From: Bdellovibrionota bacterium
GTDB lineage: Bacteria; Bdellovibrionota_C; UBA2361; JBIKWN01
Assembly: GCA_044356295.1 (NCBI GenBank)
Contig: JBIKWN010000034.1
Span: 1-25,069, forward strand
DNA: 25,069 nucleotides
Direction of reading: 5' to 3'
Every line of letters starts with the position of its first letter. The first letter of the stretch is position 1. The position numbers were made by a program, and so were the translations under genes. The notes under the pieces were generated by a model that searched no databases, was not told where the DNA came from, and saw only the letters and a list, made by a program, of their open reading frames with translations. Positions 1-25,069 of this stretch are shown piece after piece.

Positions 1-91
1 TAAAAAGTACTTACCTTTTTATAATCAAGAAAGAATTCATTCTAGTATCGGATACTTATCTCCGGTTCAATTTGAAGCCAATTTGTGTTAA
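1..91 (+). CDS. IS3-family transposase (OrfB), C-terminal fragment running in from the window edge
   Basis: Frame from base 2 reads KKYLPFYNQERIHSSIGYLSPVQFEANLC*, stop at 89-91. This matches the IS3 integrase-core C-terminal motif YNxxRxHSSLGYxSPxxFE. Too short to appear in the ORF track. Confidence 0.9.
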   Translation, partial: KKYLPFYNQERIHSSIGYLSPVQFEANLC

Positions 92-124
92 CTTTTACCT
101 GTCAACAAAAGTGGGTGAAGATCC
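1..124 (+). mobile_element. Right end of an IS3-family insertion sequence (IRR about 99-124), inserted in an attC site
   Basis: CTGTCAACAAAAGTGGGTGAAGATCC follows the transposase stop and resembles IS3-type terminal repeats, though it ends CC rather than the usual CA. It directly abuts the remaining part of an attC. Confidence 0.75.
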
Positions 125-198
125 TTTTGCACCATCCGAATTCAGTGGTTGGACTAAGATTTGTTTTGGTGCAAAACTTCTCATCGTAAACGTTATCC
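125..198 (+). repeat. attC site 1 (left part removed or separated by the IS3 insertion)
   Basis: Stem TTTTGCACCA/TGGTGCAAAA, 32-nt loop similar to the attC2 loop, then TAAAC-GTTATCC (R' core 192-198). Confidence 0.8.
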
Positions 199-540
199 CC
201 CAATAATCTCGCCAAGCCCTTCAATAACGAGATTCATTTCCTCGGGAGTTGCTTTTCCAATTTTTGCTGTGAGCCTTTCAGTCGAAAGTGTTCTTATCTG
301 GCTAATTTTAACCCACGACTTCTTAGGTAGCTTTGTAGAAGTTAATTCTAATGTTAAAGGAAATCCTGCTCTCTGAGGTTGACTTGTGAGTGCCATTGCG
401 ATGACTGTTCCTGAACGCTCATTGAAAACATCTTGGCTCAAAACAAGAACAGGACGTAGGCCAGCCTGCTCATTGCCTCGAGTTGGTTCCAGATCTGCCC
501 AAACAATATCGCCTCGAGATACTCTTAATAATCTGGCCAT
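193..540 (-). CDS. mazF: Type II toxin, PemK/MazF family endoribonuclease
   Basis: RGDIVWADLEPTRGNEQAGLRPVLVLSQDVFN and SWVKISQIRTLSTERL motifs. The stop codon lies within the cassette's first GTTATCC core. Confidence 0.93.
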   Translation of the reverse strand: MARLLRVSRGDIVWADLEPTRGNEQAGLRPVLVLSQDVFNERSGTVIAMALTSQPQRAGFPLTLELTSTKLPKKSWVKISQIRTLSTERLTAKIGKATPEEMNLVIEGLGEIIGG

Positions 541-767
541 TCTTCTAACTCTCTTGATAGTCCTTCATTGGCAAGTTTGCGTTCGAAGCGTTTATCTAGC
601 TTAGCGCATTCCTTGGCAAGTTGAGATCGTTCAACCTTTTCAAGGGTGCTTTCAGCGGCTTTTTGGAAAGCCTGACTTCTGCTCTCGAAAGTCTTGGCTT
701 TCACCAAACGGTCTATTTTCTTCAAGACCGACTCCTCAATCGAAATGGCTACTTTTGCGTATTTCAT
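525..767 (-). CDS. Ribbon-helix-helix (CopG/NdoAI-like) antitoxin
   Basis: KVAISIEESVLKKIDRLV...SRSQAF RHH motif and acidic C-terminus (EEWPDY). Lies upstream of and overlaps the toxin gene. Confidence 0.88.
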   Translation of the reverse strand: MKYAKVAISIEESVLKKIDRLVKAKTFESRSQAFQKAAESTLEKVERSQLAKECAKLDKRFERKLANEGLSRELEEWPDY

Positions 768-773
768 ATCCTA

Positions 774-802
774 ATCATACCACTGGTCATACCAGCTATC
801 AA
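774..802 (-). promoter_or_regulatory. Sigma70-type promoter of the TA operon with overlapping direct-repeat operator
   Basis: Minus strand TTGATA-N17-TATGAT with TG extension. GGTATGA repeats at 775-781 and 787-793. The ATG is 6 nt downstream of the -10. Confidence 0.7.
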
Positions 803-819
803 TCAAAATTTCAGGCTGG

Positions 820-913
820 GGATAACAAAAGAATCCAAAAGATTTCAGGCCTTTAAGTTCGGTGGTTGCTTAAGATCCTGTTTGGCCTGAAACTTTTGAT
901 TTAAACGTTATCC
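820..913 (+). repeat. attC site 2 (intact, 94 bp)
   Basis: R'' GGATAAC (820-826) and R' GTTATCC (907-913). Arms AATC[C]AAAAG[A]TTTCAGGCC / GGCCTGAAACTTTTGATT carry the two typical extrahelical bases. GGGGATAAC is complementary to GTTATCCCC at the start of the cassette (192-200). Confidence 0.92.
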
Positions 914-927
914 CGCAAAAAACAATT

Positions 928-1353
928 ATGTCTGCTAAAATCAAAATCGCTGAAAGCGATACCGAAATTCAAAGTTGTTTTTCCGTAATGTCGCAACTTC
1001 GTCCGCACTTGTCAGCAGAGGAGTTTGTAACGGTAGTTAGAAATCAAATGAATGATGGATATATGCTCGCCTATTTGGAGGATCATGGGGTAATTCAGTC
1101 GGTAACTGGTTTTCGTTTCATGACCGTCTTGTCCGCTGGTTATCATATGCATGTTGATGATCTCGTAAGTAACACAGACAATCGTTCAAAAGGTTACGGT
1201 TCTCAGCTTTTTGACTGGCTCGTTGATCTGGCTAAATCAAAAGCGTGCAAAAAGCTCCGCTTAGATTCAGGCGTGCAGCGATTCGGTGCTCATCGATTCT
1301 ACCTAAGAAAAGGTATGGATATTACGTGCCACCATTTTGATTTGGTCCTCTAG
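928..1353 (+). CDS. GNAT family N-acetyltransferase (integron cassette)
   Basis: VDDLVS...RSKGYGSQL acetyl-CoA motif and LDSGVQRFGAHRFY. Starts 21 nt after the attC2 crossover G. Confidence 0.9.
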   Translation: MSAKIKIAESDTEIQSCFSVMSQLRPHLSAEEFVTVVRNQMNDGYMLAYLEDHGVIQSVTGFRFMTVLSAGYHMHVDDLVSNTDNRSKGYGSQLFDWLVDLAKSKACKKLRLDSGVQRFGAHRFYLRKGMDITCHHFDLVL

Positions 1354-1364
1354 GCTTAGCAGCG

Positions 1365-1462
1365 GGATAGAAATCAACGCCACGCAGAATTCTAACCCGC
1401 TGAAATTTTCTATGATTTAGAATGCGTTCTGGGTTAGAATAAGATGCTTTTAAACATTACCA
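1365..1462 (+). repeat. attC site 3 (degenerate)
   Basis: GCGGGATA (1362-1369) is complementary to the cassette start TATCCCGC. Perfect inner stem ATTCTAACCC/GGGTTAGAAT with a 32-nt loop. TTTAAAC-ATTAC sits at the same spacing as TAAAC-GTTAT in attC1. Cores mutated (AAC to AGA, GTT to ATT). Confidence 0.65.
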
Positions 1463-1479
1463 TCTTTAATAAAGTCACA

Positions 1480-2004
1480 ATGATAAAATATTTTCTATTG
1501 ATAATCGCTTACTGCTTCGTAATTGTATTTCATGCATCTGCCCAGTCTCCTTCGGATGTTCAGTTGGAGGAATTGTTTCGTGTAACTAAATCAGAAAGTC
1601 AACTACTTGATACAGCTAATCAGCTTGAAGGTAATATGAAGGCTGGTGTTCAACAGTCGCTGAGTCAAGCAAAAATTCCTCCAGCGTTACTTCCGGAGGT
1701 AAATAAGCTCATTGATTCGATACTACCAAAGGCAATTCAAAGAGCGCAGGAACAACTTTCGTGGGCAAACATGAAACCAAAATACATGCAATTATACCGT
1801 GAAACATTTACACAGCAGGATGTTGATGGAATGATTTCGTTTTATAAGACACAAAGTGGCCAGTCCGTAATCAACAAAATGCCGGCGCTTATGCAAAAAA
1901 TAATGGTAATGACTCAACAGATGATACTTCCTTCGATTGGGCAAATGAATACTGATCTGCAAAATGCCATCGTGGCGTCACAACAAGCAAGTAAGAGTAA
2001 GTAA
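1480..2004 (+). CDS. DUF2059-like secreted protein (probable cassette)
   Basis: Signal peptide (..VFHASAQ) and the motif LYRETFTQQDVDGMISFYKTQSGQSVINKMP. ATG 1480 is preferred over 1444, which lies inside attC3. Confidence 0.8.
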   Translation: MIKYFLLIIAYCFVIVFHASAQSPSDVQLEELFRVTKSESQLLDTANQLEGNMKAGVQQSLSQAKIPPALLPEVNKLIDSILPKAIQRAQEQLSWANMKPKYMQLYRETFTQQDVDGMISFYKTQSGQSVINKMPALMQKIMVMTQQMILPSIGQMNTDLQNAIVASQQASKSK

Positions 2005-2059
2005 TCCAAGGATATCCAATATTATATTAAGTTTGTAAGCGAAGGTTAGTAGACCAGAC

Positions 2060-2156
2060 GCATAAGAATAATGTCGTACTGGAAATAAGGTGTGAAATTC
2101 TGTGGCGATTTTTATTGATTAGCTGCCCCGTTTCCCGCACACTTTAAACATTACGT
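2060..2156 (+). repeat. attC site 4 (strongly degenerate)
   Basis: GCATAAG (R''-like), imperfect stem GGAAATAAGG/CCCCGTTTCC, loop AATTCTGTGG resembling attC1 AATTCAGTGG. TTTAAACATTAC is identical to that in attC3. Confidence 0.5.
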
Positions 2157-2173
2157 TTTTAAAGAGAACTGAC

Positions 2174-2701
2174 ATGAACCAACAACTTCAACCTCCCCAT
2201 CTAGTAGCTTATGAAGGTGACCTGAACGCGTTAGAACTAAGCCTAAGACGTGCTCAAAATGCAGTTAATGGTCAATCTGAAATCATTAAATCAGAAATTG
2301 TTAGCAGTCTATCACGAATTCATAAACTATCCTGTTTAATGACCGAAAATGTACCTACAAGTAGGTCAACTCAACAGTTTGGCGGAACGCATCATTATGA
2401 TCAGGGCGAGTACATTGCTGGACCATTTTCAGTTAGTTTTATAAACCATAGCTGGGCAGACTCTGGTGGTAGTGGAAGCGATCCTACAACCTTCATAATT
2501 TCTGACGGAATAACACAGATATCCTTCGAAGATTATGGAGGCGATAGTCCGATAATGCTCAAAAAAAATGGCGCTACTGTTTTGGGACATAAAGATACAA
2601 TTGATGGATCTAAAGGTTTATCAAACCTTGGAAAATATAATGAAACCCTAAAATGGCTAGTTAAACTTTGCGAAGATGTGGTTTCGTTAAAGAGCGTTTA
2701 A
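2174..2701 (+). CDS. Hypothetical protein (probable integron cassette ORF)
   Basis: 175-aa ORF between attC4 and a half attC. No family recognised. Confidence 0.7.
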   Translation: MNQQLQPPHLVAYEGDLNALELSLRRAQNAVNGQSEIIKSEIVSSLSRIHKLSCLMTENVPTSRSTQQFGGTHHYDQGEYIAGPFSVSFINHSWADSGGSGSDPTTFIISDGITQISFEDYGGDSPIMLKKNGATVLGHKDTIDGSKGLSNLGKYNETLKWLVKLCEDVVSLKSV

Positions 2702-2707
2702 ATAAAG

Positions 2708-2735
2708 AGATAACAAAAGTTCGAGCAGTTACGCC
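2708..2735 (+). repeat. attC site 5, left half only
   Basis: AGATAACAAAAG just after the stop codon shares GATAACAAAAG with the start of attC2. No right arm is present. Confidence 0.6.
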
Positions 2736-2761
2736 TGAGGTGCCCCCGTTTAACGGACATC
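2736..2761. mobile_element. Orphan IS3-family-like terminal inverted repeat
   Basis: TGAGGTGCCCCCGTTTAACGGACATC has the 5'-TG...CCCC...GGACA pattern of IS3-type ends. No transposase follows. Confidence 0.55.
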
Positions 2762-2770
2762 AATTAATGT

Positions 2771-3808
2771 CTAGTATGTTGCTAGCACACTCTGAGTTTC
2801 ATTGTCGACAAGTTTCAAGTGCTTTATAGCCCCAGATTCTGATAGTTTGCCAGTGACTGTTTGATCAAATTTTTCACGAACAAAAGGTGGCATTGCTTCC
2901 ATTGGAAAGTTTTTTAAATAAACTGTTGCAGTATCCTCAGATACTTTAAAATTTATAACTTTAGGACCAACAATTTGATGACTTTTTAGAAAAGTAACAA
3001 TAGTAGGTTCTTTATTTTGATTTCTCATCCCAGATAGTGAATCTAGAAATCCTTGGAATCTTTTTCGAGCTTCATCATTTGGAGCAAACCCTAATGCTTT
3101 TGTACCAATTGTTTTTGCTTCTTCAAATTTTTCCATTTGGCTTAGCGTAATGGCTTTAAATGCAAGAGGTTTAAAGGCATTTGGGTCTGATAAAAGAACT
3201 TTGTCTAATTCAGAAATGGCATCTTTTGGTCGACCTAAAAATGTTAAGGTTGAAGCGTAGCTGGAACGAGCTTCAAGGTCTTCAGGATGGAGTACAAGAT
3301 ATTTTTGAAAATATTCGGAAGATTTAGTAAAAACCTTTTGATTGAATGTAATGTTAGCAAGCATCAATAAGCTTTCACTATCTTTATCATCGAGCACTAA
3401 TACTTTACTCAATGTATCAATAATTTCTAATACAAGAGAAGGGGACGGATCACCTTCATTAGGAAGTAGCGACCAGAGTTCAGCTGAAAGAGCTTTTAAG
3501 TTTGAAATACTTTTTGGATTAATTTCAATCTCAGCCCGAAGTTCTTTAATCTTTTGATTATCATCAGCAGGATTTTTTTGATTTGCCGATGCATGGTTAC
3601 TTACAGATTGTGTAGGTTTTTTGCCAATGAAACGATCGCTATATGTAATTAAAATTGAACTGCCAATAATACCAATAATAATTATTACGAAGAGTGGTAG
3701 TAATCGAATATTATTTTTTTTTGAGGTTTTGGTTAGCGGGCTCCCACACGATCCACAAAAGTTAGCTGATACTTCGCATTTACTTCCACATTTTGAACAA
3801 AACTTCAT
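2771..3808 (-). CDS. Zinc-ribbon, single-TM, TPR-containing membrane protein
   Basis: N-terminal FCSKCG...ANFCGSCG, TM LLPLFVIIIIGIIGSSILI, then TPR-like helices. ATG at 3808 overlaps the upstream TGA (ATGA). Confidence 0.8.
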   Translation of the reverse strand: MKFCSKCGSKCEVSANFCGSCGSPLTKTSKKNNIRLLPLFVIIIIGIIGSSILITYSDRFIGKKPTQSVSNHASANQKNPADDNQKIKELRAEIEINPKSISNLKALSAELWSLLPNEGDPSPSLVLEIIDTLSKVLVLDDKDSESLLMLANITFNQKVFTKSSEYFQKYLVLHPEDLEARSSYASTLTFLGRPKDAISELDKVLLSDPNAFKPLAFKAITLSQMEKFEEAKTIGTKALGFAPNDEARKRFQGFLDSLSGMRNQNKEPTIVTFLKSHQIVGPKVINFKVSEDTATVYLKNFPMEAMPPFVREKFDQTVTGKLSESGAIKHLKLVDNETQSVLATY

Positions 3809-5358
3809 TTTTTCTCCCAAGGCAAACCTTCATCAAGGATGACAATACGGATTATATACACTGCGACAGGTAAGCCAAGTAACAGTCCCCATGCACCAAA
3901 GAAGTGCTCACCAAGTGCAAGAATGACCAAAACAAGTACAGGATGTAAATGAAGGAAGGTGCCTACAATTTTTGGATTTAAAAGGCTTGTTTCAATAAAA
4001 TGAATTACAAGAATTCCAATGATTGCCCAAAAAGCAAGCATGAAACTTCCACCGTCTTGTATAATTGCCATAACTGCTATTGGAGCACCTGAAAGCACGA
4101 CACCAAGAACTGGAATAAAACTACTCAGAAATACAATGACAGAAAGAAATATTGTGTTTTCAATTCCAAGCATTGTTATGATTATCCAGGTAAGCAGTGC
4201 ATTAACCAGAGCGATACATCCCTGAGCTTGAAATGCACGACCAATCAAAGAAGCGAACGTATTCAAACCTGGAATAATTTCTTCATAGATATGTCCTACT
4301 CGACTTAATTTGAGACGATTGGCACCATCTCGTAATCGATCAATATCGTAGGTGATAAAAAAACTCAGCATTAAAGACAGCACCAGTTGTATAGGTAACG
4401 TGAGGAGAGCTGGAATAAGACCTGCCAGATAGTTACCAATAGCTCCAAAGAGACCAAGAACTTTTTTATCAAACTCGGTCGCTAGTTTTTCAGCCATTGG
4501 ACCTTCTTTCCATACAGAAACTAAATTATTACTTTGAAGGTATAAGAAATTAGCTTGGATAATGATCTCTTTCTCTGAAGGACTTAACGGTGACAGTACT
4601 TCTTTTTCATAAAGTTCCGAAAAAGCAATTACATCATTCAATCCAGCAGATTGATAAAGTTTTTGATACTGATTCCAGGAATATGGAGAACGATTTGTCC
4701 CATTTATTTCATGAGCGTAATACTCTTTAACAATAGCGAGATAACCGTCCTGATTGGAGTCTTTAATTCTCTTCAATAACGGAAGCTGTGCAGCAGGTTG
4801 GTCTACTGTTTTTGCTTGGCGTTTAATAAAATCACGCTCAACCTGTTGATCAACTTTCGAGCTTAGGACAGAGAAATCATCAAAAGCTTTCTGATAGATT
4901 GGTTTCTTAAGAAATTCTGAAAATGCTTGATCATATTCTGTATCACCAACAGAACCATACTGTTGTTCAAACAACCACCTTCCAACTGTTACTCGTAGAA
5001 TTGAATCAAGTGTTTTTCTTGGGCTATCCTCTAACGAGCTTACTTTTTTTATAAGTGCTTGTCCCTGTTGAACAAACTTTGGAATAAAAAATTTGCCAAG
5101 TCCATATCCAGAAAATAGTAACGTTACAAAGCAAAAAACAGTTAATGCTTTCTTTATTCTAATTGAACTTTGATTGAGGAGCTTACTACTGATAACCGAA
5201 ATGACATTACCCATGAGGTAGGCAATCAGAAATGTCATAAAGATGATAAAGAAGAAGTGACGCAGGATGTACGTTAAGATTAGGAAGACCGACCAAATAA
5301 AGAATTTACTCCAAGAAAATTTGAGTACTGTTCGGAAAAAGTTTCGTGTTTCGCCCAT
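3805..5358 (-). CDS. AI-2E family transporter (PerM/TqsA-like) with a large soluble insertion
   Basis: FLSSFIPVLG, IHFIETSLLNPKIVG, LHLHPVLVLVILALGEHFFGAWGLLLGLPVA motifs. Confidence 0.9.
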   Translation of the reverse strand: MGETRNFFRTVLKFSWSKFFIWSVFLILTYILRHFFFIIFMTFLIAYLMGNVISVISSKLLNQSSIRIKKALTVFCFVTLLFSGYGLGKFFIPKFVQQGQALIKKVSSLEDSPRKTLDSILRVTVGRWLFEQQYGSVGDTEYDQAFSEFLKKPIYQKAFDDFSVLSSKVDQQVERDFIKRQAKTVDQPAAQLPLLKRIKDSNQDGYLAIVKEYYAHEINGTNRSPYSWNQYQKLYQSAGLNDVIAFSELYEKEVLSPLSPSEKEIIIQANFLYLQSNNLVSVWKEGPMAEKLATEFDKKVLGLFGAIGNYLAGLIPALLTLPIQLVLSLMLSFFITYDIDRLRDGANRLKLSRVGHIYEEIIPGLNTFASLIGRAFQAQGCIALVNALLTWIIITMLGIENTIFLSVIVFLSSFIPVLGVVLSGAPIAVMAIIQDGGSFMLAFWAIIGILVIHFIETSLLNPKIVGTFLHLHPVLVLVILALGEHFFGAWGLLLGLPVAVYIIRIVILDEGLPWEKK

Positions 5359-5436
5359 AGTTTAAATCACCTTTTGAAGATGGTATCATCTCACCTTGGG
5401 GTTTAGCCCCAAGTCTGTTTTCGAAAGTATTATTAA

Positions 5437-7044
5437 ATGTCTTCTTATATATGGTCGTCAATCGCTGAAGCGGCAAAGCACCGCAGAACTTTTGCTATAA
5501 TTAGTCACCCTGATGCTGGAAAGACTACTCTTACAGAAAAATTGCTTCTGTATTCGGGGATGGTTCGTACTGCAGGGATGGTTCGTGGACGAAAAGGAAG
5601 CAAAGCTACGAGTTCTGACTGGATGGCAATGGAGCAAGAGCGAGGAATTTCGATTACAGCCTCTGCTATGCAATTTAACTATAAGGATACAACAATAAAT
5701 CTATTGGATACCCCAGGACACCAAGATTTTAGTGAAGATACCTATAGAACGCTGACTGCTGCGGACTGTGCCATTATGGTTATCGATGCCGCCAAAGGGG
5801 TTGAGGCCCAGACAAAGAAACTTTTTGAAGTGTGTCGATTACGTGGCATACCTGCCATGACTTTTGTAAACAAAATGGATCTACCGGCAAGGGATATTTT
5901 TGATCTTCTTTCTGAAGTTGAAAATTTACTTGGAGTAAAAGCTTCACCCTTGTATTGGCCCATTGGAAGTGGCAGAGATTTTGTCGGAGTAGTAAATCTG
6001 CAAACTAAAATTGTTTCGCTCTTCCAAAAATCTGCAGTTGGAGGTGCTGATAGAGCAATCATTGAAGAAGTCACCCTTGATAGCTTCATCAAACAAAAAT
6101 CTATTGACGAGGATCTTTTATCCCAATTACAGTTTGAACTTTCGCTTTTGGAAGAAGCTGGGAATCCTTTTGTTTATGAAGATTTTTTAGCTGGAAAAAC
6201 TTCACCAGTATTTTTTGGGTCAGCCCTTACCAATTTTGGTATTGAACCTTTTTTTGATTCTTTCGTTTCTATAGCTCCTTCTCCTCGACCTGTTATCGCA
6301 AAATCAAATACTGGTGAAGATCTTATTGTAACAAATGAAAGCGAATTTTTTAGCGGCTTTGTTTTCAAAGTTCAAGCCAATATGAACCCTAAACACCGAG
6401 ACAGTATGGCTTTTATACGGGTGTGTTCTGGTGCATTCGAAAGAGACATGATGGTGAAACATCACCGTTCTGGAAAAGATGTAAGATTGTCCCGTTCATA
6501 TGCCATGGCAGGACAAGATAGAAATACTGTTGATCTTGCATTCCCAGGTGATGTTATTGGAGTTATTAACCCAGGAGTCTTTGCAATTGGAGATACCGTT
6601 TCATCGATAGGTGGATTTCAATTTAGGGATATGCCGCAGTTTCCTCCAGAAATTATTGCACAGATTAGACCGCTTGATGTTATGAAGCGCAAAGCATTTG
6701 AAAAAGGAGTGCAGCAACTTTGTAGTGAAGGAGCAGTTCAGATGCTTCGATCATTTGATAATCCAAATGGCGCCCCCTATGTCGCAGCAGTCGGAAAATT
6801 ACAGTTTGAAGTATTACAGTATCGTATCAAAGAAGAGTACGGCGTCGACACTGCGCTTGATGTATTACCATATCGTTACAGTGCTTGGTTAATCGGAGAC
6901 CCAACAGATCTTAAGAAAACACAAAGTTCATTTCTTACACTCGATTCAAAAGATCGTGTTGTTGTCTTATTTACAGGTGAGTGGGAAAAGAATTATCTCT
7001 TGGAAAAAAATCCTGGATGCTCACTTCATGAATTTGCAAATTAA
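5437..7044 (+). CDS. prfC: Peptide chain release factor 3
   Basis: RRTFAIISHPDAGKTTLTEKLLL, SDWMAMEQERGISIT, LLDTPGHQDFSEDTYRTL, NKMD, AVGKLQFEV. Confidence 0.98.
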   Translation: MSSYIWSSIAEAAKHRRTFAIISHPDAGKTTLTEKLLLYSGMVRTAGMVRGRKGSKATSSDWMAMEQERGISITASAMQFNYKDTTINLLDTPGHQDFSEDTYRTLTAADCAIMVIDAAKGVEAQTKKLFEVCRLRGIPAMTFVNKMDLPARDIFDLLSEVENLLGVKASPLYWPIGSGRDFVGVVNLQTKIVSLFQKSAVGGADRAIIEEVTLDSFIKQKSIDEDLLSQLQFELSLLEEAGNPFVYEDFLAGKTSPVFFGSALTNFGIEPFFDSFVSIAPSPRPVIAKSNTGEDLIVTNESEFFSGFVFKVQANMNPKHRDSMAFIRVCSGAFERDMMVKHHRSGKDVRLSRSYAMAGQDRNTVDLAFPGDVIGVINPGVFAIGDTVSSIGGFQFRDMPQFPPEIIAQIRPLDVMKRKAFEKGVQQLCSEGAVQMLRSFDNPNGAPYVAAVGKLQFEVLQYRIKEEYGVDTALDVLPYRYSAWLIGDPTDLKKTQSSFLTLDSKDRVVVLFTGEWEKNYLLEKNPGCSLHEFAN

Positions 7045-7115
7045 TATATAACTCACCAATGCACTCGGCAAAACTTACCCACTAAAAATAAATTAAAAAT
7101 AATTCATTTTTACCT

Positions 7116-7142
7116 TCAGTAAAAATGAAAATGGTTCGAATA
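7116..7142 (+). promoter_or_regulatory. Possible sigma28 (FliA)-like promoter
   Basis: TCAG-N15-TTCGAATA, a loose match to TAAA-N15-GCCGATAA, upstream of flagellin. Confidence 0.3.
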
Positions 7143-7292
7143 CTATTTTTAAGAAGTAGTAGTAATTAGCGGTACGAGAAATTTTTTAAGCGGTGCATTC
7201 AGCTCTTGGCCCAAAGAGTTGTAAGCAAGTCATTAAACTGAATCACCCAAAACATTTAATAACGTAAGGTTTAGGCTGCACGTGCCCACGCG

Positions 7293-7356
7293 CAGGACGA
7301 ATTTTCGTTGGTTTCCATGGATTGGAGACTCTAAGCATTGCGTCTTTTCAAGGAGG
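7293..7356 (+). promoter_or_regulatory. GGA motifs (candidate CsrA sites) and Shine-Dalgarno in the flagellin leader
   Basis: CAGGA (7293), hairpin TCCA-TGGAT-TGGA (7314-7326) with GGA in the loop, and AAGGAGG SD (7350-7356). Confidence 0.55.
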
Positions 7357-7361
7357 AAGAG

Positions 7362-8225
7362 ATGGGTATAACAATTGGTAGTAATATTGCGTCGTTGCAA
7401 GCACAACGACAATTAGGAATCGCAAACGAACAGTTAGGTTCGGTGTATCAACAACTTAGTTCTGGTCTTCGGATCAACAAAGCAAGTGATGATGCAGCGG
7501 GTCTAGCAATCGCTGACTCATTAAAAGCTAACCAACGTGTTGCAGCAGTTGCAGTACGAAACGCAAACGACGGTATTTCTACTGTTGCTATTGCGGATGG
7601 TGCTCTTAATGAAATTGGTAACGTATTAAGCCGACTAGCAGAACTTTCTGAACAGTCAGCAAACGGTACGTTCTCAACTCAGCAACGTTCTGCACTTCAA
7701 AACGAATTCTCAGCTCTTGGATCTGAGATTGAAAGAATCGCTATCACCACAACATTTAACGGAGTGAAACTGCTTTCAGGTGGAAACTCTATTACGTTGC
7801 AGGTTGGTTTTGATTCTCAGTCTACTTCACAAATCCAAATTACAAACGTACAAGGAACTCTTACTGCGCTTGGACTTGCAGGGGCCGGGGTGTCAGCTTT
7901 GACATACTCAATCTCTGGAACTTCAATCACAGATGGTCAGTCTGCTGCACGTCTTGCGCTTGACGCGGTGAACACTGCAATCAGTTCACTTGCTCAAACT
8001 CGAGGTACTTTAGGTGCTGCAGAATCAAGACTTCGTGTATCGATCAATAACTTGAACGTTGCACGTGAGAACTTTGCAGCTGCTGAAAGCCGCATCAGAG
8101 ACGTTGATGTAGCAAGCGCAGCCGCTGACTTGACTCGACTTGGAATCTTGCAACAGGCTGGTTCATCCATCCTTGCGCAAGCGAACCAACAGCCTCAGTT
8201 GGCTCTTTCTCTTCTACGAGGATAA
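7362..8225 (+). CDS. fliC: Flagellin (short, 287 aa)
   Basis: LSSGLRINKASDDAAGLAI, NANDGIS, RGTLGA, AAESRIRDVDVA, ILAQANQQPQLALSLL. ATG 7362 follows AGGAGG. Confidence 0.97.
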   Translation: MGITIGSNIASLQAQRQLGIANEQLGSVYQQLSSGLRINKASDDAAGLAIADSLKANQRVAAVAVRNANDGISTVAIADGALNEIGNVLSRLAELSEQSANGTFSTQQRSALQNEFSALGSEIERIAITTTFNGVKLLSGGNSITLQVGFDSQSTSQIQITNVQGTLTALGLAGAGVSALTYSISGTSITDGQSAARLALDAVNTAISSLAQTRGTLGAAESRLRVSINNLNVARENFAAAESRIRDVDVASAAADLTRLGILQQAGSSILAQANQQPQLALSLLRG

Positions 8226-8408
8226 GTGTAGAGAGACTTCGCTCTGGCAGGTTTACCTCTTAAAGCCAGAGCGAATTCTTCACACGATACTTCGTCGGAG
8301 CATGGAAGCGAACATTAAGTTCGTGTTGAAGATGGCATGGTTCGGACCAGTACGTCGCGATAAGAAAAGAGGGGGTTCTAAATTTAGTACCTCGCTACTT
8401 TCTCTTGG

Positions 8409-8447
8409 GGTCTGGAAGTGTAAAAACTTCCAGGCCTTTTTCTTTTT
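8409..8447 (+). terminator. Rho-independent terminator of the flagellin transcript
   Basis: GGTCTGGAAGT-GTAAAA-ACTTCCAGGCC followed by TTTTTCTTTTT. Confidence 0.85.
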
Positions 8448-8449
8448 GA

Positions 8450-9703
8450 TTATTTACTGAGCGAATCACTCAGTGAACGCAAAACCTTCCAGTTAAAATT
8501 TGCAACGGTAGTCACTAGAGATGATTGAAGATCTAAAACATCTGTAATCGATTCTTGGAATCCATCTATTTCAAGTAAAATAACTTTCCTAATAGCCGTT
8601 ACACTAGCATCGATGATTACTCCTAAAGGATTATTCTCAAATGAACGAGCAATCAAACCAAGTGTTTGATTTTTGAGTGCATGAGAGGCAGTAACAATCA
8701 ATCGACCTTCCGATTGATTCACACCCATATTTAATAGATTTCCTAATCCTATATCTGTGGATAGGACAATTTTGGCAAAATGACTAAATCCTTTTTTTCT
8801 TACCTGTTCATTCCATTCAGCAAGAATCGACCGTATCGATTTTTTGTGGATAGCAAGATTTGGTGCTAAAAGCACGATGCATTCAAAGTCTTTGAAGTCT
8901 TGATCAATAAGACTGTGTAATTGTTCGTTCAGTTTTTCAACTGTTTCAAAATTAATAAGAACACTCATCGCATAGCTAGAATCAAAAGCAAATTCTCGGT
9001 AACGTCTATGAATTCGAGACATTTCAGGTTCTGCATATGGCATACCTTCAACCTGGTCTGATGTTTTATTTTCAGGGGTCATCCGGTAGTACGAAAGTGT
9101 CTCTTCCATTCGATGAGAAAAAGGAAATGCTTGGGCTATGCGAAGCCATAGGTCATAATCCATACAAAAGTGTAATTCCGGATCAAAGATAAGATCGTCA
9201 GTACGTCGTACTAGTTCAAGAACTTCTTTTGTAAAGAATATGGAAGGTTGTGTAGGAATTGAATAGGGAACCCAATATTTCAATAAATCGAACCAGCTTC
9301 TTTCTTTATTAATAATCTTTGTTTTTGGAGTACCAAATTCGTCCGTAAGCTCGCAGGCTCCCATGATAATGGGGTAGTCTTTAAGATTATCGGCTACTTC
9401 ACCAAAAATATGTGGAGCATAAAAATCATCACTGTTGAGCCATCCAAAAATAGTTCCTGTTGCGATCGAGAATCCTTTATTGAGTGCATCAGCTTGACCC
9501 TCATCAGGTTCAGAGATCCAAGTAACATGAGGGTACTTTTCGAGGATTTGTAACGTCTCATCAGTTGAACCCCCATCAATGACAATATGCTCAAAATCAT
9601 CATATCCCTGATTCATAACGGACTGGATACATTGTTCAAGATATTTACCCTGATTAAACGAAGGGGTGATGATCGAAATTTTTGGTAAGACTGATAAACC
9701 CAT
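8450..9703 (-). CDS. Glycosyltransferase family 2 with a degenerate second GT2-like domain
   Basis: PKISIITPSFNQG, IDGGSTD, GWLNSDD, DYDLWLR. The C-terminal part (SLIDQDFKDFECIV, NMGVNQSEG) looks like a decayed GT-A fold. Confidence 0.92.
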   Translation of the reverse strand: MGLSVLPKISIITPSFNQGKYLEQCIQSVMNQGYDDFEHIVIDGGSTDETLQILEKYPHVTWISEPDEGQADALNKGFSIATGTIFGWLNSDDFYAPHIFGEVADNLKDYPIIMGACELTDEFGTPKTKIINKERSWFDLLKYWVPYSIPTQPSIFFTKEVLELVRRTDDLIFDPELHFCMDYDLWLRIAQAFPFSHRMEETLSYYRMTPENKTSDQVEGMPYAEPEMSRIHRRYREFAFDSSYAMSVLINFETVEKLNEQLHSLIDQDFKDFECIVLLAPNLAIHKKSIRSILAEWNEQVRKKGFSHFAKIVLSTDIGLGNLLNMGVNQSEGRLIVTASHALKNQTLGLIARSFENNPLGVIIDASVTAIRKVILLEIDGFQESITDVLDLQSSLVTTVANFNWKVLRSLSDSLSK

Positions 9704-9756
9704 ATGATATTTTAGAATCGCGCTGAGGAAATATAAAAGATAAGATTATTCCCTAT

Positions 9757-10827
9757 ATGCATTCTTTTGAACCTTTTAGTCAATTTATTCAGCGAGATAA
9801 TCCTTTAGTCAGTGTTGTCGTGCCTTGTTTCAATAAGGCAAGCTATCTTGCAGAAACGATACAGAGTATTGCAATTCAAAATTATCAACCAATTGAAGTG
9901 CTTATTGTTGATGATGGAAGTACTGATGATTCCTTAAAAGTCGCCCATTCGATGAAAGATCAGCATCCTGGTCTCAATCTTGTCATTTTTTCAAAACCAA
10001 ATACTGGTATCTCTGATACTAGGAACTATGCAATAGAAAGAGCTTCGGGAAGAGTGATCCTAAATTTAGATGGCGATGATTTGCTAAAACCTAACCTCAT
10101 CTCTGAATCAATTCGTGCAATGAGGACCACAGGCGTAAACCTAGTGACATCACCCGTTGAGATGTTTGGAGGTAAAAATGAAGTTTGGAGTCCTGTAAGA
10201 TATGATCCATTCTTTCATCGGTATGATAATTTAATTACAACACTTATTGTGTTTGATAAAAAAATCTGGGAACAAGTTGGAGGATATAGTAAAGCATTTG
10301 CATTCAATGAAGATTGGAGTTTTTCTTTAGCAGCTCAAAAATTTGGCCTCAAAGTAGCTCAATTTTCTGAACCTCTCTTTCGTTACCGCGTTACCGAGGA
10401 TGGTTTAGCGAATCAATACATAAAGGATTCTGGTGGTTTAAGCCGTGCAATGGTTGCTACAGCAAATCATGAACTTTATCCTGTAAGTGAATTATTAGTC
10501 GCCCATGATCTATTGAAAATTATACCAGCGAAATGGTTGAAACGTTTTGAGCAACAAGATATTCAGCACCCGCATGAATGGCTCTTAAAGTTTTGGCTTG
10601 GTTTAGCTGCTTTAAAAACAAAAGAGTTTCAACCCGCAGCTGAGTTTTTTACTAGGTCAATTGAACTCAGTAATGCAAAAGAATGGCAGCCTCTTTTTCA
10701 ATATGCTGAATTATTCGCTTCAGAGGGAAGGAAAAAAGAGGCGAAAATGATGTATCACGAGACAAGAATTGTATGTCCAAATTTACGACCATTGATTGAG
10801 GAAAGATTTCAATCCTTTAATCTTTAG
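9757..10827 (+). CDS. Glycosyltransferase family 2 with C-terminal TPR-like helices
   Basis: PLVSVVVPCFN, VDDGSTD, LDGDD, EDWSF, then a helical TPR-like tail. Confidence 0.92.
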   Translation: MHSFEPFSQFIQRDNPLVSVVVPCFNKASYLAETIQSIAIQNYQPIEVLIVDDGSTDDSLKVAHSMKDQHPGLNLVIFSKPNTGISDTRNYAIERASGRVILNLDGDDLLKPNLISESIRAMRTTGVNLVTSPVEMFGGKNEVWSPVRYDPFFHRYDNLITTLIVFDKKIWEQVGGYSKAFAFNEDWSFSLAAQKFGLKVAQFSEPLFRYRVTEDGLANQYIKDSGGLSRAMVATANHELYPVSELLVAHDLLKIIPAKWLKRFEQQDIQHPHEWLLKFWLGLAALKTKEFQPAAEFFTRSIELSNAKEWQPLFQYAELFASEGRKKEAKMMYHETRIVCPNLRPLIEERFQSFNL

Positions 10828-11485
10828 GTGTATAGGTATCTTTCATAATTGCTTGGCTTACGCACTGACCAAGTTTATCCATGACGTAACTTGTTGGAAA
10901 TTCTGCAGGCGTTCTCCGAAGTATCCCAAGATTTGCAACAGAATTTTTATATTCTTGTCGATTTGAAATAGCTGTTGATTTACCATAATAAATAGTTGTT
11001 CCAGACTCAACATCAATTGCTTTAGCAAATGCTGTCATTGTATCAGGTGATCTCATCGGTTCAATCCAAGAAACAATGACAATATCGTATCCGGCTTCTC
11101 GAGCATATCGAATAGCCCCAAAATTACCTGTAAAAAACTCATCTTTTTTACCTGGCCATTCTTGTCGATTGAGAACTTCAACAATTGGTAACTGACCATA
11201 ATTTAAAAGATCTTGTTGTATCCGCCATGCGAGCTGATTTCCTGCGCTTGGTTGCTCAATATAGAGGCTACTCATATTTGCAGGAGCAGTTCCTGGGACA
11301 ACCCCAATTCGAACTGGTGCATTTGGAGTGTAACGTTTCGAAATAAACTCCAAGATAGGTATTTGAGTATATGCATGTGATTGGCATGACTCTTGAAACT
11401 CTTTTCCAAAGCGGGTTTCAAAAAAAGTGCAGCCAGACGGCAGTAATGTCAAAAAGATGGCTAAACAAAGATTGATTCGCTTCAT
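10817..11485 (-). CDS. Putative lipoprotein, CsgG/FlgO/LpoB-like fold
   Basis: Lipobox-like LPSGC, plus AIRYAREAGYDIVIVS and AKAIDVESGTTIY, typical of this fold. Confidence 0.6.
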   Translation of the reverse strand: MKRINLCLAIFLTLLPSGCTFFETRFGKEFQESCQSHAYTQIPILEFISKRYTPNAPVRIGVVPGTAPANMSSLYIEQPSAGNQLAWRIQQDLLNYGQLPIVEVLNRQEWPGKKDEFFTGNFGAIRYAREAGYDIVIVSWIEPMRSPDTMTAFAKAIDVESGTTIYYGKSTAISNRQEYKNSVANLGILRRTPAEFPTSYVMDKLGQCVSQAIMKDTYTPKD

Positions 11486-11555
11486 GATTGGTGCTCGTAA
11501 TTATCTGTTTTTATTACGTTTAGAGGCTCCAATCAGTCTAAAGGATTAGAAAGAT

Positions 11556-12311
11556 ATGAAACACTCAACCTCGTACGTTCAACTACTATGCCAGATATTG
11601 ATGCTGATGTGCATGGCATTTTTTGCCGGCTGTAGCGGTCGTTACAATGAAGTTCCTGCCTACGTACCATCAATTTTTAGCGATGAAGATAATGATGGAG
11701 TAGGGCGCTTTAAAACTTCTTATCTCATCGGTCAAATTGATAATCTTTATAGAGGTAGTGATCCAGGACCTATCGGTGTCACCACATTAGTTAACCTCGA
11801 TGACCTGTACTCAACATCTAGTTTTGGGCGTATGTATGCAGAGCAGTTGATGAGCGAACTAGCAATGAAAGGCTATGATGTGGTTGAACTTCGCCACTCA
11901 GATGCCCTCCAGTTTATGAATAATGCAGGTGAGTTCGGTTTATCCCGCGATACTACCGCTGTTAAAGAGGCAAGAAATCTTGGAGGAATTCTTGTTGGTA
12001 CTTACTCTGCTTCTCCTTTAAGAGTGTATGTTAACGTAAGGCTCATTGATCCTAAATCTTCTATTGTTCTTTCTGCAGGATCTGTAGAGATGTCAAAGAC
12101 CAAAGAAATTGCACGCATGATCCGAGGTGGTTCGCTTGCAAATTCAATGGAGCGGATTCCTGTTAAGCATCTTGACTATACAACCTACCCGGCAATGATG
12201 ATGCCTAACTTCATGGGTAATCGTTATGAGCAAGAAGAGGTTGGGATGATTATGCCATCCATGAGAGGGCAAGCAACAAATCCGATTCAAATAGAACCAA
12301 AGTTGAAATAG
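11556..12311 (+). CDS. flgO: FlgO-family outer membrane lipoprotein
   Basis: Lipobox FAGC, IGVTTLVNLDDL..SSFGRMYAEQL, GEFGLSRD, ILVGTYS, VNVRLID. Confidence 0.8.
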   Translation: MKHSTSYVQLLCQILMLMCMAFFAGCSGRYNEVPAYVPSIFSDEDNDGVGRFKTSYLIGQIDNLYRGSDPGPIGVTTLVNLDDLYSTSSFGRMYAEQLMSELAMKGYDVVELRHSDALQFMNNAGEFGLSRDTTAVKEARNLGGILVGTYSASPLRVYVNVRLIDPKSSIVLSAGSVEMSKTKEIARMIRGGSLANSMERIPVKHLDYTTYPAMMMPNFMGNRYEQEEVGMIMPSMRGQATNPIQIEPKLK

Positions 12312-12321
12312 TACTCTTTAT

Positions 12322-12624
12322 TTAGTTATTGAGAGAAAAAGGAAGGTCCACAGGACCTTTCTGCTTTTCAGGAGATGGGATTTCCCGTTCTTGGATCCTT
12401 TCAGGATTTGGGTGGCAAAAATCTGCCTTTGCATTATTAGGATCGTCGCAATTTATAAAAACCCCACCAAATTCCTTAATTTCAAGTCCAACAAAGCCTA
12501 AGATCGGTCGAAATGGCCCACCCAGGACAAAAGCTAACAATAACAGCAATAACAATGATATCCCGACCCAACCAATGATTTGATTGAAGAGATCCCAATT
12601 TTTATTTTGTTGTTTTTTAACCAT
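12322..12624 (-). CDS. Small single-TM hypothetical protein
   Basis: ATG start, long hydrophobic helix, two Cys in the soluble part. Fills the gap between flanking genes. Confidence 0.65.
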   Translation of the reverse strand: MVKKQQNKNWDLFNQIIGWVGISLLLLLLLAFVLGGPFRPILGFVGLEIKEFGGVFINCDDPNNAKADFCHPNPERIQEREIPSPEKQKGPVDLPFSLNN

Positions 12625-12713
12625 TCTTATTTGTGTAGAGAATCGAACAAAGTAGCTATTCCGTCAAATGGATTTTCGTTGTACTGTTTTAACCTAGTTA
12701 AAGTTAAAACAAT

Positions 12714-13394
12714 ATGTCTGAAAACCTACTAAGTACCGACCATTTTTGGATAGGCTCTGTTCCTTATTTTAATCCTTACCTCATAGTTTTTCCTCAGGAA
12801 CAGGATTTTGAGCCAAGTGAGACTCTGATTGATTTTTTTGATTGCGATGGTGAGCCATTTAATTCTGCAAAAATTATTGTCGATACTCCTAAGGTTCAGT
12901 GTATTTCCTTAGAACCATTTTTGTCTGGTTGCAAAACTGAGTCAGGAATGAAGCACTGTCATCTACGATCTACCTCATCTCTTGGTACAGAAGTTTTTTG
13001 CAGATTACATTCACATTTACAGACTACACTTCTCGGGCACGCTCAGAGTTTAAATGAGACCTTACCAGGATTTTTCCCTTTGACGTTAGAGGAAGGGGTG
13101 ACAAATTTACTTGCCATAATGAATGTTGAGGAACAAGTGGCCTCATTAAAGCTTCGGCTTTATGTCGGTAATAGGAATCCTGAAATAACGGTTTCGATTG
13201 CTCCGAACGGAAGTGCGTTAGTACATCTTGAGAATGAATTTAAAGATGTTATCGAAGCGCTGGCCCAGAAAAGTACACGTCAGTCTAGTTATCAGGGATA
13301 TGTAAGAATTCTTGCAAAATCACCACTGGCTATACAGATGCTTACAAAAGAGGTTGGACCTCAAGAGCAACCGCAGTTCAGTGCATTGGGATAG
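12714..13394 (+). CDS. Hypothetical protein (beta-rich)
   Basis: 226-aa ORF, first of four closely spaced co-directional genes. Confidence 0.8.
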   Translation: MSENLLSTDHFWIGSVPYFNPYLIVFPQEQDFEPSETLIDFFDCDGEPFNSAKIIVDTPKVQCISLEPFLSGCKTESGMKHCHLRSTSSLGTEVFCRLHSHLQTTLLGHAQSLNETLPGFFPLTLEEGVTNLLAIMNVEEQVASLKLRLYVGNRNPEITVSIAPNGSALVHLENEFKDVIEALAQKSTRQSSYQGYVRILAKSPLAIQMLTKEVGPQEQPQFSALG

Positions 13395-13412
13395 AGGAGA
13401 TAGAGATTTTAC

Positions 13413-14099
13413 ATGTATACGGTTCGTTGGTTTGGATTTGGTGTATCGCAGGCATTGACGAAGTCAGTGCTACATTTCTTTCCAACGTCATCTAATGTTT
13501 CAGCTCCTTATCCGTTGCAATGTAAAATAGAAATTTTTTCTGAAAAATTTGGAAGAAAATCTCTCATCCTTGACGGCGCAAGATTACATCAACCAGACGG
13601 TATTAAATTAGAAGCTGCTTTTCCAGTTCTTGAAGACGGTGCACATCCAATTTTTGGTGTTACGATTGAACTATCGGCTCAAGCACAACGTGTCGATATT
13701 AGAGCGTCACAGGTGTATATGGAGGTGATTAACGCAGGGAGTCGTGTACGTTTTAGAATGAAACAATCAGAAAATATAGCAACTCGATCAAGTACACCGT
13801 TACTGTTTAAGGATGAGAATTGTTACACAAGTCTTGCTGTCGTCAATGGTAGTGTGGATCAAATAACGGTGGATGGTCTTTCTGATATACCGAAACCTAT
13901 TCCTGGTGAGTCAGTTGTAGAAGTTGAACCAAGCGATAACTTTTATGAAGGTGGTGTGAGCTTTGAAACCGACAGAACTACGTCGCTTTTTCGTGGAATC
14001 GCAGCTCATGCGTTTACGCACCCAGATAGGGCGCTGTTTGTTATTCAGCGAGACCAAGAATCTAAGAAAATTCAAAGTATTTATTCAGTAGGAGTCTAA
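13413..14099 (+). CDS. Hypothetical protein (beta-rich, possible distant paralog of the upstream gene)
   Basis: 228-aa ORF with GAGGA upstream. TSLAVVNGS resembles NLLAIMNVE of the upstream gene. Confidence 0.8.
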   Translation: MYTVRWFGFGVSQALTKSVLHFFPTSSNVSAPYPLQCKIEIFSEKFGRKSLILDGARLHQPDGIKLEAAFPVLEDGAHPIFGVTIELSAQAQRVDIRASQVYMEVINAGSRVRFRMKQSENIATRSSTPLLFKDENCYTSLAVVNGSVDQITVDGLSDIPKPIPGESVVEVEPSDNFYEGGVSFETDRTTSLFRGIAAHAFTHPDRALFVIQRDQESKKIQSIYSVGV

Positions 14100-14103
14100 G
14101 TAT

Positions 14104-14925
14104 ATGTCAGTACCATCAATACTTTTTTGCCCTCCAACATATCAGCATAATGTTGAAGTGAGCCTTCTTGCACTGCTTGGACGGTTTTTAAATCAGCATG
14201 CCATAGTCAAACAACTTCGTTGTAATGGAGTCATGCTTCATTGCGATCGAGATGTCACAACTTCATTTCATCGAAGTTTTGAAAGTTGCTTACAGTGTAT
14301 GTCAGAAACAACTTTTTTCTCACAGTGGTCAGGCGCATTGCTTGAACAATTATCTAAATATATTCCTTCCTCTGATATTGAGCGAACAAAACGTTGGATG
14401 ACAACATTGGAAACTGCTGACTTGGAACATGCCGTATTTGACGGTATTTCACCTTTTGATTGGTGTATAGAACTTTTTCAAAAACGATTTCAACAACGTC
14501 AGTTTAACCCTGAAAATAAGCAACACGAAGTATTTATGCGCCGCTATATGTTGTCGGTCATTCGAACACGACTTGGGGTGCGTCGTTTTTTATTTTCGCA
14601 TAAACCAGAAACTATTTTCGTTATTGATACTCAAGAAATTTTTTCTCGTGCTGTTATTGAAAGCGCACAAGATATTGGATTGAATCTTATAAAAATTAAA
14701 ATGAACAGGGATGAGCGCTCCATACAAGTTGAGTGTTGGGAATCAAGAGAGACATTAATGATAGATGTTCTTATACAAGATTTTTCTCAGGTTCGTACTG
14801 ATATCGAAAAATGGCCTGAAGAGCTTAAAGATCAGTTGCGATCGTTAGCTGTATTTTCGGGAATGAAGTTGCCTAATATGCAACATACTATACATGCTGG
14901 TGGAAGAGTTGTTCATGGAAGATAG
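14104..14925 (+). CDS. Hypothetical protein with 4-Cys motif, resembling the N-lobe of capsule-biosynthesis/GT-B proteins
   Basis: C-x6-C-x14-CxxC near the N-terminus and a PETIFVI...RAVIESAQDIGL segment. Function uncertain. Confidence 0.6.
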   Translation: MSVPSILFCPPTYQHNVEVSLLALLGRFLNQHAIVKQLRCNGVMLHCDRDVTTSFHRSFESCLQCMSETTFFSQWSGALLEQLSKYIPSSDIERTKRWMTTLETADLEHAVFDGISPFDWCIELFQKRFQQRQFNPENKQHEVFMRRYMLSVIRTRLGVRRFLFSHKPETIFVIDTQEIFSRAVIESAQDIGLNLIKIKMNRDERSIQVECWESRETLMIDVLIQDFSQVRTDIEKWPEELKDQLRSLAVFSGMKLPNMQHTIHAGGRVVHGR

Positions 14926-15484
14926 TTCTGTTCCCTCAAAAGAGATTCTTCCAAATACAGATCAGTGGATCTGGGGAAGAGAAGTATTAATCTGGGGACA
15001 TGATCTGTCACATCAATATACTTGCAAAGTTCTGCGTCCAAAGGTTGGAAGACTGGGAATGTTAAGCCTTCAGTATCATCATGAAAAAAGTGAAAGTTGG
15101 ATTCAGTTGTCTGGTAAAAGCTGGGCACTTGTTATTTCTAATGGCAAAGTTTGTACCCGAATTCTAAATCCCGGTGATGTGCAAAATATTGAGTTAGGAA
15201 TGATTCACCGATTAATGGGATTAACAGAAGATTGTCAAATTCTTGAACCGTCAACTCCGGATAGACATGCTGCTGATAAGTCCGTCCCTAAGGATGTTGT
15301 CCGCCTTCATTGTGTCTTAGGTAGAGACGTTTCGAATGCTCGTAACGATTCTGAAGCCAGGCTCGTTGATGAAGCAATTAGAATTTCACATGAAGCGTTG
15401 AATGCAATTGATGCTGGTGGAATACCAGAAGAAATCAATGTATCTGAACTATTGGGGAAGACCGGATTCCGATTGGCCCTTTAG
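14915..15484 (+). CDS. Cupin-domain protein (type II mannose-6-phosphate isomerase-like)
   Basis: WGRE, LSLQYHHEKSESW, GMIHRL, ILEPSTP motifs. ATG 14915 overlaps the upstream gene end. Confidence 0.8.
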   Translation: MEDSSVPSKEILPNTDQWIWGREVLIWGHDLSHQYTCKVLRPKVGRLGMLSLQYHHEKSESWIQLSGKSWALVISNGKVCTRILNPGDVQNIELGMIHRLMGLTEDCQILEPSTPDRHAADKSVPKDVVRLHCVLGRDVSNARNDSEARLVDEAIRISHEALNAIDAGGIPEEINVSELLGKTGFRLAL

Positions 15485-16076
15485 CAGTACAGCTATCTCG
15501 GACTGGACATTTCATGCATTTGTTTGGATGAGGCGTTGCTTTTATTGGATGATTTTCCTCAAGAAAATTGCGCATATCTTTTAAAATACCACTAAGCCAA
15601 AGTTGTTTTTCTTCTGTATTCTCAATTTTGATGCGCTTTGACTGTTTGCCAAGAATTAAATATCCATACGGTGGACGTTTTCCTTCATGGGCTTCAATGA
15701 GCCTCATGTAGACGAGTAGTTGGGCAATTTGTCTTTCATGAATTTTTTTCTGTAATGGTTTTTGTTCTACTGGAATGAAAAAACCATTTTCTTCGATTAC
15801 GGCATCTGGTCGTCCGGCGATTCCTAATTCATCGTTTATATATTCTTTTGTTTTAACGGAACGCCCACCATCGACACCAATTGTTCGCGCACGTTTAGCA
15901 ATACCTGCATTTTTTTTTAGTTTGGTAATCGAGAGCAGTACACCATCAACAACAATTACAGTAATAGAAAGTAAAATTACAAAAATAATACTGTCTGTAT
16001 CAAGCTTAGCAAGATCTTGAAATAGAAATTTTATGGACTGAAAAAAATGATGAAGTTCATCCTTTAGTAGGTACAT
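15435..16076 (-). CDS. Cas4-like PD-(D/E)xK nuclease, N-terminal TM, lacking the first Fe-S cysteine
   Basis: GIAGRPDAV, IPVEQK, QLLVY, YGYL and C-terminal KCMKCPVRDSC. TM SIIFVILLSITVIVVDGVLLSI. Confidence 0.88.
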   Translation of the reverse strand: MYLLKDELHHFFQSIKFLFQDLAKLDTDSIIFVILLSITVIVVDGVLLSITKLKKNAGIAKRARTIGVDGGRSVKTKEYINDELGIAGRPDAVIEENGFFIPVEQKPLQKKIHERQIAQLLVYMRLIEAHEGKRPPYGYLILGKQSKRIKIENTEEKQLWLSGILKDMRNFLEENHPIKATPHPNKCMKCPVRDSCTAKGPIGIRSSPIVQIH

Positions 16077-16330
16077 ACGATTACTACCGTTGTAATAAGA
16101 AGAGCAACTAAAAATCGCAACCCTTCTCCAAGATGTGCAGCTTGATCAAGGTTTGATGACCATTCGTGGTGAAGCGTTTTTCCTGTTTTTCGATCTGAGG
16201 ATTCTTTAGCAGTTATGGATTCTTTCGAATTAGTTTGGTGGCGCAGTCTCCAACTTTCTTGGCAGTATACAAATTGACCAACTTCTCCAGCGGAGATTAT
16301 AAATTTTCCAGTGTTATTTCTTCTTGCCAT
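16064..16330 (-). CDS. Small protein carrying the Cas4 N-terminal segment, with C-terminal TM
   Basis: IISAGEVGQFVYCQESWRL corresponds to the Cas4 'isas.v..y.YCpR..w' segment and GKTLH to 'G..lH'. Hydrophobic C-terminus. GGAG SD before ATG 16330. Confidence 0.8.
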   Translation of the reverse strand: MARRNNTGKFIISAGEVGQFVYCQESWRLRHQTNSKESITAKESSDRKTGKTLHHEWSSNLDQAAHLGEGLRFLVALLITTVVIVCTY

Positions 16331-16416
16331 CAATTACTCCTGTAGCTTCCACACATGTTATTTGAGTAAACGACAAAAAGTGACTGAAAATGTAGCACTT
16401 TTTCTTATATTTTTTA

Positions 16417-16908
16417 TTATTCTTTATTAAGAAGTGTTTTTAGCCAGCTAACAACACTTGATTTTTCAGTTGTAACCTCTGGAAATTGCTCTGGAATTTC
16501 AAAAATTGCTGTTTTCTTTTTCTTATCGAGGTCGGGTGCAGATAGTATTCTAGAGTATAGCGATTCTGCATTGGGAATATGAGCAGTTTCGATACCATAT
16601 TGCGCTTCGGGTGCTTGATTATTGGTTAGCCTCCAGAAGGCATATCGACCACACGCAGTAGTAAAAAAACACTCTATTTTAAACTCAGAGGATGCTATCG
16701 ACCCTGTAGAGGTAATATTGAAATCATGTCCATTATCAAGTAAAAAAGTATGTTCTAGTGTATCAATCCAGACTTTTTTGGCTCTGTATGCTGAAATTTC
16801 GTCTGAATAAAGCCCCTCTAGACTGGCTGTTTGAGGGTCAAATGAGACATGGTTGAGTAAGGCAATTTCTTTAGTAAGTTCTACTACTCTTTCCTCGGCA
16901 ATGCTCAT
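16417..16908 (-). CDS. Hypothetical protein
   Basis: 163-aa ORF with ATG and an AAGGAAG-like SD, co-directional with the Cas4-like pair. Confidence 0.8.
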   Translation of the reverse strand: MSIAEERVVELTKEIALLNHVSFDPQTASLEGLYSDEISAYRAKKVWIDTLEHTFLLDNGHDFNITSTGSIASSEFKIECFFTTACGRYAFWRLTNNQAPEAQYGIETAHIPNAESLYSRILSAPDLDKKKKTAIFEIPEQFPEVTTEKSSVVSWLKTLLNKE

Positions 16909-17153
16909 ACTACTACTTCCTTACACCTTTTACTTCTTTTTGCTTCCAGTAGATAAGACATCGGACTTTTAGTGAGAGGACTTTAATAAAAGTAGGCAAA
17001 ATACTAGAAATTAGCAGAGCTTAGTTACTTGTGGATTTAAGTAAAAGTATTAGCAAAATTCAAAAATAATCGAGTTTTTTGAGGAAATTGATCTCTTTTT
17101 AACCCACATGTCTGCTAGGTAAGGTTCTTTAAGGCATGCTAAGGATCAGATAG

Positions 17154-17183
17154 TGGCAAATTTAGAGATTTTTTGTCTATAAT
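17154..17183 (+). promoter_or_regulatory. Sigma70-type promoter
   Basis: TGGCAA-N18-TATAAT, with a perfect -10 at 17178-17183. Confidence 0.5.
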
Positions 17184-17197
17184 GAGCATTCTTTCGA

Positions 17198-17299
17198 CAG
17201 AGGGGTACTCGCCCGTAGGATTATTGTTTTGCCAGACTGTGAAGTCTGCTCGATGGTTCTAAAAAAAGTTGCCAAGGTTTATTTCTGGCAACCCCTTTG
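17198..17299 (+). ncRNA. Candidate structured 5' leader RNA
   Basis: Basal stem CAGAGGGG/CCCCTTTG enclosing CAGACT-GTGA-AGTCTG (GNRA loop) and GTTGCCA/TGGCAAC hairpins. Confidence 0.45.
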
Positions 17300-17345
17300 A
17301 CACTGAGACACTAACAACCTTAAACAATTAAAAGGTATCAAATAT

Positions 17346-18068
17346 ATGAGAAATGGAAGAAACGATAATCGTGGCGGCGGCAGACGTGGCGGCGGTGGAA
17401 ATGGTGGACGTCGTGGAGGAGGCGGTCGACATGGTGGTGGACGAAGACATCATAGAAATCCTCGTATGGCAGCAGAGGGTGGTAACAAAAGAGAAAGAAT
17501 TGCAGTAGAAAGCGGTTACCTTGTTCTTATAGATCAATTCATGCTGGCTAATCCTCAGTTCATGGAGCGTATTGCCGCTGTAGTTGATGAAGATCCAGAT
17601 GCAAAAGATGCAATCGTAGCTGATTTTGGTGGAACTGTTATCGATGTTGAACCAGGTACGTACCGTATCGAACGCGATCCTTTTCAATATATCGTTGTGA
17701 TTCATCCTGAAGATGCTGAAGGAATTAATCCAAAAGAACTTCGTGTAAATGCAACACAAAGTCGCGGTGATGTTTTTGTTGATACACGATGCCTAGCAAT
17801 GATCGATCGTGAACTTCTTGACGATAATGATCTGCTTCAAAAATACCAACAGCTTTGGTTTAGTGGTCAAGATAAAGCTTGCCGAGATCTTTTAAGAGAT
17901 AACGGTGGAGCTGTTCGATATGGATTCCAAAGATACGGCGATGAATTACAAGTATATTCAGTACCTGGTCAAGATATCGTATGTCTGTGGCCAAATCCTG
18001 CAACAATGCCAGAGCAGCCGGCTGAAGGAAGCGATGCAGAGGCAGTTGCAGAAGGAGCTGCTGCTTAG
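17346..18068 (+). CDS. Hypothetical protein: RGG-rich N-tail, two internal repeats, acidic C-tail
   Basis: RGGGRRGGGGNGGRRGGGGRHGGGRRHH tail; repeats VESGYLVLID and VDTRCLAMID. Confidence 0.85.
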   Translation: MRNGRNDNRGGGRRGGGGNGGRRGGGGRHGGGRRHHRNPRMAAEGGNKRERIAVESGYLVLIDQFMLANPQFMERIAAVVDEDPDAKDAIVADFGGTVIDVEPGTYRIERDPFQYIVVIHPEDAEGINPKELRVNATQSRGDVFVDTRCLAMIDRELLDDNDLLQKYQQLWFSGQDKACRDLLRDNGGAVRYGFQRYGDELQVYSVPGQDIVCLWPNPATMPEQPAEGSDAEAVAEGAAA

Positions 18069-18097
18069 TAACGCTTACAAGTCCTTACTTGTTTGTT

Positions 18098-18131
18098 AAG
18101 CCCATTTACGATTTCGTATATGGGCTTTTTT
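18098..18131 (+). terminator. Rho-independent terminator between convergent genes
   Basis: AAGCCCAT-TTACGATTTCGTAT-ATGGGCTT with a T-tail. Confidence 0.8.
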
Positions 18132-18132
18132 A

Positions 18133-19350
18133 TTACTGTAGAGCTTGCTCAGTTTTCCAGAGTTTATATCTCGTCAGTAATAGTAATCCAGGAATAGCAG
18201 TTAAAGCACAAAGTATAAAATAAAGTTCCCATCCAACGGATTTTGCAACTGCCCCTGTTCCAAATGAAAACATCGTGCGAGGCATTGAAGAAACGCTTGA
18301 TAGTAGAGCGTACTGAGTTGCACTATAACGTTTGTTACAAATCAATCCCAGAAAAGCAAGAAATGCTGAAGTTCCTAAACCACTTGTCAGATTTTCAATA
18401 ACAACACTAACAATCAGCATATAATGATTTTTACCAAAAGCTGCGAGTGCTGCGAAAGCTAAGATACCAATTGCTTGAATAATACCAAAATAAGTTAAAG
18501 ATTTTTTTAGGCCAATTCTTGGAATTAAGCTTCCACCGATAATTCCACCACCAATTGCAGAAAGCAGACCGTAGGTTTTACCAATGGTTCCAACCTCTGC
18601 GTTAGAAAAACCAAGATCAAGAATGAAGGGTGTAGACATTGCAGCTGCAAATACATCACCTATTTTATAGAGCATGATAAATAGTAGCATTTCATAGCAA
18701 TGCGTTCGTTTGAGAAAATCTTTAAGAGGTTCGATTACCGATGCAACGAGGGTACGAGGTGGTGCATGTTCAATTGCTGGTTCTTTTGAAAAAAAAGTTG
18801 TGATGACACCAAGCACCATAATAGCAGAGATCCCAATATAGATCTGATGCCAAGTGAAAAATTGAGTGCTCCAAAGTGCTACTGCTCCAGCAAGGAGTAA
18901 GCCGACTCGGTAACCTGCAACAAATACCGATGCTCCCAGACCTAATTCTTCATCCGAGAGGATATCTCTTCGATATGCATCAAGAACGATATCTTGAGTG
19001 GCACTGATAAAGGAAGCAGCAAAAGCAACAAGTGATATCAGATAAAGATGTGTTGAAGGAGAAAGAGATGCAATGATTAAAAATAGAATTACTAAAAGTG
19101 ACTGCGACAGATACATCCAGCTCTTTCTTCTTCCTAGTTTAAAGAGTGCATATCTATCTACAAATGGCGCCCACAAAAATTTATATGAATAAGGAATGCC
19201 AACAAGCGAGAAAAGTCCGATCGTCGTTAGGTCGATAGACTCATTTTTCATCCATACTTGTAGCGTCCCGCCGGCTGCTACCAGGGGTAGTCCAGAGCTT
19301 ATTCCCAGGAAAAAACATAAAATAATCGGCACAGTAAAGTTAGAACGCAT
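18133..19350 (-). CDS. ampG: AmpG-family muropeptide MFS transporter
   Basis: LGISSGLPL, PYSYKFLWAPFVDR, LGRRKSW, SATQDIVLDAYR, GYRVG, YSATQYALLSS. Confidence 0.95.
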   Translation of the reverse strand: MRSNFTVPIILCFFLGISSGLPLVAAGGTLQVWMKNESIDLTTIGLFSLVGIPYSYKFLWAPFVDRYALFKLGRRKSWMYLSQSLLVILFLIIASLSPSTHLYLISLVAFAASFISATQDIVLDAYRRDILSDEELGLGASVFVAGYRVGLLLAGAVALWSTQFFTWHQIYIGISAIMVLGVITTFFSKEPAIEHAPPRTLVASVIEPLKDFLKRTHCYEMLLFIMLYKIGDVFAAAMSTPFILDLGFSNAEVGTIGKTYGLLSAIGGGIIGGSLIPRIGLKKSLTYFGIIQAIGILAFAALAAFGKNHYMLIVSVVIENLTSGLGTSAFLAFLGLICNKRYSATQYALLSSVSSMPRTMFSFGTGAVAKSVGWELYFILCALTAIPGLLLLTRYKLWKTEQALQ

Positions 19351-19410
19351 AAGGACTAAATATTATTAGTAGAACGACCGATATCTTCTCACGGGAGTAT
19401 TGAAAGCAAC

Positions 19411-20334
19411 ATGAGTCATTTGCGGGAAGATATCAGTCAATTCTTAGAGGAAGCTCGAGGGTATGCTTTGGATGAGGATCTTCTTTCTTCACTTGGGGTC
19501 TTAAATCATGCGCGAGGAATCTTGCAAGATGCTGGAGAAATGCTCACGTATGAAATGAGTATCGTACTTGAAGCAATTGGAGAAAATTATATTGCTCAAG
19601 ATTTAGAAAATGAAGCAATTATCTATTTTGAGAAGTCGCTAGCAATACGAGAAGCAATCTCTGCTGTTGAGACAATTGAAACAGGGGAATTATTTTGTAA
19701 GACTGCTGAACTGTTAGGCGCAGAAGGACAGTTTGATCAAGCTGAAGAATATAGCCTGCGATCATTACAGATTCTAGAAGTCTTTGAGCCTAATACAAAT
19801 GAAACAATTAGTACCTTGAAACATAATTTAGGAATTATTCTGTTTTCAAAAAATGAAAGTGACAGAGCTTTACCTTTTCTTGAAAGTGCTCGAGATCTTC
19901 GTAGAGAAATATACGGAGAATTATCTGAACAGGTTTTTGAAACGAATCAAGGATTGCAACATATATACAGTACGCTTTCCATGAATAATGAGCTTCTTAG
20001 TTGTCTTGAAAATAGTATTACTTTTGCACAAGGTTATTGGGGTAAAGATGCTGAAGAAGTTGATGAATTACAACGAAAGTATAGAGCTTTAACTGGTTTT
20101 GATTTTATAAATACTCAAAATGAAAAATCTTCAATTAAAGATTCCAGCGACTCAATTATTTCAGCGCTTATTATTGCCTCTATTGAAGCAATACACTCAA
20201 AACAGCATAATGTAGCGGTTGAGATTTTGGAACTTTCACGAAAGCTTCTCAACAATTCTTCAGAAAATCAAAGTCACGTTGATGAATCAATAGTGAACTC
20301 TATTCGTTCAATGCTTGAACAAAATGAGTCTTAA
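19411..20334 (+). CDS. Tetratricopeptide repeat protein
   Basis: EAIIYFEKSLAIRE, HNLGIILF, ALPFLESARDLRREIYG (kinesin-light-chain-type TPRs). Confidence 0.8.
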   Translation: MSHLREDISQFLEEARGYALDEDLLSSLGVLNHARGILQDAGEMLTYEMSIVLEAIGENYIAQDLENEAIIYFEKSLAIREAISAVETIETGELFCKTAELLGAEGQFDQAEEYSLRSLQILEVFEPNTNETISTLKHNLGIILFSKNESDRALPFLESARDLRREIYGELSEQVFETNQGLQHIYSTLSMNNELLSCLENSITFAQGYWGKDAEEVDELQRKYRALTGFDFINTQNEKSSIKDSSDSIISALIIASIEAIHSKQHNVAVEILELSRKLLNNSSENQSHVDESIVNSIRSMLEQNES

Positions 20335-20352
20335 ATTCTAGAGAGAAAACTT

Positions 20353-21729
20353 TTAAGTAAAAATAGAAATACCTGAGCGACTAAATTGCTCTGTAAAGAT
20401 TTGATCTGATGCAAATCCCGCCTTTTGTATAACTTGTTCTAGTACTTCTCTAAAATCAACTCCTGCTACAAGTGTTTGATCGTCCCTTCGGTACCCATAT
20501 CCACCTGGAATTTCACCTCGACTCCCTTGAATGCCACGTTTCATAAAATCAATTGCATTGTATTCTGTTGGTCCAAGAACTGATTGGCGTGCTTGAGTAT
20601 CAAGTACCAGCATCATACCGCCGTGTCCATGATCATTACCTTTACTCGCGTTTTCAAATCCATTTCTTCCAAATTCACCATGGGCAAGAATTACGGCTCG
20701 ATCAGCGACAGATCCTAGTGATAGGTCTTCACAGAATGCTTTGAGCGAAAGATTAAGTTGACTGGCCAACATTGGAATTCGATCGTCACCGTCACCATGA
20801 GTATCCCATCCTCCGAGTTCAACAGTGACAAACTGTGGAGGTCGATTTGAGCGAATCAAGATTGCTATATCTCGTAACCGTTTTGCAAACCAATGCATCT
20901 CTCCAGGGACTTGGGTTGTCGTAAGAAGATTTGATGTTGGATAGAATGCTTTCTGGTTTGATGCAAGATTCTCATATGAATCAACAAGTGATCTCATTAC
21001 TTCAACAGAGCTATCCATCGCAGTCAGTGCTTGCTTCATGGCGGTATCACTTATATTTAAATCCTGACCAGCTTTAACATTTTTAAAAACTTGACGAGCA
21101 AAAGCAGAATGCCCATCCCATGTATCTCCAGAAAATCTATATGCTTTCAGATCATCTAATAATAGAGGTTGAACTGTTTGAGACCATAAAACAGGTGAGC
21201 GCCCTGCAAAACTAAAAACCGAAAAATCTTTTCCAACACAGAATTGATCAGCAAGACGACCAGCCCAGCCTGTTCCTTGAGCCGAATAGTTTCTAGATCC
21301 AAATTTTATAATATTTGAGCTCTCTTCGTGGGAGTAATTTTGGCTTGGATATCCTACATAGTTAATCAGAGAAGCCTTAAATGAAAATAGAGAAGAGTTC
21401 ATCGCATCTCTAATTGAAGACAACGATTGGTGGAGTACATATTTATTAGAAGATGAAATTGCTAATCCAGATGGATTTGTTCCAACGCCAATTCCAAGTG
21501 ATGGATTGTTTGTGGCATAGGTTGAGAATGCAGACGAGCTTGATGAAGGAGCAAGAAGTAGGTGAGAAGCGGGACCGCCACCAAGCCATATGTGTACGAG
21601 AGTTTTATTACTACTTCCACAGTTGTCAGCGAATGCAGTTGTTCCAAAAGGTCTCAAAGCTGTAACCAATGCTGTGCCAACTCCGTATGTTGCTGCTCTT
21701 TTAAGAAAGGATCGTCGTGATTGTTTCAT
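20353..21729 (-). CDS. DUF1501 domain protein with Tat signal
   Basis: SRRSFLK twin-arginine signal, LVHIWLGGG, NYSHE, GWAGR, GGWDTH, GEFGR, GNDHGHG. Confidence 0.9.
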   Translation of the reverse strand: MKQSRRSFLKRAATYGVGTALVTALRPFGTTAFADNCGSSNKTLVHIWLGGGPASHLLLAPSSSSSAFSTYATNNPSLGIGVGTNPSGLAISSSNKYVLHQSLSSIRDAMNSSLFSFKASLINYVGYPSQNYSHEESSNIIKFGSRNYSAQGTGWAGRLADQFCVGKDFSVFSFAGRSPVLWSQTVQPLLLDDLKAYRFSGDTWDGHSAFARQVFKNVKAGQDLNISDTAMKQALTAMDSSVEVMRSLVDSYENLASNQKAFYPTSNLLTTTQVPGEMHWFAKRLRDIAILIRSNRPPQFVTVELGGWDTHGDGDDRIPMLASQLNLSLKAFCEDLSLGSVADRAVILAHGEFGRNGFENASKGNDHGHGGMMLVLDTQARQSVLGPTEYNAIDFMKRGIQGSRGEIPGGYGYRRDDQTLVAGVDFREVLEQVIQKAGFASDQIFTEQFSRSGISIFT

Positions 21730-21733
21730 AAAT

Positions 21734-23707
21734 TTACCTTAAATTATTCAACGCCACTAACAAAACCCATAGCCTCGGTAACCTTGCGTTTACATGCCAG
21801 TAATCATTTGTATTAAACGGACTATTGTTTACTGAGGTAATTTGTCGAGTAGCACCATTATAACCTATAGATTTGTCAAGGATACGGGAAAGTTCAATCC
21901 GCTGCTCTGATGTTAGGTTTGTTAAATTAAATTGCGGTAATAAGTGGTCCAATATTTGCGATGAGGTAGGTGAGCTTCTACCTGGAGGTAGTAGCTGACT
22001 CCATGTCCACAATACTGTTCTGGCACCTTCACCTGTATTGATTGGTCGCAAAACATTTTGGTTGGTAATATTTGTAAGTGTATTTTGAAAATAGAGTTGC
22101 CATGCTGAGTTCGCATAATCTAATGATTTAGTACCAAAGACAGTTGGAAACTTAGTAAGACGAAATCCTGCATCTTTTAACCACCAAACAATACTGGTAA
22201 TGAGCTGTGTTGATGTTCCACTTCCTTCTGGAACAAGTTGAGCTGTTGTCATTTTAGCACGTAAAATGCCTTGTACTACTTGCTCAACAGGACTCATGAC
22301 GATACTTCGTTGATTTTGAGAAGAATAAAATACTTCTGAAAGAAAGAGTTTTTTTAAAGTTTTATTAAAATTAAAATTTTCTTCACGAAGTATTTTTGAA
22401 AGAGCAACAACGGCATCATGTGAAGGAGTTTCATTCAAATATTCTTTAGCAAGCCTCCATGCAAGAAAGTGTTCTGGTCGTCTGCATGCAAATGTTTGAT
22501 CAATTACCTCCATATCACGTGGAAGCCCTGTTGATTCGTTAAAATTAATTTGTGTTTCGCACGATGTACCTTCAAAGATTGTTTGCGGATCTGTATCTAC
22601 GTAGGCTGAACGCAGAACCCGAGAATTGACCCATACACCAGGTAATACTTGAATTCTTTGAACTCCCCAACCAGCATGCATTCTTCCTGAACGCCTTACG
22701 TCTAACTCAACGTAATCTTTTTCATTTGGAAATAGTGGGTTAGGGGAACCAAGTGTAAACAGTTCAAACATCTCTCTTGCATAGTTTATATTTGGAGCTT
22801 GTTTGGTATTTGTTGCGCCATCAAGCCAGATAAGCATCGCAGGATCTCGACTCATTTTTTTTAGGAGAGGTATATAGTTTCCGTCAACAGCACCGGCACG
22901 AAGAAGATTCATATGGTCTCGCATTAAATCTTTTTGTTCCCATGCAAGTACTTCTTGAGAGGTAGCAAGAAGGTTATGGAGGAAAAAGAATGCAAGACGT
23001 TCATGATATCGATTTGGTGAATTCAGTAACAAGTAGAATGACCAGTACATTAATCCCCACTCTCTGACTCGTGGTTCATCACGACTTTCATCAACAAGAT
23101 CATCAATAAATCTTGTCGCATCTGCTTCAACAGAAGCAGCACTTTGATATCGCATCATATAATCGACTACGGCTTCTAATCCTTGTTCACGAGCAATGGT
23201 ATAAGCTTCATCTGGAACTGCTCCAAGCGCAGCTCGTTGATATAAATGACGAACATCTTGATCTGAGACTGAACGATTTAATCTGATGAGTGGATCTGGC
23301 GTTGAGGTAGGAGTTGGCGTTGGGGTAATATCTGTTGGTGGTACACCAGATCGACATTGAGTAAGAATTGGATTTACTTTTGCTGAAGGAAATTTGGTGA
23401 GTATTTTGAGAGCAGACCGCCGAATAATCCTATTTGAAGATTTTGAGCGTGATTTATAATAGCTTTGCCAAGATGAAAAAAGAATATTTTTTTTATTATG
23501 TGAAAGTATCAGTTGCCATCTATTTTTAACTTTTCCGCATCGTAGAGTTTTTAAAGAAGTATCTGTACCTCGATAAGGTTTAAAAATATCTTTAGCTTGA
23601 ACAGGAGAAGGAAAGCGAGACTGTGCAGTTGCTACCGCAGTAGATGTAATAAATATGAGAACTAAAAAAAAACTTACTTTAAGAATACGGTCTACGTTCG
23701 ATGGCAT
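21734..23707 (-). CDS. DUF1800 family protein
   Basis: HLYQRAALG, ERLAFF, DPAMLIWLDG..N....PNINYAREMFELFTLG, SPVE. N-terminal signal peptide and PT linker. Adjacent to DUF1501. Confidence 0.9.
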   Translation of the reverse strand: MPSNVDRILKVSFFLVLIFITSTAVATAQSRFPSPVQAKDIFKPYRGTDTSLKTLRCGKVKNRWQLILSHNKKNILFSSWQSYYKSRSKSSNRIIRRSALKILTKFPSAKVNPILTQCRSGVPPTDITPTPTPTSTPDPLIRLNRSVSDQDVRHLYQRAALGAVPDEAYTIAREQGLEAVVDYMMRYQSAASVEADATRFIDDLVDESRDEPRVREWGLMYWSFYLLLNSPNRYHERLAFFFLHNLLATSQEVLAWEQKDLMRDHMNLLRAGAVDGNYIPLLKKMSRDPAMLIWLDGATNTKQAPNINYAREMFELFTLGSPNPLFPNEKDYVELDVRRSGRMHAGWGVQRIQVLPGVWVNSRVLRSAYVDTDPQTIFEGTSCETQINFNESTGLPRDMEVIDQTFACRRPEHFLAWRLAKEYLNETPSHDAVVALSKILREENFNFNKTLKKLFLSEVFYSSQNQRSIVMSPVEQVVQGILRAKMTTAQLVPEGSGTSTQLITSIVWWLKDAGFRLTKFPTVFGTKSLDYANSAWQLYFQNTLTNITNQNVLRPINTGEGARTVLWTWSQLLPPGRSSPTSSQILDHLLPQFNLTNLTSEQRIELSRILDKSIGYNGATRQITSVNNSPFNTNDYWHVNARLPRLWVLLVALNNLR

Positions 23708-23883
23708 ACGATACCTTGTAAAATTGCAGACTAGGGATAAGCAACGTCCACATATCGGTACGTCTAAAGATAATGGTTCTATCTTTCTCTAGGAGAAATA
23801 TGGATTTTTCACATCGCCACTACGAATCTTTAGTACATAATTCGTAGAATTGACTTAAGGAAATCTGGTAGATTTTTGCCTTA

Positions 23884-24258
23884 TTAACTTAAGCTAAGGC
23901 CAACTATAGCAATACTCATACCCAACATCAGAGCAGCTGGTATCGTTTTTACAATTGGATCCTTTACCTTAGCATGCATTGTTACAGCACCGAGCATCAG
24001 ACCAGTGACCATTAGTGCAGCTGGAAGAACTAAGGAAGGAATCCAAAGCCCAACTAATAGCAGAATCGCTGAACTAATCTTAAGTACCCCAACAACAGTA
24101 CAAAACCAGCCCGGTAGACCATATACGGCAAATTCTTCTTTTATATTCTTAGCATTTCCACCGCGGTAAGCTGTGCTCATATTGGCGCGAATGAGCCATA
24201 CATTTAAAAGCCCCAATGCCACAATCGTTTGAACTATTTGAAGAAGAGTTTGTGCCAT
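23884..24258 (-). CDS. DoxX-like family membrane protein
   Basis: [30 protein letters not shown]; four hydrophobic helices. Confidence 0.85.
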
Positions 24259-24342
24259 TCTAGATCCTTTAATTTTTAATGATTAGCCTTAAGAAGGTAA
24301 TACAGTCACAATGAAGAATAGTTCTTTTAATGAGTATCTTCA

Positions 24343-24675
24343 ATGCAAATATTTCATAGTATCTTAGCTCTCGTCTCGGCGGTGTCTTTTATTGTATACG
24401 GAAGCTTATGTCTTTTTACTGGTAGTATGTCAGCTGAATTTGAGCGCTACCAATTGTCCTCGATGAGGAAGCTCATTGGTTTTCTCGAAATTGCTGGCGG
24501 TATTGGTATACTTTTTGGTTTTTTCTATCAACCTCTTTTGACTCTGAGTGCGCTTTGCCTTGCACTACTCATGCTCTGTGCATTGCTTGTAAGAATAAAA
24601 ATCCAAGATAAGTTTGTATCGTGCTTACCAGCTCTTATCTTATGTGTAATCAATTTCTATATCGTATTATATTAA
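24343..24675 (+). CDS. DoxX-like family membrane protein
   Basis: MSAEFERYQL, IGFLEIAGGIG, VRIKIQD...LPA. Confidence 0.85.
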   Translation: MQIFHSILALVSAVSFIVYGSLCLFTGSMSAEFERYQLSSMRKLIGFLEIAGGIGILFGFFYQPLLTLSALCLALLMLCALLVRIKIQDKFVSCLPALILCVINFYIVLY

Positions 24676-24750
24676 TTTTAAGATAGAGAAATAGTATAAT
24701 TTGAAAGTGGTTTTTTACTGCAGAGGTAAGCAGGATAATTCATTTTAAAA

Positions 24751-24828
24751 TTAGTAACGTGAAGGTCGCTAAGTACGCCAAGTATCTATTTAGATCCTTC
24801 GCTTACTTCGCGACCTTCGCGTTATTAA
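24751..24828. repeat. REP-like long imperfect palindrome
   Basis: TTAGTAACGTGAAGGTCGCTAAGTA...TACTTCGCGACCTTCGCGTTATTAA, GC-rich within an AT-rich intergenic region. Confidence 0.75.
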
Positions 24829-25069
24829 AAATATTTTCAGTTATTTTCGACCGGACAGTAGTTGTACATTATACTCTGCGGTAAAAAAAAACCTCAAAAG
24901 TATCAATGAAATGACCTAAAACTTGCTTACCCCTAATGCTGTGGTAATATCTTAAGCACAACAATTCACTTGGTTTGGAGCCTTGCTTAATATGTTTACA
25001 ATCACTGCATTCTATAAATTCGCACGCTTTTCAACAATCCGCATAGAAGTATTTCAAAAAGATCTTAAT

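Follow-up and report, generated by a model that had tools for sequence, protein, structure and literature searches.

The window, by which we mean the whole stretch of 25,069 nucleotides of contig JBIKWN010000034.1 (Bdellovibrionota bacterium, assembly GCA_044356295.1) that was analyzed, carries two overlapping minus-strand open reading frames (ORFs), encoding 88 and 213 aa, that together hold every element of a Cas4 nuclease. The features of the locus are as follows.

16417..16908, minus strand: upstream gene, 163 aa, no assigned family; syntenic with the pair, functional link doubtful
16338..16342, minus strand: ribosome-binding site AGGAG, 7 nt upstream of ATG 16330, read from the sequence
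16067..16330, minus strand: small subunit gene, 88 aa, stop codon 16064-16066; Cas4 N-terminal module and C-terminal transmembrane anchor
16262..16264, minus strand: Cys23 codon, predicted first [4Fe-4S] ligand, aligned with the invariant Cys of canonical Cas4
16169..16171, minus strand: His54 codon (in GKTLH), predicted catalytic-metal ligand, equivalent of SSO0001 His62
16073..16123, minus strand: transmembrane helix 1, formed by residues 70-86 of the small subunit; a tail anchor, only 2 residues from the C terminus
16064..16076, minus strand: overlap of the small-subunit stop codon and the large-subunit start codon, 13 nt, ATGTACCTACTAA
15438..16076, minus strand: large subunit gene, 213 aa, stop codon 15435-15437; acidic N-terminal tail, transmembrane helix 2, Cas4 nuclease core, three Cys
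15921..15989, minus strand: transmembrane helix 2, formed by about residues 30-52 of the large subunit, with KLKK next
15486..15887, minus strand: PD-(D/E)XK nuclease core, residues 64-197, with D91, E104, K106, Q119, and Y123; Pfam match
15489..15518, minus strand: C187-x2-C190-x5-C196, three C-terminal predicted [4Fe-4S] ligands

The small ORF (16064..16333) would give 89 aa from a TTG codon and 88 aa if ATG 16330 is used; the ATG is favored by the AGGAG upstream from it and by its agreement with the MARR start of homologs. Its product contains the motifs SAGEVGQFVYC (Cys23) and GKTLH (His54) and ends in a hydrophobic stretch at residues 70-86. The large ORF lies in frame -1 relative to the small one and contains GRPD (D91), VEQK (E104 and K106), QLLVY (Q119 and Y123), and the three Cys C187, C190, and C196. 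All Cas4 motifs that a sequence-only reading of this DNA had quoted for the two ORFs were found in the translations. Its layout of the large ORF was right in that a transmembrane helix is followed by KLKK, but the helix does not stand at the very start of the protein: 29 mostly acidic residues come before the hydrophobic stretch at residues 30-48. The 13-nt overlap of the cistrons suggests translational coupling. A scan of positions 15200-17500 for promoters and terminators gave nothing exceeding the shuffled expectation.

Cas4 elements in two polypeptides

The large subunit matched Pfam PF01930 (Cas_Cas4) with 44.2 bits (cut-off, 22.7) over profile positions 31-159 of 160, and NCBIfam TIGR00372 (cas4) with 68.7 bits (cut-off, 65); the part of the Cas4 profile missing from the large ORF is exactly the N-terminal 30 positions. 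It also matched the PADLOC models of Cas4 and DruK, matches that reflect fold similarity only. The small subunit alone had no match in Pfam, NCBIfam, or PADLOC, and its profile had none against PDB sequences; when small subunits were compared with five canonical Cas4 proteins by hhalign, they aligned to the Cas4 N terminus with an E value of 5.4e-5, at a probability of only 66.6%. In this alignment the small-subunit Cys paired with the Cas4 Cys and G..LH with G..LH (canonically G.QLH), while alignment of the small-subunit motifs to 8D3L was weak. The central claim of the sequence-only reading, that a solo Cas4-like nuclease is encoded here as two polypeptides with one transmembrane helix each, is supported.

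The catalytic motifs of Cas4 (D, ExK, and QxxxY) are all found in the large subunit, and the N-terminal His that is a metal ligand in Cas4 has its counterpart in H54 of the small subunit; a metal-ligand role is described for His62 of SSO0001 (4IC1) in PMC13621843. The four Cys of Cas4 are likewise present, though spread over two polypeptides, and their binding of a cluster is predicted from sequence. The locus departs from Cas4 in the form of the product: in place of one soluble polypeptide of about 160-220 aa there are two, each with a predicted transmembrane helix. Homologs were found for both, 136 for the large subunit (192-230 aa in 119 of the 120 matches listed) and nine for the small subunit (84-89 aa). 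As both ORFs have conserved homologs, the observation goes far beyond chance.

Transmembrane helices and topology were predicted from hydrophobicity and charge counts only. Helix 1 has a Kyte-Doolittle mean of 2.46 over 17 residues, against a family median of 2.71, and the tail after it is short throughout the family (median, 3 residues; maximum, 9); helix 2 has a mean of 2.95. The mean number of Lys plus Arg rises from 0.83 ahead of helix 2 to 4.21 behind it, and in all 24 sequences the count is higher on the C-terminal side. This excess agrees with the earlier proposal that the soluble parts of both subunits face the cytoplasm, which is the predicted orientation.

Structural support came from a natural fused ortholog (L052), whose AF2 model had a pLDDT of 91.8 and a pTM of 0.87. 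The model superposed on Cas4 end to end, from residue 6-7 to residue 281-285, with Z 17.7 and rmsd 3.4 over 187 aligned residues for 7MI5_A and Z 16.4 with 196 of 217 residues aligned for 8D3L_J; it is the fused ortholog, rather than the window pair itself, in which the Cas4 fold was seen. A helical hairpin of about 90 residues forms an insertion outside the superposition, and the gene break of the split forms falls in the loop of this transmembrane hairpin. Judged from the superposition of the fused ortholog, the four Cys and the His would converge on the active site, and we infer that the Fe-S cluster would be assembled in trans from the two subunits.

Split and fused forms and their distribution

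The N-terminal module was found directly upstream, on the same strand, in all 61 related loci, as a separate gene in 38 and fused into one ORF in 23; the fused orthologs have 275-371 codons. Further distant genomes added 13 split and 5 fused cases. Among the 39 split loci, with the window included, the frame relation of the two genes was 0 in 8, 1 in 9, and 2 in 22, and the junctions comprised 14 overlaps (-13, -11, -4, or -1), one abutment, and 24 gaps of 2-43 nt. Some of these junctions consist of an in-frame stop followed by a new ATG, and others are ATGA overlaps. That the two-gene arrangement recurs in 38 of 61 loci, while the frame and the spacing of the junction vary, indicates that the split is genuine, as the sequence-only reading had assumed; the outcome which that reading had named as refuting, one continuous ORF in reads or close homologs through an artifact, did not arise. 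Changes between the split and fused states numbered at least two, and six on the best of the trees, all of which are without an outgroup.

A repeat search and a family scan of the ORFs upheld the earlier statement that the window holds no CRISPR array, cas1, or cas2: there was no tandem repeat array, and no Cas family occurred among the ORFs scanned. The only CRISPR system of the genome is of type I-E, with the only Cas1, and the array, lying in an operon on another contig (C100). Type I-E systems are not known to use Cas4. No cas cluster was found among the conserved neighbors of 62 loci, so the adjacency to cas1, cas2, or an array that marks a CRISPR-associated Cas4 is missing here. Members of the family occur in 109 of the 124 genomes of the phylum, and in 67 of the 73 of high quality, with one copy in all but one, whereas a canonical full-length Cas4 was found in only 6 of the 124. 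Like solo-Cas4, the family lies outside cas loci and appears to be inherited mainly vertically, its protein tree grouping close relatives.

The neighbors of the pair in the window are chromosomal genes of ordinary kinds (RF3, flagellin, glycosyltransferases, FlgO, and an MFS transporter). A divergent protein of 240 aa had only weak structural neighbors in the Atlas (TM about 0.48; Imm21, Imm33, DUF4241, and SMI1/KNR4 clusters). The 163-aa gene upstream adjoins the pair in 53 of 62 loci. The gene itself occurs in 122 of 124 genomes, among them those of a family without the Cas4 module, and in distant genomes it stands well apart from the Cas4 gene; a three-gene functional operon was rejected on the grounds of this phylum-wide presence and lack of linkage. 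The genes around the pair offer no hint of its function. Its product had no match in Pfam, NCBIfam, or PADLOC, and its AF2 model (pLDDT 80.7) gave a best Foldseek PDB hit with an E value of 0.032 and a best VIA Z of 6.5, which is within noise.

The near-universal, single-copy, chromosomal distribution fits a housekeeping role better than defense against incoming DNA. We consider it probable that the pair encodes a genuine two-gene form of a Cas4-family PD-(D/E)XK nuclease that is anchored in the membrane, carries a [4Fe-4S] cluster, and is independent of CRISPR (solo), acting as a constitutive housekeeping heterodimer. The sequence-only reading had instead given the split itself a function, in which the nuclease becomes active only once the two membrane proteins have come together, for defense against incoming DNA or as a sensor of membrane stress. 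Such a switch would make sense of an enzyme whose cluster, and probably also metal site, are shared out between two membrane-anchored subunits, and the match of the large ORF to the PADLOC Cas4 and DruK models might be cited for a defense role, although it reflects fold similarity only. The switch is nevertheless unlikely. The split and fused states interchange within one orthologous single-copy family, so that the fused enzyme, with the same hairpin in sister orthologs, does the same job without any meeting of subunits; the overlapping cistrons imply synthesis of both subunits together; and the near-universal vertical distribution in an ordinary chromosomal context is unlike that of accessory defense genes. 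A permissive break in a loop fits the pattern of split and fused forms better than a switch, and the proposed regulatory or membrane-sensing heterodimerization finds no support in these results.

Conservation of the cluster and the active site

The four Cys predicted to bind the cluster, which the sequence-only reading had divided one to three between the subunits, are invariant: C23 occurs in 39 of 39 small subunits and in all 20 further modules inspected, and the three C-terminal Cys occur in 76 of 76 family members. In the 39 small subunits, W27, L29, and W57 are invariant along with C23, and conservation reaches at least 90% at G50 and H54, with H54 present in 37. The D, ExK, and QxxxY residues are invariant in the 24 large subunits of alignment A1. 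Across the 76 family members, D is kept in 75, E in 66 (with D in its place in 9 more), K in 70, Q in 67, and Y in 66; the 6 of 76 members that have another residue in place of the catalytic Lys all retain every Cys. In a deep clade the metal-binding His has become Arg or Lys, and one member of the family (G028) also lacks the Asp. Loss of the His from the small module, both in one pair of loci (L040/L053) and in the deep clade, is always accompanied by changes of ExK or QxxxY in the large part, a coincidence that fits a single shared active site.

Judged from these alignments, the best-conserved feature of the family is the cluster and not catalysis, which leaves room for a role other than that of a nuclease. 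The conserved task of such a [4Fe-4S] protein in the membrane might be to bind DNA or to sense redox state or iron, with nuclease activity being secondary; the invariance of all four Cys, the replacements of the Lys and His, and the missing Asp in G028 can all be read in this way. We regard this as improbable for the window protein, which keeps every catalytic residue. The order-level group likewise keeps D, ExK, QxxxY, and the His, and retention of the catalytic residues throughout this group is expected only if catalysis is selected here; the invariance of D, ExK, and QxxxY in the 24 large subunits and the presence of the His in 37 of 39 small subunits likewise speak against the non-nuclease role.

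Two further explanations would make the split more apparent than real. The first is that the ORFs are joined during translation, by programmed -1 ribosomal frameshifting or by stop read-through, for which the -1 frame of the large ORF, its overlap with the small ORF, and the existence of functional fused forms elsewhere might be adduced. We think this very unlikely, since the overlap ATCGTATGTACCTACTAA holds no X XXY YYZ slippery heptamer, no single mechanism fits the frame relations of relatives (0, +1, and +2) with gaps of up to 43 nt, and the ATG of the large ORF itself is the only start candidate upstream from the domain.

The second, to which we give hardly any credence, is that a single gene has been broken by a 1-nt indel at 16064-16076, whether as a sequencing or assembly frameshift or in a recent pseudogene; the different frames of the overlapping ORFs and the fused orthologs are what such an error would leave and presuppose, but the 38 split loci show all three frame relations, a relative of about 80% identity (L001) has the same -13 overlap, dN/dS against it is about 0.1 in both halves (small ORF, 0.107; large ORF, 0.083), identical proteins are recorded from two to three contigs, and a contig from a run of another sample and study (X2) spans 15991-16141 with 0 differences and 0 gaps. 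This check for a frameshift, which the sequence-only reading had called for, rests on X2; the contigs of X3 and X4 cover the junction partially and were left uncounted.

A proposed membrane nuclease and its relatives

For the constitutive two-gene nuclease that we favor, the following picture may be drawn. In the wider family, a transmembrane hairpin is inserted between the N-terminal module of Cas4, with the first Cys and the His, and the nuclease core, with D, ExK, QxxxY, and three Cys; in the lineage of the window, the gene is broken in the outward-facing loop of the hairpin. The 88-aa product would thereby be a tail-anchored N-terminal module, and the 213-aa product would consist of a short acidic tail on the outside, one transmembrane helix, and a cytoplasmic core. 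The two helices may associate within the inner membrane, and the parts in the cytoplasm may come together again as a single Cas4 fold, with the Fe-S cluster (one plus three Cys) built across the subunit interface; the catalytic metal site is probably interfacial as well, combining the His of the small subunit with Asp, Glu, and Lys of the large one. Such a heterodimer would be a constitutive equivalent of the fused orthologs, tethered to the inner membrane on its cytoplasmic side and working there as a metal-dependent DNA nuclease. Its role would probably be one of housekeeping, for example, the processing of DNA ends or clearance of DNA at the membrane, and not CRISPR adaptation.

The closest known relatives are the solo-Cas4 proteins, as described by Hudaiberdiev et al. 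in 2017 (PMC5704561) and for M. mazei (PMC12501428), which share with the pair the Cas4 family and the four-Cys motif. According to these accounts, they also resemble it in having no link to cas1 or cas2 and in a mainly vertical, single-copy inheritance. In the form that the two papers give them, solo-Cas4 proteins are single soluble polypeptides, whereas that of the window has a transmembrane hairpin after the N-terminal module and is encoded by two genes; the words "transmembrane," "Bdellovibrio," and "split" have 0 occurrences in the main text of PMC5704561. Our literature search found no paper describing a membrane-anchored or split Cas4. The M. mazei account further reports that, whichever cluster Cys was mutated, the cluster was no longer bound while nuclease activity persisted (PMC12501428); the large subunit alone might therefore be able to cut DNA.

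The Cas4 proteins of CRISPR adaptation, of types I-C and I-G (8D3L, 7MI4, and 7MI5), were the best structural matches of the L052 model, with Z values of 17.7, 16.8, and 16.4 among them, and SSO0001 (4IC1) followed with Z 12.1. These proteins aligned from the N-terminal module to the C-terminal Cys and have the same catalytic and cluster motifs; the window pair differs from adaptation Cas4 in being membrane-anchored and split and in having no Cas1 or Cas2 partner or array nearby. The iron-staple nuclease domains of AddB, AdnAB, Dna2, and Exo5 share the fold class and are likewise stapled by four Cys, one N-terminal and three C-terminal, and the L052 model matched such nucleases with a Foldseek E value of 3e-8 (to Dna2) and VIA Z of 12-13.5. 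They sit in large soluble helicase-nuclease machines, whereas here there is no helicase and the sequence is closer to Cas4.

A stronger version of the favored reading can be put forward tentatively, at somewhat less than even odds: that the pair is an obligate heterodimeric Cas4 in which cluster and metal site are both interfacial, that it is a core single-copy gene of a whole Bdellovibrionota lineage, acting on DNA on the cytoplasmic side of the inner membrane, and that the hairpin is a recurrent natural point of fission and fusion. If this is true, the pair would belong to a wide and so far undescribed class of Cas4 nucleases embedded in membranes. In annotation, the large subunit is labeled "Cas4" or "Dna2/Cas4 domain protein" and looks truncated at the N terminus, and the small gene is "hypothetical," since the 88-aa partner matches no family model.

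Nucleases of the Cas4 family are widespread outside CRISPR loci, and the locus of the window is a tethered, naturally split variant of them. The repeated switching between one gene and two amounts to a natural experiment on how far an Fe-S enzyme tolerates fission, and it offers a ready-made split-protein pair. The near-universal, single-copy presence of the family in a phylum-level group points to a conserved, unstudied cellular task for a membrane nuclease.

A conserved two-cistron pair encodes both halves of a Cas4 fold

The Cas4 elements noted in the window are divided between two overlapping genes:

16064..16333, minus strand: small ORF, 89 aa counted from TTG
15435..16076, minus strand: large ORF, 213 aa

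Translation of the small ORF almost certainly starts at the ATG at 16330, giving 88 aa, because AGGAG sits 7 nt 5' of this codon and all homologs begin with MARR or MPRK. The protein carries SAGEVGQFVYC (Cys23) and GKTLH (His54), followed by a C-terminal hydrophobic stretch (residues 70-86) with just 2 residues beyond it. The large ORF, which lies in the -1 frame and overlaps the small one by 13 nt (ATGTACCTACTAA), has an acidic N-tail of 29 residues, a hydrophobic stretch (30-48), KLKK, the nuclease motifs GRPD (D91), VEQK (E104, K106) and QLLVY (Q119, Y123), and C187-x2-C190-x5-C196; all motifs quoted in the sequence-only reading were thus found in the two ORFs. Against Pfam Cas_Cas4 (44.2 bits; cut-off 22.7) and NCBIfam TIGR00372 (68.7 bits; cut-off 65), the large ORF scores above the curated thresholds, and since it covers profile positions 31-159 of 160, the missing piece is the Cas4 N-terminus only. 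The small ORF alone had no match in the family libraries searched.

Structural modeling was carried out on a natural fused ortholog (L052, 285 aa), using an alignment of 69 rows that combined fused, large-only and small-only sequences (pLDDT 91.8, pTM 0.87). Foldseek matched the model to Dna2, Cas4, AdnAB, ACE1 and SSO0001, and in a second alignment the best structural matches were Cas4 proteins: 7MI5_A (Z 17.7, rmsd 3.4, 187 residues aligned, model 7..281 on chain 6..208), 8D3L_J (Z 16.4, 196/217 residues aligned, model 6..285 on chain 4..215) and 4IC1_D (Z 12.1). Because the model aligns with the Cas4 chains end to end, its N-module and core together superpose on a complete Cas4. The two parts are separated by two long helices (DSSP 41-84 and 103-131) inserted relative to Cas4, and the window's gene break maps on the model to the loop joining these helices; the break between the cistrons falls inside this transmembrane-hairpin insertion. 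The small-subunit profile matched one built from five canonical Cas4 proteins of related genomes (E 5.4e-5, probability 66.6%), with the Cys and the G..LH His aligned. In SSO0001, His62 is reported to coordinate the catalytic metal along with Asp99, residue 113 and Lys115 (PMC13621843). Given this alignment and the role of His62, one ligand of the cluster and one of the metal probably come from the small subunit. The idea that the cluster is assembled in trans from two proteins gains support by inference, from the aligned Cys and His and from the superposition of the fused ortholog.

The split is neither an artefact nor a pseudogene nor a product of recoding. The large ORF retrieved 136 homologs in a sequence search; among the 120 listed, 119 are 192-230 aa long and one (P0117, 285 aa) is fused, and nine small-ORF homologs are 84-89 aa long. 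Using HMMs of both parts, we found the small module directly upstream from the large one, on the same strand, in 61/61 related loci from species-representative genomes, labeled nearly all as Bdellovibrionota, Bdellovibrionales or Oligoflexia; 38 are split and 23 are one open frame of 275-371 codons. With the window counted, 39 loci are split; their frame relation is 0 in 8, +1 in 9 and +2 in 22; 14 overlap (-13 in two, -11 in two, -4 as ATGA/GTGA in eight, -1 in two), in 1 the cistrons abut and in 24 they are 2-43 nt apart, single values being approximate since the large-subunit start was assigned by rule to whichever start codon lay closest to the stop. These varied frames, and in-frame stops followed by a fresh ATG, rule out both a sequencing error and programmed frameshifting by any single mechanism. 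The 13-nt overlap in the window contains no slippery heptamer. A possible frameshift at the junction had been flagged for checking, together with a search for the same arrangement in other genomes; both bear out a real split, for which the 38 split loci speak as well as an independent contig. Contigs of four public lake-water metagenome runs were compared with 15400-16400: one from a sample and study other than those of the possible source (run X2) spans 15991-16141 with 0 differences and 0 gaps, and no indels were listed over the interval among the contigs of the four runs. Compared with a related locus of about 80% identity (L001), the window's small ORF has a dN/dS of 0.107 and its large ORF one of 0.083; both values are rough, dS being near saturation.

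Conserved residues and predicted topology

C23, W27, L29 and W57 are invariant in 39 small subunits, with G50 and H54 at least 90% conserved, and D91, E104, K106, Q119, Y123, C187, C190 and C196 are invariant in 24 large subunits. Of 76 family members, 74 of them distinct, every one has the three C-terminal Cys, while D91 is kept in 75, E104 in 66 (with Asp in 9 more), K106 in 70, Q119 in 67 and Y123 in 66; judged by these counts, what the family conserves best is the cluster rather than catalysis. The L040/L053 pair has another residue in place of the small-module His but keeps the Cys; in a deep clade (genomes G003-G006, G011, G020, G022a and G028-G031) this His is Arg or Lys, again with the Cys kept in all. 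All 12 His-replaced members with the large part available also deviate in ExK or QxxxY, and the only such deviation among His-keeping members is in L013 (Y to H). This fits an active site shared across both parts and is only suggestive, because it reflects about two independent events.

On one deep branch (loci L073-L076, L083 and L084, from G003, G004, G005, G022a, G028 and G011), the ExK Lys is V, H, Q or R and the small-module His is Arg or Lys; all four Cys are retained, and G028 additionally has no catalytic Asp. These members may be catalytically inactive membrane Fe-S proteins.

The proposal that both polypeptides are membrane anchored with their soluble parts in the cytoplasm agrees with the topology predicted from hydrophobicity and charge. 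The Kyte-Doolittle mean of the hydrophobic stretch is 2.46 in the small and 2.95 in the large subunit, a median of 3 residues lies beyond the small-subunit helix, and K+R are more numerous after than before the helix in 24/24 large subunits (means 4.21 versus 0.83). The small subunit is thus predicted to be tail anchored with a cytoplasmic N-module, and the large subunit to place its short acidic tail outside and its nuclease core in the cytoplasm. This predicted topology matches that of the fused-form hairpin and would be compatible with cytoplasmic Fe-S assembly.

A near-universal, CRISPR-independent family

Within the window's phylum, 124 genomes that share its class or a narrower group were searched with a small-module profile, which matched 109 of them (67 of the 73 of high quality), with one copy per genome except in G022, which has one fused copy and one very divergent split copy on a long branch (L076, L077). 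Counted by hand, open frames at the matches were short in 52 (86-151 codons) and long in 57 (265-371). Among 20 of these places inspected, 13 genomes have a genuine split, the large ORF following immediately downstream, 5 places are fused, including the fused copy of G022, and the place in G020 runs into a contig end. In a tree of 57 large domains, which omits five partial rows (L055, L056, L059, L060 and L061), 21 fused rows group in a single clade (SH-aLRT 100) and at least two state changes are needed. With 19 more rows, the best tree has six split/fused changes and well-supported branches force at least two; this larger tree lacks an outgroup, contains two long branches that meet, and includes two rows from genomes that were already represented. 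When 1.84 billion cluster representatives were searched with a profile, 511 proteins matched at E <=0.001 and 109 at E <=1e-10; among the 150 matches listed, 29 are at least 195 aa, a biased ratio, the profile having been built from split forms. Canonical full-length Cas4, matching the Pfam profile from position 3 or 6 on, occurs in only 6/124 genomes.

The window is an entire 25-kb contig of a 2.96-Mb genome (93.6% complete) in which the large-subunit gene is the sole PF01930 match. No tandem repeat array occurs within the window, and the genome's only Cas1 lies elsewhere, in an operon of Cas3, Cse1, Cse2, Cas7, Cas5, Cas6e, Cas1 and Cas2 adjoined by a long array of 29-nt repeats with a 61-nt period:

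G000 (the window's genome), contig C100, L085 2827-6455 and 6963-15533: complete type I-E CRISPR-Cas locus with array

Type I-E systems are not known to use Cas4. The family is near-universal, single-copy and CRISPR-independent, with interchangeable fused and split forms.

Other genes in the window are ordinary chromosomal ones (RF3, AI-2E transporter, flagellin, GT2 glycosyltransferases, FlgO, MFS transporter, DUF1501/DUF1800, DoxX), with a MazF-like toxin at one end:

193-540, minus strand, near the contig end: MazF/PemK-like type II toxin-antitoxin toxin domain (PF02452, E 2.9e-31)
14894-15484, convergent: 196-aa ORF whose 3' end overlaps that of the large-subunit gene by 50 nt (15435-15484); weak cupin/mannose-6-phosphate isomerase C-terminal match (E 1.4e-4), under the Pfam cut-off
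16417-16908, minus strand: 163-aa gene upstream of the pair, on the same strand in 53/62 loci
17346-18068, plus strand: 240-aa gene divergent to the pair, present in 47/62 loci

The 163-aa protein, with an invariant motif around RYAFWR..N.QAPE.QY.IETAHIP, had no family match, and its AF2 model no convincing structural match. It is present in 122/124 phylum genomes (73/73 of high quality), including a family without the Cas4 module, and its gene lies away from the module in distant genomes (2.8 Mb apart in G011); its position beside the pair therefore reflects synteny at the order level and is a poor argument for a shared function, and it looks like a lineage-wide core protein. In the 240-aa protein, an Arg/Gly-rich N-terminal region with RGG repeats is combined with a C-terminal domain of very high conservation; the protein had no match in Pfam, NCBIfam or PADLOC, and its sole Atlas structural neighbors are weak (TM ~0.48 to Imm21, Imm33, DUF4241 and SMI1/KNR4).

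A predicted membrane-anchored Cas4 outside CRISPR

The pair resembles the Cas4 family in sequence, motifs and fold but differs from it in its predicted membrane anchoring, in being split and in having no CRISPR link. Literature searches on Cas4 turned up no description of a membrane-anchored or split form, and the words "transmembrane," "Bdellovibrio" and "split" are absent from the body of the phylogenomic study of Cas4 (PMC5704561). The suggestion that dimerization acts as a switch finds no support, because fused orthologs manage without any meeting of subunits and the overlapping cistrons imply co-synthesis. Cys mutants of the Methanosarcina mazei solo-Cas4 that lack the cluster are reported to still cut DNA (PMC12501428), and by analogy the large subunit alone might retain some activity.

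A conserved and selected two-cistron pair thus encodes both halves of a Cas4 fold. The halves would rejoin at the cytoplasmic face of the inner membrane, with the cluster, and probably the metal site, spanning the subunit interface, and the assembled enzyme would cut DNA at the membrane in a housekeeping role.
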